From Nitrospirota bacterium (GTDB lineage: Bacteria; Nitrospirota; UBA9217): a stretch of 64,000 nucleotides of DNA. The stretch spans positions 2,016,001 to 2,080,000 of the forward strand of contig CAVTRN010000002.1 of NCBI GenBank assembly GCA_963737155.1. The letters run 5' to 3'. Below the pieces are notes generated by a model. It had not been told where the DNA came from and searched no databases. It saw only the letters and a list, made by a program, of their open reading frames with translations. Shown here in pieces: positions 1 to 64,000 of this stretch; the first letter of the stretch is position 1, and every line of letters starts with the position of its first letter. Made by a program: the position numbers and the translations under genes.

Positions 1-902
1 GTGAGGCCAAATTGCCTGCCGATGCTGTCCAGTGTATGCGGATCCTGGGTGTTCAGACCGTAGCGCATCTCAATGATGCTTCGTTCCATGGACGGCAATT
101 CACTGATCCATCCTCCGATATACTTGCTCCGGCTCTGCTCCTCGCTTGCGGAGGATGGCGCTGGCATATTGTCGTCTCTCAATAAGTCCTTCAGGGTGTC
201 TTCGCTATCACTGTTGATCAACATATCAAGGGAGTAGGTCTCCCGGGCCAACTGGGCGACAGCCCTCACGCGCTGGACGCTCACGCGCATCTTTTCGGCT
301 ATTTCCTCGTGAGACGGATCGCGGCCGAGAATCTGCGTCAGTTTCCTGACCGTGCGGGTATAAAAATTCACCAGCGCCAACACGTGGACCGGCAGGCGAA
401 TTATCCTCACTTGGTTGGAGATCGCCCGTTCAATGGACTGTCTAATCCACCACGACGCGTAAGTGCTGAACTTGAAGCCCAGCTGATATTCAAACTTATC
501 GACCGCCCGGATGAGTCCGAGGTTTCCCTCCTGGATGATGTCGGAAAAGGTAAGACCGCGATTGATGAACCGCTTGCCGATGGCCACCACGAGCCGCAGA
601 TTGGATTCGATCATCCTGGAGCGCGCCTCCGGGTCACCGTCGGCAACGCGCTTGGCCAGTGCCTGTTCCTCCGCAAAGTTGAGGAGCGGTGATTTCCGGA
701 TCTCAATAAGATACATCTTGATCGTATCGAGATCGCTTGATGCGACTCCGTGGGCAAGTTTGGCGCCGACGGGCACAGCCTCTTCACGGCCTTCGTCGGC
801 AACAACGACTTCCCCGTACTCGCCCCCTTTACCCCAAGGGTCGTCGATAAATTGTTCTTGCAGTTGTTCTTCCTCAAATGCCGTAAATGTCTTGGTCGTC
901 AC
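1..902 (-). CDS. rpoS: Sigma-70 family group 2 (RpoS-like) sigma factor, runs off the left edge
   Basis: Manual translation from GTG at 902 (GGAGG RBS upstream): ...DTIKMYLIEIRKSPLL...MIESNLRLVVAIGKRFINRGLTFSDIIQEGNLGLIRAVDKFEYQLGFKFSTYASWWIRQSIERAI. Short N-terminus and RQSIERA favour RpoS over RpoD. Absent from the ORF track because there is no stop in the window. Confidence 0.85.
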   Translation of the reverse strand, partial: MTTKTFTAFEEEQLQEQFIDDPWGKGGEYGEVVVADEGREEAVPVGAKLAHGVASSDLDTIKMYLIEIRKSPLLNFAEEQALAKRVADGDPEARSRMIESNLRLVVAIGKRFINRGLTFSDIIQEGNLGLIRAVDKFEYQLGFKFSTYASWWIRQSIERAISNQVRIIRLPVHVLALVNFYTRTVRKLTQILGRDPSHEEIAEKMRVSVQRVRAVAQLARETYSLDMLINSDSEDTLKDLLRDDNMPAPSSASEEQSRSKYIGGWISELPSMERSIIEMRYGLNTQDPHTLDSIGRQFGL

Positions 903-925
903 TCTGCCTCCAAAATTTGTATTCT

Positions 926-1420
926 CTAGACGATGGTTGCCGGCTTTTGCCAATAGCTATTAGTGTCAGTCATGTGTTTCATACTCAATCGTTCGTATCC
1001 TTGCAGTTTGCCGTGGTCTTTGGGGACCAAGGCTTCCAAGTTTGTACGCCGGTTTGCTCTCAATGCCACTTTCAGAATCGATTTGGCGATGCTTTGCAGG
1101 TCCAACGGCTTTTCAATATAGTCGGCGAATCTCAGACCCGTCAACTGCCCTTCCATGGCATCGCGGGGACACGCGGACATGACGATTACGGGAATGTGGG
1201 GATATGTTTTATCCATCCAAGCCGGCAAAGCATATCCACTCACACCGGGCATATTCAATTCTGTGACCACTACGTCGATAACCGCGGTCTTCAATATCTC
1301 TAGCGCCTTTGAGACGCTGTTCGCCGTGTATATACGTATTTTCATTGTACTTAATCGGAGTCCTTTAGCAAGAGTCCCCAAGAAAAACGCTTCGTCGTCA
1401 ATTAATAGAACATCCGTCAC
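926..1420 (-). CDS. Response regulator receiver-domain protein (atypical, phosphoacceptor Asp replaced by Glu)
   Basis: VLLIDDE...DVVVTELNMPGVSG...VIVMSA...YIEKP receiver motifs. Confidence 0.85.
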   Translation of the reverse strand: MTDVLLIDDEAFFLGTLAKGLRLSTMKIRIYTANSVSKALEILKTAVIDVVVTELNMPGVSGYALPAWMDKTYPHIPVIVMSACPRDAMEGQLTGLRFADYIEKPLDLQSIAKSILKVALRANRRTNLEALVPKDHGKLQGYERLSMKHMTDTNSYWQKPATIV

Positions 1421-1524
1421 TGTTGACTCTCCTTAACCTTCATCTAGGCAATATTTGAGCAGTTAATATAGCGTCCTCATTCCGACGATTGTGCTAACCG
1501 CCAACCCGTTCAATTCTATTCCCC

Positions 1525-1716
1525 CTATCTCGTCCGAGCCGCTCGTATCGCATCCAAGATTGCTGTGAATACACTGGGGTTGAACCTGATGCCCGACTCT
1601 ACGTAGAGCAATCTCATTACAGCGTTCAATACATCGAAATAGTCGGACCTCAGATCTTTTCCAAGTCCTCTGGCCTTACACTCCTCCTCGAAGAGCAAGA
1701 CTCTTTCAACCTCCAT
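1525..1716 (-). CDS. Small hypothetical protein (63 aa)
   Basis: ATG-initiated ORF co-oriented with the receiver and sigma genes; no recognised motif. Confidence 0.4.
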   Translation of the reverse strand: MEVERVLLFEEECKARGLGKDLRSDYFDVLNAVMRLLYVESGIRFNPSVFTAILDAIRAARTR

Positions 1717-2070
1717 TTACGCGTAGCATTTGTAGCTTATGCAGCCGCGCTCCCGCCGGTCGGGCCAAGTATCATTATTACCATTTGAAAGACCCCCTCG
1801 GGTTTTTTTAACAAGTGCGCATCGTTGCTATCATCGAATAGGATCGTCTGCTCCTGATCGCTCGATGATATCCGCTAATCTTGTACGAGCTGTTGTTGTG
1901 ATCTTTTATGTTTCCCTACCCCCTACAGTCACGACGCTGCAACGACGGCCGGGCAGCATCGGCAGGGACAGCCTGAACTAGCGACCGTTGGAGGCAATTT
2001 TCTGAATATGTTCTTTTTCGTTACCTCCTCAGTTAAATATAAAAAGACAGACTCTTAGAAGATATTTTAT

Positions 2071-2086
2071 ATCAACTTTTGTGCCA
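2071..2086 (-). promoter_or_regulatory. Candidate sigma54 -24/-12 promoter
   Basis: Minus strand reads TGGCAC-aaaag-TTGAT (consensus TGGCAC-N5-TTGC) and points toward the receiver/sigma genes. Confidence 0.55.
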
Positions 2087-2183
2087 GAGTAGAACTGCGA
2101 ACTATGCGGATATAATACGTTGATTGTGTGGGATAATATGGAAATTGAAGTTGCAGAGGTAAAGAAAAGCCGCTAAGGCAACC

Positions 2184-2215
2184 CGTCGTATTTGACAGAA
2201 ACGTCAAATACGACG
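2184..2215. promoter_or_regulatory. Perfect 13-bp inverted repeat, candidate enhancer (bEBP binding) sites
   Basis: CGTCGTATTTGAC-agaaac-GTCAAATACGACG, about 100-130 bp upstream of the sigma54-like site. A related TGTC-N5-GACA lies at 2249-2261. Confidence 0.5.
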
Positions 2216-2391
2216 ACCACGAGGAGAGAATATTTGGATCGGGGAGGTTGTCGGAATGACACTTATCAAGTCTGCCTGCAATTGTCTACTTGCGTTTTTT
2301 GGCGGCTTGAACTGACCCCCTCTGTTTAGACAAATTATGTTAGACTATCAGGCAGGATCCCCGGCCCGGGATGGGCAGAAAGGATCTTGTC

Positions 2392-4110
2392 ATGAGAAAA
2401 CAGAGAAGTTTCAGCATCGAGTTCAAGCGCCAAGTAGTTGAAGAATATCTGAGCGGTGCCGGTACTGCGGCCCAGCTCTGCCGAAAACATAGCATTTCTT
2501 CCGGACTTTTATATCATTGGAGACGGCAATATCTTAAAAACAGCTTTGAAGCCGATTCAGCCCGGGAAGTTGCCCAGGAAGAACGGATTCGCCTATTGGA
2601 ACAGGCACTTGAAAAAGCCCACCTGGAGGTTGAGTTTTTTATAAAAAGCTCTGCATCAGAGCTTCGAACAGTCCCGGAAAAAAGGAAGTTCATTACCGAC
2701 AACCGAAACTTTATCGAAACCCTCACGAGGGGGTGCGAACTCATGAACCTCCCTCGAAGCAGTTACTACTATAAGCCGAAGCTCCGGGAGATATCTCCTG
2801 AGGACCAAGCCCTTATCTCGCGGATCGAAGGGCTCGCCGAGGACTTCGCTACGTACGGCTACCGAAAGATCACGGCTCAGTTGCGCCGGTATGGCATTGT
2901 GGTCAACCGCAAGAAAGTTCAGCGGATCATGCGGGAAAAGGGTCTTTTTGCGAAGAAGACTCGACGGTTCGTCAAAACCACAGACAGCAACCACCCTTAT
3001 CCCGTATACCCGAACCTGCTCAAAGGCCTGAAGGTGACAGGCGTCAATCAGGCCTGGGTTGCTGATATCACTTATAGTGCGCCCAGCCAACGATACCTGC
3101 CTGTATGGGGGTGAAGTTGCTTGAGCATGTTTGGAATGCATTCTCTAAAGATGTAATAGTGAGCATGCCCTCTTTCCGCTACGGGAAGGAGTGAGCCGAA
3201 GCGGCGGTGATTTGCCGAACACTGGCAAGGTGACGAAGCCCGCAGGAAACGGGACTTGCGGCGAAGCGGTTACGCCAAGATGAGTCTCTAGGATGAGCAC
3301 GGGACGGTTGAGGAACACGAACCTATTGAAATGCATCTGAGGGTTGAAATGTCACCCCTGCCTACACCGCTTAACAGGCAGGATGCGGATTGGCACCAGC
3401 CATATGTAGGGAGCTGGGCTGCGAATGTTGACTGGATGAGTGAGCTGGTCAGCAGGGAGCCTCGGGAAGTGCGTAGCTAAACTGAGGCATGCGCAACGAC
3501 TTGCGGTACGCAAGGATAAAGACTGCTATAGGCAACCTCGCCCGTGCGTTTGAGTCCAACATGTGAACTGGGGAAGGCTTGCACAGATGCTAAGGGAGTG
3601 TGTCCCCGATGATGTGCAAGCTGGCGGAGCCCTCGTAGTAGTCCTAGGCCGGGAAAGCCGGTCACATGGCGAAGGGGGGCAGTTCAAGCAGTTTGCTAGG
3701 CTGCTTAGCTGACTTTAATGAGGTGAAGACCTCTGATAATCAGTGAAATGCAAAGCAAGCAGGCGAAGAGATTTCGCTTTTGCATTGAGCAATGCTTGGA
3801 TGGAGAGCCGGATGCGCTGAGAGGTGCAAGTCCGGTTCGGAGAGGAGAGGTCGGGAAATAGCTCGACTACGCCCGACCTCTTACTCTACTCCGAATCGTT
3901 GCTTCCTTCGTTTACCTTGCCGTCATTCTGGACCTGTACTCAAGGAAGGCGATTGGATACGCCATCTCCCGGTCTATCGATACGGACTTAAGCCTTGCCG
4001 CGCTTCAGATGGCCATCGAAACAAGGAATCCCCGTGCCGGGCTGATCCATCACTCGGACCGGGGCGTGCAAATACGCAGCACACGACTACGTTGACGTAC
4101 TCACGAAGAC
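2392..4110 (+). pseudogene. IS3 transposase OrfAB, exons 2392-3076 and 3890-about 4110
   Basis: Joining the exons gives ...VNQAWVADITY-IRIVASFVYLAVILDLYSRKAIGYAIS...GLIHHSDRGVQ, followed by a +1 shift and truncation. Confidence 0.9.
3077..3889 (+). ncRNA. Group II intron ribozyme lacking a functional RT/maturase ORF (813 nt)
   Basis: 5' end GTGCG at 3077; domain V GAGCCGGATGCGCTGAGAGGTGCAAGTCCGGTTC at 3805-3838 with AGC triad; domain VI stem with bulged A3883; 3' end CTCTAC. Removal restores the transposase frame exactly (TAT A|TC CGA). Confidence 0.95.
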
Positions 4111-4126
4111 ATCTGATTATAATCAG

Positions 4127-4444
4127 TCAAATATGAGCGAACACTCGTAATCTTTTTATCTTTTTTATCTCCTTTGCACTTGGTGAATGCCTTACATGAT
4201 ATAGGTCCCAAGCTAACTGCAAATTAAGCCAAAACTGCGCCTCTATGCCGAATAGTTTTTCTAAGCGAAGTGCGGTATCTGGTGTTATACCCCGCTTTCC
4301 ATGAATTAACTCATTAACACGCGGATATGAAACCCCGAGTTTATCTGCTAAATCACTCTGCGTTATCTTAAGTGGTTTGAGAAACTCTTCCAATAGCATT
4401 TCGCCAGGATGCGTCGGCGGACCATTTTTAGGTATGCGAACCAT
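4127..4444 (-). CDS. higA: HigA family antitoxin (HTH)
   Basis: PTHPGEMLLEEFLKPL...RVNELIHGKRGITPDTALRLEKLFG..AQFWLNLQ..WDL. Confidence 0.95.
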   Translation of the reverse strand: MVRIPKNGPPTHPGEMLLEEFLKPLKITQSDLADKLGVSYPRVNELIHGKRGITPDTALRLEKLFGIEAQFWLNLQLAWDLYHVRHSPSAKEIKKIKRLRVFAHI

Positions 4445-4463
4445 TTTTTACCTCCCTAATTAT

Positions 4464-4756
4464 TCAGTGGTAATCTGTAATTTCTGCGTTTTCTGCACCA
4501 TCGTCTGTCCAAACAAAACAAACCCGGAATTTATCGTTAATCCGTATGCTGTGTTGACCTTTTCTATCTTCCTTAAGGGATTCCAAATAGTTTCCCGGCG
4601 GAATTTTCAACGATTCTAAGGAAACGACACCATTGAGTTGGTCAAGTTTTCGCTGTGCCACTCGCCAGATTTGCTGCGGCAAGTCTGACGCGCTTCTCTG
4701 TTGTTTTTTCTGTCGAAAATAACTTCTGTGCCTTTGCTGCGAAACGATTTTATCAC
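4464..4756 (-). pseudogene. higB: HigB (RelE/ParE family) toxin with one frameshift
   Basis: GTG start gives MIKSFRSKGTEVIFDRKNNREARQTC; after a 1-nt shift near 4678 it continues PQQIWRVAQRKLDQLN...PPGNYLESLKEDRKGQHSIRINDKFRVCFVW...EITDYH. Confidence 0.85.
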
Positions 4757-4835
4757 CAGCCATCCCCTCTTTGGAACATCTTCTTATCAATATAATTATA
4801 ATCTTATAATATATATTAACCGTCTCATAATAGTA

Positions 4836-4864
4836 TTGACATAATCTTGCATCTGTGGTATAGT
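4836..4864 (+). promoter_or_regulatory. Sigma70 promoter of the IS630 transposase
   Basis: TTGACA-17 bp-TATAGT with upstream TG; -35 box overlaps the left IR. Confidence 0.75.
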
Positions 4865-4871
4865 ATTTCTC

Positions 4872-5900
4872 ATGAAGAAAAAAGCAGATGCGAGAAATCT
4901 TGACCATAAAACTCTGACTGAGCTGAGAAAGCGTGCGGTAAATAGTGTCCAGGAAGGACAAAGCCCCGAACTGGTGGCCAAAGCTCTGGGTATAAATCGC
5001 GTCACCATCTATGGCTGGTTGGCACGATATCGAAACGGGGGCTGGGGTGCTCTTGATGCCAACAAACGAGGCGGCCGTCCACCAAAAATGGATGCTAAGG
5101 CTATAGAGTGGGTTTATCGTACCGTGACCACGAAAAATCCGCTTCAGTTGAAGTTTACCTATGCCCTGTGGACAGCGAAGATCATTGGGCAGGTAATATA
5201 TAAGCGATTTGGTATGAGATTGAGCAAAGCATCCGTTTGTCGTTTGCTGGGACAGTTGGGATTGACTCCACAGCGTCCTGTTTGGCGTGCCTATCAGCAA
5301 AAGCCGGCAGCGGTTCAGGAATGGCTGGAGAAGGAGTATCCTCGGATACGAAGCATGGCGCGTCGCATGAAGGCTCAAATCTTCTTCGGAGATGAAGCTG
5401 GCGTTCGCTCTGATCATCATGCGGGCACCACTTGGGCCATGAAAGGTGAGACCCCGATTGTGAGCAGCACAGGAGCGCGCTTCGGATTGAATATGATTTC
5501 GGCTGTTAGTGCACAAGGCGAATTTAGGTTCATGGTAGTCAAAGGTCGCGTAGCGTCGCAGCAATTTATTGAATTCATAAAGCGGCTTATTCAAGGCAGC
5601 AAACGGATGATATTTCTCATCGTTGATGGTCATCCGTCACACAAGTCTCGCAAGGTTTCTAACTATATTGAAACCATTAAGGAAAAGTTTCGTCTGTTCT
5701 TTTTACCGCCGTATTCTCCAGAGCTGAATCCCGATGAGAGAGTCTGGAATGACCTGAAGAACAATGCAGTTGGTCGTCAGGCAATTAGTTCACCGGAACA
5801 ATTACATGGTGCAGTAGTCAGTCATTTGAGGTTTATCCAAAAGTCTCCTGATCGTGTGCGTGCTTACTTTAATAACGAGACAACAAAGTATGCGGCATAA
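4872..5900 (+). CDS. IS630 family DDE transposase
   Basis: N-terminal HTH; FFGDEAG, LIVDGHPSH, LPPYSPELNPDERVW motifs. Confidence 0.95.
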   Translation: MKKKADARNLDHKTLTELRKRAVNSVQEGQSPELVAKALGINRVTIYGWLARYRNGGWGALDANKRGGRPPKMDAKAIEWVYRTVTTKNPLQLKFTYALWTAKIIGQVIYKRFGMRLSKASVCRLLGQLGLTPQRPVWRAYQQKPAAVQEWLEKEYPRIRSMARRMKAQIFFGDEAGVRSDHHAGTTWAMKGETPIVSSTGARFGLNMISAVSAQGEFRFMVVKGRVASQQFIEFIKRLIQGSKRMIFLIVDGHPSHKSRKVSNYIETIKEKFRLFFLPPYSPELNPDERVWNDLKNNAVGRQAISSPEQLHGAVVSHLRFIQKSPDRVRAYFNNETTKYAA

Positions 5901-6228
5901 TTAATGTTAATACTATTATGAGACGATTAATAACGTTATATAGCAATATAAACCTCTGAATCGGAAATCTTTAGCGCTCAGGGCCACCTAATTATTAGGA
6001 TATCCATAATAGTAATATTTTCATTCGCTATCTTAAGATTAACAAGAGTAACTTGAAATATGTTGAGACAGTTATATCCGAAGATCAACTGATACAGGAG
6101 GGTTTATGCGCTGAGTGATGCAACCGATATTCTACAATTCTGATAGGGCACGATACTCATCAGCTACATCTACTAGAGTGGAATGGACAATTTATCAACG
6201 GACATGCAGTATTCTGGTTGTATCTCAG

Positions 6229-6291
6229 CATTAGCCATGAGTTGAGGGTGCGGCCGTCTTTTGCCCGACCCTCTCAAACGACAAGTTATTA
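6229..6291 (+). repeat. Degenerate attC-like imperfect palindrome
   Basis: cattagc-catgag-TTGAGGGTGCGGC-cgtctttt-GCCCGACCCTCTCAA-acgacaa-GTTATTA. Bulged hairpin with GTT core; the left AAC core is mutated. Confidence 0.35.
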
Positions 6292-6594
6292 AAATCGTAT
6301 CTTTGAAATAAATTCTACTCAGCGAATCCTGAATTCAGAATTCTAAATTCCCTCGTCTTGCCATCTTTTTCGATAAGGATATTTGAGACAGAAAATATCG
6401 GATGTCGTGATACTTATTTTTTGTCTTTTGTCTCTTAATCAATTCTGCGTCAGGTAGGCTGTCGTTACAGGCAGGGGCCACATCTTCAGCTTGTTCTTTT
6501 GTCTACCTGTATCTCGCCAGCAGCAGACTCGGCAGTTGATCCGGTCTCTCGTCTCCCATATTAAGCTCATTGTCAATGAGCACCCCACCACTGT

Positions 6595-8170
6595 TTACTG
6601 CGCTTCTTCATTGCTTCCAATCGTCCTGTCATGTGTTTTATGCATGCTTCTTATGCCTCTTTTAGTTTCTTCCACATTCATCGAACGTGCCTGCTTCTCA
6701 AATACCTTACGGAAATGGTAACCGTAGATCGAGAGAGTGATAGCCTGTGGAAAGAGGCTGGGACGTCTGAATATCGTCCAGAACAAAAGCCTCCAATAAT
6801 GGAATCTTTCTTTCCCGATGATCCCGAGGACGACAATGGACTTGAAGAACGCGGCCAGGTAGTTGGGCCGAAATCGAAAGGGCATCTTTTTTTCTTTGGG
6901 GGGCATATTCCCTCAGAAATGTCCTGACCCTTTCATAGTAGCATCTGGGTGAATAGAGGGTGCTGAGTACCATCTTGTAGCCGTTGATCAACAGGTCATA
7001 GTCCATTCTGGGGATAAAATTGGTCGCGAAATCCGTATTGTCCCCCGAGGTCTCATTCAACAGTCGTTGCTCCTTTTTGAGTCTTTCGTAGAGTTTCGTG
7101 CGTGGAAGGGCAATGAGAATGCCTACCATTGCCGTTACAACCCCGCTCGCCTGGATAAATTTGATCTGGGTGTCGAAAATCGTAGGGGGGTCGTTGTCGA
7201 AGCCAACAATGAATCCGCCCTGCACCTCGATGCCGGATTTCTGGATATTCCTGACACTGGCCAGGAGATCGCGGTTCTTGTTCTGGAATTTGCTGCATTC
7301 CTCCAGGCTCTGCTCATGCGGGGTCTCGATGCCGACGAAGACGACATCGAATCCTGCCCTGACCATCATCTCCATGAGGTCTTTATCATCGGACAGTTCT
7401 ATGGATGCCTGCGTATTAAAAGTGAAGGGCTGCTTTCTCCTGTCCAGCCATTCGATGATGGCAGGGAGAATCTCCGCCTTCAGCTTTTTCTTGTTCCCGA
7501 TAAAATTGTCATCAACAAAGAAGACCTGGCCTCTGAACCCTGATGCGTAAACACTCTCGAGCTCCCTGATGAGCTGGTCTTTACCTTATGTGCGCGGTTT
7601 GCGGCCGCAGAGCAGGGTAATGTCACAAAACTCACAGTTGAAGGGGCAGCCTCGGGAATACTGGATATTGATTGAGGCATAGCGCTTCATATCGATGAGC
7701 CCCCAGAGCGGGATGGGCGTATCCTGTATGTTGGCCCACTGATCAGTGGTATAGAAATGGCCTGCGGCTCCATTCCGGAGATCTTCCAGGAAACGGGGCA
7801 TGGTGATTTCGGCCTCGTTCAGCACCAGATAGTCTACATCTCCGAACGTCTCATATTCGGTCGTGAAAAGAGGACCACCGGCGACAATTCTGACGCCGGC
7901 TGCCCTGCATCTCGCAATCACTCCTTTCGCCGATTCCTTCTGGACAGACATCGCGCTCACAAAGACAAGATCAGCCCATTTCAGGTCGTCGTCATGCAGT
8001 CTTTCCACATTCATGTCGACCATTTTTTTCTCCCACTCATGAGGAAACATCGCTGCAATGGTCAATAAGCCGAGGGGTGGACTGCTCGCCTTTCTGTGAA
8101 TGAATTTCAGGGCATACCTGAAACTCCAGAAGGTGTCAGGGAATTCAGGATAAATGAGCAGTGCTTTCAA
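6595..8170 (-). pseudogene. B12-binding radical SAM protein (DUF4070-type C-terminus), disrupted
   Basis: PPLGLLTIAA, SRGCPFNCEFC (CxxxCxxC), FFVDDNFIGNK, VFVGIETP. In-frame TAA at 7586-7588 and a frameshift in an A-run near 6890. Confidence 0.9.
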
Positions 8171-8609
8171 TGAACTCTCCTATCAATCTATTTGTTCTCT
8201 CTCGCTTGAAGAGGCTCTTCATGGATTTATATACCACTGATTTCTCAGATCTTTGTTATAAGCCGTTCCTCGGTCACTCAGCTATTCACAAAATCCTGCA
8301 GCTATCCACTGTGCGCCACGATAAAAGACTGACGCTTGAAAAAATACTTGCAGAATACCACTTCAAAATTGCACACGGGTTCGTCTGGCCGAAAGTGCAT
8401 AGTTAAGGAAGAATCCATAGTTTCTTTAATATATCATAGATCGCACAATACAGAGAGAATCTTTTGCATAGCGAATTGCCTCACAATAAATGTTACCCCA
8501 GTGAATTCCGAATATGTACTTATAGAAAAGTTCGTTCTCATTATAAAGTAAAAAATAATCCTAAAAATGGTAGTTGACGCGATAGTTTCTTACAAAATCA
8601 ATAAGATGC

Positions 8610-10310
8610 TTAAATTCTGCCTTCGTTGCCAGCTGACCTCTTGTCATACGCGCTTACTACTGCATTGATGGTATCGTAGAACGCATCTTTCCCAAACAGA
8701 TCGGTAAGCTCATACGTATCTAGCTCAGCCTTGACTATGTCAATCATTTCGGAAAACACAATTCGGACCCCCTGAATCTTCAGGATGCCGTGGATATCGC
8801 GTAGGGTTGATGCCGCAGTGAAGTCCACATCTGCAATCGCTGACGCTTCGATACAGAACCAGACCAGAGGGGGCTGTGCCTTGTTTGCGAGTTCGACAAC
8901 CTCCATCGAGAGTTGCTCGGCATTTGCATAGTACATAGTGTGACTGAAGCGATATACCAGTAGGCCGGGCCGGATTTGTTCGGGACTGCTCACCGGCAAT
9001 GCCCGCCAGCCACCCGTCTTGTCAGGTGCGAGCACAGCATTCTTACATCGATAGCTTCTCCGCACGTGCTCTATGAGTGACAGTACCATCGCAAGGAGAA
9101 TACCCTGCTCGACGCCGACACCGACCACTACAATGGCGGTGATCAACGCCACCCAGAATTCTGGCGGGCGTTGTACCCAGATTTTTCGCATCCCCTTGAC
9201 ATCGATCAATTCAACGGCGATCATGAAGACCACCGCAGAGAGGGCGGCAATTGGCATGCTGGCCAGCGAACCCGTCAGAAACAGCAGCACCAGCAAGACA
9301 ATGATGCTTGAGGTAATCTGCGCAATCTGACTGCTACCGCCGGCACTATCGACAATCTGAGTCGCGGTCGGGCTTCCGTTCACAACAAAAGTCCCGCTCA
9401 ATGCGGCTCCGATATTGGCAAGGCCCAGGCCCACCAGATCCACATTTTCGCTGAAGCGCTCGCTGTAGCGGGTTGCATAGACGCGGGATGTCGCTGCGCT
9501 CTGGGCCAGGATCACTATGAACATTGCAAAAGCGGTGGGAAACAACTTCAGGATAAGGCCAAGATCCCAATGTATTTCCGGCAAACCGATCACTGGCAGG
9601 CCCCTTGGAACCGCACCAAGCACATGTGCGCCGTGAGCTTGAAGATTGAGCGCCGAGCTGGCGACGATGGCAGCCGCCACTGCGATTACTGCACCAGGGA
9701 TCTTTTTCGAAATCTTTTTTGCTCCGATGATAATCGCGAGCACAGCCACGGAGACACCTAGGGCGTAGAAATTAGTCTGTTGGACCTGATGTAAATCGTT
9801 GATGATGTTGTAGATTGGACCATGCCCTCCTCCAGGAAGCCCTAACATACTCGATATCTCACCGAAAGCAACTTGGACGCCTACTCCTGACAGAAACCCG
9901 ACGAGCACAGTTCGCGACAGAAAATCCGCAAGGAACCCCAGTCGAATGATACGGGCGATGATCAAGAAACCAGCCGACAGAACCGCGAGAACTTCTGCCA
10001 GTGCAAGCCACTCTGCTGACCCGGACACGGCCATCCCGGTTAGAGCACCTGAGAGAATGGCCGCTGTGGCAGAGTCGGCACCGACGACAAGGTGCCGGGA
10101 TGAGCCGAAAAGGGCGAAAAGGGCCGTTGGGATGAGGATGGTGTAGAGGCCCGTGATCACCGGGGTACCTGCAATTTTTGTGTAGCCCATCACCTGAGGA
10201 ATGGCGAGGGCAGCAAGCGTAAGACCGGCTATGATGTCTTTGAGCACCTGAGATCCTTTTATTGGGAGGATCCCTTGAAAAACGGGCAACCGCATGCCTT
10301 GTGCCTCCAT
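8610..10310 (-). CDS. SulP family anion permease with STAS domain
   Basis: DIIAGLTLAALAIPQVMGY...GLY...FGSSRHLVVG; C-terminal STAS (DVDFTA). Confidence 0.93.
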   Translation of the reverse strand: MEAQGMRLPVFQGILPIKGSQVLKDIIAGLTLAALAIPQVMGYTKIAGTPVITGLYTILIPTALFALFGSSRHLVVGADSATAAILSGALTGMAVSGSAEWLALAEVLAVLSAGFLIIARIIRLGFLADFLSRTVLVGFLSGVGVQVAFGEISSMLGLPGGGHGPIYNIINDLHQVQQTNFYALGVSVAVLAIIIGAKKISKKIPGAVIAVAAAIVASSALNLQAHGAHVLGAVPRGLPVIGLPEIHWDLGLILKLFPTAFAMFIVILAQSAATSRVYATRYSERFSENVDLVGLGLANIGAALSGTFVVNGSPTATQIVDSAGGSSQIAQITSSIIVLLVLLFLTGSLASMPIAALSAVVFMIAVELIDVKGMRKIWVQRPPEFWVALITAIVVVGVGVEQGILLAMVLSLIEHVRRSYRCKNAVLAPDKTGGWRALPVSSPEQIRPGLLVYRFSHTMYYANAEQLSMEVVELANKAQPPLVWFCIEASAIADVDFTAASTLRDIHGILKIQGVRIVFSEMIDIVKAELDTYELTDLFGKDAFYDTINAVVSAYDKRSAGNEGRI

Positions 10311-10760
10311 CTGGCCTTTTGTGATTATATGCGCCGATCATTTCTACAGGCTGAGGCTGGATGGTTTTGATGTATGAAAGGCGTAGCCAAGCGTATATCT
10401 ATCGGCAATAACCTTTAGGTCTTGCTTATCGGTCTTATTCGGGTGCGAAGGCACAGCATTCTTTGTCATCTATTAATGAAGTGTGTAAGATATCTGTGCA
10501 CCCAGCCTATTAGGAATGCTTCTGAACCTATTTTTTCTGGCTTGTTGACCCTTGAATGGCTATCCAATTGGCTTAGACGCGGCCGTTGGTATTTATTTGG
10601 AGTACATTGCCTAGTGCTCCAGTAACCATTTTTTTGCTAACTCAGACATTGTTGAGAACCATGAGTAAAAATCAAGACCGCAGTCAGTGCCGGGAGGGAC
10701 CCGATGATGTAGAGCGCGCCAGCACACCAAGTATGTTATGCGCGCAACTAGTCAGGGCCC

Positions 10761-11627
10761 TTACACGCTCAAAACTGGAATCGGCACCGCACAAATGATT
10801 GCGTAGCCGTGGGTCCTCAGGTGACCGCCATAAGGGTGACACCCCATAACCAGCAAGTCCGCCTTCGTCTGTTTCGCAGCTTGGCTCAGTACCTTGGGCA
10901 CATCACCACTACCGATAAATACGTCTGACTTGATGCCTATGCCTTGCTGGAGCTCTACGATATGCTGCGAAGCGTCGCCGACGAGCGCCGCTTTCCACTT
11001 TTGATTAACGTAGTTGCCACCCGGCCCCCAAAACTCCACCCCGGCTGTGACATGTGCGAGCGTAAGATGGGCACCAAATTCGTCCGCCATTTGCGCGGCC
11101 CACGACACAGTTTTGTGATCATAGGGGTTAAATGCGACCGCACACAAGACGTTGCGGACCATAAACTTCTGCAGTGTCGACTCTTGCACGTGGGCGTCGG
11201 TCCAAACCGGGCACTCGGTCCCTTGCATTACTTTCGCTGTCACAGAGCCTAGAAGAAACTGGTCGAACGTGTGGCCGTAGGACGGCATCATGATCAGGTC
11301 GGCTTTTTCTTCCTGAGCTGTCTGCACGATTGCCTGGGCAGCGCTGCCTTTGACCAACACACGCTGAATGGTAAGGTCAGAAAGCTCCGATATTAGAGAC
11401 TGGCCCAAGTTTTTCTCGGCACCTCTCGTGATCTCCGCGAGTATATCCCAACCAGCGAGTTCGGGGCCGTCCTCTGGAACACCGGCGGCATGGCTCAGCG
11501 CTGTTACGTTGTGCAGCATCACGATCTCAGAATGGAAATGATGGGCCAATGTCGCAGCCTGATGAATCACACGCAGCGAGGTATTCGGGAAATCAACCGG
11601 AAGAAGAATTTTCTTAATATTTAACAT
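10761..11627 (-). CDS. Universal stress protein (two Usp domains)
   Basis: IKKILLPVDF...ADLIMMPSYG...LLGSVTAKV...CPVW; second domain ADLLVMG...IPVLSV. Confidence 0.9.
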   Translation of the reverse strand: MLNIKKILLPVDFPNTSLRVIHQAATLAHHFHSEIVMLHNVTALSHAAGVPEDGPELAGWDILAEITRGAEKNLGQSLISELSDLTIQRVLVKGSAAQAIVQTAQEEKADLIMMPSYGHTFDQFLLGSVTAKVMQGTECPVWTDAHVQESTLQKFMVRNVLCAVAFNPYDHKTVSWAAQMADEFGAHLTLAHVTAGVEFWGPGGNYVNQKWKAALVGDASQHIVELQQGIGIKSDVFIGSGDVPKVLSQAAKQTKADLLVMGCHPYGGHLRTHGYAIICAVPIPVLSV

Positions 11628-11813
11628 CTCGCACCAGCCGAAGAGTCAAAATGTCCCTGGCCATCTACCTCGGGACGTTCTCAACTTTATTTGGGTCACA
11701 CGCAATCCTCACGATCCCCGAACGGCGAGTCGACAAAGATGGGCGGATTCGGCACATCGTCATTTCAGCCGTTTGGGTGATAATTTGCAGCAGAGACAAG
11801 TCAGTTTTAAGTT

Positions 11814-13348
11814 CTATGGTACTTTATTCATCAGTTGCTCAGGCGACGGGAGTTGCGAGGCGTCCCAACCTCCACCTAGCGCCTCGATCAACCCAACGCT
11901 TGCCGTCATCTGCTGAATTAGGAGATTGACCGCAGTTTCCTGATTGGATAGCAATGAGGTTTGCGCTGTAATCACATTCAGGTAAGGATCGATTCCCAAT
12001 CTGTAGCGTTCCTTGGCGAGCGTGAGGCTTCTTTCCGCCGATTTGACCGCCGTGTCCTGATATTGAATTTCCACAGAGAGGATCCGCAACAACGCGAGGT
12101 TGTCTTCAACTTGTTGAAAAGCCGTAAGCACCGATTGTCTATAGTTTGCCACTGTCTGATCATACTGGGCGCTAAATTGTTCGACCGTGGCCTCGGCGCA
12201 ACCCCGCGTCAAAAATGGTTTCCGCGGCCGCCGCGCCAATCGAGAAAAAGCGGCTCGGCCATGTGAACCAGGTCGCGAACGAATTGCTTTCGAATCCTGC
12301 CGCTGCGCTTAATGTAATCGTCGGGAAATATGCTGCTTTCGCAATGCCAATCTGTGCGTTGGCCTGAGCAACCAGGCGCTCTGCTGCGGCAATGTCGGGA
12401 CGCCGCTCAAGAAGCTGGGACGGGACGCCGAAGGGAATCGCCGGAGGACTGGATTTGAGCGGTTCGACCGGAATTGAGAACGTCGACGCCGGTTGGCCGG
12501 TCAGCATGGCGATGGCATGTTCAAACTGCGCTCGTTGGACGCCAAGAGCGGCATCCTGTGCTTGCGTGGCTTCGAGTTGAGTCTCGGCTTGTGCCACGGC
12601 TTCGTCCGTCACCGATGCCTGTCTCATACAGAGCCCTCGTCAGTTCAAGTGACTGTTGATAAGCGAGAACAGTAGAATCCAACAATCGCTTTAACGCATC
12701 CTGACCGCGAAGTTGAAAGTAATCCGATGCAACATCGGCCTGGATAGTGAGACGGGTAGTCTCGAGATCCGCCGCGCTAGCCTGTGCCCCGTAGGTAGCC
12801 GATCTTACAGTGTTCTGGATACGGCCGAACAAGTCCGGCTGCCAGGTCGCATCAAATGGAAAGGTGTAGTCAGTAAAGGTAACCCGGGAGGAGGAACCTC
12901 CCGCCATGCCACTGGATAATGTGGATGACGCCCCTTGCCGAGTAATGGCTGGGTTTGTCGTCACTGTAGGGAAAAGCTGTGATCGAGCCTCCTTGACCAG
13001 GGCGCGCGCTGCAAAAAAGCTTTCCGCAGCAGCTACTATGTTTTGGTTTGAAACATTGACCTTCTCTTCCAGCGCATTCAACTGAGGATCGTGGAAAAGT
13101 TCCCACCATTTACCACGAAGCGAATCATCTTTGGGCTGCGCCACTTTCCAACCTTCCGTATTGTTGAAGTCGGCAGGAGTGAGTTCCTTGTATGCCGCAG
13201 GAGTTTCCGTGGTCGGTCTATGGTACTTCGGGCCGACCATGCACGCTGCTAGGAGACAAGGTGTCACGGCGAGACATAGTGTGGCTCTTAGATGGAAAAG
13301 AGTCATAAGCTTATGCACCCCATAATAGCTCCAATTAACCTTCATCAC
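11814..13348 (-). pseudogene. RND outer membrane factor lipoprotein (NodT/OprM-like), two +1 frameshifts (possibly sequencing errors)
   Basis: LAACMVGPKY lipobox, WWELFHDPQLNAL, PSQLLERRPDIAAAER, LIEALGGGW spread across three overlapping ORFs. Confidence 0.88.
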
Positions 13349-16300
13349 TGGGGGATAATCTAACCCCTTGGTTAAGGACGTCGTGCTGCTTTCCCTGCAT
13401 CCGTAGGCGCAGCCGGTCGAACGTCAAATAAACGACCGGCGTTGTATAGAGCGTGAGCAACTGACTTACGAGCAGTCCTCCCACAATAGTGATGCCAAGG
13501 GGCCGGCGGAGTTCATACCCCGTGCCCGTCTCTAGCGCCAACGGAAGAGCACCAAATAGCGCAGCCATCGTCGTCATGAGAATCGGACGGAAACGCAACA
13601 TGCAAGCTTCAAAGATTGCGTCGGTTGTGCTCTTTCCCTCTTGGCGCTCTGCCTCAAGAGCGAAATCGATCATCATGATGGCGTTCTTTTTTACGATACC
13701 GATCAGCAGCACGATGCCAATGATGGAGATAATGTTCAGATCCTCTTTAAAGAGCATCAATGCGAGCATTGCGCCTACGCTTGCCGACGGTAGAGTGGAG
13801 ATGATCGTCAGTGGATGGACCAGGCTTTCATACAAAATACCGAGAACGATGTACACTGCCAGCAGCGCCGTCAGAATCAGCACGGGCTCGGCGCCAAGAG
13901 ATTGCTGGTATGCCAGCAGCGTGCCGGCAAAAAAACCTTGCAGCGTGGAAGGCGTGCCGAGTCGCTTTTTCATTTGGTTGATGCGCGATGTGGCATCGCT
14001 CAAAGATACATTCGGCGCGAGGTTAAAGGACACGGTGACCGATGGGAATAAGCCCGTATGGTTGACGGCCAATGGTGTTGTGTTGGCTTGACCCTTGGCC
14101 ACCGTGAGAAGTGGAATGTTACGGCCGCCAGACGACTGAAGATATATGTTTTTCAATCCTTCCGGGCTTTGCCAATACTGGGGAGCAACTTCCAGCACCA
14201 CGTAATACTGATTTAATTGCGTGTACATGACGGATACTTCCGATTGGCCAAATGCGCTATACAACGCTGAGTCCAGAGACTGTGCAGTAAGGCCGAGCTT
14301 TGCGGCAGTGACGCGATCATAAGTCATCAGTTCATCAAGGCCACCATTCTGCTGGTCCGAGTTCACGTCCTGCAGACCGGGCAGGCGTTTCATTTCACCC
14401 AGCAGGATCGGTCCCCACTTGGAAAGTTCCTGCACATTGTCGGCTTGGATCGTGTACTGGTACAGCGCACTACTGGACCGGCCACCGATTTTTAGATCTT
14501 GCACGGGTTGGAGGAACGCAGAAGCCACCGGCAGACGATTCAATTGGGGGCGCAGGCGGTTGATGATTTGAGTGACACTAACCTTGCGTACCGCTAGTGG
14601 CTTGAGCGCAACATAGATGAATCCGGTATTTGTGGCACCATTGCCGCCAGTAAACGCAATCATATTCTCGACGGCAGGGTCGTTTTTAATCACGCCGCCG
14701 AGCTGCCGTATGGCGTTGTCCATCGCCGGAAAAGATGAATCCTGCGGCCCTTGGACTCCACCAACCATCGCTCCTGTGTCCTCCAACGGGAAAAAGCCCT
14801 TGGGTATCTTGACGATCAGCACTACATTGAGCGCTATGGTAAGGAAGAGTACGACGAGGATGAGCGTTGGATTGTCTAGGGCCCAATGCAGGCTTCTGCG
14901 ATATACAGACAGCACCCAGTCAAAAAACTTTTCGCTGGCCATATAAATACGGCCATGCTTTTCCGCGCGCTCGTTCCTCAACAGGTAGGCGCACATCATT
15001 GGCGTGGTGGTCAGTGAGACGATCATGGACACGAGAATGGCCGTCGAGAGAGTGACGGCAAATTCGCGGAAGAGACGGCCAACGATTCCGCCCATCATTA
15101 GAAGAGGGATAAAGACGGCAATGAGCGAAATGCTGATGGTGAAGACGGTAAAACCGATTTCTTCTGCGCCCTTCAGCGCCGCGGCAATGGGCTTTACACC
15201 GTTTTCCAGATGGCGCACGATGTTTTCCATCACAACGATGGCATCATCAACCACAAATCCTGTTGAAATGGTCATAGCCATGAGCGAGAGGTTGTCAATG
15301 CTATAACCGAACAGATACATAACTGCGAATGTACCGATCAGCGAAACCGGCACAGCAACGCCGGGAATGAGCGTAGCGCGGCCGTTGCGCAGGAAGACAA
15401 ACACCACGGCGATGACGAGGCCGATGGAAATGAGCAGCGTCCATTCGACATCACTCACGGAAGCGCGGATGGTTGTGGTCCGATCAAGAACGATGGTGAT
15501 ATCGATGCCGAGCGGAATAGATGCCTTGATAAACGGAAGTTGCGCGCGGATGCGTTCGACCGTGGCAATGATGTTGGCGCCTGGCTGGCGGTAAATGATG
15601 ACCATAACCGCGCGCTTGCCGTTCAAATAACCAGCAGCACGAACGTTTTGCACAGAGTCTGTCACCTGAGCGACATCAGACAGGCGGATAGCCGCGCCGT
15701 GGTTATAACCGACGACGAGCGGCTTATAATCGTCCGCAAGCAACATTTGGTCGTTGGCAAGAATGTCTGCGGTCACAAAACCATCAGAGATTTGACCTTT
15801 CGGCAGGTCAGCGTTCTGCAGGCTCAGCACGGACTGCAAATTCGCAAGGGTAAGTCCGTAGCTGGCCAATTGTGTGGGATTTGCGTCCACACGCACAGCC
15901 GGCAATGCGCCACCTCCGGCAACGACCTGCCCTACGCCCTGTATCTGCGACAACTTCTGTATTATGACGGTTGAGGCCTCGTCATACAGTTTAGCGGGGC
16001 CGTATTTGTCTGAGGTAAGACCGAGGATCATGATCGGCGCATCGGCGGGATTGACCTTGCGATAGAGCGGATTGGCCGGCAGGTTGGTGGGCAGATAGGT
16101 TCTCGCCGCATTGATGGCAGCCTCCACATCGCGTGCCGCGCCATCAATGTTGCGGCTGAGATCAAATTGAATGGTGACAGAGGTGTTGCCGAGCGTGCTT
16201 GCGGAGGTCATCTCCGTCACACTTGCAATATGACCGAACTGCCGCTCCAGAGGAGTGGCAACGGACGACGCCATTGTTTCAGCACTGGCTCCCGGCAAGG

Positions 16301-16448
16301 CTGCACTGACTGAAATAGTCGGAAAGTCGACCTGTGGCAGAGGTGATACCGGCAACACCTCATACGCAATCGCTCCGACAAAAGCAATCGCCACCGTGAG
16401 CAGCGTCGTAGCCACTGGCCGGCGAATGAACGGTTCGGAGATATTCAT
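13335..16448 (-). CDS. mdtC: RND efflux permease, MdtC-like
   Basis: MNISEPFIRRPVATTLL...LPVSPLPQVDFPTI, GFVVDDAIVVMENI, GIVKKNAIMMIDFA, RFRPILMTT. Confidence 0.9.
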   Translation of the reverse strand: MNISEPFIRRPVATTLLTVAIAFVGAIAYEVLPVSPLPQVDFPTISVSAALPGASAETMASSVATPLERQFGHIASVTEMTSASTLGNTSVTIQFDLSRNIDGAARDVEAAINAARTYLPTNLPANPLYRKVNPADAPIMILGLTSDKYGPAKLYDEASTVIIQKLSQIQGVGQVVAGGGALPAVRVDANPTQLASYGLTLANLQSVLSLQNADLPKGQISDGFVTADILANDQMLLADDYKPLVVGYNHGAAIRLSDVAQVTDSVQNVRAAGYLNGKRAVMVIIYRQPGANIIATVERIRAQLPFIKASIPLGIDITIVLDRTTTIRASVSDVEWTLLISIGLVIAVVFVFLRNGRATLIPGVAVPVSLIGTFAVMYLFGYSIDNLSLMAMTISTGFVVDDAIVVMENIVRHLENGVKPIAAALKGAEEIGFTVFTISISLIAVFIPLLMMGGIVGRLFREFAVTLSTAILVSMIVSLTTTPMMCAYLLRNERAEKHGRIYMASEKFFDWVLSVYRRSLHWALDNPTLILVVLFLTIALNVVLIVKIPKGFFPLEDTGAMVGGVQGPQDSSFPAMDNAIRQLGGVIKNDPAVENMIAFTGGNGATNTGFIYVALKPLAVRKVSVTQIINRLRPQLNRLPVASAFLQPVQDLKIGGRSSSALYQYTIQADNVQELSKWGPILLGEMKRLPGLQDVNSDQQNGGLDELMTYDRVTAAKLGLTAQSLDSALYSAFGQSEVSVMYTQLNQYYVVLEVAPQYWQSPEGLKNIYLQSSGGRNIPLLTVAKGQANTTPLAVNHTGLFPSVTVSFNLAPNVSLSDATSRINQMKKRLGTPSTLQGFFAGTLLAYQQSLGAEPVLILTALLAVYIVLGILYESLVHPLTIISTLPSASVGAMLALMLFKEDLNIISIIGIVLLIGIVKKNAIMMIDFALEAERQEGKSTTDAIFEACMLRFRPILMTTMAALFGALPLALETGTGYELRRPLGITIVGGLLVSQLLTLYTTPVVYLTFDRLRLRMQGKQHDVLNQGVRLSPSDEG

Positions 16449-19400
16449 GCCGACCCTCCCCGTTCTGCGTCTCCGGTTTCCGGCTTGCTCGATTTATGCG
16501 CAAAGCGCTTCGCTAGATTGTCAAAAAAGATATAGATGACGGGCGTGGTGTATAGCGTGAGGGCTTGGCTCAGCAGCAGTCCGCCGACCATGGCGATACC
16601 CAGTGGCCTGCGCAACTCGGAACCGAAACCAGTTCCAAGCGCCAGCGGTATCCCAGCCAGCAGCGCGGCCATGGTGGTCATCATAATGGGGCGGAAGCGG
16701 AGCAGACAGGCCTCGTAAATTGCATCCGTCGCATTCTTTCCGTGCTTACGCTCGCCTTCCAGGGCGAAGTCGACCATCATAATTCCGTTCTTTTTCACAA
16801 TACCTATCAGCAGGACGATGCCGATGATCGCCACCACGCTTAAATCCTGGTGAAAGAGAATCAATGCGAGGAAAGCCCCAACGCCCGCTGACGGTAACGT
16901 GGACAGAATCGTAATCGGGTGGATAAAACTCTCGTACAAAACACCAAGCACGATATACACCGTGATCAGCGCGGCAAGAATGAGCAAAGGCTCATTGGAA
17001 AGCGAATTCGTGAATGATGCCGCGGTGCCTTGAAAACCGGCTTGAAGGCTGGGAGGCATGTGCATATCTTTCTGTACTTTGTTGATCGCCGTAATGGCGC
17101 TGCCAAGCGCGGCATTCGGCGCAAGATTGAACGACGTGGTGGTCGCCGGAAATTGACCCTGGTGTGTAATTACGAGCGGCTCCGTCGTGTTCTCAAAGTG
17201 CGAGAAAACGCTCAGCGGTACGGCGCTACTCATGGTCGAACTGGGAGCGCCTACAGAGTTTGCTTGCACGCTCGCCGAAAGCGCGTTTGCGGGAGGAGTA
17301 AGCGCAGCTGCCGATGGAGTGTACAGCGCCGAATTTGTTAGCGCGTTTGATCCCGCAGCGGACGATCCGGAAGACGCGAAAGAGGAAGAAGCTCCGGGAC
17401 CGGCTACGCCGGAGGACGTATTATACTTGATGTATAGTTGATTCAGCTTGTTCGGGTCATTCTGAAATTGCGGCTCACTCTCAAGCACGACGTGGTACTG
17501 ATTCACCTGCGTATACATGGTGTTAATTTGCCTTTGGCCGAAGGCGTCATACAGGGTGTTGTCGATGGTCGACGGCGCAATTCCCAATCGCGAGGCTGTA
17601 ACCCGGTCAATCGCCAGATATACGGCCAGCCCTCCCAATTGTTGGTCGGTCGCGACGTCTTCTAGTTCCGGCAACTGCTTCAGCCGTTCGACGAAGCGGG
17701 TGGTCCAGGTATTCAGCTCGTTGGCATCGGGGTCTTCGAGCGTGTACTGAAATTGCGTGCGGCTCACCCGGTCATCTATGGTAATGTTCTGCACAGGCTC
17801 CATAAACAGTTGTATCCCCTGCATCCGGTCCAATCTCGTCTTGAGCCTGCGAATCACATCTGATGCGCTGATTTTGCGCTGGTCGAGCGGTTTCAGATTG
17901 ATCGACATTCGGCCGCTGTTGACCGTTATATTCGTGCCATCCGCACCAATGAATGACGAAAGGCTTTCAACAGCTGGGTCCTCTAGAACCGCCTTGGCAA
18001 GTTCCTGCTGCTTCTCAGCCATGGCCCTTGAGCTAATCGTCGGCGGCGCCTGCGATATGCCCTGGATGACGCCTGTGTCCTGTACCGGGAAAAAACCTTT
18101 TGGGATAATGATGTAAAGGGAAATCGTTAGCAGGAGTGTAGCCAATGCGACCAACAGGGTAATCGTCTGGTATCGAAGGACAAACTTCAGTGTCTTCCCG
18201 TAGAACGCGATCATCCACTCAAAAAAGCGCTCCGAGGCTCTATAGATGCGCCACTGCTGCTCTTTTGGCTTGCGCCGCAAGATTCTCGCGCTCATCATGG
18301 GCGTAAGGGTAAGGGAAACCACTGCCGAAACGACGATAGTGACTGCAAGTGTCACGGCAAACTCGCGAAACAGGCGCCCAACAACATCGCCCATGAATAA
18401 GAGCGGAATCAGCACGGCGATGAGTGACACGGTCAACGAGAGAATGGTGAAGCCAATTTGTTCAGCACCCTTGAGCGCTGCTTCCATGGGTGGATCTCCC
18501 GCTTCGATGTAACGCGATATGTTCTCGATCATCACAATGGCATCGTCCACAACGAAACCCGTGGAGATAGTCAGCGCCATTAACGATAAGTTATCCAGGC
18601 TATATCCGAGGAGGTACATCGCAGCGAAGGTGCCAATGATTGACAGTGGCACAGCCACGCTCGGAATAATGGTGGCAGAGAGGCTACGCAAAAAGAGGAA
18701 TATGACCAACACGACGAGTGCGACCGTCAGCAGCAATTCGAACTCAACGTCGGAAACCGATGCTTTGATGGAGGTCGTAAGATCGGTAAGAGTGGTCACT
18801 TGAATGCCCGTGGGCAGGTTGGCCTCCATCTGCGGCATTAGTCGCTTGATGTTCTTGACCACGCTGATTGTATTGGCTCCGGGCTGGCGTTGCACATTTA
18901 GTACCACCGCAGGGGTCTGATTCATCCACGCGGCCTGGTTATTGTTCTCTATGCCATTCACGATGCGTGCTACGTCGGTCAGCATCACCGGCGCACCGTT
19001 ACGGAATGCAACTACAACGTTCCGATATTCGTCGCTGGTGACCAACTGATCGTTGGAATCGATCTGATAATCCTGGCGCGGCCCATCGAAGTTCCCTTTG
19101 GCGGCGTTCACACTGGCCTGTGTCAGCGCAGTGCGCAGGTCTTCCAGGTTGATTCCATAAGATGACAGTGCCATTGGGTTGGCTTGAATGCGCACTGCTG
19201 GTTTTTGCCCGCCACTAATGGTTACAAGGCCGACCCCACTGAGCTGCGAAATCTTTGGCGCAATGCGCGTGTCCACAAGATCCTCGAGCTGAGGAAGCGG
19301 CATGCTGCTTGAGGTGAAGGCCAGCGTGAGCACGGGAGCATCGGCTGGATTCGTCTTACTATAGATAGGCGGCGAGGGCAGGTTGGATGGCAACAAACTC

Positions 19401-19747
19401 TGTGATGCGTTTATCGCGGACTGAACTTCTTCCTCGGCCACGTCCATAGCCAGAGTGAGATTGAACTGCAGCACGATGACGGAAGTGCCGCCAGAGCTTG
19501 AGGAGGTCATCTGGCTCAAGCCCTGCAGTTCGCCAAATTGGCGTTCCAGTGGCGCCGTTACAGTCGTCGACATGACGGTCGGGCTTGCGCCTGGATAAAA
19601 CGTGAGTACCTGAATGGTCGGATAATCGACTTCCGGCAATGCAGAAACCGGCAGCTGCGTATAGCCAACAAGACCGACCAAGAGGATTGCAGCCATCACC
19701 AAAGAGGTCGCTACTGGTCGCAAGATAAATGGACGTGATGGATTCAC
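16445..19747 (-). CDS. mdtB: RND efflux permease, MdtB-like, with a Ser/Ala-rich insertion
   Basis: MNPSRPFILRPVATSL...LPVSALPEVDYPTIQV; start/stop overlap with neighbours. Confidence 0.9.
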   Translation of the reverse strand: MNPSRPFILRPVATSLVMAAILLVGLVGYTQLPVSALPEVDYPTIQVLTFYPGASPTVMSTTVTAPLERQFGELQGLSQMTSSSSGGTSVIVLQFNLTLAMDVAEEEVQSAINASQSLLPSNLPSPPIYSKTNPADAPVLTLAFTSSSMPLPQLEDLVDTRIAPKISQLSGVGLVTISGGQKPAVRIQANPMALSSYGINLEDLRTALTQASVNAAKGNFDGPRQDYQIDSNDQLVTSDEYRNVVVAFRNGAPVMLTDVARIVNGIENNNQAAWMNQTPAVVLNVQRQPGANTISVVKNIKRLMPQMEANLPTGIQVTTLTDLTTSIKASVSDVEFELLLTVALVVLVIFLFLRSLSATIIPSVAVPLSIIGTFAAMYLLGYSLDNLSLMALTISTGFVVDDAIVMIENISRYIEAGDPPMEAALKGAEQIGFTILSLTVSLIAVLIPLLFMGDVVGRLFREFAVTLAVTIVVSAVVSLTLTPMMSARILRRKPKEQQWRIYRASERFFEWMIAFYGKTLKFVLRYQTITLLVALATLLLTISLYIIIPKGFFPVQDTGVIQGISQAPPTISSRAMAEKQQELAKAVLEDPAVESLSSFIGADGTNITVNSGRMSINLKPLDQRKISASDVIRRLKTRLDRMQGIQLFMEPVQNITIDDRVSRTQFQYTLEDPDANELNTWTTRFVERLKQLPELEDVATDQQLGGLAVYLAIDRVTASRLGIAPSTIDNTLYDAFGQRQINTMYTQVNQYHVVLESEPQFQNDPNKLNQLYIKYNTSSGVAGPGASSSFASSGSSAAGSNALTNSALYTPSAAALTPPANALSASVQANSVGAPSSTMSSAVPLSVFSHFENTTEPLVITHQGQFPATTTSFNLAPNAALGSAITAINKVQKDMHMPPSLQAGFQGTAASFTNSLSNEPLLILAALITVYIVLGVLYESFIHPITILSTLPSAGVGAFLALILFHQDLSVVAIIGIVLLIGIVKKNGIMMVDFALEGERKHGKNATDAIYEACLLRFRPIMMTTMAALLAGIPLALGTGFGSELRRPLGIAMVGGLLLSQALTLYTTPVIYIFFDNLAKRFAHKSSKPETGDAERGGSA

Positions 19748-20973
19748 GGAGCGCTGCTCCCGTTCATGCCGGTCGTGGTAGGCTTAGTCGAAACGACAAC
19801 CGCAGCGTTATCCTGCAACTTATCAAAGCTGCTGTTGGCGACAACGTCTCCTGGGTTGATGCCTTCAACCTGCGTGACACCGCCGTCTGTAACTCCCGGC
19901 TTTATACTTCGTATATGAGCGATATTGTTTTGAATCACATATACAAACGATGCTTGCCCATTGTGCTGAATGGCTGATGCCGGAATCAGCGTCACTCCAT
20001 GCAATGTATTCACCAGCAGGCGCGTGTTTATAAATTGGTTCGGGAAGAGTGCATCATTATTGTTACCGAAGAGTGCTCGCCCTTTTACTGTCCCAGTCGT
20101 CGTGTCGATTTGGTTGTCGAGCGTTAACAGCTTCCCGCTTGCAATCTTCGTCTGCGCAGTGTGATCAAATGCATCGACGGTGAGCCTAGCCTTCTTGAGT
20201 AAGCGAGCTTCAACCTGGCCCAGACTGTCTTCCGGTATCGTGAAAATTACGGTGATGGGCTCCAACTGTGTAATGACTGCGAGAACTACGGTTCCAGCGG
20301 ACTGCACCACGTTGCCCGGATCCACCAGCCGTAAACCCACTCGGCCGTCAATTGGAGCAGTGATATGGCAGTAGTCGACCTGAATCTGGTCATATTGTAC
20401 CGTTCCCTGGTCGTTTTTTACCGTGCCCTCGTCCTGCAGTACAAGCTTTTCCTGGTCATCCAGGATTTGCTTTGCAATGGCGTTGCGTGACCATGCGACA
20501 CGGTAACGTTCAAGATCCATCTGTGCTTGGGCGAGCAGATTCTTGTCTCGTTCCAGTGCCCCTTGCGCTTGTAAAAGAATTGCGCGGTACGGACTCGAAT
20601 CGATGTCAATCAGTGGATCGCCCTTACGTACTCGCTGACCCTCCTCATAGTGCACGGCAATGACTAGGCCAGTCACTTGACTGGTAATCAAATCGGTATA
20701 GACCGGGGTGACTGTGCCGATTGCATTAAGGTAGACTCCGATATCACCCTTTTGAGCAGGTGCACTCGAAATGGTGATCCCTGGAGACTTCGCTTTTGGG
20801 GTGCCCTTGTGGTGGTGTAAGACCAGTACGAACGCAAGCGCAAATACCAGTAGCACCAGGCTCCATATGACGACTCGCACAATCTTACGTCGGGGACGTG
20901 CCGGAACGGGAGTCGGGAGTTGATGATCAGGGTTGATGGCTGATTGCTCGTTTATCTCGGGTGTCAATTGCAA
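19744..20973 (-). CDS. mdtA: RND periplasmic adaptor, MdtA-like
   Basis: N-terminal TM; ITAPIDGRVGLRLVDPGN; LDNQIDTTTGTVK; LFPNQFIN. Confidence 0.9.
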   Translation of the reverse strand: MQLTPEINEQSAINPDHQLPTPVPARPRRKIVRVVIWSLVLLVFALAFVLVLHHHKGTPKAKSPGITISSAPAQKGDIGVYLNAIGTVTPVYTDLITSQVTGLVIAVHYEEGQRVRKGDPLIDIDSSPYRAILLQAQGALERDKNLLAQAQMDLERYRVAWSRNAIAKQILDDQEKLVLQDEGTVKNDQGTVQYDQIQVDYCHITAPIDGRVGLRLVDPGNVVQSAGTVVLAVITQLEPITVIFTIPEDSLGQVEARLLKKARLTVDAFDHTAQTKIASGKLLTLDNQIDTTTGTVKGRALFGNNNDALFPNQFINTRLLVNTLHGVTLIPASAIQHNGQASFVYVIQNNIAHIRSIKPGVTDGGVTQVEGINPGDVVANSSFDKLQDNAAVVVSTKPTTTGMNGSSAP

Positions 20974-22150
20974 GCTCCTTTTTCAGTATCGAATCCCTCT
21001 CATAGCACTGCTCGTAAGCGACTCCGCAAGGTACAAAATCTCGGACTAGTCAGTCCCGGTCTCTTTAGGGAGCGGAACTTACCTAGCCTGAATTTCTCCG
21101 GTGCAGAATTCCCCTAAGTAATTACGGATTTTTCACCGCTGAGCTAAGCGGTCAATTGTATAGCGGCAATCCTTTCAACCACAGGACGGAGACAGAGCGG
21201 TTCATGAGTCCTGAGCGAGAATAATCAGCAGATGCCCACGCCGGTGAAATCTGACATCGGTCCCGGTAGAGTTTAGTTCTGATTCATTTGCGTCGCTTAC
21301 CGCCACGTTTTTGCTCGTAGGTCTAAAGTAGACCCTGTCGTCATCTGAATAAGGCCGTACAGGGCTTATTTGTCCACGGTGTCGGTATCCTATGGGCCTC
21401 TAAAGCTTCCATCTATCCACGACGAAAATAAATACTGCATTCCCGTGCCGCCGTTCTGAGACGATAGCACCACTCACGCATTGCTTGAACCTGCCGCCCA
21501 ACTGAATTTATGAGGCGTCACTGCTTTACTCTTCATCGGGTGATCATCAATTGATTTCCCCGTACACCACGTAGAACAAAGCCCGATAAAGAACAGACTC
21601 ATAATTGAATGATGTTCATCAGCAAGAAACTTGGCTCTTTCACATCTCAAATGGGTAAGTCGACCTTCTTGCAAGTCTAACTCACCTTTAAGCATGTAGA
21701 TGGTAATTTTAAAAGTTATTGAATTTACAGCATTTTCATACCATCGATTTTGCAAACTATAATTAAAGTATCTGAAAACACTGCCCTCTTAATTATGAAA
21801 AGAAACCAGAAACTTTATTCCCTGAAGAAAAAATTATCATTTAATAAATCATCTGTCAAGTTGCCCAGGAAAAGCGATAGAGAATTGCTAACGTCTTTTT
21901 TAACGAGACTAACAGGGGTTTTCGTCGAATTTGCCCCTTATGAACACACGGAGAAACCTCCTGGAGCGGCCCTCCCCTATCGCTCCACCTTGCGGCAACT
22001 TTTCTCCGTGAGTAGAGACAGAGCGCATATTGTAAAATATATTCAAACGCGCGTTTAAATATTTTGATACTCATATAAAGGGCACTAACTGAGTCAAACG
22101 GAGCGATGTAACACTGGCATTCTTGTAATAAGTGTTTTCCCCGTGGAGGT

Positions 22151-22261
22151 TCAGATGGTCCCACCACGATGCCGGTATTGTGCCCTTGACAATATCCTTG
22201 AAATGGATGGCCAAACGTACTTCACATGCGTGGAACCGATGTCGATGACTAGAATTCTCAT
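22151..22261 (-). pseudogene. 5' remnant of a ROK / polyphosphate glucokinase-like gene
   Basis: Manual translation MRILVIDIGSTHVKY (compare the DIGGT phosphate-1 motif), directly downstream of zwf, then similarity is lost. Confidence 0.55.
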
Positions 22262-22292
22262 GCTAACGGATATTGCGTACTATATCTAGTTA

Positions 22293-23848
22293 CTAATTCT
22301 TTCTCTTCTTCTCGCAATGCCCCACCAATTCGGCAGGCAACGGCCAACTGTGTCCTTGAGCGAGCAGACCCTGAGCTTCCTCCGGTCCCCAGGTGCCTGC
22401 GGCGTAATTAGGGAAATCACTGGGCGGAGCCGCCGCCCAGACTTCGAGTACTGGCATCAACAACCGCCAAGCGGCCTCCACCTGATCGGCGCGCATGAAC
22501 AAGGTAGCGTCATTCTTCATGATGTCCCAGAGCAACGTTTCATAAGCATCAGGCGATCTGGCCGGCGAAGGCGTCCTGGTAATTGAACTGCATCTCCACG
22601 GAGCGCAGGTGCATCTTTGGCCCGGGGTGTTTTGCCTGAAAGTGCAATACAATGCCTTCATCGGGCTGGATGGACATCACAAGTCGTGACGACTGCCAAT
22701 CGAGGGTGGCCTCAGACGGAAACGACTGATGCGGCACTCCGCGAAACTGGATCGTAATTTCAGAGGCCTGCCGGGTGAGCCGCTTCCCGGTGCGGAGGTA
22801 GAAGGGCACGCCCTGCCAGCGCCAGTTGTCGAGGAACATCTTGAGCGCAACAAAGGTCTCGGTCTGGGAATCAGGGGATACCCCATCTTCTTCGCGGTAA
22901 CCCGGAACTTTTTTACCTTTGATCCAACCCTGGCCGTATTGACCACGTACGACGCATTGATGGACGGCGTCTCGGTGAATCGGACGCACGGCATGGAGAA
23001 CGTCCACTTTCTTATTGCGAATCTCATCAGCCTCGAAGGAGACCATCGGTTCCATCGCAACGAGACAGAGCAGTTGCATCAGGTGATTCTGCACCATGTC
23101 GCGCAAGGGCTCCGGCGTTGTCGTAATAACCGCCTCGATGCTCTACGCCCACCTCTTCTGCCACGGTGATTGTCACGTAGTCAACGTAACGCCGGTTCCA
23201 AATCGGCTCGAACAGGGGATTGGCAAAGCGGAACGCTAGAATGTTCTGAACCGTTTCCTTACCCAAATAATGGTCGATTCGAAAGATTTGGGATTCTTCG
23301 AAATTGGCGGCAAGGATGGTATTCAGGGCGCGGGCGGATTCCAGATCATAGCCGATCGGCTTCTCGATCACAATTTGCGCCCATTCCCGGTCACGCGCTA
23401 GTCCAGCCTTGCCAAGATATTTTGGAATTTCACCGAACATACTAGGCGGTGTGGCCATGTAAAAGATACGGTGAGCTTTGACACCCCATTCCTTTTCCAG
23501 CTTCGTGCATTGTTCGTCCAGGGCCGTATAAGTTTGCAGCTTCTTGAAATCGCCCTGCCGGTAGCTGATATGCCTGGCAAAGTCGCTCCAGTCGCCGGTT
23601 TTCACTATTCTTTGGCGTGAAAACTTTTTGACTCCGTCATGGAGGCGCCGACGCAATTTATCGTCGCTCATATCAACGCGATCCACCGCGATAACCGAAA
23701 AATCAGCAGGCATACTCCGGTCCTGGGAAAGGTCAAACAATGCCGGCACGAGTTTCCGCCAGGTCAAGTCACCGGCTCCGCCAAAAATGACGAAAACTGT
23801 CGGTTCGAGTTGGTCGTTCGTCGGCATGATTTTCATTCTCTCTCCCAT
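22293..23848 (-). pseudogene. zwf: Glucose-6-phosphate dehydrogenase, two +1 frameshifts (possibly sequencing errors)
   Basis: [58 protein letters not shown] across three ORFs. Confidence 0.92.
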
Positions 23849-24130
23849 TCGGTATGAAATGTGCCCTTGGCATCGATCCGTTCATAGGTGTGGGCTCCGA
23901 AATAGTCGCGCTGGGCCTGGATGAGATAGGCTGGCAGCCAGGCGCTGCTATATATGCGTCGAGATAACCTAACGAAACCATCAACCCCGGAGCCGACACC
24001 CCTAACTTGGCCGCCTGGCACACCACCTTACGCACGTATTCCTGATGAGCCATGACCCGCTTCGACAGGTTTGGATTGAGCAACAAATTGGGCAGATTAT
24101 GCCTCGCTGGGGCGCCGTGTAGATATCTTC
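23833..24130 (-). pseudogene. gnd: 3' remnant of 6-phosphogluconate dehydrogenase
   Basis: [31 protein letters not shown] is the Gnd C-terminal signature. Confidence 0.85.
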
Positions 24131-24174
24131 CGGCCCGGCAACACAGCGCGGATGATGCATCCACATTGTGGGTC

Positions 24175-24278
24175 CCCACTTTTTCGAAACGCTCGTTACA
24201 GGTGGTGGTGCTCTCATCCATGGTCAGAAAGCCTTTGGCCGCGGCGACCATCTCCCCAGCTGTATCTTGTGAACTCAT
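24175..24278 (-). pseudogene. 5' remnant of class I fructose-bisphosphate aldolase
   Basis: DTAGEMVAAAKGFLTMDESTTTCNERFEKVG resembles KG(I/L)LA(A/M)DES..TC.KRF. Confidence 0.7.
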
Positions 24279-24363
24279 CTCTCATACCACTATAATTTTA
24301 TCAATTATTAATCGAAATTGCTCCATCCGAGTCTCAGGAATGCAGGCAAAGTATTTTCTTCTA

Positions 24364-24822
24364 TTAAGACTTTTTCTCTCTTTCCAATGCCGCAATTTTC
24401 GCAAGACGGCGCCTAAACCGTTCGTCCCCCTTGAAATCGGCATTCAGGAACGTCTGGACCAAATCCCAGGATAGAGCATACCCTGTGACCCGGCCACCCA
24501 GACACATAACGTTCATGTCATCGTCCTCTACTCCCTGATGAGCGGAGAAGGAATCCGTGATCAAGGCAGCACGTACGCCCATCACCTTGTTGGCCGCAAC
24601 GCAAGCTCCTACTCCGCTGCCGCAGATGGCCAGTCCTCGGGTAATCTCACCCCTCGCCAGCGCTCTGGCCAGGGGCACCACAAAATCCGGGTAGTCATCT
24701 CCTGGAACCATCTCGTGTGCTCCGAAGTCCGCAATCTCATGACCGGCAGCCTTGAGAGCCGCAGTTAGTTGCACTTTCAACTCAAACCCGCCATGATCAG
24801 CAGCTATACCAATGCGCATCAT
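24364..24822 (-). CDS. rpiB: RpiB/LacA/LacB sugar-phosphate isomerase
   Basis: [33 protein letters not shown]. Confidence 0.92.
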
Positions 24823-27224
24823 TTTTCCTCCACACTCAACCCTTTCTCTTTAGACCTTTCGTCCGTATTCCACTTCCAGTTCCGGATTTCCGGCATGTCC
24901 TGACCATGCTTGTCGATGTACTGCTTGTGCTCGATAAGCTTGTCCTGTACCATCTGTTTCAGGTAGGCCCCCTTAGCTCCCAGCTGCGGTAGCCGATCAA
25001 CCACGTCTTGCACCAGGTGGAACCGGTCCAGTTCGTTCTGCACCCTTATGTCAAAGGCCGTCGTGATCGTGCCCTCTTCCTTATAACCTCGGACGTGCAA
25101 GTTGCGATTGGTCCGGCGGTATGTCAGCCGGTGGACCAGCCAGGGGTATCCATGAAAGCCAAAGATGATGTGTTTGTCTTTCGTGAAGAGAGAGTCGTAA
25201 TCCTTGTCGCTCAGACCGTGCGGGTGCTCCGTGCTGGGCTGCAACTTCATGAGATCGACGACATTGATCACCCGAATTTTCAGATCGGGCAGTTGTTTGC
25301 GAAGGATGGAAACAGCGGCCAGAATCTCCAGCGTGGGTGTGTCTCCGCAACAGGCCATTACCACGTCCGGCTCGGCGCCTCTATCATTGCTGGCCCATTG
25401 CCAGATACCAATGCCTTCCGTGCAATGCACGACAGCTGCATCCATTGTCAGCCACTGAGGCAGCGCATGTTTTCCCGCAACCACCACGTTGACGTAATGC
25501 CGGCTTCGCAAGCAGTGATCTATGACCGACAACAGGCAGTTGGCATCGGGAGGTAGGTAAACGCGTACAATATCGGCCTTCTTGTTGGCGACGTGGTCGA
25601 GGAAGCCGGGATCCTGGTGCGTGAAGCCGTTGTGATCCTGCTGCCAGACGTGAGAGGCGAGCAGATAGTTCAGCGACGCGATCTTTCGGCGCCAGGGCAG
25701 TTCCGATGTTACCTTCAGCCACTTAGCGTGCTGGTTGAACATCGAATCAATTATATGAATAAACGCCTCGTAGCAGTTAAACAACCCGTGCCGACCGGTA
25801 AGCAGATAACCCTCCAACCAACCCTCGCATTGGTGCTCGCTGAGCATCGAGTCCAGCACACATCCGGCAGGCGCGAGGAATTCATCATTCTTTACTGCTC
25901 TGGCGTCCCACTGACGATTGGTTGCCTCAAAGACCGCACCCAGGAGATTCGAAAGAGTCTCATCGGGACCGAAGATACGGAAATTGCGCTGATCCTGATT
26001 CAGCTTGGCCACGTCACGCAGGAACTTGCCCAGCACGAACGTGTCCTGGCCGTCAACGGCGCCCGGCGAAGGCACATTCACCGCATGGACGTGGAAGTCC
26101 GGCATCCGCAGATCGCGTAACAGAATGCCGCCGTTGGTGTGCAGATTGGCGCCCATCCGCCGGTCGCCTTTAGGCGCCAGTTCGGCCAATTCCGGGAGGA
26201 GTCGGCCATCGTCATCGAACAGCTCCTCGGCCTTGTAGCTTTTCATCCAGCTTTCAAGTTGCTTGACATGATCGGGATGCTCGGAATCCACCAGGAGCGG
26301 CACCTGGTGCGCTCGGAAGGTGCCCTCGACTTGCAGGCCATCGATGACTTTCGGTCCCGTCCAACCCTTGGGTGACTTGAGGACGATCACTGGCCAGCGC
26401 GGCCGAGTGGCGTCGTTTTTGTTCCGTGCATTGCTTTGAAATTGCCGAATGTCCTCGATGGCCTTTTCCAAAGAGCTAGCCATGAGCTGATGCATCTTTT
26501 CAGGGTCATCTCCTTCAACAAAGTAGGGTGTCCACCCGCAGCCTCGTAGAAATTGATCCAATTCCTCATGCTCGATGCGGGCCAGGACGGTCGGGTTGCT
26601 GATCTTGTAGCCATTGAGGTGCAGGATCGGCAGCACGGCTCCGTCGGTAATTGGGTTGAGAAACTTGTTAGAGTGCCATGCGGTCGCCAAGGGGCCCGTT
26701 TCCGCCTCGCCGTCTCCGATGACGCATGCAACGATCAGATCGGGATTGTCGAACGCGGCCCCGAAGGCATGGCTGAGCGAATAGCCCAACTCGCCACCTT
26801 CGTGAATCGACCCCGGCGTCGAGGGCGCAACATGGCTGGAAATTCCTCCTGGAAACGAGAACTGCATGAACAGCTTTTTCAGCCCGGCTTCGTCCCGGCT
26901 AATGTTCGGATAAATCTCACTGTAGGTGCCTTCTAGGTAAGTATTGGCCACCAGAGCCGGGCCGCCGTGACCAGGACCAGCGATGTAGAACATATCCAAT
27001 TCATACTTCTTGATGATCCGGTTCAAATGCACATAGATAAAGTTCTGGCCCGGCGTCGTACCCCAGTGTCCAACCACCAGCGGTTTCACGTGAGACAGTT
27101 TCAGCGGCTGTTTCAGCAGCGGATTGTCGTAAAGATAAATCTGGCCAACCGACAGATAGTTCGCGGCCCGCCAGTAGGCGTCCATCTTGTGGAGCAGCTC
27201 CGGGGAAAGAGTTTTTTTCTCCAT
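24819..27224 (-). CDS. xfp: Phosphoketolase (Xu5P/F6P)
   Basis: [56 protein letters not shown]. Confidence 0.97.
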
Positions 27225-27241
27225 GGTTTAATTCTCCTTTT

Positions 27242-28252
27242 TTAACGTGCCATACTTGTTTCCTTCGGCGATGAACGACTTTCGGCCTGAGCGGCGCACA
27301 GGCATGCGCCGAAGATGAAAATACACCCAGAAAGGTAAATCCATAGCAGCAATGCCATGATTCCACCAAACGCCCCATAGACCGCGTTTAACGTGGCGAA
27401 GTTCTTAAGGTAGATCACGAATAGACTTTCGGCCGCTAGCAAGAGTGCCGTGGCGCACAGGGCGGCGCCCCAGACTTCGGCAAACCTGGCAGGCAAGCGC
27501 GGAGCCAGCTTGTAAAACAGGCTCAGACTGAGAAACACCACCAGCAAAGGGATGACAAAACTCACCAGGGCATAGACCCAGGAGCGGAAATCATGCACTG
27601 GAAAGAGCCAATACTTCGCCATTTTCGCCAGCACCGTCGCCGCTGTGCCCAGGAGGAATGCACCCATCGTGATACCGAGCAGCGCAAGGCTTTTCAGCGG
27701 CAGCCGCCACCAAGTGTACACCGCGGCGCCCCAGGCGCGGTTGGTCGCGTGGATGAGGGTGGTGAAACATTGAAGGGCGGCCCAGATCAGGATGAAAAAT
27801 GCGACCGCGCTCGCCTGCTGACGCGCTTTGATAACACCGCCGATGGCGTCAAAAATGTGAAGTTGCATCTCACCACTAATCGGAACGTAGCTTTTCATGA
27901 AGGCTATGACCACTTTCCCGGACTTTTCCCGGTCAATAAAGAACGAGACAACCGTGACGAGCAGGATCATCAAAGGAAACAACGAGAAGAATGCATGGAA
28001 GGCGAATGCTCCCGCCCACTGTGCTCCGTCAACCTGCAAAAACTTTTTTATGGCAAGAAAAAGTATCGCCCATCCCCTGCGAATTTTTTGGTCAAGTTGG
28101 CTTGGCATATTCATATGGCTCAGTCTTTCTTTGCCGCACGTCCTGCGTTTCACTGTCAAGCAAGTCACGCATATAAGAAAGCCCTTTCTCGCGTTTGCTT
28201 CAAGGCGAATGCTCCTTGGCAGCCGGTTCAGCGACCCAGTATCCTTGGCCAT
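27242..28252 (-). CDS. YihY/BrkB family membrane protein (true start probably downstream of 28252)
   Basis: AFAFHAFFSLFPL, LNAVYGAFGGIMALLLWIYLS..IFIFGA. Confidence 0.88.
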   Translation of the reverse strand: MAKDTGSLNRLPRSIRLEANARKGFLICVTCLTVKRRTCGKERLSHMNMPSQLDQKIRRGWAILFLAIKKFLQVDGAQWAGAFAFHAFFSLFPLMILLVTVVSFFIDREKSGKVVIAFMKSYVPISGEMQLHIFDAIGGVIKARQQASAVAFFILIWAALQCFTTLIHATNRAWGAAVYTWWRLPLKSLALLGITMGAFLLGTAATVLAKMAKYWLFPVHDFRSWVYALVSFVIPLLVVFLSLSLFYKLAPRLPARFAEVWGAALCATALLLAAESLFVIYLKNFATLNAVYGAFGGIMALLLWIYLSGCIFIFGACLCAAQAESRSSPKETSMAR

Positions 28253-28655
28253 TATAATGTCGATGAGTGCGGTCTCATAATCCCGAATTAGCAGAGACTC
28301 CTCTGACCTCGACAGGAAACTTGCCCTCCTGCCACCATCTCCACGCAGTACGATAGCTGATTCCTTGTTGCTTCGCCTATACGCTTAATTAATATGAATA
28401 TAATGTCATAAATGTCCATAATAGTTGACGATTAAGGCACAGTAAGCCATCCTTTAGTGTTTTGACTTTTTTTAAAATAGGATGCTCCTTTCGTTCTTTG
28501 AGTTTCGTGTTTGTTAGCTGTCGCCGCCCGACTAACAACGTGTTCGGGAAATCGGCTTCACCGCTATATGCACGGGTATCAACACTCCTATTGCGCAGGC
28601 GAGGCGGCTTCGCTCTGAGGGGACCGCGCACCGAAAACGGATCCGGCTGAAAGAT

Positions 28656-29888
28656 TTATTTCATCGCATGGTCCGAATTACTTTTTTCACCGGCCATGCC
28701 AAGGCTGAGGACGCGGCAAACCGTCTCGGCTATCATGCGTTCTTCGTCCGTGTGAATTACGCGAACAACGACTCGACCGGTATTCGCGGAAATCACGCCA
28801 TCATTCTCCATGTTTCGCTTTTTTTCTAGTTCAATCCCCAGAAATCCCAGCCCATCGCAAATCCGGGCACGGATCGTGGACGCATTCTCTCCTATGCCAC
28901 CAGCGAACACCAACGTGTCCAGTCCTCCCAACACCGCCGCAAATGCACCGATCCATTTCTTGATCTGGTAACAAAACAGCGCGACCGCTTCAGCCGCCCG
29001 TACATCCTGCATTTCGCGCTCCAGCAAGTCGCTCATGTCGGGACTGGTTTCGGATATTCCGAGCAGCCCGGACTTGAAATTTACCATCTCATTGAATTGC
29101 TTCGCGCTCATTTTTTCGGTGCGTGCCAGATACCAAACCAGTCCGGGATCGAGATCACCGGAGCGGGTGCTCATCGGCACTCCGGCTGACGGGGTGAAAC
29201 TCATGCTTGTGTCAACCGGTTTGCCGTTACGCACCGCCGCCAGGCTCGCACCATTGCCGAGGTGAGCGAGGATGACTCGGCTTTGTGTCGTGGCCGATCC
29301 GTCCAGGCGGGCCAGTTCGTCCATGAGGAACGAGTATGATAAGCCGTGAAAGCCGTACCGCCGCACTCCCTGCGCTTCGTAGCGGCGCGGAATCGGCAAC
29401 AATCGGGCCAAGCGCGGCAGGTCATGGTGAAAAGCGGTGTCGAAACACGCCACTTGGGGCAGGTCAGGAAATCGGCGATGAAACGCCTCGGTCAACAGGA
29501 TCTCCTCCGGCAGATGCTCGGGATCAAACGGACTGAGCCGGTGCAGCTCCTCAACCATTTCCGCAGTGATGCGCTCCGGCTTGCTATACTTCGGTCCGCC
29601 ATGCACCACACGATGCCCGACCGCGGTCAATGCGTCACGCCCGCTGCGTTTCTCGATCCAGTCCATCAAAGCGCCCACCGCCACGGTGTGATCCGGCGCC
29701 GACACTAAACGCGAAAAATTGTCCGCCTGGTTCAAACCTTTCACCCGCAAGGTGGCCTCCGGCAGTCCAATCCGCTCAATCCCGCCCTCCAGAATCCGTT
29801 GGAGCGAGTCACCGGCCTCGAACAGTGCGAACTTGATGCTCGACGAACCGCCATTGACCGTCAGAATGCACGGGTTAGCTGGTTTCAT
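28656..29888 (-). CDS. ackA: Acetate kinase
   Basis: NGGSSSIKF, GHRVVHGG, FDTAFH, RRYGFHGLSY, AHLGNGAS, FAGGIGEN, TDEE. Confidence 0.96.
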   Translation of the reverse strand: MKPANPCILTVNGGSSSIKFALFEAGDSLQRILEGGIERIGLPEATLRVKGLNQADNFSRLVSAPDHTVAVGALMDWIEKRSGRDALTAVGHRVVHGGPKYSKPERITAEMVEELHRLSPFDPEHLPEEILLTEAFHRRFPDLPQVACFDTAFHHDLPRLARLLPIPRRYEAQGVRRYGFHGLSYSFLMDELARLDGSATTQSRVILAHLGNGASLAAVRNGKPVDTSMSFTPSAGVPMSTRSGDLDPGLVWYLARTEKMSAKQFNEMVNFKSGLLGISETSPDMSDLLEREMQDVRAAEAVALFCYQIKKWIGAFAAVLGGLDTLVFAGGIGENASTIRARICDGLGFLGIELEKKRNMENDGVISANTGRVVVRVIHTDEERMIAETVCRVLSLGMAGEKSNSDHAMK

Positions 29889-30460
29889 GGATAACTCCTT
29901 CGTTATTCTGCAATCCGAACGAAGTCAGTTCCGCGCACGTTGACCGGTAATCCGTGTGAAGAATGCTTCGAATCCCCAAACCTTCCCCGATCTGGACGAA
30001 CATCGAAGTGTTTCCGATATAGACTATTTGCCCGGCTGGCGTCTGGGCTATGTCCAGCGCAAGCTGAAAGATATCCTCGTCGGGCTTCCGCAAGTGGACA
30101 AGGGGGGAGATAATGAAAAAATCCACGAATGCATCATGCTTGGACTTTCGAATCCGGTACATATTAAGCTCCCTTTGCTTCGTTTCTGACCACGACAAGC
30201 TTCAGCTATAACGTCTTAATCCGGCGGACCAACTCGACCATCTCGTGGTATGTTTTCGATTGGGTGAACATGAAGCGCCGAAGCTGAGCCTGCTGAACGG
30301 TTGCTTTTGGTGAAAACCACCAGACTTAATTATATTTCCAGCGTGATCTTTCCCTCCTCGTAAGCTTCGAAGGTCAGTTGATGCTGAGCCTCCATTTCGG
30401 CCAACACCATCTTGAAGTTTTTCGCCGCCCGTTTGCAGGCATGATGGTCCCGTCCGTCGG
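29875..30460 (-). pseudogene. HAD-family phosphatase, decayed and 5'-deleted
   Basis: Fragments HQLTFEAYEEGKITLE, RKPDEDIFQLALDIAQ..IVYIGNTSMFV with several shifts and stops; the catalytic DD motif is altered. Confidence 0.7.
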
Positions 30461-30469
30461 TGCCGCCGC

Positions 30470-30772
30470 GGGATAATTGACTTTCCCCTCGCTCTTGGAG
30501 ATTGAAATCTCGATATCCTGGCGGCCAAGCAGACCCTGCTCAACCAACTGATCGGGACTCACCAGGAGTGGATTACCCTCAAAGGCAAACAGTGACTGGT
30601 AAGGCGAATCTTCTTCTCCTGTTGGTCCGATGGGAATCATTTGCCAGCAACGCTGTCCACTCTTGACCATGATTTCCGCAAAAACAGTTGCCGCAGGCCC
30701 CAGATCGCCACCGGGATAGGGGTTGGAAAGGGAGGTTGGATGGAGCAGTATCCCTGATGCTGGTTGATTCAT
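30470..30772 (-). pseudogene. malQ: 5' remnant of 4-alpha-glucanotransferase
   Basis: SGILLHPTSL...GDLGP...WQMIPIGPTG..DSPYQS..AFEGNPLLVSP; truncated after about 100 aa. Confidence 0.85.
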
Positions 30773-33060
30773 TCGGACCCGCCTTCCAAGACATATTCCT
30801 GCTTCCGGGCTAGAATTATCACGCTGGAGCGGGCTTCTACGTGATAGGTCGTTGAATTTTCCAAGAGCGTTTCTTCCCCTGTGGTAGACAAGTCTTGCGG
30901 TGCCAAGCGCGACGTGTCTACCGCGAGCCACCAGCGATACCCTGGCGGCTGCGGCGGCAAACCAAAGTCGGTATCTTCCATACCAGCGTTGAACATCAGG
31001 AAAAGTGCGAGATGCTCATCCTCATGGATGAGACAAGCAAATTGTTTTTCTTTCGGGTCGTTCCAGTTGGGCAATCCTCCTTGCGGGCCAAACCAATGGA
31101 TCTCGGTGTCCGTGTAGAATTGCTCCTTACACAGAATCGGATGGGCATGACGAAAAGCAATCATGCCGCGAGTAAAGCGGAAAATCTCCCGGTGCTGTTC
31201 CAGACGTTTCCAGTCATACCAGCTCGTTTCGTTGTCCTGGCAGTAGGCATTATTGTTGCCGCCTTGTGTTCGGCAAAATTCGTCTCCGCCGAGCAGCATC
31301 GGCACCCCGCGGGAGATTAACAGAGTCAGCAGGAAGTTCTTGATCTGGCGCCTCCTGATAGACTCGATCCCGGCATCCGTTGTCTCGCCTTCAGCGCCGT
31401 AGTTCTCGCTGAAGTTGTAGTTTGTGCCGTCATGGTTGTTTTCCCCGTTTGTTTCATTGTGCTTGTAATGATAACTCACCAGGTCGTTCAGTGTGAAGCC
31501 GTCGTGGCAGGTGACGAAATTAATGCTGCTCTCGGGTCCTTTGCCCGACTTGGCGTAGATGTCAGCACTGCCACAGATGCGGCTGGCAAACAAACTGAGC
31601 ATCCCATCATCGCCGCGCCAGAACCGTCGTACATCATCACGGTACCGACCATTCCATTCCGCCCAGCGGCATTCGGAGAAGCTCCCGACCTCATACGCTC
31701 CGGCGGCATCCCATGCCTCAGCGATGATTTTCACGTCTCTCAAGATCGGGTCCTCGGCGATCCGGACGAGAAGAGGAGCATCAGCTAGCAACTTGCCGGT
31801 GCCGTCTCGGCCGAGAACCGACGCCAGGTCAAACCGGAATCCATCCACATGCATCTCTACCAACCAATAACGGAGCGCGGTCAAGATGTGCTCTCGCACC
31901 ACGGGATGGTTAGCATTAATAGTGTTGCCGGTGCCCGTGTAGTCCCTGTAAGAACGTTTATCGTCCGCCAACATGTAAAAGATGCTGTTATCAATCCCGC
32001 GGAAACAGAGTGTAGGCCCCTGTTCGTTTCCCTCGGCTGTGTGATTGAAGACCACGTCCAGAATCACCTCGATGCCCGCCTCATGGAAGGCTCGGACCAT
32101 TTCCTTGAATTCCAGCTTCTGCTGACCCACGCCTCCCGAACTGCTATAGGAAGCTTTGGTCGCAAAGAAGGCCACGGGATCGTAACCCCAGTAATTCCCG
32201 AGTGGCTGGCCTGTTTGTGGATTAATTCCCGGCACCTGGTGTTCATTGAATTCCTGCACTGGCATCAGTTCCACGGCCGTTACCCCCAGTTCTTTGAAAT
32301 AGGAGATCTTTTCCATGAGACCCCGGTATGTGCCGGGATGCTTCACACAGGAGTTGGGATGAATGGTGAAACCACGAACATGCGTTTCATAGATGATCGT
32401 CTTCGACCAGGGATGCTTGGGAGGACGATCCTCATGCCAGTGAAAATGCTCCTGCGTGAACACGCATTTCGGCATGGCGCCGGCATTATCTATCATAGAA
32501 CGCACCGAATCTCCGTCGGGCGCTGACGGATCGTATCCCCGTGCCGGGCCAAAATCCCAATCAGGCAATGGCGAGATCGCTGTCGCAAATGGGTCCAGGA
32601 GTAGCTTGTTAAAATTGAAACGATGCCCATCCTTGGGTTGATACGGGCCGTCCACTCGATAGGCATACAGCTGGCCAGGCCGAATCCCCTTGACCCAGAC
32701 GTGCCACACATCACCAGTGCGGTTGCACGTGGGGTCCAGATCAATCATCCTTGCGTTCGTGGCATCTTCGAGATTATTAAACAAGTCCAGCCGAACGCGA
32801 CTGGCGTGTCGGCTGAAGAACGCAAAGTTTACTCCTTCGCCATGTGCATAGGTTCCCAGAGGCAATGGCACACCAACTCGAACATCGGTCCGCTCCGATA
32901 CCTGAGTCACATAATCATGCAGAGTGCGTTCAGACGTGGTCAGCTCTGTGTTCGAGACCGCCTTTTCTGCGGCTTGGCATGATACGGACGACCTCGGACT
33001 TTTTGTGCGTTTCATTCTTTTCGGTTTTGTTGCCTTCTGCATTGTGTCCTTTTTCTTCAT
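30769..33060 (-). CDS. glgX: Glycogen debranching enzyme (isoamylase)
   Basis: NYWGYDP, DVVFNHTAEG, DGFRFDLAS, IAEAWD, TCHDGFTLNDLVSY, QGGNNNAYCQDNE. Confidence 0.96.
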   Translation of the reverse strand: MKKKDTMQKATKPKRMKRTKSPRSSVSCQAAEKAVSNTELTTSERTLHDYVTQVSERTDVRVGVPLPLGTYAHGEGVNFAFFSRHASRVRLDLFNNLEDATNARMIDLDPTCNRTGDVWHVWVKGIRPGQLYAYRVDGPYQPKDGHRFNFNKLLLDPFATAISPLPDWDFGPARGYDPSAPDGDSVRSMIDNAGAMPKCVFTQEHFHWHEDRPPKHPWSKTIIYETHVRGFTIHPNSCVKHPGTYRGLMEKISYFKELGVTAVELMPVQEFNEHQVPGINPQTGQPLGNYWGYDPVAFFATKASYSSSGGVGQQKLEFKEMVRAFHEAGIEVILDVVFNHTAEGNEQGPTLCFRGIDNSIFYMLADDKRSYRDYTGTGNTINANHPVVREHILTALRYWLVEMHVDGFRFDLASVLGRDGTGKLLADAPLLVRIAEDPILRDVKIIAEAWDAAGAYEVGSFSECRWAEWNGRYRDDVRRFWRGDDGMLSLFASRICGSADIYAKSGKGPESSINFVTCHDGFTLNDLVSYHYKHNETNGENNHDGTNYNFSENYGAEGETTDAGIESIRRRQIKNFLLTLLISRGVPMLLGGDEFCRTQGGNNNAYCQDNETSWYDWKRLEQHREIFRFTRGMIAFRHAHPILCKEQFYTDTEIHWFGPQGGLPNWNDPKEKQFACLIHEDEHLALFLMFNAGMEDTDFGLPPQPPGYRWWLAVDTSRLAPQDLSTTGEETLLENSTTYHVEARSSVIILARKQEYVLEGGSE

Positions 33061-33082
33061 TCTTTTACCGTGAGAAATCTAA

Positions 33083-35629
33083 TCACCGCTGCCACAGGAT
33101 ATGAGCGTCTTCCAGTGGGATCGCAACGCCGTCGTGGTGCGGTATGAGTCGCGCCGTATAGTCCGATGGTGGACGGGCCGCAGACACAGACACGCTGTAA
33201 ATGTACCCATCCGACGCACCCGACAGTTGTCGGACAAGTTTCATCTCCTGCCGCACTGGCCCGCCGCCGTTCACGCCGTCGGCATAAAGCTCTACACGCA
33301 CCGTCTTCGGGTCGAGATCATTAAGATATATCTGGACCTCGAATACATGCTGATTCCCGTTGGTCTCGATTTTCACTGCGCCGAAGTGGAGTATAGCCCA
33401 CTTTTGCTCTATTGTATGCCGCCAGTCAACCATCTGTCTGCCCTCGGCCCCATTATTTTCGGCTCGTTTGCGATAGTTTATAGCAGCAGGGAGGTAGTGT
33501 TGCTCGGTATATTCGCGCACAGCACGGTTGGCGGAGAAGCGCGGCGTCAATCGTGCCATGCTTTCCCGCATCCGCGCTACCCAGGCGGTGGGGATGCCCT
33601 TTTTGTCTCGGGTATAAAACTCAGGGATCACCTCCCGCTCGAGCCGCTCGTAAAGAGAGTCGGCTTCTACAGCATCCCAGGCGGAATCGTCGCCATGTTC
33701 CTTACCATCCCCCAACGCCCACCCTACTTCAGGGGTGTAGGCTTCCGCCCACCAACCATCCAATTCCGAAAGATTAATGCCGCCATTCACCAACACTTTC
33801 ATACCACTCGTTCCGCAGGCCTCCCAGGGCCGGCGCGGTGTGTTGATCCAGACATCTACCCCCTGCACCAGGTGCTCGGTCAAAAGCATGTCGTAGTCAC
33901 TGAGGAAGATCACATGGGGGCGCGCCTCGGGCCGTCGGATAAAATGGATCCATTCCTGAATCAGGATCTGCCCAGCCTGGTCTGCTGGATGGGCCTTGCC
34001 GGCGAGGATGAGTTGCACCGGGCGTCCTGGGTTGGTTAACAGACGAAGCAGCCGCTCCGGATCACGCAGCAGCAGGTTCGGTCTTTTGTAGGTGGCGAAG
34101 CGGCGCGCAAAGCCCAGTGTCAATGCGTTGGGATCAAATAGATGTTTCGCCTTGTCAACCGCCTCGGGTGGCGCGCCGGAGGCGGCCAGCTTCCGGGACA
34201 ATCGTTCGCGTGCGTATTCAACAAGAGACTTGCTGACAGCGGTACGAAATTGCCAGAGCCTGGCATCGGATATGCGACGAACGTCATGCTCCAGGGTTTC
34301 CGTTGCCCCATGCCAGCGGTCTTTTCCACAGGCTTCCGTCCAAAGATCGTCGGCCGGGGCCGAGTCCCAAGTCGGCATGTGGACTCCGTTCGTTACATGT
34401 CCGACCGGGATTTCTTCCTGCGGCCAGTGCGGAAAGAGAGGCTCGAAGAGGTGACGGCTCACCTTCCCGTGCAAGCGACTCACGCCGTTGACATCGCCAC
34501 TCCCGCGGATTGCCAGAAACGCCATGTTGAAACTTTCCGACGAGTCATCTTGGTCCCGGCGGCCCAATGCCAGCAAATCTTGGAGTGTTATACCGAGTTC
34601 CTGCTCGGCATAACCACCGAGGTATTGCTCGATGAGGGATGGAGAAAAACGGTCGAATCCGGCAGCAACTGCCGTGTGCGTGGTGAATAAGTTACCCGCT
34701 CGCGTGACAGCCAGTGCAACTTCGAACGGCTGCCCTGTCTCTTGCATGAAAGTGCGGGCACGTTCCAACACGGCGAAGGCCGCATGTCCTTCATTCAGGT
34801 GACAGACTTCCGGTTGGAGACCGAGCGCGCGGAGCAACCGCCACCCGCCTATCCCAAGCATAATCTCTTGTTGAAGCCGCAAATCCGGCCCGCCTCCGTA
34901 AAGCTCGCTGGTAATGCCTCGGTGAGCCGGGAGGTTAGCGAGGTCATTGCTGTCAAGCAGGTAAAGGCGCACCCGGCCGACCTGGACCTGCCAGGCGCGC
35001 AGCCAGACGGGATAGCCGGGCAAGTCGAACTTCAGCCGTAACCACTCTCCGTTCGCCTGACGCAACGGTGTAATGGGCAATTGGCCGGGATCGTTGTAGG
35101 GGAACAAAGCTTGCTGCGCTCCGTCCTTGTCGAGCACCTGCCGAAAATAGCCTTGCTGGTAGAGCAGCCCCACGCCGACCACCGGCACGCCAAGATCACT
35201 GGCCGATTTAAGCTGATCGCCGGCCACATTGCCTAGTCCGCCGGAGTAGATGGGCAGCGCTTCACTCACCATGAATTCCATGCTGAAATACGCGACACGG
35301 GTAAGGGGAGACTTCGAATGCTCTTGCTGAAACCACGCGGGGGTTTTTGCCGCCTGACGCCTGGCTTGCACGAGGTCATCGATTCTTTTGCGGAAAACAG
35401 GGTCGGCTGACACGCGCTGGAGTTGGTCCTGGGAAACCGTCTGCAGGACAGCCCATGGATTGTGCGTAAGATCCCACAAGTCGGGATCAAATTGCCGCCA
35501 TACTTCATCGGTAACATGATTCCACGACCAACGCATATCCAGGGCAAGCTCCGCCAGAGAATCGAATCCTTCGGCGTCCGTGGGTAAAAGACTGTAGATC
35601 GGCTTGCTGACAGGTGTTTGTTTGCTCAT
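33083..35629 (-). CDS. glgP: Alpha-glucan phosphorylase
   Basis: YSGGLGNVAGD, HLNEGH, ARRFATYKR, EACGTSGMK (PLP lysine). Confidence 0.96.
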   Translation of the reverse strand: MSKQTPVSKPIYSLLPTDAEGFDSLAELALDMRWSWNHVTDEVWRQFDPDLWDLTHNPWAVLQTVSQDQLQRVSADPVFRKRIDDLVQARRQAAKTPAWFQQEHSKSPLTRVAYFSMEFMVSEALPIYSGGLGNVAGDQLKSASDLGVPVVGVGLLYQQGYFRQVLDKDGAQQALFPYNDPGQLPITPLRQANGEWLRLKFDLPGYPVWLRAWQVQVGRVRLYLLDSNDLANLPAHRGITSELYGGGPDLRLQQEIMLGIGGWRLLRALGLQPEVCHLNEGHAAFAVLERARTFMQETGQPFEVALAVTRAGNLFTTHTAVAAGFDRFSPSLIEQYLGGYAEQELGITLQDLLALGRRDQDDSSESFNMAFLAIRGSGDVNGVSRLHGKVSRHLFEPLFPHWPQEEIPVGHVTNGVHMPTWDSAPADDLWTEACGKDRWHGATETLEHDVRRISDARLWQFRTAVSKSLVEYARERLSRKLAASGAPPEAVDKAKHLFDPNALTLGFARRFATYKRPNLLLRDPERLLRLLTNPGRPVQLILAGKAHPADQAGQILIQEWIHFIRRPEARPHVIFLSDYDMLLTEHLVQGVDVWINTPRRPWEACGTSGMKVLVNGGINLSELDGWWAEAYTPEVGWALGDGKEHGDDSAWDAVEADSLYERLEREVIPEFYTRDKKGIPTAWVARMRESMARLTPRFSANRAVREYTEQHYLPAAINYRKRAENNGAEGRQMVDWRHTIEQKWAILHFGAVKIETNGNQHVFEVQIYLNDLDPKTVRVELYADGVNGGGPVRQEMKLVRQLSGASDGYIYSVSVSAARPPSDYTARLIPHHDGVAIPLEDAHILWQR

Positions 35630-35687
35630 GGTATTTCCTCCAAAGCTCCTCCGCTTGCGCCTCGCATTCTTGTCCCTTTTTGCGAGT

Positions 35688-37382
35688 TCATGATTTCCCC
35701 TCCGAATTTATTTTGCTGGCAAGCCCTGACCGCTGTGTCGACACAGCCAAAGCATCTGTGACGATCGTCTGCGCTTCCTCCAAGATGTGGCGCAGATGGT
35801 CCTCTCCCCTGAAGCTCTCCGCATAAATCTTGTAGATATTCTCAGTTCCTGACGGACGAGCCGCGAACCATCCACTTTCCGATATTACTTTCAATCCGCC
35901 GATCGGAGCGCCGTTGCCCGGCGCGCGAGTGAGGACAGTCTTGATTTTTTCACCCGCCAGCTCGGTGAGCTTAACCTGCTGGGATGAGAGTTTCGCCAAT
36001 AGATCTTTTTGATCCGGAGTGGCTGGCGCCTCAATGCGGTCATAGACAGGCTCACCGAACTCACGCGTGAGTTCATGGTAGATTTCGCCCGGATCGCGGC
36101 CCATCCGGGCCGTGATCTCCGCCGCGAGCAAAGCCGGGACAATTCCATCTTTGTCCGTCGTCCAGACACTGCCGTCCAGACGGACAAAAGACGCACCTGC
36201 GCTCTCTTCGCCACAGAAGCCTAACGAGCCGTCGAGCAAGCCATCAACGAACCACTTGAAACCAACCGGCACCTCGTGGAGCTTCCGCCCCAGTTTGGCT
36301 GCTATCCGATCAATCATCTGGCTGCTCACCAACGTCTTACCGACCGCCGCATCCTTGCGCCACTTCGGCCGGTGCTGGAAGAGATAGAAGATAGCGACGG
36401 AAAGGTAATGGTTGGGCGGCAGCAATCCCGCACTTCGGGTGACGATTCCGTGCCGGTCATGGTCGGTGTCGCAAGCCCAGGCTATTTCGAAGCGATCCTT
36501 GATTTCAATCAACCTCTGCATCGCATAGGGCGAGGATGGGTCCATGCGGATCTGACCGTCCCAATCTACCGTCATGAAACGAAAGGTCGGATCGACTACC
36601 TCGTTCACGACGGTAAGGTTCAACCCGTAGCGCTCGGCAATCGGCTCCCAGTAGTGAACGCCGGCACCACCGAGTGGGTCGACACCCATACTGATTTTCA
36701 TGGCGCGGATGGCATCCATATCGATCACATTGGCGAGATCAGTAATGTAAGCATTGAGATAGTCGTGCCGGTGCGTCGTGGGGGCGCGAAGAGCCTTCTC
36801 GAAAGGAATCCTTTTCAGACTGCTAAGACCGTTTTCTAGAAACTCGTTTGCCTTCGCCTCGATCCAACTGGTAACGGCGGCTTCCGCCGGCCCGCCGTTT
36901 GGTGGATTATATTTGAATCCGCCATTATGCGGCGGATTGTGTGACGGCGTGATGACGATGCCGTCTGCGAGTCCGGTCTTGCGACCGCGATTGTATGTCA
37001 GAATCGCGTGGGAAATGACAGGAGTTGGGGTGTATTCATCGCCCTGTGCGATCATGACTTCCACCCCGTTTGCCGCCAGCACTTCAACCGCGCTGGCAAG
37101 AGCCGGCACAGAAAGGGCATGCGTGTCCATACCGAGAAACAGTGGGCCCTCGATCTTTTTTTGCTCCCGGTACAGGCAAATGGCCTGAGTGATGGCGAGA
37201 ATATGCCATTCATTGAAAGCTTTTTCGGATGCAGAACCACGATGTCCTGAAGTCCCGAAGGAAACCCGTTGCTCCGCCACTGAAGGATCTGGCACCTCGG
37301 TATAATAGGCCGTGATCAGTTTGGGCACGTTGACGAGCATCGATGGCTCGGCCGGCATTCCTGCAAAAGGGCTTATTGTCAT
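35688..37382 (-). CDS. pgm: Phosphoglucomutase
   Basis: FGTSGHRG, TPSHNPP, DTDHDR, GEESAG, RPSGTE. Confidence 0.96.
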   Translation of the reverse strand: MTISPFAGMPAEPSMLVNVPKLITAYYTEVPDPSVAEQRVSFGTSGHRGSASEKAFNEWHILAITQAICLYREQKKIEGPLFLGMDTHALSVPALASAVEVLAANGVEVMIAQGDEYTPTPVISHAILTYNRGRKTGLADGIVITPSHNPPHNGGFKYNPPNGGPAEAAVTSWIEAKANEFLENGLSSLKRIPFEKALRAPTTHRHDYLNAYITDLANVIDMDAIRAMKISMGVDPLGGAGVHYWEPIAERYGLNLTVVNEVVDPTFRFMTVDWDGQIRMDPSSPYAMQRLIEIKDRFEIAWACDTDHDRHGIVTRSAGLLPPNHYLSVAIFYLFQHRPKWRKDAAVGKTLVSSQMIDRIAAKLGRKLHEVPVGFKWFVDGLLDGSLGFCGEESAGASFVRLDGSVWTTDKDGIVPALLAAEITARMGRDPGEIYHELTREFGEPVYDRIEAPATPDQKDLLAKLSSQQVKLTELAGEKIKTVLTRAPGNGAPIGGLKVISESGWFAARPSGTENIYKIYAESFRGEDHLRHILEEAQTIVTDALAVSTQRSGLASKINSEGKS

Positions 37383-37429
37383 GGCTTTCTCTCCTCAAAT
37401 GTCGCGGCGATGTTGTCGCGATCAATAGT

Positions 37430-38101
37430 TTTCAAGCCCACTTATTCCCCCGAGCTATGCCCATAGGCACGACCGATCAACAAAACGAAGCGCTCACGAT
37501 TCGCCCGGTTAAACTCCTCCGGATCGTAGCAAAGAAAATGCAGCGACCTCTACCGGATCTGCACCCATCGGTGTACCAAGATGACCGAAGTGCGCCCTCT
37601 GAATGGCATAAATGAAAAGGGCGCGAATTGTATTAATGCAACGCTGGTCAAGTTGAACGTAGTTGATCATAGCTTCACTCTCCTGGAGAAGGTTGCCCGA
37701 CTAATAATCGTTTCCTCGATGGCCGGAAGTCCTCCAGGGGTATCAGGAATATTGATGATGAGGTTAGGTCGCTTCGCTCGCGCATATAGCTCGGTAGCCT
37801 CTTTGATACTTCTGGCAGAAATGTATGCAAGAAGCGGTGACATCTCTAATGACACCCAGCCGTCATCCCTGTCCGTTCCATCGCAGAACGACTTCTCTTC
37901 TTGTCCCTTTTGACGGATAGCATCGTTGTAGAACTCGGTATTTTTAATAGCGTGACCAAAGATCGTGGGGTTTGAGGTAAGTCCCGTCACCGAAAGTTCG
38001 GCGATATAATGGCGAAGAGTCCCCTTTGTCAGAAGCCCACGGGTAATGTTGTCGAGCCAAGGGCTCCGACCGAGATCATGCAGTCGTTGTGTCGCTTTCG
38101 T
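37430..38101 (-). pseudogene. tal: Transaldolase pseudogene
   Basis: GGAGG RBS then ACG in place of ATG; WLDNITR, GLTSNPTIF, GWVSLEMSP. Catalytic IKIP is changed to INIP, with internal deletions. Confidence 0.85.
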
Positions 38102-38113
38102 AGTTCCTCCTGC

Positions 38114-38842
38114 CTATCGCGTGTGGTCGGCTTTGAAGTTTCCAAGCAGCACAGGTAAGCTGTAGTTGAGCAGATCGCCGATTCGCTCAATCGTGAGGTC
38201 AGCTGACGGATAGTTGACGATGGCCTTGGGGTCGAGCGCATAATGTCCCTGGCGCGGCCATACGGTAGTCAGCCGGTCCCCCCAGATCCTTTTCATCTCC
38301 GCCAGAATGCGCAGTTTGTCGTCAACCATGACATAATGCCGAGCCGGATAACTCCTCTCGACATCATCCAACATCTGTTCTTTGTGAATGTAGATCAGCA
38401 CCCGACCCTCGACAGCTTCACATAACCCCGATCGTTGAACTTTCCGCGGCTGAAATACTACATCACCGTCAGAAAGAATCACCGTTGGTCCCCATGCTTG
38501 AACGTGTTTAAGGACGTCCAGTGATTGCGGATACAACCTATCGGCAAACAGATAATCTACGAGGAATGATGACATTAGCAGGAGCCTATGATCGCACTGC
38601 TTTTCAAGCCGGTAACGCTGCAAAGCGCCCAAGTAATCCGTATAGCCGAGTTCGGTTCGCAGCTCTTCCAAAATGGTAAAATACCGGATTTTGCTTTCAG
38701 CCCCGAACTCGCTTTCGAGGTGGAACCGAAGGTCCATTTCCACCCGGTCGTTATCAAGCAACGTGTTGTCGACGTCGAACAGGAACACAATTTCATTAGA
38801 GGGTTTCACGGCATTTCTCCGAATTATACTGCTGTTACACAA
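38114..38842 (-). CDS. HAD family hydrolase
   Basis: FLFDVDNTLLD, LSDGDVVFQPRK, MVDDK. Confidence 0.88.
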   Translation of the reverse strand: MCNSSIIRRNAVKPSNEIVFLFDVDNTLLDNDRVEMDLRFHLESEFGAESKIRYFTILEELRTELGYTDYLGALQRYRLEKQCDHRLLLMSSFLVDYLFADRLYPQSLDVLKHVQAWGPTVILSDGDVVFQPRKVQRSGLCEAVEGRVLIYIHKEQMLDDVERSYPARHYVMVDDKLRILAEMKRIWGDRLTTVWPRQGHYALDPKAIVNYPSADLTIERIGDLLNYSLPVLLGNFKADHTR

Positions 38843-39619
38843 TGACTTCTCGCCCTCTCATTCAGCCGGGATGCTCCTGTTTTATAGACGTTGTTGTTTG
38901 CTCATCACTATATTAAGATGATAATCCACTTATTGACGCGATTTTCCCCGGAACAACTTTTCCAATTACCTGTGCCCAGCTCAACGCAAATGCATTGCAT
39001 CTTCCTCATACAATCGCCTTAGAGTTGCATTTTCCCTGATTGAAACGCTGCCTCGCTACTCAACTTTTTTCAACTAAAACGGGGTACAAGCAGAAAGACA
39101 ACTTAAAATGGTTTCTTTAATCAGATTAGCATAACAATTCCCAAAGTCAATGTCCCCATCACCCATCGCTATTGGGGAGGCTCATTTAGCTGCTCAACGC
39201 TGTATACAAAAGCACTACGAGCAGGGCTACTGAAAAAGTGCGGGCTATGTCAATTAATAAATAGATTAGACCCTAACCATGACAAATGTTTTGCACACTT
39301 TGTTTGCTAGCTGGCCTGCATTTTATTTTTTATCTGATAGTTAATTTCACGTTTTATATTTGGCTCATCTTTTACGGTATTTTTGGATCGTTTTATAATA
39401 TCAGTTAGTAATAAGACACAGTTTCAGTCTTGGTACCATGAATCGATCTTTGACAGCTCGCCTTATCACTATGATCCAATAAGTCTGATCGTCGGTGACG
39501 CTGCTACGCCTGTGGCTCTCCATGCTGGAAGTGTCTATATTGTCAAGGCCTGCTTTTGATAAATCAAGTTCTTTATTGATTCTCTCCCCTTCGATCTTCT
39601 GGAATCTGAGTTATTGATC

Positions 39620-39957
39620 GGCCTTGATTACAGGATGTAATTAATACCACCTCAGCAAGATGATAGATAAACACCCGACAAACAGCGTGGCTGAGCTTCT
39701 TCGATGTGAGTGATGTCGACGCAGCGAAAAGGGTTGCTTTGCAGAATGGTGCGAAGGTGCTCTTCGCGGACCCCCAAGGAGCCGTTTTTGCGGTCCTCGC
39801 TTCCAGCAGCGATGATCCGCCCGATGTTCTGGCTGCACCGAGATAATGGAATTGGAGCTCGTTAATCAAGAGCAATCCGGACACCGATGCTGCTTTCTAC
39901 CAGAAGCTATTCGATTACCAAGTATTCGAGTTGCCCGCTTCCGAAGGCGCCCCATAG
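39620..39957 (+). pseudogene. VOC/glyoxalase family remnant
   Basis: Manual translation AWLSFFDVSDVDAA...GAKVLFADPQGAVFAVL...*WNWSSL...AAFYQKLFDY; internal stop, both ends missing. Confidence 0.65.
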
Positions 39958-40131
39958 AGTAAAACATTTGCACTAGAATGACAAATTTGTTGATCAGCAG
40001 CATGGGCATTAAAACTAGCTAATACTGATGTCAATGCTAAACTCAAAAAAACGAAATGTTAATTATTTTCTATGCGGTGACCCCTGTAGCAGGCTACATG
40101 GAATTGTAAGGTAAACTTACATCCCACGCTC

Positions 40132-42111
40132 CTAAATCTTCTTAAACACCACCATCCCCAGCGGCGGCAGGGTGAGTGAGAGAGACTGATAGCGTCCGTG
40201 CATGGGCACTGGGACAGCTTCGACGCCTCCGAAATTTCCACGGTCGCTCCCGCCATACTCCCGTGCGTCGCTGTTCAACAGTTCCCGCCAAAACCCGCCC
40301 AGGGGGACGCCGACGTGGTAGTCGTGTCGTGTCACCGGCGTAAAATTGCAGACGACCAGGATCGCATAGCCGGGGTTCCTGCCTTTTCTCAGAAAGCAAA
40401 CAACGCTGTTGTCGGCATCGGTAAAATCAACCCACTCGAATCCGGCGGGATCGAAGTCGAGTTCGAAGAGTGCCGATTCGCGCCGGTAGAGGATGTTCAG
40501 ATGCTGCACCCACCTCCGCAGTCCCTGGTGGGGCGCGAAATCGAGGAGATGCCAGTCCACGCTCCAATCGTGGTTCCATTCACGCCGCTGGCCGATCTCC
40601 CCACCCATGAAGAAAAGCTTCTTCCCCGGATGGGTGTAGAGGTAGCCCAAGAGCAGCCGCATGTTCGCGAACTTCTGCCAGTCGTCCCCCGGCATTTTGC
40701 CCATGAGGGACCCTTTTCCATGAACTACCTCGTCGTGGGACAGGGCGAGCATGAAGTTCTCGGTGAAGGCGTACCAGAGGCTGAACGTCAGCTGGCCCTG
40801 GTGGTACTTGCGGTTAATGGGTTCCCGTGAGAAATAGAAGAGCATGTCGTGCATCCACCCCATGTTCCACTTCATCCCGAATCCCAGACCGCCTGCGTAG
40901 ACCGGCCGGGAGACCATGGGCCAGGCTGTGGACTCCTCTGCAATGGTCTGCACGTCGGGGAAGACGCGGTATACCTCCTCATTCAACTTGCGCAGGAACG
41001 TGATGGCATCCAGGTTCTCCTTGCCGCCGTACTCGTTGGGGATCCACTCACCCTGTTTTCTACCGTAGTCGAGGTAGAGCATGGAAGCCACGGCATCGAT
41101 CCTGAGGCCATCGGCATGATAGCGGTCCAGCCAGAAGAGCGCGCTGCTCAAGAGAAAGGACCGCACCTCGCGCCTTCCGTAGTTGAAGATATAGGTGTTC
41201 CAGTCGGGGTGTAAGCCCTTGCGCGGGTCCGCATGTTCGTACAGGTGGGTCCCGTCGAAATAACCGAGACCGTGTTCGTCGCTCGGGAAATTGGACGGCA
41301 CCCAGTCGAGGATCACGCCGATGCCTTCCTGGTGTAGGCGGTCGATCAAATGCATGAAGTCCTGTGGCATGCCGTAGCGGCTCGTGGGCGCGAAGTATCC
41401 CGTTACCTGGTATCCCCAGGACCCGAAGAAGGGGTGTTCCATCACGGGCATGAACTCAACGTGGGTGAAGCCCGTGTCCTTGAGATAGGACGGGAGCCAC
41501 TCTGCCATTTCGCGGTAATTGAGCGACCGGTTCCCGTCCTCGGGCACCCGTCGCCAGGAGCCGAGGTGCATTTCGTATACGGCAATGGGCGCGTCCGGTG
41601 CATTTCTGGACTTTCTGGTCTGCATCCAGTCCTGGTCGTTCCACTCTTGCCTAAGGTCCCAGACCACAGACGCGGTCCCCGTCTTGTGCGACAGTTCCCA
41701 GGAAAAGGCATAGGGATCCCCCTTGTCCACGCGGTAGCCACCGAGCCGGGAAACAATGTGATACTTGTACAGGCTGCTGTTCCCGAGGCCCGGCACGAAC
41801 CCTTCCCATATCCCCGATTCGTCCCTCCGCGGTGCAAGCAGATGGGAGGCATTGTTCCAGCCGTTGAAGTCACCCATAACCGAAACCATCTCGGCATTCG
41901 GCGCCCATACCGCGAAGAGCACGCCCGCCTTGCCTTCGACGGTCATGAGATGAGACCCAAGACTTTCATATAACCGAGAGTGGCTACCTTCCTTAAAGAG
42001 GTAAATGTCGCGGTCCGCCAGCAAGGTCGGCCCGTGGATCACGGGGCCTTGAGGCTTCGTTGCGGCTGTTTGATCTTGCGGTGACAGATTTTTTTTCTCT
42101 TTTGCAGACAT
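40132..42111 (-). CDS. glgB: 1,4-alpha-glucan branching enzyme
   Basis: [52 protein letters not shown]. Confidence 0.96.
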
Positions 42112-42377
42112 GGATGTTCCCTCGCTTCTGCTTGCAAACAGGAATGCATGAACACTTTAACATCCACCGCGGAGAGCACCGAGTTCACCGAAAAGTTTCG
42201 TTGTGATAGTTGCTCAGCTTTTGAGTTTGCTTCTCAAACGTCGATTCTGCCCGGTCCGTTATTCTGAGCGTAGCGATGCATCTCTTTTTTTGCCATTGCC
42301 GGACTCTTCACGTTGCGCAGGGTGACAGCTAGGGATGCCTGCAGCAGCTTTTTTGTCATCCCGTATGACCAAACAAC

Positions 42378-42545
42378 TCATGCGGCCCTCTGGCAGCAAT
42401 ATTTAAGCAGACCTCCGAACCTTTTTCGACATTGAATAAGATGATCGCGCTTTTGCTTCGATCGTGGAGAAGGAAAAGGCAACACATAACCTCTTCCTTG
42501 GTGGTCACGCTCTTGATGGTAATGTTGCTCTTGGAAGACCGCATG
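42378..42545 (-). pseudogene. C-terminal remnant of an integrase-core transposase
   Basis: EQHYHQERDHQGRGYVLPFP...IQCRKRFGGLLKY resembles HYHxERNHQG...RERLGGLL.YY. Confidence 0.6.
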
Positions 42546-42829
42546 GATAAAAGGAGAAAAGTCGAAGGAGCGCCGCTGCCCTGGCGTGGCACCAACGTTC
42601 AAATTGAAAACCCTGCTGTTACAGAATGGTATCTGGGTTTGAAGCGATAACGAGGTGTTAGGGTCAGCCATTTTATTATGTAAGGATTTTTTGAGTGGAT
42701 ATGTGCGGTGGTTATTTGCCGGTTTTTTCATAGGTGAGTCTACCGCTTTCCTATTGAGTTGGAAGCCCCTGCAAGTGGTTGTGGATTCATCAGACCTTTG
42801 TATCCTAGCCACCCGAGACGACTTAACTT

Positions 42830-43073
42830 TTCTTACCACCATCAAGTGATTCTTCACGGATTGTACCGCCTTGATTTCCCTAATCGTTATTACAATCCGT
42901 TCCTCGACAGCGCTACTATTCACAAAACCCTGCAGAAACATCCCCATGTGTTCTCGTCGCGCGTAGTCGCGACCTCGGTGTTAAGGGCGTTGGTCAAACG
43001 ATGGAGAAGCAGTGCCATCTCCACTGGGCGGTAATGGAAGCGTCATCTTCATAGTTGGATAAACTTTTTGTCA
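42830..43073 (-). pseudogene. BON-domain (OsmY-like) remnant
   Basis: EDDASITAQ / LQGFVNSSAVEER...IKAVQSVKNHL in shifted frames. Confidence 0.5.
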
Positions 43074-43075
43074 TC

Positions 43076-43753
43076 CTACTTTCTATCCTCTTTTTCCTCC
43101 CCTTTTTCAGGTTTTCCCTCTTGAGGTTTAGATTTTTTTGGTGTCACCTTTTGTTGTTGCTGTGAGTGCTGTGGTTGGATCTTTCCGGATTTCGGTCGCG
43201 ATTGTTGTGGTTTCGCTACCCCTCTAACTTCCGGTTTTGCCTTAGCTTTTGCTCTAACTGTTTGAGACGGCGGTTGTGATCGCGTGCGGGATTCCAAACC
43301 TTTCACACCCCAAGATTGTTGCTTCTCCCAATAGTTGCTCTTTTGCCAGCCCTTCCAGTTCTGTTGAACTTGCTGCTGAGGTATTCGCTGGTAGTTCCAC
43401 TCATGCCCATTCCAACTATGATCCCTGTAGTCATTCCTCCAACCTGAGGGTATCCCTGCATAAAAAGATGGAACCTTTTGGTAGTAGGCCCAGCCTGAGT
43501 TGTAACTCCGTGAGCGATACCAACGTCCTTCCCATGGACGCCACCACCAACCGTTGTAGAAGAAGAGGTCAGTGTCTACGTCAGGAGCCACATAGACATA
43601 CGTCTCAGGCAGTACTATCAGCGCTGGTGGTGCGGAAAATACGATTGGTGGTGGCAGAGCAATACCGACGTTTACATCTACCCCTGCCATCGTTGGAGCA
43701 GGAACTACAAATGCCATAGCTAAAACCAATGCCCCCAAAAACATCTTTTTCAT
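43076..43753 (-). CDS. Exported Trp-rich hypothetical protein with low-complexity Q/K/P tail
   Basis: MKKMFLGALVL signal peptide, VDVNVGIALPPP, FFYNGWWWRPWEGRWYRS; GGAGG RBS. Confidence 0.8.
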   Translation of the reverse strand: MKKMFLGALVLAMAFVVPAPTMAGVDVNVGIALPPPIVFSAPPALIVLPETYVYVAPDVDTDLFFYNGWWWRPWEGRWYRSRSYNSGWAYYQKVPSFYAGIPSGWRNDYRDHSWNGHEWNYQRIPQQQVQQNWKGWQKSNYWEKQQSWGVKGLESRTRSQPPSQTVRAKAKAKPEVRGVAKPQQSRPKSGKIQPQHSQQQQKVTPKKSKPQEGKPEKGEEKEDRK

Positions 43754-43905
43754 TTTGTCACCTCCTATACAAATCAATCCTGATGACCTGACACACAGAA
43801 GAATTACAATAACCTGACCATGGAATATTTCCCTTCCCTATGAACGACGGAAAGACCGTCAGGTTGCTCGTGTGCCTTGGCTAGTCGTGAATTTGCGTCT
43901 GTTAA

Positions 43906-45562
43906 CCTAACCCGGACAAGCCGGAACCAAGAGGTTTTATAAAAACCATGATACAATGAAGGCTCTACTCATTGTAGTCATGGAGGTTGCTATGATGATT
44001 CCTGAACGCTACCAAGATAAAATAGCCGGTTCACTATCCTGCTATGACCGCATGATCATGCAGGGCACGCTGCCCGGCTGGTGCTTCGATAAGGGGATGA
44101 CGGCATTCCTCTATGCCCGACAGATCAAGATTTTCGATTATGCCCAGTTCGCCAAAGCGCTTCAGGAAAAAGTCCGGGAGAACGCTGAGGGCCTCGCGAA
44201 TGAGAACAGCATTGAGATCGAGTTCATCCGCAAGCTGGGTGCGTTCCGTAAAGAGGCCCGGATCAAAGAAATCATCAAAGCGCGTGGCGAGCAACCCGGC
44301 CTTGTTCATATCTTCTCGGCCATGGAAGCCTGCACCAGCTACAAACCCTGGCACGACAAAAACACCGGCAAGACCTTTCTCAAGTATGATTCCGGAAAGT
44401 GTCTCCACTATTACTTCTACTTCATCGACAAGACGTTCGGCCTGTGCTACCTCCGCGTTCCCACCTGGGCACCGTTCCGGCTCCAGTTCTATATGAACGG
44501 CCACAACTGGCTGGCGGCGAAATTGGCAAAAAAGAAAATCCCCTATGTTCTTCGGGAGAACGCGTTTCTCTCTATCGATAATTTTCCCAAAGCCCAGGAG
44601 CTTTCTGACAGCATCAAGGTGTCGGACTTACACCATGCACTGGACAGATTCGCTAAACAATACTGCCCGGTCGGTAACGGGTACGGACTTACCTACCACT
44701 GGAGCACTATGCAGGTGGAATATGCCACCGACATCGTTTTCAAGAAGCAATCGGACCTGCACACGTTGTATGAGCAAATCGTTCGAACCGCCATTCACTC
44801 CGTGAAACCGGAGAATATCGCGACCTTTCTGGGTCGGAAGCTCCACGGCAATTATCAAGGCGAAATGGGCAACAACTTCAACACCCGAATTCAGGGAACA
44901 CGGATCAAGCACCATATGGGCGCTTCATCCATCAAGATGTACGACAAGTTCGGCAGCATCCTCCGGATTGAGACCACGACCAACGACGTCTCGGAGTTCA
45001 AGCACTATCGGGAAGTCCAGTCGCGGATCGGAGATCCTGTCCACAAGAACGCACCCATGAAGAAGAACATCTACAGCCTGTTTGACCTTACGGCGATCTT
45101 CAAGGCCTCGAACCGCCGTTATCTTGAGTTCATCTCCACGTTCGACGACCAAAGCGCGGGAATCAATAACCTTGATAAAATTTCAAAGACCGTGGAAACA
45201 GGCGACCGTTCCTACAAGGGCTTCAATCTCTTCAGCGACGATGATCTCAAACTGTTCGAGGTTCTCGCCCGCGGCGAGTTCAACATCAACGGACTTCAGA
45301 ATAAATCTCTACGAAAACAGCTGCCATCCGTGACGAGCAGTACCATGACGAGAATTCTGAAACGGCTTCACGTCCACGGCATTATTCGGAAAGTCGGCAA
45401 AACATACAAGTACTACGTTTCAAAACTCGGCAAGGCTGTTATCGCTGCGGGATTGACCATCCGAAATATGTCTGTAATCCCGCAACTGGCGCATGTTTAA
45501 TGCATATTCACCAAATTGTTCTACCCATTTTGAGAAGCTTTTGATTCTTTAGTTACTAATGT
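43906..45562 (+). mobile_element. Unclassified IS-like element, copy 1 (1,657 bp of shared sequence)
   Basis: Reverse complement of 53453-55109; flanks diverge outside these limits; CTAA at both junctions; no TIRs. Confidence 0.92.
43956..45500 (+). CDS. Putative transposase with Rep_trans-like motifs and C-terminal winged HTH (514 aa)
   Basis: Identical translation in both copies; QVEYATD, IKMYDK, LRIE; C-terminal NKSLRKQL...MTRILKRLHVHGIIRKVGKTYKYY. Confidence 0.75.
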   Translation: MKALLIVVMEVAMMIPERYQDKIAGSLSCYDRMIMQGTLPGWCFDKGMTAFLYARQIKIFDYAQFAKALQEKVRENAEGLANENSIEIEFIRKLGAFRKEARIKEIIKARGEQPGLVHIFSAMEACTSYKPWHDKNTGKTFLKYDSGKCLHYYFYFIDKTFGLCYLRVPTWAPFRLQFYMNGHNWLAAKLAKKKIPYVLRENAFLSIDNFPKAQELSDSIKVSDLHHALDRFAKQYCPVGNGYGLTYHWSTMQVEYATDIVFKKQSDLHTLYEQIVRTAIHSVKPENIATFLGRKLHGNYQGEMGNNFNTRIQGTRIKHHMGASSIKMYDKFGSILRIETTTNDVSEFKHYREVQSRIGDPVHKNAPMKKNIYSLFDLTAIFKASNRRYLEFISTFDDQSAGINNLDKISKTVETGDRSYKGFNLFSDDDLKLFEVLARGEFNINGLQNKSLRKQLPSVTSSTMTRILKRLHVHGIIRKVGKTYKYYVSKLGKAVIAAGLTIRNMSVIPQLAHV

Positions 45563-45618
45563 CTCTTCTCCTGGATAAAATGCTATGTTAAGTTATATCG
45601 AATTTAACCAGCAGGATT

Positions 45619-45774
45619 TCAATGGTGCTCATCATCGCCGTGTTCTTCATGATGTTCTTCATGATGATCATCATGGCCACCGTCCCCAGGTCCTCCATGG
45701 TCACCCCGCCACCAACAACCGTTGCTGGATACGAGCAACATTACACCGATTATCAATAGTCTAATTTTTTCCAC
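45619..45774 (-). CDS. His/Asp/Glu-rich micro-lipoprotein A (51 aa from GTG; ATG at 45776 if the A-run lost one base)
   Basis: Manual translation MEKIRLLIIGVMLLVSSNGCWWRGDHGGPGDGGHDDHHEEHHEEHGDDEHH; paralog at 46183-46338. Confidence 0.75.
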   Translation of the reverse strand: MEKIRLLIIGVMLLVSSNGCWWRGDHGGPGDGGHDDHHEEHHEEHGDDEHH

Positions 45775-46182
45775 ATAATATTGCCATCCATTGCTTTGTT
45801 TTTTTCTAGTCGAATGAATTTCCTACTGAAGTTGTGTCTTTATTTTTAAATAGATTCTTTTCAACAGGTGCCCCTTCTTCAAGGAGTTGAGTCGTGGCAC
45901 GTCATAAACTTACGCCTGTTTGCTAAATACGGAAAAACCACTTACCTTAATCTGTTGTCTTTTAACTGGATACGAAGCTACTAAGGTAAAAGGAAAATGG
46001 GGCTATTTTAAAGACTTATGATTTTCGAATATGGCAGCATCGCCGCAAGTGGCTTGTTTTACGGGCAGATCGTTGATCCCTCAGCGAAACGCCGCGTAAC
46101 TGCGTCTACCATATTTATTGTAACAGGTTGAGTCAAGTAAATGCCACTAACCTAATTGAACTTGACCGAAACCGGCCGCATT

Positions 46183-46338
46183 TTAATGGTGATCCCCATG
46201 CTCATCACCGCCGTGATCTTCATGATGTTCATCATGGTGGTGGTCGCCGCTCTCAGGTCCTCTATGGCAGCCCCAAAAACTATTGCTGGATACGACCAAC
46301 ATGACGCCGATTACCAATAGTTTAATTTTTTTCCTCAT
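46183..46338 (-). CDS. His/Asp/Glu-rich micro-lipoprotein B (51 aa)
   Basis: Manual translation MRKKIKLLVIGVMLVVSSNSFWGCHRGPESGDHHHDEHHEDHGGDEHGDHH. Confidence 0.8.
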   Translation of the reverse strand: MRKKIKLLVIGVMLVVSSNSFWGCHRGPESGDHHHDEHHEDHGGDEHGDHH

Positions 46339-46815
46339 AATATTGTCATCCATTCTTTGTTTCTGTCAGCTCGAAAAAACTTCTCTAAGGTCTCCTTTAG
46401 CCACCGCCACTGATTCATTAAAATACGTCAACCTTCTCCTGTAAGTCGCGAATCACAAACTCAACTTCAAGGCTTATATACCCATAGAATGCTGACAAAT
46501 AATGAACGAGAATAATCCATGTCAAACAATATGTTTGTAAATTAAAGTATAGCACAATATTCGTTATAAATTAATAGCATAGAACGATTTGTGTGTTGAT
46601 CTCAGTTTTCTGCATGCGCCCGATATTTGAATTACACCTTTGTTGAGTCTCTAACTTGAAACAACACGAACAGTGCTCTATACTTAAAATAAGGGAATGG
46701 ACAATAAATGTACGTAAGACTTATAATAAATCCACACTATAACGATTTACCATTCATTGATACAAAAGAACATCGGTTTGGTTTCTCCGTGAATTATTAA
46801 AAAAGTGGAGGTCTT

Positions 46816-47265
46816 ATGATTTTAAAGATTCTTGTACCAATAGACGGTTCAAAAGTGTCACGGAAGGCGGCAAAATATGCGGTCGAGCTCGCAAAACAGA
46901 CTGGCGCATCTTTGACGCTGCTTAGTGTTATCGATAACCGCTTCTTAGTCGGTCAGTCGGTTTCGGCTTCTGCTTCACCGACCCATTTAAAAGAGTCTGT
47001 CGCAGATTATCTAAAGCAGTCAGCACAATCCTCTACGGACGAAACAGCAAAGGTTTGCGAACGGAATCGTATTCAATACAAAGCGGTAATAAGGACAGGA
47101 CATCCTGTGGAAGAAATTGTAAACGAGGCAATTAAATCGAAGGCTGACCTGATTGTTATAGGCTCCCATGGCAAAAGCGCCCTTAAAGCGGCCGTGCTCG
47201 GTAGCATTACGTACGGCGTAATGCACAAGGATACGAAAATCCCTGTGCTCATCGTGAGGCGATGA
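46816..47265 (+). CDS. Universal stress protein (single domain)
   Basis: KILVPIDGS...GHPVEEIV...ADLIVIGSHG...VLGSIT...PVLIVR; GGAGG RBS. Confidence 0.93.
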   Translation: MILKILVPIDGSKVSRKAAKYAVELAKQTGASLTLLSVIDNRFLVGQSVSASASPTHLKESVADYLKQSAQSSTDETAKVCERNRIQYKAVIRTGHPVEEIVNEAIKSKADLIVIGSHGKSALKAAVLGSITYGVMHKDTKIPVLIVRR

Positions 47266-47414
47266 TTTACTCCCGATAGAGAAGCTCGTTCTCATTATTA
47301 AGTGAGCAGTAATTGGACTAAGGTGCTTATATTCTGTCTTTGTCGCCAGCCGACCTATTTCATATGTACTGACTACTGCATTGATGGTTTCGTAGAAGAC
47401 CTCTTTCCCAAACA

Positions 47415-47590
47415 GATGGGAAGCGTTAGCGATCAGACAGTGGGAAATATTCTAAAAGCGGCGCGGTTTGGTGCCCGCGCCCGAGCCGAAAAAAACCACC
47501 ACATGGAAAAAGTTCAGCCGGACTCATCGGGACCTGCTTGTAGCAATGGATTTCTTCACCGCGAATGTGTGGAAAAAGAGCCTGAATTTG
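47415..47590 (+). pseudogene. Internal remnant of an integrase-core transposase
   Basis: VSDQTVGNILK then (shifted) PAPEPKKTTTWKKFSRTHRDLLVAMDFFTANVW. Confidence 0.65.
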
Positions 47591-48197
47591 TCTGCTTCCA
47601 CGCATCACAGTGGAACAATGCGGGCCTTCCAACTCATTACAATAGAATACCTTTGAAATTTAATCTTACTTCCCAAAGCTTGCGTCTTATGCTTATTCCC
47701 CAGCATCACGGCCTTTGCTTCATTTGCCACACGGTATTTTACAACCATCTTCGTCGGGATCTGATCCCTACCCTGTTGCTGTGAACAACCCATACGGGTC
47801 TTGCTGCTGATCTGCGGTGGACCGTATAGCAAAATTCTAGCGACGAAGTCCTCGCTGTTTCTTATATTGATAATAAATATTTATTTTGATTTTTATCGTG
47901 ACTGTGATCCTTGCGAGATTACGACATGTTGGCGTGTTCAGTTAAGAGTTCCAGTCGTTCCAGTTTCCTTAGGACAAAAGCGGAAACTGTGCTAATCTCG
48001 TCTTGACCAATGAAGATGTTGACGGTATCATGGCTTCAAAAATGGTCCCAATAATTTATCACCCTAATCAGTTGAGACATAGGGACTTATTGAGCCAGGT
48101 CTCTGGAATCTTATTGGAACAGTATTTGTAGCATTATTTAATATGTGTTATATGTGAAGGCATATCACCAATGAGGAATTTAAAAAGAGGTAGAAAG

Positions 48198-48581
48198 ATG
48201 AAACATGTTTTAATAATGGTATGTTTGTTTTTCGTTATGACAGGATGTGCATTTGCAGAAACTCACAATTGGAAATTCATCTGTGCAGTTAAAATCAAAA
48301 CTAATAATGTATTTTATTATTATGATGCCAATAGTGTTGAGGTTAAGCGAATGCTCCGCGATGTCAATGTTTTGGCGAAAGATGAAAATGGGATATCAGA
48401 GAAACTAAATAAGATGGTTTTGTGGGAGATAAATTGTGAAACAAAGCAATTTAGAGGTTTAAATTTTGTTCACTATAACGATGACGGTAGTGTAAAATCT
48501 ATCTCTGATGAACCTTCAGAATTGATTAATATTGTTCCCAAGTCTATGATGGATTTATTACAAAATATTCTCTGTAAGTAA
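48198..48581 (+). CDS. Exported protein, surface-adhesin E-like
   Basis: Signal peptide, NWKF...FYYYDANSV...EINCETKQF...IVPKSMMDLLQNILCK; AT-rich. Confidence 0.65.
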   Translation: MKHVLIMVCLFFVMTGCAFAETHNWKFICAVKIKTNNVFYYYDANSVEVKRMLRDVNVLAKDENGISEKLNKMVLWEINCETKQFRGLNFVHYNDDGSVKSISDEPSELINIVPKSMMDLLQNILCK

Positions 48582-48650
48582 AGTATAATCCTGTAATATG
48601 AGAATCAGCAATATTGACCCATAGTGGCATTGCTGTTCAATTCTTTTTAT

Positions 48651-48828
48651 TAACACGGCTTTTGCAGTCGCTGTCTACGTTTCACGCATAGTGTCGCCAC
48701 GGTGCATTCAAAACTAGATTCCGGCTGATGACCAGGCTTGTCCGGGCGGAATTGACAAGCCGCTGAATCAGCCAAAAAGTTTTCATCTTTCTACTGTTTC
48801 TCCCTTCCCCAGGCTTATCCTGGCGCGA
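48651..48828 (-). ncRNA. Degenerate 5' (domain I) fragment of a second group II intron
   Basis: Minus strand TCGCGCCAGGATAAGCCTGGGGAAGGGAG...AGCCTGGTCATCAGCCGGAA...GAAACGTAGACAGCGACTGCAAAAGCCGTG resembles recalled bacterial intron 5' domains; no DV/DVI or RT nearby. Confidence 0.55.
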
Positions 48829-49075
48829 GATTAAAAACTTCAAATGAGAATATGCGCATTAACAACGAAGAAGAGAGTTAATCAGGTTGGTCTTGTGTTC
48901 CCTGTTTCTCCTCCCTTTCGGTTTGAGGAGTGCCCCATTTTTTAACAAATGTGGGATGTCTATGCCCCACACAGATCATACTATGTCACTCACACCTGTC
49001 AAGAATAAAACATTATGCGGCCCACCGCATAACATTTTTTTGTCTGACTTTGGTGTTCACCATATTCATCCTGCC

Positions 49076-50311
49076 TCATTTCTTCGATTCCAGGGCGTCG
49101 GTCTGTACCAATTGCGGAAATAATCGTATCCAGAGCGCCACGACGATAATTGTGCCAATGCCGCCGATCAGGACGGCAAAGACAGCGCCAAACCAGGCTG
49201 CAGTGATCCCAGACTCAAACTCTCCCAATTGGTTCGAGGTTCCGATGAACAACGAGTTAACAGCGCTTACCCGGCCCCGCATTTCGTCAGGCGTCTCGAT
49301 CTGAACCAGCGAGTGCCTGATGACTACGCTGACCACATCGGCGGCTCCAAGCACGGCAAGGGCGGCCAAGGACAGCAGGAAAGATGTCGATAGAGCGAAC
49401 ACGATGGTCGCGATGCCGAAAATCGCCACAGCATTGAACATGGTCTTGCCCACACGATGTCTGAGCGGACTGCGCGCCAGGAAAAGGGACATGGCGAGGG
49501 CACCCACTGCGGGTGCCGAACGAAGTAGGCCTAGCCCCCACGGTCCGGTCATCAGGATATCGCGCGCATAGATAGGCAAAAGGGCCGTAGCTCCGCCGAG
49601 AAGCACAGCAAAGAGGTCGAGGGATATGGCACCCAGAACCTCAGGACGGCTGCGGATGAAGGCGATGCCGGCGAACACCGATTTGATGCTCGCAGGTTCA
49701 CTCACGACGGGAGCGCGGCCGGGGCGGAGGAGACCAAGAAATACGCTCGCAGTCATGAACAGGACCCCTGCTACTGCATAGACCTCGGTCGGGCCTACCA
49801 TATACAATAGGCCACCGAGAGCCGGCCCGACAATAACCGCCGTCTGCATTGCCGACGCAGACCAAGCAACTGCTCGGGGAAAATACTCGCCGGTGACCAG
49901 TCCGGGTAGTAGCGACTGCATGGTAGGCCCTTCAAAAGCATGTACAGCGCCGACGACAAACATGATTACGAGGATGGTCTCCTTACTCTGCCAGCCAGCG
50001 GCACTTCCCCAGGCCATTGTGAAGGCGGTAAGGCCTTCAACGATCTGACAGATACGTGCAATGGTGCGGCGATCGTACCGATCTGCAGCGTGGCCCACGA
50101 CGAGCGTCAGCAGGAACATGGGCAGAAATTGCGCAAGCCCGACGAGACCCAGATATAGCGCACTGCCAGTAAGTGCGTAGATCTGCCAACCCACGGCTAC
50201 GGCTTGCATCTGGAAGGCGACCATCGTCGCTGTCCGAGCGAACCAAAATAGGATAAATTGACGTTGTCGCAGGATCGGTTGTGTTTCAACCTGATCGAAA
50301 GGAGAGGTCAT
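49076..50311 (-). CDS. MFS transporter (EntS/DHA3-like)
   Basis: About 12 hydrophobic segments; GHAADRYDRR motif A; TPDEMRGRVSAVNSLFIGTSNQLGEFESG. Confidence 0.92.
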   Translation of the reverse strand: MTSPFDQVETQPILRQRQFILFWFARTATMVAFQMQAVAVGWQIYALTGSALYLGLVGLAQFLPMFLLTLVVGHAADRYDRRTIARICQIVEGLTAFTMAWGSAAGWQSKETILVIMFVVGAVHAFEGPTMQSLLPGLVTGEYFPRAVAWSASAMQTAVIVGPALGGLLYMVGPTEVYAVAGVLFMTASVFLGLLRPGRAPVVSEPASIKSVFAGIAFIRSRPEVLGAISLDLFAVLLGGATALLPIYARDILMTGPWGLGLLRSAPAVGALAMSLFLARSPLRHRVGKTMFNAVAIFGIATIVFALSTSFLLSLAALAVLGAADVVSVVIRHSLVQIETPDEMRGRVSAVNSLFIGTSNQLGEFESGITAAWFGAVFAVLIGGIGTIIVVALWIRLFPQLVQTDALESKK

Positions 50312-50522
50312 GTCGTTATTTATAATATTCCTTGCAGGATACTACTACGAAGGTTTAATCATCTCTTGTTTCAAATAACTCCGTGATGCTTCTTTTCCCG
50401 ATGACATCTAGACCTCTTTCAAGGGGGACTTTTCTGATTCTGTCTGCACCGGTCAAATTCTTTGCGCATCTAACGAATTTCTGGTCATCTTCGGCCGTCT
50501 GGAGAATATGATAAATCCCGAG

Positions 50523-51053
50523 TTATCTCGTCCATGTCGTCGTTCTCCCGAGGAGATATATGCCGATGAAACCCCTTAAATTTAGTTGGCTAGGAGACAA
50601 CAGTGTCATCTGGCCGCTGTAAGTCTTTCCGTTGTCCGGGTTGTAAATCTTTCCATCCGTCCATGAGCCGGCACCGGCATACATGAAGTCGTAGAGAATC
50701 TGAAGACCAACGATAGGATATTTTCTCAGGTTCGGGTTCGGGTTGTTATGATCGAGTGCCGGCGTACCTGGCGTACCCTCCTTTGAATCAGCCGGATAAT
50801 TCGGGTCCCTAGACCAGACAATTTTGCCGCAGTACTTTACGCCGCATTTATAGATCATTATTTCTGCTTCTTTTCCCTGGGTATTCCACACTCCCAGAAT
50901 ACCATCCGAGCCGGCAGCATGGGCTGCTGCTGTCACACCCATCACCAGGACCACAAGAGATATGAATATCCGCTGACTCATTTTAAGCGTTGAAACAAGC
51001 ATTTTGAATTGTCTCCCATAAGTTGAAAATAGCATGAAGAAGGTTTCCTGCAT
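50523..51053 (-). CDS. DUF2147 domain exported protein (start probably downstream, MSQRIF)
   Basis: GVWNT...YCGKIVW...DHNNP.P.LR..PIVGLQIL...GKIYNPDNGKTY...LRGFIG...GRTTTWTR. Confidence 0.9.
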   Translation of the reverse strand: MQETFFMLFSTYGRQFKMLVSTLKMSQRIFISLVVLVMGVTAAAHAAGSDGILGVWNTQGKEAEIMIYKCGVKYCGKIVWSRDPNYPADSKEGTPGTPALDHNNPNPNLRKYPIVGLQILYDFMYAGAGSWTDGKIYNPDNGKTYSGQMTLLSPSQLNLRGFIGIYLLGRTTTWTR

Positions 51054-51600
51054 TCTCTCTCATTTCCGGGAATTCATCCCTGTAAACTGCAAATACAGAC
51101 GGGAAAGCGATATCCGCAACTGCGAGAAAATTACGGCTAAACCCGCAGACAGATATCTGCTTTAAAAGCCACGACCATAAACTAACCCGAATTCTTATTG
51201 ATCAGACGATAATTACCGAAGGATTATGCACAAGAGAGATCAATTTCAATCAGAAAGACATGATTTTCATTCCTGAAGGTCGTGACCGGGGAAATCCTCT
51301 CATTGGCGGCGAATAAAATATTTATAGTTCGTTTTTTAACTCCTCCCGCAAGAATTAAACGTGGTCCTTGACAGGTCTTTCGGCTTAGTGCCACTTACCC
51401 CTCTTCCCATCATCATATTACTTAAGACAGTAGCTTGTTGTGTTTCATTCCTTTCACGGTTGTGGAGCGGCGGGAGAATCTCACTCTTCTTCCCTGACAT
51501 CCTTGCAATTTTTTTTATTACGAAATTAGGATATTCCGGCACCTCTCAACATTAATAAAATTACACTATTTATCTCTGCCATCTGCATTTAATAACCTGC

Positions 51601-52587
51601 TTACTTCAGGAAATCTTCAAAGATATTTTTCCCATAATCAAGCACCTGGTAAAGTTGGTACATTTCACCCTTTCCAAAAGCGGGTTTTTTCTCTCGCCAT
51701 TTTTCCAGATGCCCTTCAGAACAAAAGAAGTTCATGAATGGGCAAAACGTCTTTGCGGTACATCCGCATTGTTCCCGGTTGCTGACGAATTCAACAACGC
51801 TTTCGGGAACACAGGATGCAATTTTGCAGTGCTTCACTTCGATCTTAATTTCCTTATCGCACTCAGGACAATGAGATCGAACAGAAATGTCCTCTCGAAG
51901 CATAAAATGGATACCTAGAGCGTCTGTTGCGCAGAGGGCATATACTTCATGCCCATCCTGAAAGACAACTTTATGGCGAGTTACTTTAGCAGAAAAAGGG
52001 TACGCAGAAATAATTTCGCCACCTTCCGTCGTTAGAATGTCTGCCCTATGCAGTTTTTCGACGATACGATAAGCTGATTCGAGGGATGGCAACATCATTA
52101 CCTCGGTGATCATTTTATCGGATGGGGGCTTGCCGGTCCTTCCGAACTCTTTCAGGATATATTTACGCGTCTCGTCTTCCGATTGACTCAAGCGCGCTTG
52201 CGCCACTCTTCCTTTTACCGTTTCCCCGATCAGGTCCATAAGACTTTTTGTAACTGTCTTTCTTTTAAAAGATGCGTCCCCCATTCCGCAATTTCCCTCC
52301 CTCATCGCTTTTCGAAGCGTATCAACTGATGGGACATTCGCGAGCCAGCCCGACTCGTCCTTGAACATCCTTCAGGAAAAGCCGGTGATGTCCTGCGGCT
52401 GCAATTCCTCTCCATCAAAAAAGACCGATGGCGATCCGCTGAGTTTCAGCTCTGCCGCTTTTTCATCGCTGATTCGATAAATACTTACATCAGCATGAAT
52501 CTTTTCGGCTTTTAAAGCAAGGGCAATATTCTCCTTTAACGTATCCTCGGAGCCGCATCCTTGTGATACGTAGCAGTCGATTTTCAT
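51601..52587 (-). CDS. Probable selenoprotein: thioredoxin-like domain (UGA=Sec at 52372-52374) fused to MerB-like organomercurial lyase, 328 aa
   Basis: The 71-aa and 255-aa ORFs are in frame and separated only by TGA-AGG. Read-through gives GSPSVF...GFS-U-RMFKDESG..ANVPSVDTLRKAM. MerB motifs SAYPFS, YALCATDALG, FCPFMNFF. Confidence 0.85.
52328..52369 (-). promoter_or_regulatory. Candidate bacterial SECIS hairpin
   Basis: After UGA: GAUG-uucaa-GGAC-GAGUC-(GGGCU)-GGCUC-gcgaau-GUCC-CAUC; the apical loop starts with G, 20 nt after UGA. Confidence 0.65.
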
Positions 52588-52925
52588 GCTCTCTCCATTT
52601 GCGTATTCAGTTCATAAAAGATTATTAACGTCGGATTCATGATGTAACGAGGCTGAAATATGAGCAAATCACGCCATTCTTAAGACCTCGGATGAGTATA
52701 TGCTTGGTGTTTTTAGTTGTCAACGAGTTCGATTACATTACATACATATAGAATCTTGTGTATGCCGTTATAATACCATGTTGCATCTCGCTATTTTCTG
52801 CCCAATTGATCATGTCAATATTAACTCAGAACCCACATAGAAAAAGAGGAACCCTGCAAATATCAGATGCCATAAACACTTTAGGGACGAATAGTTCGCG
52901 ACTCTGAGAGAGAACACGGACTAAT

Positions 52926-52954
52926 AAAGCCTGTCCAGAATCAGGACAGGCTTT
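52926..52954. terminator. Intrinsic terminator downstream of ssb
   Basis: AAAGCCTGTCC-agaatca-GGACAGGCTTT perfect stem, about 25 bp after the ssb stop. Confidence 0.8.
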
Positions 52955-52979
52955 TACGTGCACTCAATTATGTGACCAT

Positions 52980-53402
52980 TCAAAACGGTATTTCAGCATC
53001 ACCTGCCGGTACTTCAAATTCAGGCACCTGCTTTAGATCTGTGCTGGTACCTGTAGCCGAACTATTACCGTCCCTTTTGGGCATGAAGTTGACACTTTCC
53101 GCCACAACGTCTATTTTGCTTCGTTTTTGGCCGGTTTCTTTATCTTCCCACCGCCGCTGTTGCAAACGACCATCTATCATGACAGAATCGCCTCTATGAA
53201 GATACTGTCCACAATTGGTGGCTTGTTTGCCGAAGACAACGATATCAATGAAACTCACCTCTTCCTTCGTCTCCTCTCCCTGTTTGTACTTCCGGTTTAC
53301 TGCCAAACCGAAGTTCGCTACAGTAACACCGCTCGGGGTGTTCTTTACTTCCGGATCGCGTGTCAGGTTCCCCAGCAGGATAACTTTATTGAAGCTTGCC
53401 AT
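52980..53402 (-). CDS. ssb: Single-stranded DNA-binding protein
   Basis: MASFNKVILLGNLTRDPE...GRLQQRRWE...acidic tail DAEIPF; GGAGG RBS before ATG 53402. Confidence 0.96.
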   Translation of the reverse strand: MASFNKVILLGNLTRDPEVKNTPSGVTVANFGLAVNRKYKQGEETKEEVSFIDIVVFGKQATNCGQYLHRGDSVMIDGRLQQRRWEDKETGQKRSKIDVVAESVNFMPKRDGNSSATGTSTDLKQVPEFEVPAGDAEIPF

Positions 53403-53452
53403 AGGTTGAATCCTCCAATCATATTTTGTAACATGATCTGATGGGATCAATT

Positions 53453-55109
53453 ACATTAGTAACTAAAGAATCAAAAGCTTCTCAAAATGGGTAGAACAAT
53501 TTGGTGAATATGCATTAAACATGCGCCAGTTGCGGGATTACAGACATATTTCGGATGGTCAATCCCGCAGCGATAACAGCCTTGCCGAGTTTTGAAACGT
53601 AGTACTTGTATGTTTTTCCGACTTTCCGAATAATGCCGTGGACGTGAAGCCGTTTCAGAATTCTCGTCATGGTACTGCTCGTCACGGATGGCAGCTGTTT
53701 TCGTAGAGATTTATTCTGAAGTCCGTTGATGTTGAACTCGCCGCGGGCGAGAACCTCGAACAGTTTGAGATCATCGTCGCTGAAGAGATTGAAGCCCTTG
53801 TAGGAACGGTCGCCTGTTTCCACGGTCTTTGAAATTTTATCAAGGTTATTGATTCCCGCGCTTTGGTCGTCGAACGTGGAGATGAACTCAAGATAACGGC
53901 GGTTCGAGGCCTTGAAGATCGCCGTAAGGTCAAACAGGCTGTAGATGTTCTTCTTCATGGGTGCGTTCTTGTGGACAGGATCTCCGATCCGCGACTGGAC
54001 TTCCCGATAGTGCTTGAACTCCGAGACGTCGTTGGTCGTGGTCTCAATCCGGAGGATGCTGCCGAACTTGTCGTACATCTTGATGGATGAAGCGCCCATA
54101 TGGTGCTTGATCCGTGTTCCCTGAATTCGGGTGTTGAAGTTGTTGCCCATTTCGCCTTGATAATTGCCGTGGAGCTTCCGACCCAGAAAGGTCGCGATAT
54201 TCTCCGGTTTCACGGAGTGAATGGCGGTTCGAACGATTTGCTCATACAACGTGTGCAGGTCCGATTGCTTCTTGAAAACGATGTCGGTGGCATATTCCAC
54301 CTGCATAGTGCTCCAGTGGTAGGTAAGTCCGTACCCGTTACCGACCGGGCAGTATTGTTTAGCGAATCTGTCCAGTGCATGGTGTAAGTCCGACACCTTG
54401 ATGCTGTCAGAAAGCTCCTGGGCTTTGGGAAAATTATCGATAGAGAGAAACGCGTTCTCCCGAAGAACATAGGGGATTTTCTTTTTTGCCAATTTCGCCG
54501 CCAGCCAGTTGTGGCCGTTCATATAGAACTGGAGCCGGAACGGTGCCCAGGTGGGAACGCGGAGGTAGCACAGGCCGAACGTCTTGTCGATGAAGTAGAA
54601 GTAATAGTGGAGACACTTTCCGGAATCATACTTGAGAAAGGTCTTGCCGGTGTTTTTGTCGTGCCAGGGTTTGTAGCTGGTGCAGGCTTCCATGGCCGAG
54701 AAGATATGAACAAGGCCGGGTTGCTCGCCACGCGCTTTGATGATTTCTTTGATCCGGGCCTCTTTACGGAACGCACCCAGCTTGCGGATGAACTCGATCT
54801 CAATGCTGTTCTCATTCGCGAGGCCCTCAGCGTTCTCCCGGACTTTTTCCTGAAGCGCTTTGGCGAACTGGGCATAATCGAAAATCTTGATCTGTCGGGC
54901 ATAGAGGAATGCCGTCATCCCCTTATCGAAGCACCAGCCGGGCAGCGTGCCCTGCATGATCATGCGGTCATAGCAGGATAGTGAACCGGCTATTTTATCT
55001 TGGTAGCGTTCAGGAATCATCATAGCAACCTCCATGACTACAATGAGTAGAGCCTTCATTGTATCATGGTTTTTATAAAACCTCTTGGTTCCGGCTTGTC
55101 CGGGTTAGG
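53453..55109 (-). mobile_element. Unclassified IS-like element, copy 2 (inverted)
   Basis: Reverse complement of 43906-45562. Confidence 0.92.
53515..55059 (-). CDS. Putative transposase with Rep_trans-like motifs, identical to 43956-45500
   Basis: Identical 514-aa translation in the ORF track. Confidence 0.75.
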   Translation of the reverse strand: MKALLIVVMEVAMMIPERYQDKIAGSLSCYDRMIMQGTLPGWCFDKGMTAFLYARQIKIFDYAQFAKALQEKVRENAEGLANENSIEIEFIRKLGAFRKEARIKEIIKARGEQPGLVHIFSAMEACTSYKPWHDKNTGKTFLKYDSGKCLHYYFYFIDKTFGLCYLRVPTWAPFRLQFYMNGHNWLAAKLAKKKIPYVLRENAFLSIDNFPKAQELSDSIKVSDLHHALDRFAKQYCPVGNGYGLTYHWSTMQVEYATDIVFKKQSDLHTLYEQIVRTAIHSVKPENIATFLGRKLHGNYQGEMGNNFNTRIQGTRIKHHMGASSIKMYDKFGSILRIETTTNDVSEFKHYREVQSRIGDPVHKNAPMKKNIYSLFDLTAIFKASNRRYLEFISTFDDQSAGINNLDKISKTVETGDRSYKGFNLFSDDDLKLFEVLARGEFNINGLQNKSLRKQLPSVTSSTMTRILKRLHVHGIIRKVGKTYKYYVSKLGKAVIAAGLTIRNMSVIPQLAHV

Positions 55110-55113
55110 GCTA

Positions 55114-55140
55114 TTATACAAGAATGTCCATCATTTGCAA
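55114..55140 (-). promoter_or_regulatory. Candidate sigma70 promoter, originally for ssb
   Basis: Minus strand TTGCAA-16 bp-TATAAT, ending a few bp before the element junction (left coordinate approximate). Confidence 0.5.
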
Positions 55141-55160
55141 TCCACTATTTTAATTGGGTA

Positions 55161-55195
55161 TCAGGATTTTGCGGTTGATGGCCGCAAAATCCTGA
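55161..55195. repeat. Perfect 14-bp stem hairpin
   Basis: TCAGGATTTTGCGG-ttgatgg-CCGCAAAATCCTGA; no U-tract; downstream of the larA operon. Confidence 0.7.
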
Positions 55196-55477
55196 CGTGA
55201 TCGACTTCTCTGTAACTGATTGATTTTTAGATGTTGCGACCTTTGACATATCCGCTGCGAATACGTATACTGCACGTATAAAGGAGGGGATTTAAATGCA
55301 ATAAAAGCTGACTATAACTATAGACGAGAACTTTGTGGAGCGGCGAAAAGAAGAAGATGTGTTATGCTCGATGTATGTTTCTATTGTTTGATAAGAGTCA
55401 ACTGCCAGAAGTAATTTATTGAAAATCTCTCTCATGATAATCCTGGGGCTGTCTCCTGCCATTATCATGAATTCCAC

Positions 55478-56783
55478 TTAGAACCCAGGCATAAACAGCG
55501 GAACCACATAAGGCCCTTCAGGGATAACGGCCACACGGCGATCACCCTTTGCCTTCACGCTCTCTGTGACAGCAGCCAAGGGTGATTCTATCATGGTGAC
55601 TCCTGTAAGTGTCTGCTCGTCTTCCGACAACCCCTCCGTGTAGAGAAAAATATTGACCCTTTTCATGGCCTTGACCTGCATCTCAGTCTGCCATTCATCG
55701 ATAGCTGCGTACTTTTTATCGATGATGCCATGAAGAAACCGATCGGGTCCTGTGTCTGTCAGGCACATTTGCGCTTCAGCATAGTCGGGCGATCCCATCC
55801 CTTCTGAACATGCAGACACAATGATGAGGTTCGCCGGTCGGCTCCAGTATGTCGAGGGCACCCACCATTCCCTTGACTGTCTGGTAATAAGTTTTATCCA
55901 GTGGGTAACCCGCAGAACTTGTCACGACGGTCCTGAATCTTGTTTCAAGACCGATCTCCACATAGGGCCGCACAAACGAAACCGCTTCAAGGTGACTCTC
56001 GATCGATTTCTCCGAAATTGACAAAGGATATATGACGGTCTCTCATCGATGACTGTATTGACAGCCAGGCACTTTCCCACCATTTGCACTATCTCGATCT
56101 GGGCAGCGTGGAGCGGGTTGCCCTCGATAACACAGTTTGCAGACTTGCAATCCTCCAGTACCCGCGCACTGTGTAACGAGCGTATAGTCTTTTCATGTGC
56201 AATGCCCGGGGCGACAATTTTTCTTCCTCCGGAGTAGCCTGCCATGAAGTGGGGCTCCACCAACCCCACGACAATGCGGAGGTCGGCCTGGATAAAGCGG
56301 CGGTCGATCCATGGCCTCTATGCCGTTTGATGTAGTTCCTATGTATTTATGATCATCATCCTGCCGCGCAAAATGGTTGACGACTGTCACCGTGTCGAGG
56401 ACCCAGTCGCTTCCGACCAGTTCTCGAAGCTCATCCCCTTCATTCGGCCTGTGAAGACCTGTTGCAACGAGAACAGTGATCGAATCGGGGGACATCCCAG
56501 CCTTGATCAGCTCTTTTATCAGTTCGGGGAGAATAAGGCCGTTGGGTACAGGCCGGGTGATATCGCAGATGAGGATGCAGCAACTGCGGCAGCCCTTCAC
56601 CTCTTCACGGAGCGTTTTGCAGTTCACCGGACTTGTAAAGACAGCCTTTATAGCTCCCTCAGGGTCTTTGAGGACAGGCATGACTTTCTTTTGAATCAGC
56701 GTTACATCGATATCCTCCGGTAAATCAAGAGACAGTCCGGTTTTGCCATACTTCATATTAATATTCATCTTCCGGTCCTCCAT
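55478..56783 (-). pseudogene. larA: LarA-family nickel-pincer alpha-hydroxyacid racemase/epimerase, several +1 frameshifts (possibly sequencing errors)
   Basis: ICDITRPVPN, VATGLHRP, GLVEPHFMAGYSGGRK, SAGYPLDKTYYQTVKG, DEWQTEM, VIPEGPY across four ORFs. Confidence 0.88.
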
Positions 56784-57490
56784 TCACATGCCAAGGTACG
56801 CCTCTCTGACATGATCGCTCTTCAGCAATTCCTGCCCTTTTCCCTCCATGACAATGCGGCCTGTTTGGAGAACGTAGGCACGGGCAGAAATATCGAGAGC
56901 TTCATAGACATTCTGTTCAACAAGCAAAACAGTGACGCCCCGGGCATTGATCTCCCTGACAATATTGAAAATGTCTGATACCAGTTTTGGCCACAGTCCC
57001 AGCGAAGGCTCGTCCAGTATGAGCAGCGAAGGGTTGGACATGAGTCCCCGTGCAATGGCCAGTTGCTGCTGCTCTCCGCCGCTGAATGTATCGGAGCGCT
57101 GCTGCTGCCGTTCCTTTAATATGGGAAACAGATTGAAGACGCTTTGCAGATTATTTTCGACGTCAACCTTAGAGCGGATGGTATAGGCTCCTAACAGGAG
57201 ATTGTCCAGAACAGACAGACGGCCAAAAAGTTTCCTGCCCTCAGGGACCATGGATATGCCCCTTTGTTACGATATCAAAAGGCTGGGCCTGATGAATAGG
57301 GGTATTCTTGAACAGAATTTCCCCTTTCCAGGGATGAATAAGGCCCGCAATGGTCTTGACTATGGTGGATTTTCCGGCGCCGTTGGAACCGATAAGGCTG
57401 ACTATCTCTCCTTCGTTGATCCTGAAAGAAATGTCCTGAACAGCCAGGAGTCCTTTGTAGCCCACGGAAATATTATTTAAGAGTGAGCAC
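56784..57490 (-). pseudogene. livF: Liv-type ABC ATPase (LivF-like), frameshifted
   Basis: GSNGAGKST, VPEGRKLF, FSGGEQQQLAIARGLM, LDEPSLGL, VEQN. Confidence 0.85.
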
Positions 57491-58215
57491 CGTACTTTTC
57501 CCCCAGATATGCTTGAATAACGTCACGGTCCGAGCTCACTTCTTTCGGTGTGCCTTCCATGATTTTTTTGCCGCTGTTTAGGACAATGACACGGTCAGAT
57601 ATCTGCATGACGGCCTCCATCACGTGCTCGACTATGATCAGGGTCATTCCTTCGCTCCTGATTTTCCTAATGAGATCAATAATCTCCCGCAACTCGACTT
57701 TAGTGAGTCCGGCCATGGATTCGTCCAGCATGAGCAATCGCGGCTGCGTGGCCAGCGCCATGGAGACCTCGAGCCTCTTTTTATCGGCAATTGTCAGCTC
57801 CGTCCCAAGGAAATCCCTTTTCTCATAAAGACCTGTGAAAACAAGTATCTCACCAGCCTTTTCCATGGCCGGTTTGATCCGGCGATAACGCAACAGCCCA
57901 GCCGTAGCAACGTTTTCGAGGACCGTCATTTCGCTTATCACCTCTACAATCTGGAAGGTGCGCGCGATACCAAGATTGCAGACCCTGTCGGACCGCATTC
58001 GTGTTATGTCCTTGCCGATAGAAGAAGACGTTGCCGCCGTCCGGTTTATAGAATCCGGTCACGCAATTGAACAGGGTGGATTTCCCAGCACCGTTGGGAC
58101 CAATAACGCTGACGATTTCCCCTTCCTCAACAGAGAAGTGGATATCGTTGTTTGCAGCCAGGCCGCCGAACCGCTTCGACAATCCCGCGACTTTCAAACA
58201 GATCGCTTTGTTCAT
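57477..58215 (-). pseudogene. livG: Liv-type ABC ATPase (LivG-like), one frameshift
   Basis: KRFGGLAAN, GPNGAGKST, GIARTFQ, MLDESMAGL, VEHVM. Confidence 0.85.
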
Positions 58216-59178
58216 TTCAGTTTCCTACCTATCCTGGCAAAAAGCTTCCAGACTCCTTCAGGATAGTACATGGAAATGAGCGTGATCAATAACCCGTATA
58301 TTAGCATGTCCATGCCTGTTCCCTTGTAGCCGAGAGTGACACGCGTGTATTCAGAAGCAGGTATTAGTATAGCTGCACCAATCACGGGCCCCATTATACT
58401 CCCCGCTCCTCCGAGCATCGCGATAAGAACAATCTGAATAGATGTAGCAAGAAGCATGACGCTCCCGGGATCGATATAAAGAATGTATTGCGCGTAAAAT
58501 GTTCCTGCCATGGCGCTCAGGAAGGCGCTAATCATAATAGCCATGAGACGGTACAGGACGACATCAACACCCAGGGACTACCGCAATTTTATGGCTCTGC
58601 TTGATCGCGCGGAAATAGTAGCCCATTTTAGAGGTAGCTACGAAATAAGAAACAGCAAGAGAAACCAGTAGAAAGACAAGCATGATATAGTAATAAGGCA
58701 GTTTTGAAGAATTGAACAGGAAGTTGGCGAAGGACTCGTGCTTCATGGGCAATGTGAGGCCTTCTGCCGCCCCCACCATTTTCCAGTTGTTAAAGACAAT
58801 CCTCACGATTTCAGCAAATGCGATACTGGCTATTGCAAAATAGTGGCCTCTCAGGTTGGAACATGGATACCCGATAGCTGAGGCCACCAGTGCAGAAGCG
58901 CAGCCCCCTGCGACAAGTCCTATCCAAGGGTTGACCCCATAGGTGATAGACAAATAGGAAGAAGTATAAGCGCCGATGCCGAAAAAGGCCGCTTGCCCGA
59001 AAGAAAACATACCGGCATAGCCGCCCATGATGTTCCACGCAACTCCCAGCATGCCGAACATAAACACGAGGATCATTACATGAATATGAAAAGACTGGTG
59101 AACAACCAGGGGAAAGGCAATGAGCAGCGAGAGGATAGCAAATCCCGCAATAACCTGCCGACCCGTGAAATTACGCAT
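58212..59178 (-). pseudogene. livM: Liv-type ABC permease (LivM-like), one frameshift
   Basis: WNIMGGYAGMFSFGQAAFFGIGAY, LRGHYFAIASIAFAE, LGGAGSIMGPVIGA. Confidence 0.85.
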
Positions 59179-59181
59179 GCG

Positions 59182-60042
59182 TTACCACCCCAGGAGACCC
59201 TGCGGTCGTATCCAGATTGTTATGAGATATATCATGAAGACAATGGCATATTTGTAAGACGGATCAAAGAAGAACCCGCCTAATGTCTGCGCCAACCCTA
59301 CCAGTATTCCAGCAATAAATGCCCCCTCAATGCTGCCGAATCCGCCTAGGGCTACAACACAAAAAGCGATAGTCCCGAACAGACCTCCCACCTGGGGATA
59401 GATGTAGTAATAAGTTGATAAGAAGGCCCCCGCCACTCCGACGAGGGCTGCACCTATTCCAAAAGAAATCGAGTTGATACGTTCGGTATTGATCCCCATG
59501 AGCAGAGCCGCCTCACGATCCATCTCAGTCGCCAATATAGCCTTGCCGGTTTTCGTCCTTTTGAGGAAAAAAATCATGCAGGCAGACGCAATTACGCTCC
59601 CGACGGAAGCCGCAACTTTGGGAACACTGAGTTCGACACCGCCGATTTGCCACGTACCCTGGAGTATTGTGGCCGGCAAAAGCCGGAAATCTGGGGTCCA
59701 GAAATAAACGGCAAGATTGGAGATAAAGATACTCACTCCGAAGGTCACTACCAACTGGGCCAGAATGGGACCCTTCATGACCTTGCTCACAATTAAGCGG
59801 TAGATAAGCATGCCTAAGAAAAACATGCAGACAAAACATATTGGAATCGAAAAGATGGGATCAATGCCATACAGGGTAAAGAGCCAAAAGGAGGTGAACA
59901 TGCCCAGCATGAGAAATTCGCCGTGGGCGAAATTCACGATGTTCATGACACCCCAAATAAGCGTCAACCCGATGGCGACCAATGAATACATAAGGCCGAT
60001 TAATAAACCATCGGCAAGCTGCTGAAGTAACTGATCAGGCAT
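59182..60042 (-). CDS. livH: Liv-type ABC permease (LivH-like)
   Basis: YSLVAIGLTLIWGVMNIVNFAHGEF, VALGGFGSIEGA, RPQGLLG. Confidence 0.92.
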   Translation of the reverse strand: MPDQLLQQLADGLLIGLMYSLVAIGLTLIWGVMNIVNFAHGEFLMLGMFTSFWLFTLYGIDPIFSIPICFVCMFFLGMLIYRLIVSKVMKGPILAQLVVTFGVSIFISNLAVYFWTPDFRLLPATILQGTWQIGGVELSVPKVAASVGSVIASACMIFFLKRTKTGKAILATEMDREAALLMGINTERINSISFGIGAALVGVAGAFLSTYYYIYPQVGGLFGTIAFCVVALGGFGSIEGAFIAGILVGLAQTLGGFFFDPSYKYAIVFMIYLITIWIRPQGLLGW

Positions 60043-61333
60043 GGATCAATCCCCCCGCTACTTTCTTTCGTTCCATGCCGGGAATGGCCAGACTAACTGG
60101 CTTCGAAGCCGATTCAAAAGGCCAGATTGTTACATAATCCTGATTTTGTATCTGAACAAGCATTCCTCTCGCGTAGATATTCTGGTTTGTTTGCGGGTCG
60201 AACTTGATTCCCTTCCATGGATAGATAGTCTGGTTGCCGGGTATGTCAGTCTCATGAAGAGCTTTCAAAATAGCTTCCGGATCTGTGGACTTCGCCCGGT
60301 TGATAGCCTCGGCGAGAACAAATGGAGCCATGAAGCTCCGGGCGGCGTTTTCACTCATGTCTATGCCGTATTTTTTTCTGAAAAGGGCGTTGACCTTGGC
60401 CACGAGTGGTTTATTCTTGGCAAGATCGAGTGCAAAGGTCGACCGGACAATTATGTAGTTGCCATCAGCTTTTACCGATGGCAGGTAGCCCGGTTCAATA
60501 TAACCCGCCATAGTCATAATCCCTTTAGGTTGGAAGCCCATTTCCTTGAAAGTCTTGGTAAAGAGAATGGCGTCTGTGATATACGACGCATGCATCAGTA
60601 CGTCCGGTTTGCTAACGATAAGCTTGCCCACCTCGCTGGTTACGTCTGTCGCGTTGGCCGTGTATGATATATCGGCAACCACCTTATAACCAAAATCAGC
60701 GGCATATTTTTTGTAAGCCTTACCGGCATTAGAACCGAATTCCGTATTTTCGTAAAGCACAGCGACGGTATGAACAGTCTGTCCAGTCTTCTTTTCTAGA
60801 TCCTTCAGGAACTGGAACTGGTCCCGGGCAAAAATATCGTCGTGAGGGCTAACTCTGAAAAAGTATTTGAATCCTCTTTCCGTCAGTGTGGGAGAAGAAG
60901 AATCAGAGCATACATATGGAATCCCCAACCTTTCAGTCATCTGACTTGCGGTTTTCGTCACAGCACTCTGGTAGGCCCCGATCATGGCAACTACCTTTTC
61001 CGAGGTAATCAGCCTTTCAGCCTCGGACATTCCGTTTTTCGGGTCTCCCGCAGTATCGGCATATACAATCTCGATTTTTGCTCCCCCCAGGTTCGGCAGC
61101 CCTGCACTCCTCGCCAAAGGCAGATCAAGATCGTATATCCCGTTAATAATATCCACCGCCAGATCGACGCCCCTCTTGCAATCCAGACCAGTTGAGGCGA
61201 TATTGCCAGTCAGAGGATAGACTGCGCCGATTTTGATGACATTCTGCTGTGCTTGCGCGGAAATAGAAAGCACCAAAACCAGCAACAACGATAATGCAAC
61301 AGATAAAACTCTGATCCAATTTTTCGATTCCAT
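60035..61333 (-). CDS. Liv-type ABC substrate-binding protein (last residues probably frameshifted; alternative frame VWPFPAWNERK*)
   Basis: Signal peptide, IKIGAVYPLTG, AERLITSEKV, GAYQSAVT, LTERGFKYFFR. Confidence 0.92.
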   Translation of the reverse strand: MESKNWIRVLSVALSLLLVLVLSISAQAQQNVIKIGAVYPLTGNIASTGLDCKRGVDLAVDIINGIYDLDLPLARSAGLPNLGGAKIEIVYADTAGDPKNGMSEAERLITSEKVVAMIGAYQSAVTKTASQMTERLGIPYVCSDSSSPTLTERGFKYFFRVSPHDDIFARDQFQFLKDLEKKTGQTVHTVAVLYENTEFGSNAGKAYKKYAADFGYKVVADISYTANATDVTSEVGKLIVSKPDVLMHASYITDAILFTKTFKEMGFQPKGIMTMAGYIEPGYLPSVKADGNYIIVRSTFALDLAKNKPLVAKVNALFRKKYGIDMSENAARSFMAPFVLAEAINRAKSTDPEAILKALHETDIPGNQTIYPWKGIKFDPQTNQNIYARGMLVQIQNQDYVTIWPFESASKPVSLAIPGMERKKVAGGLIHA

Positions 61334-61538
61334 TACGTTTTCCCTCCTCCTATTTTTTTATGTTTCCAAACTTAGTAAGTTTCACAGGACTTTGGCAGAA
61401 ACAATTCGACAATCTCTGGCAGCGAAGTTGAAAGTTCTCCAAATATCGCAATGCGCTTCATCAATTAAAAATAGTCATATAAATGTGTTAAATTCCCTGG
61501 CGGCATTCTCTGTCGGACAACCTCGCTTCCGCTTGATA

Positions 61539-62423
61539 TTACCGTTTTACCTCAATGCCAGCCATTTTTTCATAGTAGCGGACCAAGCTTCCATGATCCG
61601 CATCACCCAGGCCGTCGACTTTAAGAGCCTGCATGATTTCCATTACGGAAGCAGTAAGCTGCAATGGCACTCCTATCGAGTGCGAGGTCTCAAGGACGTT
61701 AGTGAGATCTTTAATATGCAGGTCAATCCGAAACCCCGGATTGAACTTCCGGTCCATTATAAGAGGTGCTTTGGCATCCAGCACAGCGCTGCCGGCAAGT
61801 CCGCCGCGAATGGCCTGATAGACAAGGTTCGGGTCCACACCAGCTTTAGCGGCCAGCACTAGGGCCTCAGAAATTGCGGCGATATTGAGTGCAACTATGA
61901 CCTGGTTCGCTAGTTTTGCGACATTGCCGGCTCCCGCACTTCCGACAAGCACAACGGAACTTGCCATGGCTTTCATGACAGGGCAGCACTTATCGAAAAT
62001 CTCTTTTTTGCCGCCCACCATCACAGAAAGAGTGCCGTCGATTGCCTTAGGCTCTCCGCCGCTCACAGGCGCATCGAGCATTTCTATGCCTTTCTCATCC
62101 AATCTGGCAGCTATTTCACGGCTCACCAGCGGAGCAATAGAGCTCATATCTATGACAACGGAGCCTTTGGCCGCGCCTTCGATAACACCATTTTTTCCCA
62201 AAACCACTTCCCTGACGTGGGGAGAATTGGGCAGCATCGTGATGACGATCTCCGCTTGCTCCGCCACTTCCCTGGGATTCGCCGCAGCGTCCGCCCCAGC
62301 AACGGAAAGTTCATTCACCGCACCCCTGCTTCTATTGAAGACAACAAGCTGATAGCCGGCTTTCAGCAAATTCCTGCTCATGGGTTTCCCCATTATTCCA
62401 AGACCTATAAAACCGATTTTCAT
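61539..62423 (-). CDS. garR: 2-hydroxy-3-oxopropionate (tartronate semialdehyde) reductase
   Basis: MKIGFIGLGIMGKPMSRNLLKAG, ITMLPNSPHV, DAPVSGGEPKAIDGTLSVMVGG, PGFRIDLHIKDL. Confidence 0.92.
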   Translation of the reverse strand: MKIGFIGLGIMGKPMSRNLLKAGYQLVVFNRSRGAVNELSVAGADAAANPREVAEQAEIVITMLPNSPHVREVVLGKNGVIEGAAKGSVVIDMSSIAPLVSREIAARLDEKGIEMLDAPVSGGEPKAIDGTLSVMVGGKKEIFDKCCPVMKAMASSVVLVGSAGAGNVAKLANQVIVALNIAAISEALVLAAKAGVDPNLVYQAIRGGLAGSAVLDAKAPLIMDRKFNPGFRIDLHIKDLTNVLETSHSIGVPLQLTASVMEIMQALKVDGLGDADHGSLVRYYEKMAGIEVKR

Positions 62424-62495
62424 CTGTTTGTCCGCGTCTTCCTTTTGTTATTTATGATTGATTAACACAGATTAAAACATCAGTCACGTTCCAAG

Positions 62496-63281
62496 TTAGA
62501 GTTTGTAGCCAAATTCCGTTATCCAGGCAAGAGAAGACTTGCTGTCAGGAATAGGCACATACTCAAGGCCGACGTATCCCCGGTATCCTGATGCATCGAT
62601 TTCTTTAAAAATAAACGGGAAGTTGATTTCACCAGTACCAGGCTGATGTCGCCCGGGATTATCGGCTATCTGGATATGGCCGATTTTATCAATATGTTTG
62701 CGTAATGTGGCTGCCAGGTCACCTTCTTCTCTTTGAGCGTGGTAGACATCATACTGCAAAAAAACATTCTGCATCCCAACGTCGTCAATAAGTTTAAGCG
62801 CCTGCTCAGTTCGGTTAAGAAAAAACCCATGAATATCGAAATGGTTAATCGGTTCAACCATCAGACGCAAACCCTTTTCTTGCAACACTGTTGCTGCATA
62901 ACGCACATTACCGACCAGGGTTGACCATTGTTTGTCTTCATCATAGCCACTTATTCTCTTACCGGACATACAATTCAACCTGCCGACCCCTAGTGCAAGT
63001 GCATACTCCACAGCTTTTGCAACTCCGGCACGAAATTCTTCGATTCGTTCGGGATTTGCCGCAATTCCCCGCTCACCTTCCTCCCACTTGCCGGCGGGGA
63101 GATTAAACAAAACTTGTGTTAACCGGTTTTGTCCTAGCTGAGCTTTCAGTTCAACCGCGTTGAATTCATAAGGGAATAAATATTCGATGGCTGAAAAACC
63201 TGCCTCCCTTGCGGATACAAAGCGCTCCATAAATGGCACTTCAGTAAAGAGCATTGTCAAATTTGCTGCAAACTTCGGCAT
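62496..63281 (-). CDS. hyi: Hydroxypyruvate isomerase
   Basis: MPKFAANLTMLFTE, EYLFPY, LFNLPAG.W..GERG, QYDVYH, HIQIADNPGRHQPGTGEIN. Confidence 0.93.
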   Translation of the reverse strand: MPKFAANLTMLFTEVPFMERFVSAREAGFSAIEYLFPYEFNAVELKAQLGQNRLTQVLFNLPAGKWEEGERGIAANPERIEEFRAGVAKAVEYALALGVGRLNCMSGKRISGYDEDKQWSTLVGNVRYAATVLQEKGLRLMVEPINHFDIHGFFLNRTEQALKLIDDVGMQNVFLQYDVYHAQREEGDLAATLRKHIDKIGHIQIADNPGRHQPGTGEINFPFIFKEIDASGYRGYVGLEYVPIPDSKSSLAWITEFGYKL

Positions 63282-63694
63282 TCTTTTTTCCTTTATGTTA
63301 AAAGCAAATTAATTTAGATGACAGCAATCCATTTCTCAGGAAGGACAAAACTTTTACACCAATCTTTTATCAGTAGTCATATCTACCTCTCTATAAGCAG
63401 CTGCATTTTTTATGCAGACACGCTTAATTAACCGGCTGCAAGAAGAAATAAGCGTTACCCAACTTGAAGCAGATTGTAAAATCGATGATTTTAACGCGAT
63501 CCCTTGTGTTATTATATCATAGCAACTCGCCTTTCGGTGTGTAATTAGCCAGTTCACTATAACTTGTAACAGTAATGGCGCAAATAATTACTAAGAACGA
63601 TGATAGCAGCACGTAAAGTCCCAATCTGCATCCGACAGCTACTACCTATTGTTCTTTTCAACATTATCATGATTGATTCCCTCAAATTAAGCTG

Positions 63695-64000
63695 TTGACT
63701 TCTGCCTCCCCTGCCTGAAGGCCGAGTCTTTCCAAATGGCTCTGCAACTGCTGCGAGCTAAAGCAGATTCTATTCGCAGATGCGGCAGAGATGTTTGCCA
63801 CGGTTCCGGTTTATGGGCTGATGAAGCTTGCCTGGTATTTTCAAGATAAACCGGTAAACCGTGGGCTGTGCCGCAGCCACTGCTCCTGGAGACATTTATT
63901 GACCCCCCGACAGATATTTTTCAGGATGTTGATTGCCCCGCTTACATCAGCATTAATTGCAGCGCCGCATTGGTTGGAAATGTAAAGACCACGCGGTCTG
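63695..64000 (-). mobile_element. Right part of an IS200/IS605-family element (tnpB 3' end, omega-RNA region, right end)
   Basis: TnpB C-terminus, then a long hairpin, then ...CTCGGCCTTCAGGCAGGGGAGGCAGAAG-TCAA terminus at 63695. Confidence 0.75.
63841..63999 (-). pseudogene. tnpB: TnpB C-terminal fragment (continues past the right edge; appears degenerate)
   Basis: Manual translation RPRGLYISNQCGAAINADVSGAINILKN matches the TnpB CxxCG..NADxNGAxNI motif with one Cys replaced by Ser. Confidence 0.75.

What the first reader, a model, noticed from the sequence alone, without database searches (positions are those of the whole stretch)
3077..3889. ORF-less group II intron with intact core motifs inside an IS3 transposase
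Seen: GTGCG start, intact DV and DVI with branch A3883, and exact frame restoration just after the first catalytic Asp motif (ADITY|I). A CCAGC/GCTGG hairpin (3396-3417) presents TGTAGG (3405-3410), which pairs with the exon end CTTATA as EBS1-IBS1, and A3404 can pair with the first 3'-exon base T3890. Known: some bacterial group II introns home into IS3-family elements, and ORF-less introns can use a maturase in trans. Inference: a non-autonomous intron derivative parasitising an IS.
Basis: partly seen in the sequence, partly recalled or inferred. Interest (0 to 1): 0.7.

Follow-up and report, generated by a model that had tools for sequence, protein, structure and literature searches.

The report
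Stranded protein-less intron in dead IS3
This is a real self-splicing-type (group II) intron that has lost its own protein gene and sits in a broken jumping-gene copy; it is a leftover of a known kind, not a new system.

Summary
Window 3077-3889 is an 813-nt group II intron: Rfam DV/DVI 62 bits, GTGCG start, branch A3883, exact IS3 frame restoration (ADITY|IRI).

It is an ORF-deleted derivative of the E.c.I4-like (class A) lineage. That lineage homes into the D-I-T-Y codons of IS3-type transposases (PMC3522654, PMC3552965). About 1470 nt of the RT gene are missing from the tip of a domain IV stem.

The six-domain fold has strong covariation support.

This copy looks stranded:
- It is the only full copy in the genome.
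- No cognate or intact RT/maturase was found.
- The host IS3 is frameshifted and cut at 4104/4105.
- The EBS2 loop and three invariant pairs are damaged.
- A same-genus copy at the same site keeps a broken RT gene and is colinear at 89.7%, so the ORF was lost in place.

Splicing could not be tested. Related ORF-less copies in metagenomes do appear mobilised in trans. This scan has met ORF-less introns in IS3 before, on other DNA. Known kind; low interest.

The parts
2308..4104 (+). Decayed IS3-family element that hosts the intron. The left end is near 2308. The right part is missing from 4105 on.
   Evidence: Other partial copies in the genome begin aligning at window 2306-2308. Pfam finds HTH_Tnp_1 and HTH_21 in the 5' exon and rve in the 3' exon. 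A duplicated higBA-like module starts exactly at 4105.
2371..3076 (+). 5' exon: the transposase reading frame up to ...WVADITY plus one base.
   Evidence: ORF 2371..3114. HTH_Tnp_1 E 5.5e-15 and HTH_21 E 7.2e-18.
3065..3068 (+). Probable IBS2 core (ATAT, exon positions -12 to -9).
   Evidence: Best register of the EBS2 loop against the exon across 47 sequences. Covariation is weak.
3071..3076 (+). IBS1 (CTTATA).
   Evidence: Pairs with 3405-3410 at six of six positions, two of them G-U.
3077..3889 (+). ORF-less group II intron, 813 nt, of the E.c.I4-like (class A) lineage.
3082..3572 (+). Domain I. The closing helix is 3082-3086 with 3568-3572.
   Evidence: RNAalifold consensus of 47 sequences and per-helix covariation counts.
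3405..3410 (+). EBS1 (TGTAGG), in the loop of the hairpin 3396-3417.
3437..3442 (+). EBS2 loop position. It reads TGAGTG here, against TATGTA in the same-genus copy and the consensus, so it is degraded.
   Evidence: The window pairs x:x:|x with the exon. The loop differs from G003 at 4 of 12 positions (alignment).
3573..3625 (+). Domain II.
   Evidence: 11 pairs, 8 with compensatory changes.
3626..3626 (+). Gamma nucleotide (G550 of the intron), which pairs with the last intron base C3889.
   Evidence: G-C in 46 of 47 sequences and A-T in L064.
3629..3680 (+). Domain III. The pair 3645-3665 is broken (U.C) where 46 of 47 sequences have G-C.
3682..3801 (+). Domain IV without its ORF. The Shine-Dalgarno hairpin is at 3720-3733. 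The start-codon remnant ATG is at 3748-3750. The stem 3762-3767 with 3773-3778 is made from the first and last ORF codons.
3768..3772 (+). Deletion junction: a 5-nt loop where about 1470 nt of RT/maturase ORF stood.
   Evidence: Window positions up to 3768 match the ORF start of G003 and L020, and positions from about 3770 match the last ORF codons (D-V/F-A-F-A-M/L-S-N-A).
3805..3838 (+). Domain V: AGC triad, GAGA loop and AA bulge.
   Evidence: Rfam alignment. The AA bulge is shared with L020, L030, L036 and with the second fragment in the same genome.
3841..3887 (+). Domain VI, with the bulged branch-point A at 3883.
   Evidence: 15 pairs, 9 with compensatory changes.
3890..4104 (+). 3' exon remnant: the rve core up to HHSDRGVQ, an apparent 1-nt frameshift near 4069-4073, then truncation.
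   Evidence: rve E 5.2e-13. Three-frame translation and tblastn of the relatives' 3' exons.

Best explanation
Window 3077-3889 is an ORF-deleted copy of a bacterial group II intron of the E.c.I4-like (class A) lineage.

That lineage retrohomes into the codons for the D-I-T-Y motif (first catalytic Asp) of IS3-type transposases, guided by EBS1/EBS2 pairing with the exon. This much is shown by homology and covariation.

In the ancestor of this copy the composite IS3-plus-intron already existed with an RT/maturase gene in domain IV. Later one deletion removed about 1470 nt of that gene. The deletion sits at the tip of the stem that the first and last ORF codons form, so the ribozyme and the domain IV base were left intact. 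This is inferred from the colinear sister copy.

If the RNA were spliced, A3883 would attack G3077 and the exons would join to restore the transposase frame. In this genome that is unlikely. I found no cognate maturase and no other copy. The host IS3 is frameshifted and truncated. The intron shows near-neutral decay. I therefore read it as an immobile, probably unspliced molecular fossil. That last step is inferred, not shown.
For: Identity:
- Rfam DV/DVI match of 62 bits.
- 78-83% identity over intron positions 1-690 and 84-90% over the last 119 nt to full-length introns of about 2280 nt.
- RNAalifold on 47 sequences gives six domains. Of 249 predicted pairs, 226 are well supported and 126 of those show compensatory double changes.
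- 95.7% of cells form standard pairs, against 37-41% when the 3' partner is slid by 1-3 columns. Pairs with compensatory changes number 123, against 2-9 in the slid controls.
- Gamma-gamma' covaries.
- EBS1-IBS1 covaries, with 0 of 2000 shuffles reaching the observed value.

Lineage:
- The same-genus copy (G003) carries an RT ORF at the same site.
- 585 of 599 candidate stretches in genome contigs encode relatives of that RT, at up to 86% identity.
- One relative is the E. coli K-12 ykfC locus. MG1655 is listed with one E.c.I4 fragment, and E.c.I4 sits in IS3-like transposases (PMC3522654, passages).
- E.c.I4 and S.f.I1 are class A, a class without an En domain (PMC3552965, passages). The relatives' 505-aa IEP has RVT_1 and GIIM only.
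- The target consensus is GAYATNACNTAYN|T in 47 sequences.

In-place ORF loss:
- The window and G003 align colinearly at 89.65% over 1237 nt spanning exon and intron.

Stranded status:
- Only one full copy exists, plus a 114-nt 3' fragment.
- The RVT_1 and GIIM searches and a tblastn found only a 31%-identical RT at C1:831276-832355. It is split between PQG and GVISP by a 354-nt insertion with inverted ends.
- The host IS is frameshifted near 4070 and cut at 4104/4105.
- The EBS2 loop has changed at 4 of 12 positions and lost its pairing.
- Seven of the 226 supported pairs are non-canonical in the window. Three of them are at pairs that are G-C or C-G in 44-46 of 47 sequences.
- 38 changes are derived on the window lineage against 19 on G003. 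Eight of the 38 fall on the 248 near-invariant positions (odds ratio 0.46, p 0.056).
Against: The ribozyme is still largely intact.
- 219 of 226 supported pairs are standard. That puts the window 30th of 47, tied with L048, and within the range of full-length relatives, which have 0-16 breaks.
- Only 5 of 273 near-invariant positions deviate uniquely, within the relatives' range of 0-15.
- DV, DVI, gamma-gamma' and EBS1-IBS1 are all in order.
- Changes are somewhat depleted at invariant positions, which allows for some past constraint.

One bacterial ORF-less intron, C.te.I1, is reported to self-splice with no IEP gene in its genome (review PMC4424553, passages). Absence of a maturase therefore does not prove absence of splicing.

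No expression or splicing data could be obtained.

The RT searches use a loose first look plus HMMER or BLAST, so a very divergent maturase could have been missed.
Confidence: 0.75

Rival explanations
1. The intron is still a working, non-autonomous element. It self-splices, or is spliced with host or heterologous help, so the transposase frame can be restored. It could be mobilised again if a class A IEP entered the cell.
For: The core is intact: DV, DVI, branch A, gamma-gamma' and six EBS1-IBS1 pairs.

96.9% of supported pairs are standard.

The domain IV base, which holds the Shine-Dalgarno and start-codon region, is kept. I recall from the literature, without testing it here, that this region is the usual IEP binding site.

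Related ORF-less copies in metagenomes have moved between diverged IS3 genes. L109 and L116 are 96.5% identical in the intron but about 76% in the flanks. L113 and L118 are 99.9% identical in the intron but 89.6% and 72.2% in the flanks.

C.te.I1 shows that an ORF-less bacterial intron can splice without a genomic IEP (PMC4424553, passages).
Against: No cognate IEP was found and there is no second copy in this genome.

Restoring the frame would be pointless, because the transposase gene is frameshifted and truncated downstream.

The EBS2 loop is degraded and three invariant pairs are broken.

The window lineage has accumulated twice as many changes as the sister copy.
Confidence: 0.2
2. The intron arrived at this site already ORF-less, by retrohoming in trans, as a member of a mobile ORF-less family. 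It did not lose its ORF in place.
For: ORF-less relatives of 781-831 nt sit at the same kind of site in metagenome contigs. For 14 of 31 contigs both intron ends were located. Some junction types recur in diverged hosts.
Against: The exon and intron are colinear at 89.65% with the ORF-containing copy of G003 in the same IS at the same site.

The window's junction sequence matches none of the 18 junction classes seen in the 31 contigs.

There is only one copy in the genome.
Confidence: 0.04
3. It is a chance resemblance, not an intron.
For: None beyond the general caution that short motifs such as GTGCG recur. Seven GTGYG sites lie within 3.5 kb.
Against: Rfam E 8.7e-10. Alignment end to end with dozens of full-length introns. 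Covariation controls.
Confidence: 0.01

Closest known systems
E.c.I4 / S.f.I1, bacterial class A group II introns of Escherichia and Shigella
   Same: Both sit at a specific position in IS3-like transposase genes. IS629, IS911, ISEc16 and ISEc31 are named as hosts in PMC3522654 (passages read).

The IEP of the relatives has RT and maturase domains but no endonuclease domain (PMC3552965, passages).

The RT of the sister copy is 73% identical over 220 aa to the E. coli locus L061. L061 is the K-12 ykfC region, and MG1655 is listed with one E.c.I4 fragment (PMC3522654, Table 3).
   Different: The window copy has no IEP at all.

The host is a different bacterium, whose name I did not determine.

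The closest ribozymes are from Nitrospirota, Acidithiobacillus and Burkholderiales records at about 82% identity, not from E. coli.

No labelled E.c.I4 sequence was available, so the class assignment is indirect.
TeI3 ORF-less introns of Thermosynechococcus elongatus (Mohr, Ghanem and Lambowitz 2010, PMC2882425; passages read)
   Same: An ORF of about 1.5 kb is deleted from domain IVb, with remnants of the N- and C-terminal codons on either side. The ribozyme is kept.
   Different: The TeI3 introns are 17 copies from one deletion event. They are mobilised and spliced by IEPs of related TeI4 introns in the same genome.

Here there is one copy, no cognate IEP, a different intron class and a dead host gene.
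C.te.I1 of Clostridium tetani, as described in the review PMC4424553 (passages read)
   Same: An ORF-less bacterial group II intron in a genome without a cognate IEP gene.
   Different: C.te.I1 is reported to self-splice robustly and lies in a functional gene.

The window intron lies in a pseudogene, shows decay, and its splicing is untested.

Membership tests
Group II intron (ribozyme) | 5' end GUGYG and 3' end AY | tested here: met
   GTGCG at 3077-3081 and AC at 3888-3889. Most close relatives start GTACG.
Group II intron (ribozyme) | Domain V of 34 nt with an AGC triad, a 2-nt bulge and a GNRA loop | tested here: met
   RF00029 at 62 bits. The bulge is AA rather than AC, as in L020, L030 and L036.
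Group II intron (ribozyme) | Domain VI with a bulged adenosine 7-8 nt from the 3' end | tested here: met
   A3883, seven nt from the end.
Group II intron (ribozyme) | Six-domain secondary structure supported by covariation | tested here: met
   226 of 249 pairs are supported and 126 have compensatory changes. Slid-partner controls give 37-41% pairing.
Group II intron (ribozyme) | EBS1-IBS1 and EBS2-IBS2 pairing with the 5' exon | tested here: inconclusive
   EBS1-IBS1 is met: six of six pairs, and covariation with p < 1/2000. EBS2-IBS2 in the window is reduced to one Watson-Crick and two G-U pairs around a mismatch.
Group II intron (ribozyme) | Catalysed splicing through a lariat | not testable with these tools
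   No RNA run was listed for this DNA.
Bacterial class A (E.c.I4-like) group II introns | IEP that groups with E.c.I4 / S.f.I1 | tested here: inconclusive
   The window has no IEP. The sister copy's RT is 73% identical to the E. coli ykfC-locus intron fragment, which PMC3522654 lists as E.c.I4. No tree with labelled class representatives was built.
Bacterial class A (E.c.I4-like) group II introns | IEP without an endonuclease domain | tested here: met
   The 505-aa IEP of L020 has RVT_1 and GIIM only.
Bacterial class A (E.c.I4-like) group II introns | Homing site at a fixed position in IS3-like transposase genes | tested here: met
   The window and 46 relatives sit after GAYATNACNTAYN, with G at -13 and A at -12 in 47 of 47.
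Mobile non-autonomous (TeI3-like) ORF-less introns | ORF deleted from domain IVb with terminal remnants kept | tested here: met
Mobile non-autonomous (TeI3-like) ORF-less introns | Several copies at different sites in the same genome | tested here: not met
   One full copy and one 114-nt fragment.
Mobile non-autonomous (TeI3-like) ORF-less introns | A related IEP encoded in the same genome to act in trans | tested here: not met
IS3 family insertion sequence (host) | OrfA HTH domains plus an OrfB rve (DDE) core | tested here: met
   HTH_Tnp_1, HTH_21 and rve.
IS3 family insertion sequence (host) | Complete element with both ends and an intact DDE triad | tested here: not met
   Homology ends at 4104 and the frame shifts near 4070. 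No right end was found.

The most novel reading that the evidence does not exclude
The window intron may be one visible case of a wider, little-described pattern with two parts.

(a) In the E.c.I4-like lineage the RT gene is lost again and again by deletions that end at the tip of the stem formed by the first and last ORF codons. I saw 18 junction classes in 31 metagenome contigs, plus this one. The resulting 780-830-nt elements behave like MITEs and hop between diverged IS3 transposase genes using an IEP in trans.

(b) This particular genome holds several ORF-less group II introns of at least two lineages and no intact IEP. Among them are two copies of about 700 nt downstream of terminators that are 99.3% identical. 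Either an IEP was lost very recently, or these RNAs can be spliced or moved without a cognate IEP.
Probability: 0.3. Interest if true: 0.5.

Novelty: new member of a known kind. Interest (0 to 1): 0.25.

Why it matters
For this locus it matters little. It is a dead intron in a dead insertion sequence, and it should be annotated as such rather than as a gene or a regulatory RNA.

There is some wider value. The 2015 review (PMC4424553, passages) calls bacterial ORF-less group II introns rare and nearly always accompanied by a related IEP. This genome, and the 31 metagenome contigs found with one pattern, suggest that ORF loss is commoner in the IS3-homing lineage. The deletion end points cluster at one stem, which would make the route of ORF loss testable.

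Tried and rejected
Expression test. The look-up of sequencing runs for window 2300-4200 (kind rna) listed no RNA holder. This is no evidence either way.

Rfam domain I-IV models. At E up to 10 on 2900-4100, no group II D1-D4 family matched. Only RF00029 and weak plastid DV or D1 models did. Rfam therefore gave no subclass.

Full-length alignment A1. It misplaced window 3771-3818 onto the 5' end of the ORF. I redid the 5' and 3' parts separately. The outputs were cut for length.

Exon-versus-intron pairing scan. My first scan was too permissive and gave mostly trivial G-Y or T-R matches. Only its exon base counts were used. Searches replaced it.

DV bulge AA as a defect. Rejected. The AA bulge is shared with L020, L030, L036 and with the second fragment in this genome.

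IIA-type delta-delta' pair (A3404 with T3890). Neither confirmed nor excluded.

blastn of the 3' exon against the relatives' flanks found nothing. tblastn with their exon proteins worked.

Viral contigs held no ORF-less copy matching the pattern.

Papers PMC2525955 (Simon et al. 2008) and PMC101233 (Dai and Zimmerly 2002) are not held. I cite them only as listed in other papers' reference lists and did not read them. Supplementary tables of PMC3522654 and PMC3552965 were not opened; they may give E.c.I4 coordinates and class membership that would make the class assignment direct.

None listed a paper on ORF-less class A introns, but this is a limited library.

Not done: a tree of IEPs or ribozymes with labelled class representatives, a survey of tertiary contacts beyond gamma-gamma' and the EBS pairs, and identification of the organism.
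Full report
**What is there**

- The IS3-type reading frame runs ...GCT GAT ATC ACT TAT A and is broken after 3076 by a stretch that starts GTGCG at 3077.
- The stretch ends ...CTTACTCTAC at 3889.
- The next bases, TC CGA ATC GTT..., complete the codon and continue ...ADITY|IRIVASFVYLAVILDLYSRKAIGYAIS.

Pfam finds HTH_Tnp_1 and HTH_21 in the 5' exon and the rve integrase core in the 3' exon. The rve match starts at profile position 22, so the interruption lies inside the catalytic core just after the first Asp motif.

Rfam's group II domain V/VI model matches 3803-3889 at 62 bits against a gathering score of 40, with E 8.7e-10. It is the only family over threshold in the whole window. The bulged adenosine of domain VI is A3883.

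**Where it comes from**

Within its own genome (4.84 Mb, 2 contigs, rated 100% complete) the 813 nt occur once. A second match covers only the last 114 nt, at 92% identity, at C2:1696248-1696361. Just upstream of that fragment a tblastn finds the last 22 residues of an intron RT, so the fragment came from an ORF-containing copy.

Among 61 genomes searched (the window's own plus 60 relatives), 4 have a match. One genome of the same genus, G003, matches intron positions 1-692 at 90% identity.
- In G003 the intron sits after ...GATATCACCTATA, the same site of the same IS.
- After position 692 it continues into an RT reading frame (MQSKLAKWSTKEKE...).
- That frame is broken by a stop after ...VPQG and another after ...HITHVASR.

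Using the first 220 residues of that RT, 599 stretches of the genome collection matched the search patterns and 585 encode relatives, with up to 86% identity. They come from Burkholderiales, Acidithiobacillus, Nitrospirota, Paenibacillus, Enterobacterales and others.

The window intron aligns end to end with the ribozyme parts of these introns of about 2280 nt. Positions 1-690 align with, for example, L020 2836-3534. The last 119 nt align with L020 5005-5123. About 1470 nt, nearly the whole ORF, are therefore missing. The first seven codons or so (M Q S K Q A K) and the last nine or so (D F A F A L S N A) are still readable on either side of a 5-nt loop at 3768-3772.

**Which lineage**

The relatives' IEP is 505 aa with RVT_1 and GIIM domains and no endonuclease domain.

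One relative (L061, 73% identity over 220 aa) is the E. coli K-12 ykfC region. Leclercq and Cordaux (PMC3522654, passages and Tables 2-3 read) list one E.c.I4 fragment in MG1655. [quoted passage not shown]

Toro and Martinez-Abarca (PMC3552965, passages read) place E.c.I4 and S.f.I1 in class A, one of the classes whose IEP lacks an En domain.

The chain above supports it indirectly. I built no tree with labelled representatives, so I call the lineage E.c.I4-like (class A) with that reservation.

**Homing site**

I fixed exact boundaries for 47 relatives. One of them, L084, was then dropped because my ORF-start pattern missed it.

In the window plus the remaining 46, the 5' exon base counts are:
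- G at -13 and A at -12: 47 of 47 each
- Y at -11
- A at -10: 38
- T at -9: 43
- A at -7: 45
- C at -6: 44
- T at -4: 46
- A at -3: 41
- Y at -2: 43

The first 3' exon base is T in 45. This spells GAY ATN ACN TAY N|T, the codons for D-I-T-Y. The whole lineage is a specialist of this conserved DDE motif.

**Structure**

I aligned the 5' and 3' parts separately, projected them onto the window's 813 columns and ran RNAalifold. In window coordinates the result is:

| Domain | Window coordinates |
|---|---|
| I | 3082-3572 |
| II | 3573-3625 |
| III | 3629-3680 |
| IV | 3682-3801 |
| V | 3805-3838 |
| VI | 3841-3887 |

Of the 249 predicted pairs, 226 are standard in at least 85% of sequences. Of those 226, 126 show compensatory changes on both sides.

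As a control, sliding every 3' partner by 1 to 3 columns drops pairing from 95.7% to 37-41%. It drops the pairs with compensatory changes from 123 to between 2 and 9.

The projection onto the window's columns, and deriving the structure from the same alignment, both favour the structure somewhat. The margin is large even so.

The last intron base pairs with G550 (window 3626). This is G-C in 46 sequences and A-T in L064.

**Exon binding**

The loop of the hairpin 3396-3417 carries TGTAGG (3405-3410). It pairs with CTTATA (3071-3076) at six of six positions, two of them G-U.

In the same register, 17 of 47 sequences pair at all six positions, 17 have one mismatch, 8 have two, 3 have three, 1 has four, and 1 (gapped) has six. 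There are clear co-changes, for example L041 CGAATT with AATTCG and L082 CATAGG with CCTATG. Shuffling exons among sequences never reached the observed 230 of 276 paired positions (mean 202, maximum 219, 2000 shuffles).

A second loop (window 3437-3442) reads (N)ATGTA in most relatives and in G003. It can pair with exon positions -12 to -9. The support from covariation is weak. In the window this loop reads TGAGTG, so only one Watson-Crick and two G-U pairs remain around a mismatch. The loop differs from G003 at 4 of 12 positions.

The evidence is one co-change (L041) against two non-pairing cases (L052, L100).

**State of this copy**

Signs of integrity:
- 219 of 226 supported pairs are standard. 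The window ranks 30th of 47, tied with L048, and relatives range from 0 to 16 breaks.
- The window deviates uniquely at 5 of 273 near-invariant positions, within the relatives' range of 0-15.
- The AA bulge of domain V is shared with close relatives.

Signs of decay:
- Three pairs that are G-C or C-G in 44-46 of 47 sequences are broken only here. These are intron pairs 119-217 (G.A), 256-451 (U.U) and 569-589 (U.C).
- The EBS2 loop is degraded.
- I polarised the differences between the window and G003 with ten close relatives. The window lineage has 38 derived changes: 8 on 248 near-invariant sites and 30 on 444 variable sites (odds ratio 0.46, p 0.056). G003 has 19 (2 and 17), and 8 are ambiguous.
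- None of the differences between the two copies is a compensatory double change.

This pattern is close to neutral drift.

**No helper in the genome**
- The RVT_1 search finds one gene only, at C1:831546-832601. The GIIM search finds that gene and a remnant with a stop at C1:876562-876771.
- A tblastn with the full 510-aa ORF translation of L020 (the 505-aa IEP plus five codons before its ATG) gives 31% identity to that same gene, a weak 77-aa match at C2:1042550, and the 22-aa remnant.
- The C1 gene is split between ...GTPQG and GVISPML... by 354 nt full of stops, whose ends are inverted repeats.

I therefore found no intact group II IEP and none of the cognate lineage.

**The host gene is dead too**

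After ...HHSDRGVQ the frame that fits IS3 proteins (YAAHDYVDVLTK) is shifted by one base near 4069-4073. I infer this from motif spacing, since tblastn also extends weakly in the old frame. All homology stops at 4104. From 4105 on, the sequence is a second copy of a module that also occurs at C2:2009642 and runs into the higA/higB-like genes.

The window and G003 align colinearly at 89.65% over 1237 nt, from window 2538 through the exon-intron border to 3768. The flanks outside the IS do not align. The composite IS-plus-intron therefore existed before the two copies diverged, and the ORF was lost later on the window's branch.

**Wider family**

I searched for a pattern that requires the conserved domain IV 5' block and domain V to lie 45-75 nt apart. 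It found 31 metagenome contigs and no viral contig.
- Their domain IV remnants fall into 18 classes at 90% similarity. None is the window's.
- In each one the remnant is a hairpin built from the ORF start (GGCGACAT-like) and the ORF end (ATGTCGCC-like). In full-length relatives these two segments pair and covary.
- For 14 of the 31 contigs both ends were located. Lengths are 781-831 nt and the exons match the same D-I-T-Y-type site.
- Copies with the same junction sit in diverged hosts. L109 and L116 are 96.5% identical in the intron but 76.2% and 76.6% in 260-273 nt of flank. L113 and L118 are 99.9% identical in the intron but 89.6% and 72.2% in the flanks.

This is what trans-mobilisation of ORF-less copies would give, as shown experimentally for TeI3 introns (PMC2882425, passages read). 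Recombination was not excluded.

**Comparison and verdict**

ORF-less bacterial group II introns, their origin by deletion in domain IVb, their mobilisation in trans, and group II introns inside IS elements are all in print (PMC2882425, PMC4424553, PMC3522654; passages read).

The review PMC4424553 calls bacterial ORF-less introns rare and nearly always accompanied by a related IEP, with C.te.I1 as the exception. The window copy is another unaccompanied case, but it lies in a pseudogene and is drifting.

This scan has already recorded several ORF-less group II introns inside IS3 transposases in other genomes. I did not check those notes.

I file the finding as a new member of a known kind. Interest is low. 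The family-level pattern of repeated ORF loss at one stem is the only part that might repay further work.

Noticed in passing
G000 C1:74867-75622 (minus strand), outside the window: A second decayed copy of the same IS3 5' half, 88.7% identical over 764 nt. It ends at GATATCAC|CTTTGGG, 3-5 nt before the intron insertion site, and unrelated sequence follows. A third piece of 113 nt lies at C1:1513935-1514046. No intact or intron-free copy of this IS was found in the genome.
   Followed up: partly
G000 C2:1696248-1696409 (minus strand), outside the window: A 114-nt 3' end of the same intron lineage (92% identical, domain V bulge also AA), preceded by the last 22 codons of an RT. It is the remnant of an ORF-containing copy cut at its 5' side.
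   Followed up: partly
G000 C1:364819-365521 (minus), C2:1595630-1596332 (plus), C2:456975-457471 (plus), outside the window: A different ORF-less group II element of about 700 nt. Two copies are 99.3% identical over 704 nt, and a third is 91% identical over 500 nt. Each lies right after a hairpin plus T-run, the site type used by class C introns. No RT is nearby.
   Followed up: partly
G000 C1:831276-833045 (plus), outside the window: The only group II RT gene of the genome is interrupted between PQG and GVISP by a 354-nt insert with inverted-repeat ends, which looks like a MITE.
   Followed up: partly
window 48653-48828 (minus strand): About 177 nt at 72% identity to the region some 2.3 kb upstream of domain V of the C1:83xxxx RT-encoding intron. 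This may be another intron fragment. Rfam reports no domain V there.
   Followed up: no
window 4105 onward, and G000 C2:2009642 onward: A duplicated module starts exactly where the IS3 homology stops and runs into the higA/higB-like genes on the minus strand (4127-4444 and beyond). The first 26 nt are identical in both copies.
   Followed up: partly
window 2371-3076: In this IS copy the OrfA-type HTH domain and the OrfB-type HTH_21 domain lie in one continuous frame (ORF 2371-3114). The C1 copy has them in two overlapping frames, as is usual for IS3. The slippery-site region was not examined.
   Followed up: no
L098-L128 (metagenome contigs): 31 contigs carry ORF-less derivatives of the same lineage, in 18 junction classes. 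All the deletions end at the stem formed by the ORF start and the ORF end. In L109 and L126 a distant RT (28% identity) lies about 1 kb downstream.
   Followed up: partly
L018-L097 (genome records): Class A was described in 2013 as having only three almost identical members (PMC3552965, passage). One search found 585 stretches encoding relatives of this RT across several phyla.
   Followed up: no

What the first reader, a model, noticed from the sequence alone, without database searches (positions are those of the whole stretch)
43906..55109. Candidate new IS class: TIR-less element with a Rep_trans-like tyrosine transposase and a CTAA core
Seen: two inverted 1,657-bp copies with identical 514-aa proteins and unrelated flanks; no terminal IRs; I recognise no DDE, HUH, serine- or tyrosine-recombinase motif. 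Both copies read cCTAA|cccggacaagccgg...ctttagtta|CTAAtgt, so both rebuilt empty sites contain CCTAATGT (ttaaCCTAATGTctc and tagcCCTAATGTaat). A CCGG-acaag-CCGG hairpin abuts the left end. Known: non-HUH rolling-circle initiators (Rep_trans/pT181, phage gpII) use RxDxAxD...YxK...RxE with a catalytic Tyr, and the pT181-family nick site as I recall it contains CTAAT. Inference: QVEYATD...IKMYDK...LRIE are the equivalent motifs, and the element moves by sequence-specific single-strand nicking through a circle with junction ...gttaCTAAcccgg... The wHTH tail would lead pipelines to label it a transcription regulator.
Basis: partly seen in the sequence, partly recalled or inferred. Interest (0 to 1): 0.9.

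Follow-up and report, generated by a model that had tools for sequence, protein, structure and literature searches.

The report
Unnamed jumping gene, Rep-like nickase
The two inverted 1.65-kb repeats are copies of a recently active, very widespread but unnamed bacterial jumping gene whose single protein, labelled a "MarR regulator" in databases, looks like the tyrosine nickases that start rolling-circle plasmid replication rather than like any recognised transposase.

Summary
Observation confirmed. The window holds two inverted 1,657-nt copies that differ by one synonymous base. The genome holds 7 intact copies, each in a different flank.

Across 35 copies in 10 genomes of several phyla, the left junction is always CCTAA followed by CCGG-N5-CCGG. 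The right junction is ...(A/C)CT followed by AA (32), AG (2) or TA (1). There are no terminal inverted repeats and no true target duplication. A metagenome contig shows the empty site of copy 2 with a single CCTAA. The joint therefore lies within CCT^AA, which is the published CT'AA nick site of Rep_trans/MOBT nucleases.

The protein matches no Pfam or NCBIfam catalytic family. Its confident model (pLDDT about 95) has a TBP-like sheet, the fold published for Rep_trans. Invariant D31, E255, Y329, R337 and E339, with nearly invariant K327 and K331, all lie on beta-strands, and a wHTH tail follows. Sequence profiles of Rep_trans, DUF7845 and Phage_CRI do not match, so it is Rep_trans-like, not a member.

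Best reading (0.62): an undescribed insertion-sequence class that moves one strand by tyrosine nicking. No circle was seen. This scan has reached the same reading on other genomes, and five literature searches found no report.

The parts
43906..45562 (+). Copy 1, block of identity with copy 2 (1,657 nt: CCTAA...CTAATGT)
53453..55109 (-). Copy 2, block of identity (reverse complement of copy 1; one synonymous C/A difference at block position 1493)
43909..45557 (+). Copy 1, inserted DNA if the joints are CCT^AA and ACT^AA (1,649 nt, AACCCGG...GTTACT). The phase can shift left by up to 2 nt.
53458..55106 (-). Copy 2, inserted DNA under the same joints (1,649 nt)
43956..45500 (+). Transposase ORF of copy 1 (514 aa from the first ATG). 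The likely start is the ATG at 43992 (Met13): GGAGG lies 7 nt upstream and homologues are 502-506 aa.
53515..55059 (-). Transposase ORF of copy 2, identical protein
44022..45056 (+). Coding region for the two-lobed beta-sheet core (residues 23-367). It carries invariant D31, R32, E124, Y153, Y155, E255, Y329, R337 and E339.
45237..45491 (+). Coding region for the C-terminal winged helix-turn-helix (residues about 428-512)
43906..43910 (+). Left junction motif CCTAA (proposed nick CCT^AA) of copy 1; copy 2 has it at 55105-55109 (-)
43912..43924 (+). CCGG-ACAAG-CCGG, a 4-bp hairpin or palindromic binding site next to the left joint. It is conserved across phyla with a variable loop. Copy 2 has it at 55091-55103 (-).
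43925..43983 (+). Two further predicted hairpins in the 5' leader: AACC/GGTT at 43925-43936 and a 14-bp stem at 43946-43983 that reaches the GGAGG before Met13
   Evidence: left 90 nt: -16.4 kcal/mol, z = -4.3
45555..45559 (+). Right junction ACT^AA of copy 1. The element ends at ..GTTACT and the AA belongs to the target. Copy 2 has it at 53456-53460 (-).

Best explanation
A 1,649-bp autonomous insertion sequence of a very large, unnamed family. Its only gene encodes a protein of about 502 aa. That protein has a two-lobed TBP-like beta-sheet catalytic core followed by a winged-helix DNA-binding tail.

I read the core as a tyrosine nickase of the Rep_trans kind, the kind that includes rolling-circle initiators and MOBT relaxases. 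Y329 would be the nucleophile within K327-x-Y329-x-K331. R337 and E339 sit on the next strand, and D31 and E255/D259 sit on other strands as metal ligands.

Proposed steps:
1. The winged helix binds CCGG-N5-CCGG at the left end.
2. The enzyme nicks the top strand at CCT^AA beside that site, and again at ACT^AA at the right end.
3. The element's top strand is released, either displaced by replication (copy-out, as in IS91) or excised (as in IS200/IS605). It is closed into a circle with junction ..GTTACT-AACCCGG..
4. The circle is inserted into a target CCT^A(A).

Shown: mobility, the ends, the target, the position of the joint to within 3 bonds, the fold class and the conserved residues.

Inferred: the chemistry, the strand, the circle, and copy-out versus cut-out.
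For: Mobility:
- 7 intact copies in 7 different flanks, plus decayed relics.
- Found in 4 of 14 other genomes of the genus, mostly broken.
- A contig of run X1 carries the empty site of copy 2. Contigs of X1 and X3 carry the left end in flanks not seen in this genome.

Ends:
- In 35 copies from 10 genomes whose ends are defined by comparing copies, the left junction is always CCTAA + CCGG-N5-CCGG. The right junction is (A/C)CT + AA (32), AG (2) or TA (1).
- Four copies in one genome are identical over 1,673 nt and differ from the next base. Three copies in another genome are identical over 1,725 nt and differ at the next base.
- So the bases after the right-hand CT come from the target, the left AA belongs to the element, and the two CT-AA motifs are direct repeats on one strand.
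- There are no terminal inverted repeats.
- Rep_trans initiators and MOBT relaxases nick CT'AA at a GC-rich hairpin (PMC9371924, introduction passages).
- A Brocadia subfamily keeps CCTAA and ACT^AA while its arms read CCGA/TCGG, a compensatory change.

Protein:
- No Pfam or NCBIfam catalytic family.
- Invariant D31, R32, E124, Y153, Y155, E255, Y329, R337 and E339 in 65 sequences of 29-59% identity. All lie on beta-strands of a model with pLDDT 94.6/95.7.
- Foldseek against BFVD gives 7 hits at E <= 1e-3: viral TBPs (best 4.5e-6, probability 1.0) and an inovirus protein named REP (2.5e-4, probability 0.92).
- The best PDB core hits are TBPs.
- Rep_trans has the TBP-like sheet, with the Tyr on a strand and three carboxylates on separate strands (PMC4797284, PMC13107129, PMC5714925).
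- Five Rep_trans proteins taken from genomes show D..RxDxA..YxKxxE..RxE in the same order.
- 91% of the element codes for this protein, so no other gene is available to do the job.
Against: - No sequence or profile link to Rep_trans. The PF02486, PF25227 and PF05144 models find nothing in this genome. hhalign against 6 and then about 110 Rep_trans/MOBT sequences gives probability below 1%.
- Foldseek PDB gives no hit at E <= 1e-3, and neither RepDE nor RepSTK1 is among the 50 listed.
- TM-scores of all hits are low (0.1-0.3), and I could not superpose active sites. A TBP-like sheet also occurs in proteins that are not nucleases.
- The CT-AA lies beside the small hairpin, not in its loop as in pT181 or ICEs.
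- The right end lacks the CCGG-N5-CCGG site and has no significant fold (z = -0.2).
- The 7 copies show no bias relative to replication direction (3 co-oriented, 4 opposite), unlike IS608-type elements.
- No circle junction or excision joint was seen. The runs laid were contigs only.
Confidence: 0.62

Rival explanations
1. It is a real insertion sequence, but its protein is a new kind of double-strand recombinase or transposase. In this reading the TBP-like saddle only binds or bends DNA, and the chemistry is unrelated to Rep_trans. The CT shared by both junctions would be a crossover core, as in IS110-type or tyrosine-recombinase elements.
For: - There is no sequence or profile similarity to any Rep_trans relative.
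- Fold hits are mainly TBPs, which are DNA binders.
- A 2-4 nt sequence is shared between target and element ends.
- The copies show no replication-strand bias.
Against: - The invariant residues are a Tyr flanked by two basic residues, plus carboxylates on neighbouring strands. This is the Rep_trans active-site pattern (PMC4797284).
- The shared sequence is exactly the Rep_trans nick motif (PMC9371924).
- No DEDD, serine-recombinase or tyrosine-recombinase domain is detected.
- The non-coding ends are only 83 and 57 nt long, too short for an IS110-type guide RNA.
Confidence: 0.22
2. It is an integrated minimal rolling-circle replicon (a plasmid or satellite) rather than a transposon. The protein would be a replication initiator, and the chromosomal copies would be integrations carried out by other means.
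For: - The fold and motifs are Rep-like.
- Several assemblies hold the element as a contig that starts at CCTAA and ends at CTAA. One such contig is titled with coverage 1619x.
Against: - All 7 copies here are chromosomal with precise identical ends, and no integrase is encoded.
- In the plasmid collection, relatives occur only on 13 large replicons of 271 kb to 1.95 Mb, never as small plasmids.
- The phage collection gives no match.
- Short contigs bounded by the element's ends are what assemblers produce for repeats.
Confidence: 0.08
3. The protein is what the databases call it, a MarR/ArsR-type regulator, and the repeats are ordinary gene duplications or are moved by another element.
For: - A weak winged-helix match sits at residues 450-500.
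- Sources name the protein MarR or ArsR.
Against: - The winged-helix hits are all below the Pfam cut-offs and cover about 10% of the protein.
- Copies share exact ends in unrelated flanks in many phyla.
- An empty site and new insertion sites exist in metagenome contigs.
- No other gene lies inside the 1,649 nt.
Confidence: 0.03

Closest known systems
Rep_trans family (PF02486): pT181/pC221 RepC/RepD, RepSTK1, CTXphi RstA, and MOBT relaxases (NicK, Tn916 Orf20, RelSt3)
   Same: - TBP-like curved beta-sheet.
- An invariant Tyr on a strand between two basic residues, R-x-E on the neighbouring strand, and carboxylates on other strands.
- A separate DNA-binding module.
- The DNA joints coincide with the family's CT'AA nick motif next to a GC-rich inverted repeat (PMC4797284, PMC5714925, PMC9371924).
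   Different: - No sequence or profile similarity.
- The core is about twice as large and forms two lobes in one chain.
- The Tyr-to-Glu spacing is 10 residues, against 24 in the five Rep_trans proteins I aligned.
- The nick motif lies beside the hairpin, not in its loop.
- It is used to move a 1.65-kb chromosomal element, not to replicate or transfer a replicon.
Rep-Arvir (DUF7845, PF25227) initiators of archaeal viruses and plasmids (PMC13107129, abstract and passages read)
   Same: - Same architecture: a TBP-like catalytic domain followed by a MarR-like winged helix.
- Same search behaviour: PDB Foldseek gives only wHTH hits, while BFVD gives TBPs and an inovirus Rep.
- The relationship to Rep_trans is visible only by structure.
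   Different: - The PF25227 model does not match.
- This family is bacterial.
- It is a multi-copy transposable element, not the replicase of a virus or plasmid.
IS200/IS605 (HUH Y1) and IS91/ISCR (HUH Y2) single-strand or rolling-circle insertion sequences
   Same: - No terminal inverted repeats and no target duplication.
- Insertion next to a fixed 4-5-nt target sequence.
- Both cleavage motifs are in direct orientation on one strand.
- A hairpin sits next to one end, and the two ends are functionally unequal.
   Different: - No HUH motif or Y1_Tnp/Y2 domain, and the fold is unrelated.
- No replication-strand bias among the 7 copies.
- The right end has no clear hairpin in this copy.
IS110/IS1111 (DEDD transposase with bridge/seeker RNA)
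   Same: No terminal inverted repeats, sequence-specific insertion, and a short core (here CT) shared by target and element junctions.
   Different: - No DEDD domain.
- The non-coding ends are only 83 and 57 nt.
- The same 5-nt target is used across phyla, rather than an element-specific 10-14-nt target.

Membership tests
Rep_trans (PF02486) | Match to the family's sequence model above its cut-off | tested here: not met
   There is no PF02486 hit for P0001 at E <= 1. PF02486 is not among the 25 families shown of 34 for the 65 homologues. The six-frame search of the whole genome gave 0 matches, while the B. subtilis control rang.
Rep_trans (PF02486) | Profile-profile similarity to aligned family members | tested here: not met
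   hhalign of A1 against 6 and then about 110 Rep_trans/MOBT sequences gave probability 0.1-0.2%. The template alignments had low diversity (Neff 2.3-2.6).
Rep_trans (PF02486) | Crescent-shaped TBP-like beta-sheet catalytic domain | tested here: inconclusive
   The models have pLDDT 94.6 and 95.7. BFVD hits are TBPs at E = 4.5e-6 and an inovirus 'REP' at 2.5e-4. PDB gives TBPs at E = 0.026-0.13, and no Rep_trans chain is among the 50 listed. TM-scores are low. I did not verify the family of the inovirus protein.
Rep_trans (PF02486) | Catalytic Tyr on a beta-strand flanked by basic residues (motif III), R-x-E on the next strand (motif IV), and acidic ligands on separate strands | tested here: inconclusive
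   K327-x-Y329-x-K331 lies on strand 324-331, R337-x-E339 on strand 335-342, E255/D259 on strand 248-262, and D31 on strand 23-38. The order of motifs is the same as in A4 and in PMC5714925 section 10. No 3-D superposition was possible.
Rep_trans (PF02486) | Nicking at CT'AA presented by a GC-rich inverted repeat | tested here: inconclusive
   The joints map to within C^C^T^ of CCTAA (left) and to at or before ACT^ (right), which fits CT'AA. The CCGG-N5-CCGG repeat lies 2 nt downstream of the motif and does not enclose it. The bond actually cut was not observed.
Rep_trans (PF02486) | Covalent 5'-phosphotyrosine intermediate and dependence on a divalent metal | not testable with these tools
   This needs biochemistry.
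Rep-Arvir (DUF7845, PF25227) | Match to the DUF7845 model | tested here: not met
   0 matches at E <= 1 in the genome, while the Haloferax volcanii control rang.
Phage_CRI (PF05144) | Match to the family model | tested here: not met
   0 matches at E <= 1.
IS200/IS605 | HUH Y1 transposase (Y1_Tnp) | tested here: not met
   No such Pfam or NCBIfam hit.
IS200/IS605 | No inverted repeats, no duplication, insertion 3' of a fixed short sequence | tested here: met
IS200/IS605 | Orientation bias with respect to replication | tested here: not met
   3 copies are co-oriented and 4 are opposite relative to the GC-skew-defined replichores. With n = 7 the power is low.
IS110/IS1111 | DEDD transposase and a long non-coding end encoding a guide RNA | tested here: not met
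   No DEDD domain. The non-coding ends are 83 and 57 nt.
MarR/ArsR transcription regulators (the database label) | A protein of about 100-150 aa consisting of a wHTH domain that scores above the family cut-off | tested here: not met
   MarR scores 13.1 bits against a cut-off of 24.6, and HxlR scores 14.4 against 20.8, both at residues 450-497 only. The remaining roughly 430 residues are unrelated.
Any ISfinder-derived family as named by NCBI's annotation models | Match to an NCBIfam transposase model | tested here: not met
   0 NCBIfam families at E <= 1. ISfinder itself could not be searched.

The most novel reading that the evidence does not exclude
This would be a further chemical class of prokaryotic transposase: a TBP-fold, Rep_trans-like tyrosine nickase that moves a single DNA strand between CT^AA sites. 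It is encoded by one of the most abundant unrecognised insertion-sequence families. That family has 7,081 cluster representatives at 50% identity, its record titles name at least 12 phyla, and it is annotated everywhere as a MarR/ArsR regulator or hypothetical protein. The two-lobed core might supply both active sites in one chain (Y329 plus the invariant Y153/Y155), replacing the Rep dimer.
Probability: 0.55. Interest if true: 0.9.

Novelty: categorically new. Interest (0 to 1): 0.85.

Why it matters
If the reading holds, rolling-circle initiators of the non-HUH (Rep_trans) kind have also been recruited as transposases. This would parallel the HUH story (Rep to IS200/IS91/Helitron) in an unrelated fold.

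It would add a new class to the short list of transposase chemistries.

It would re-annotate thousands of 'MarR/ArsR regulators' and 'hypothetical proteins' as mobile DNA, and it would explain many 1.6-kb contig breaks in metagenome assemblies.

It would also offer a compact single-protein system with a simple 5-nt target and a defined binding site, suitable for biochemical study.

The claim is not new to this scan, which has reached the same reading on other genomes. I found no published description in five searches.

Tried and rejected
Searches and tests that gave nothing or were negative:
- Sequence search of PDB with the protein and with the profile gave only wHTH or chance hits.
- The ESM Atlas found only unnamed clusters of the same family. 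Its 'named' search gave no usable hit, and no structure search was possible.
- hhalign of A1 against Rep_trans/MOBT alignments gave no similarity.
- hhalign of core half 1 (residues 14-200) against half 2 (240-400) found no detectable internal repeat. The idea that the two lobes are a sequence duplication, with Y155 equivalent to Y329, is unsupported.
- Clean empty sites in sister species: for the window's two copies and for the pair at C2:2.14-2.16 Mb, the neighbouring intergenic DNA is too diverged or rearranged in the 14 genus genomes. The paralogous site and the X1 contig were used instead.
- A composite transposon made of the two inverted copies is rejected as a unit of movement under a one-strand mechanism, because the two left ends lie on opposite strands. 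Whether the 7.9-kb segment (Usp, Adhesin_E-like, MFS, DUF2147, MerB, SSB) was inverted by recombination between the copies is open.
- The sigma-70 promoter scan of the element gave 0 sites.
- Complex prediction with two copies of residues 14-425 gave no answer. It is no evidence either way.
- The look-up of sequencing runs listed no RNA holder, so nothing can be said on expression.
- Read laying showed no circle or excision joint, but all four runs were contigs, which cannot show rare forms.
- Scripts that located right ends automatically in single-copy loci mis-placed several. Their dinucleotide tallies are not used. My counts rest on the 35 copies whose ends are defined by comparing copies. 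The dropped loci number 52: the 87 loci examined (the 7 own copies plus the 80 loci) less those 35.
Supplementary Figure S5 of PMC4797284 (the Rep_trans motif alignment) could bear on the motif comparison and was not seen.
- ISfinder could not be searched.

Full report
**The observation**

The window holds two inverted copies of a 1,657-nt block, at 43906-45562 and 53453-55109, 7,890 nt apart. They differ at one position, block position 1493 (C/A). The change is synonymous, so both encode the same 514-aa ORF.

Read in the element's orientation, both copies begin ..N-CCTAA-CCCGGACAAGCCGG and end ..CTTTAGTTA-CTAA-TGT, and their flanks are unrelated. The first 50 nt and the reverse complement of the last 50 nt match no better than shuffles: 11 of 25 terminal positions, reached by 1,093 of 2,000 shuffles.

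**It is a mobile element, and recently active**

- The window's genome (4.84 Mb, 2 contigs) holds 7 full copies. All have the intact, identical ORF, and all lie in different flanks.
- The genome also holds decayed relics: an internally deleted copy (L008), a roughly 105-nt left-end-plus-right-end remnant (L009) and a left-end remnant (L010). A solitary perfect 21-nt left end lies at C2:953019.
- In 14 other genomes of the genus, the protein is found in 4, mostly with stop codons.
- Laying contigs of four metagenome runs on the region gave three results. Contigs carry the element joined to the flanks of two other copies of this genome. Contigs of X1 and X3 carry the left end in flanks that this genome does not have. 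One X1 contig (record 7, 366 nt) reads 8 letters of copy 2's right flank, then a single CCTAA, then copy 2's left flank, which is the empty site of copy 2.
- A paralogous region of the same genome likewise has a single CCTGA where copy 1 sits.

**The family**

A search of 5.8 billion proteins returned 8,000 of 8,000 scored candidates at E <= 1e-3. The 120 listed are 64-96% identical, and many lie on contigs of 1.6-3 kb. Where a source names them, they are 'MarR family transcriptional regulator' or 'hypothetical protein'.

An exhaustive HMMER search of 1.84 billion cluster representatives gave 7,081 at E <= 1e-3, 3,612 at E <= 1e-10 and 770 at E <= 1e-30.

The 80 loci kept carry record titles naming at least 12 phyla: Bacillota, Acidobacteriota, Planctomycetota, Desulfobacterota/'delta proteobacteria', Pseudomonadota, Spirochaetota, Chloroflexota, Actinomycetota, Armatimonadota, Cloacimonadota, Rokuibacteriota and Caldithrix.

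In the plasmid collection, relatives lie only on 13 large replicons (271 kb to 1.95 Mb), annotated as ArsR regulator or hypothetical. The phage collection has none.

**The ends and the target**

I compared copies within each of nine other multi-copy genomes and read their right ends.

- With the 7 copies here, this gives 35 copies whose ends are defined by the comparison.
- The left junction is CCTAA followed by C/G-CCGG-N5-CCGG-AA in 35 of 35.
- The right junction is (A/C)CT followed by AA in 32, AG in 2 and TA in 1.
- In one acidobacterial genome, four copies are identical over 1,673 nt and then read A/G/G/A. In another, three copies are identical over 1,725 nt and then read A/T/A. With no other difference anywhere in these copies, the variable bases must be flank, that is, target.
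- The left AA never varies, so it belongs to the element.

From this the inserted DNA is AACCCGG...(A/C)CT, which is 1,649 nt here. The target is CCT^A(A). There is no duplication. The joint lies at CCT^AA or up to two bonds to the left, because C-T is common to both junctions.

Of all 87 loci examined, 72 carry the strict left motif. At least one 'miss', the Brocadia subfamily, has CCTAA-CC-CGA-ACGAG-TCG-G and a right end ..GATACT^AA. Its arms have changed in a compensatory way, from CCGG/CCGG to CCGA/TCGG.

The left 90 nt fold well as single-stranded DNA (-16.4 kcal/mol, z = -4.3). They form three hairpins, and the last reaches the GGAGG before Met13. The right 90 nt do not fold significantly (z = -0.2). 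Many relatives have a TGCCA-N4-TGGCA-like palindrome 25-40 nt from the right end.

**The protein**

No Pfam or NCBIfam family covers the first 430 residues. Only sub-threshold winged-helix matches appear at residues 450-497.

In 65 full-length homologues of 29-59% identity, the invariant residues are D31, R32, G115, E124, Y153, Y155, G162, P173, N181, N202, E255, F262, Y329, R337 and E339. Nearly invariant residues include D259, K327 and K331.

AlphaFold2 gives a confident model: pLDDT 94.6 for the full length and 95.7 for residues 14-425. It is a two-lobed antiparallel sheet with helices, followed by a winged helix. All the invariant polar residues lie on strands.

- Foldseek against PDB gave no hit at E <= 1e-3. 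Apart from winged-helix proteins, the best core hits are TATA-binding proteins (E = 0.026-0.13).
- Foldseek against BFVD gave 7 hits at E <= 1e-3. They are led by a giant-virus TBP (4.5e-6, probability 1.0) and include an inovirus protein named REP (2.5e-4, probability 0.92). I did not verify that protein's family.
- TM-scores are low throughout (0.1-0.3).

**Comparison with what is known**

From the papers (passages read by term search, not whole texts):

- Rep_trans initiators adopt a TBP-like sheet (PMC13107129; PMC4797284).
- The catalytic Tyr lies on a strand with R189 and K193 beside it, and three carboxylates lie on separate strands (PMC4797284).
- The motifs are N' (D), I (RxD), II, III (YxKxxE) and IV (W/LxRxE) (PMC5714925, section 10).
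- Both Rep_trans origins and MOBT oriTs are nicked at a conserved CT'AA in a GC-rich hairpin (PMC9371924, introduction).
- The archaeal Rep-Arvir family joins such a domain to a MarR-like winged helix. It was recognisable only by structure, with the same Foldseek pattern that I obtained (PMC13107129).

Five Rep_trans proteins that I took from genomes show invariant D72, R168-x-D170-x-A172, Y238-x-K240-x-x-E243 and R260-x-E262. The IS protein has D31, E255-x-A-x-D259, K327-x-Y329-x-K331 and R337-x-E339 in the same order.

Two independent lines therefore point the same way: the fold with its motif pattern, and the DNA joints.

Membership, however, fails. The PF02486, PF25227 and PF05144 models find nothing, and profile-profile comparison finds nothing. 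I file it as 'works like Rep_trans', not as a member.

**Mechanism**

The two CT-AA motifs are direct repeats on the coding strand. This is what a single-strand nickase needs, and what a DDE enzyme does not.

The left end carries nick motif plus binding site, and the right end carries a nick motif only. This resembles an origin and a terminator of rolling-circle replication, or the unequal ends of IS91.

I therefore propose the following steps:
1. A nick at CCT^AA, with the Tyr joined to the 5' AA.
2. Release of the top strand up to ACT^.
3. Closure to a circle.
4. Insertion at a CCT^AA target.

Whether the donor keeps its copy is open.

Points against:
- There is no replication-strand bias in 7 copies.
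- The hairpin lies beside the nick motif, not around it.
- No circle was seen.

Two inverted pairs of copies, about 8-10 kb apart, exist (here and at C2:2.14-2.16 Mb). Under this mechanism they cannot move as composite units.

**Novelty and earlier notes**

Five full-text searches found no description of an insertion sequence with a Rep_trans-like or TBP-fold transposase. ISfinder could not be searched, and NCBI's IS-derived models do not match.

This scan has met the family before on other genomes and reached the same reading. A later check of one such report let part of it fall and kept the bold reading at 80/100. I do not know which part fell.

New here:
- the mapping of the joint to CT^AA from target-derived variation;
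- a directly observed empty site;
- the compensatory change in the left-end arms;
- the negative strand-bias and profile tests.

Noticed in passing
window 45619-46338: There are two direct repeats spaced 561 nt apart (41-nt and 59-nt families, 86-90% identity). They cover small His/Met-rich ORFs just right of copy 1. Paralogous copies lie at G000:C2:1.52-1.56 Mb, which is why copy 1's flanks have paralogues.
   Followed up: partly
G000:C2:953019 (- strand): A solitary perfect 21-nt left end (CCTAA + CCGG-N5-CCGG + AA) sits in an intergenic region, preceded by ..GTTACT, with nothing else of the element around it. It could be an excision or abortive-insertion scar, or a decoy site.
   Followed up: partly
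L009 1501-1605; L008 1501-1855; L010 1501-1576: These are decayed derivatives. L009 is a roughly 105-nt remnant joining left-end positions 1-82 to right-end positions 1627-1648. L008 is an internally deleted copy at 70% identity that still ends ..TTACTAATG. L010 is a left-end remnant.
   Followed up: partly
G000:C2:2142476-2144130 (-) and 2154792-2156446 (+): A second pair of inverted copies lies about 10 kb apart, mirroring the pair in the window. Possible causes are local hopping or recombination-prone architecture.
   Followed up: no
window 51601-52368 (-): A MerB (alkylmercury lyase) domain protein with a roughly 120-aa N-terminal extension lies between the two copies, next to DUF2147, MFS, Adhesin_E-like and Usp genes. 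Copy 2 sits just upstream of ssb (52980-53450).
   Followed up: partly
L105-L107 (Sedimentisphaerales chromosome): All three copies sit in the same repeated host sequence (..CTAATACCT^AATACCTCTCAA..), so in that genome the element targets, or has spread with, another repeat.
   Followed up: no
L098, L059, L063, L085: Whole contigs of 1,645-1,751 nt begin at CCTAA and end at CTAA. The title of L098 gives coverage 1619x. This could reflect a high copy number or an extrachromosomal form.
   Followed up: no
L076 and L081: Two Lachnospiraceae genomes carry the element at what looks like the same locus, because both flanks are homologous. The junctions differ by 2 nt on the left and 1 nt on the right.
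   Followed up: no
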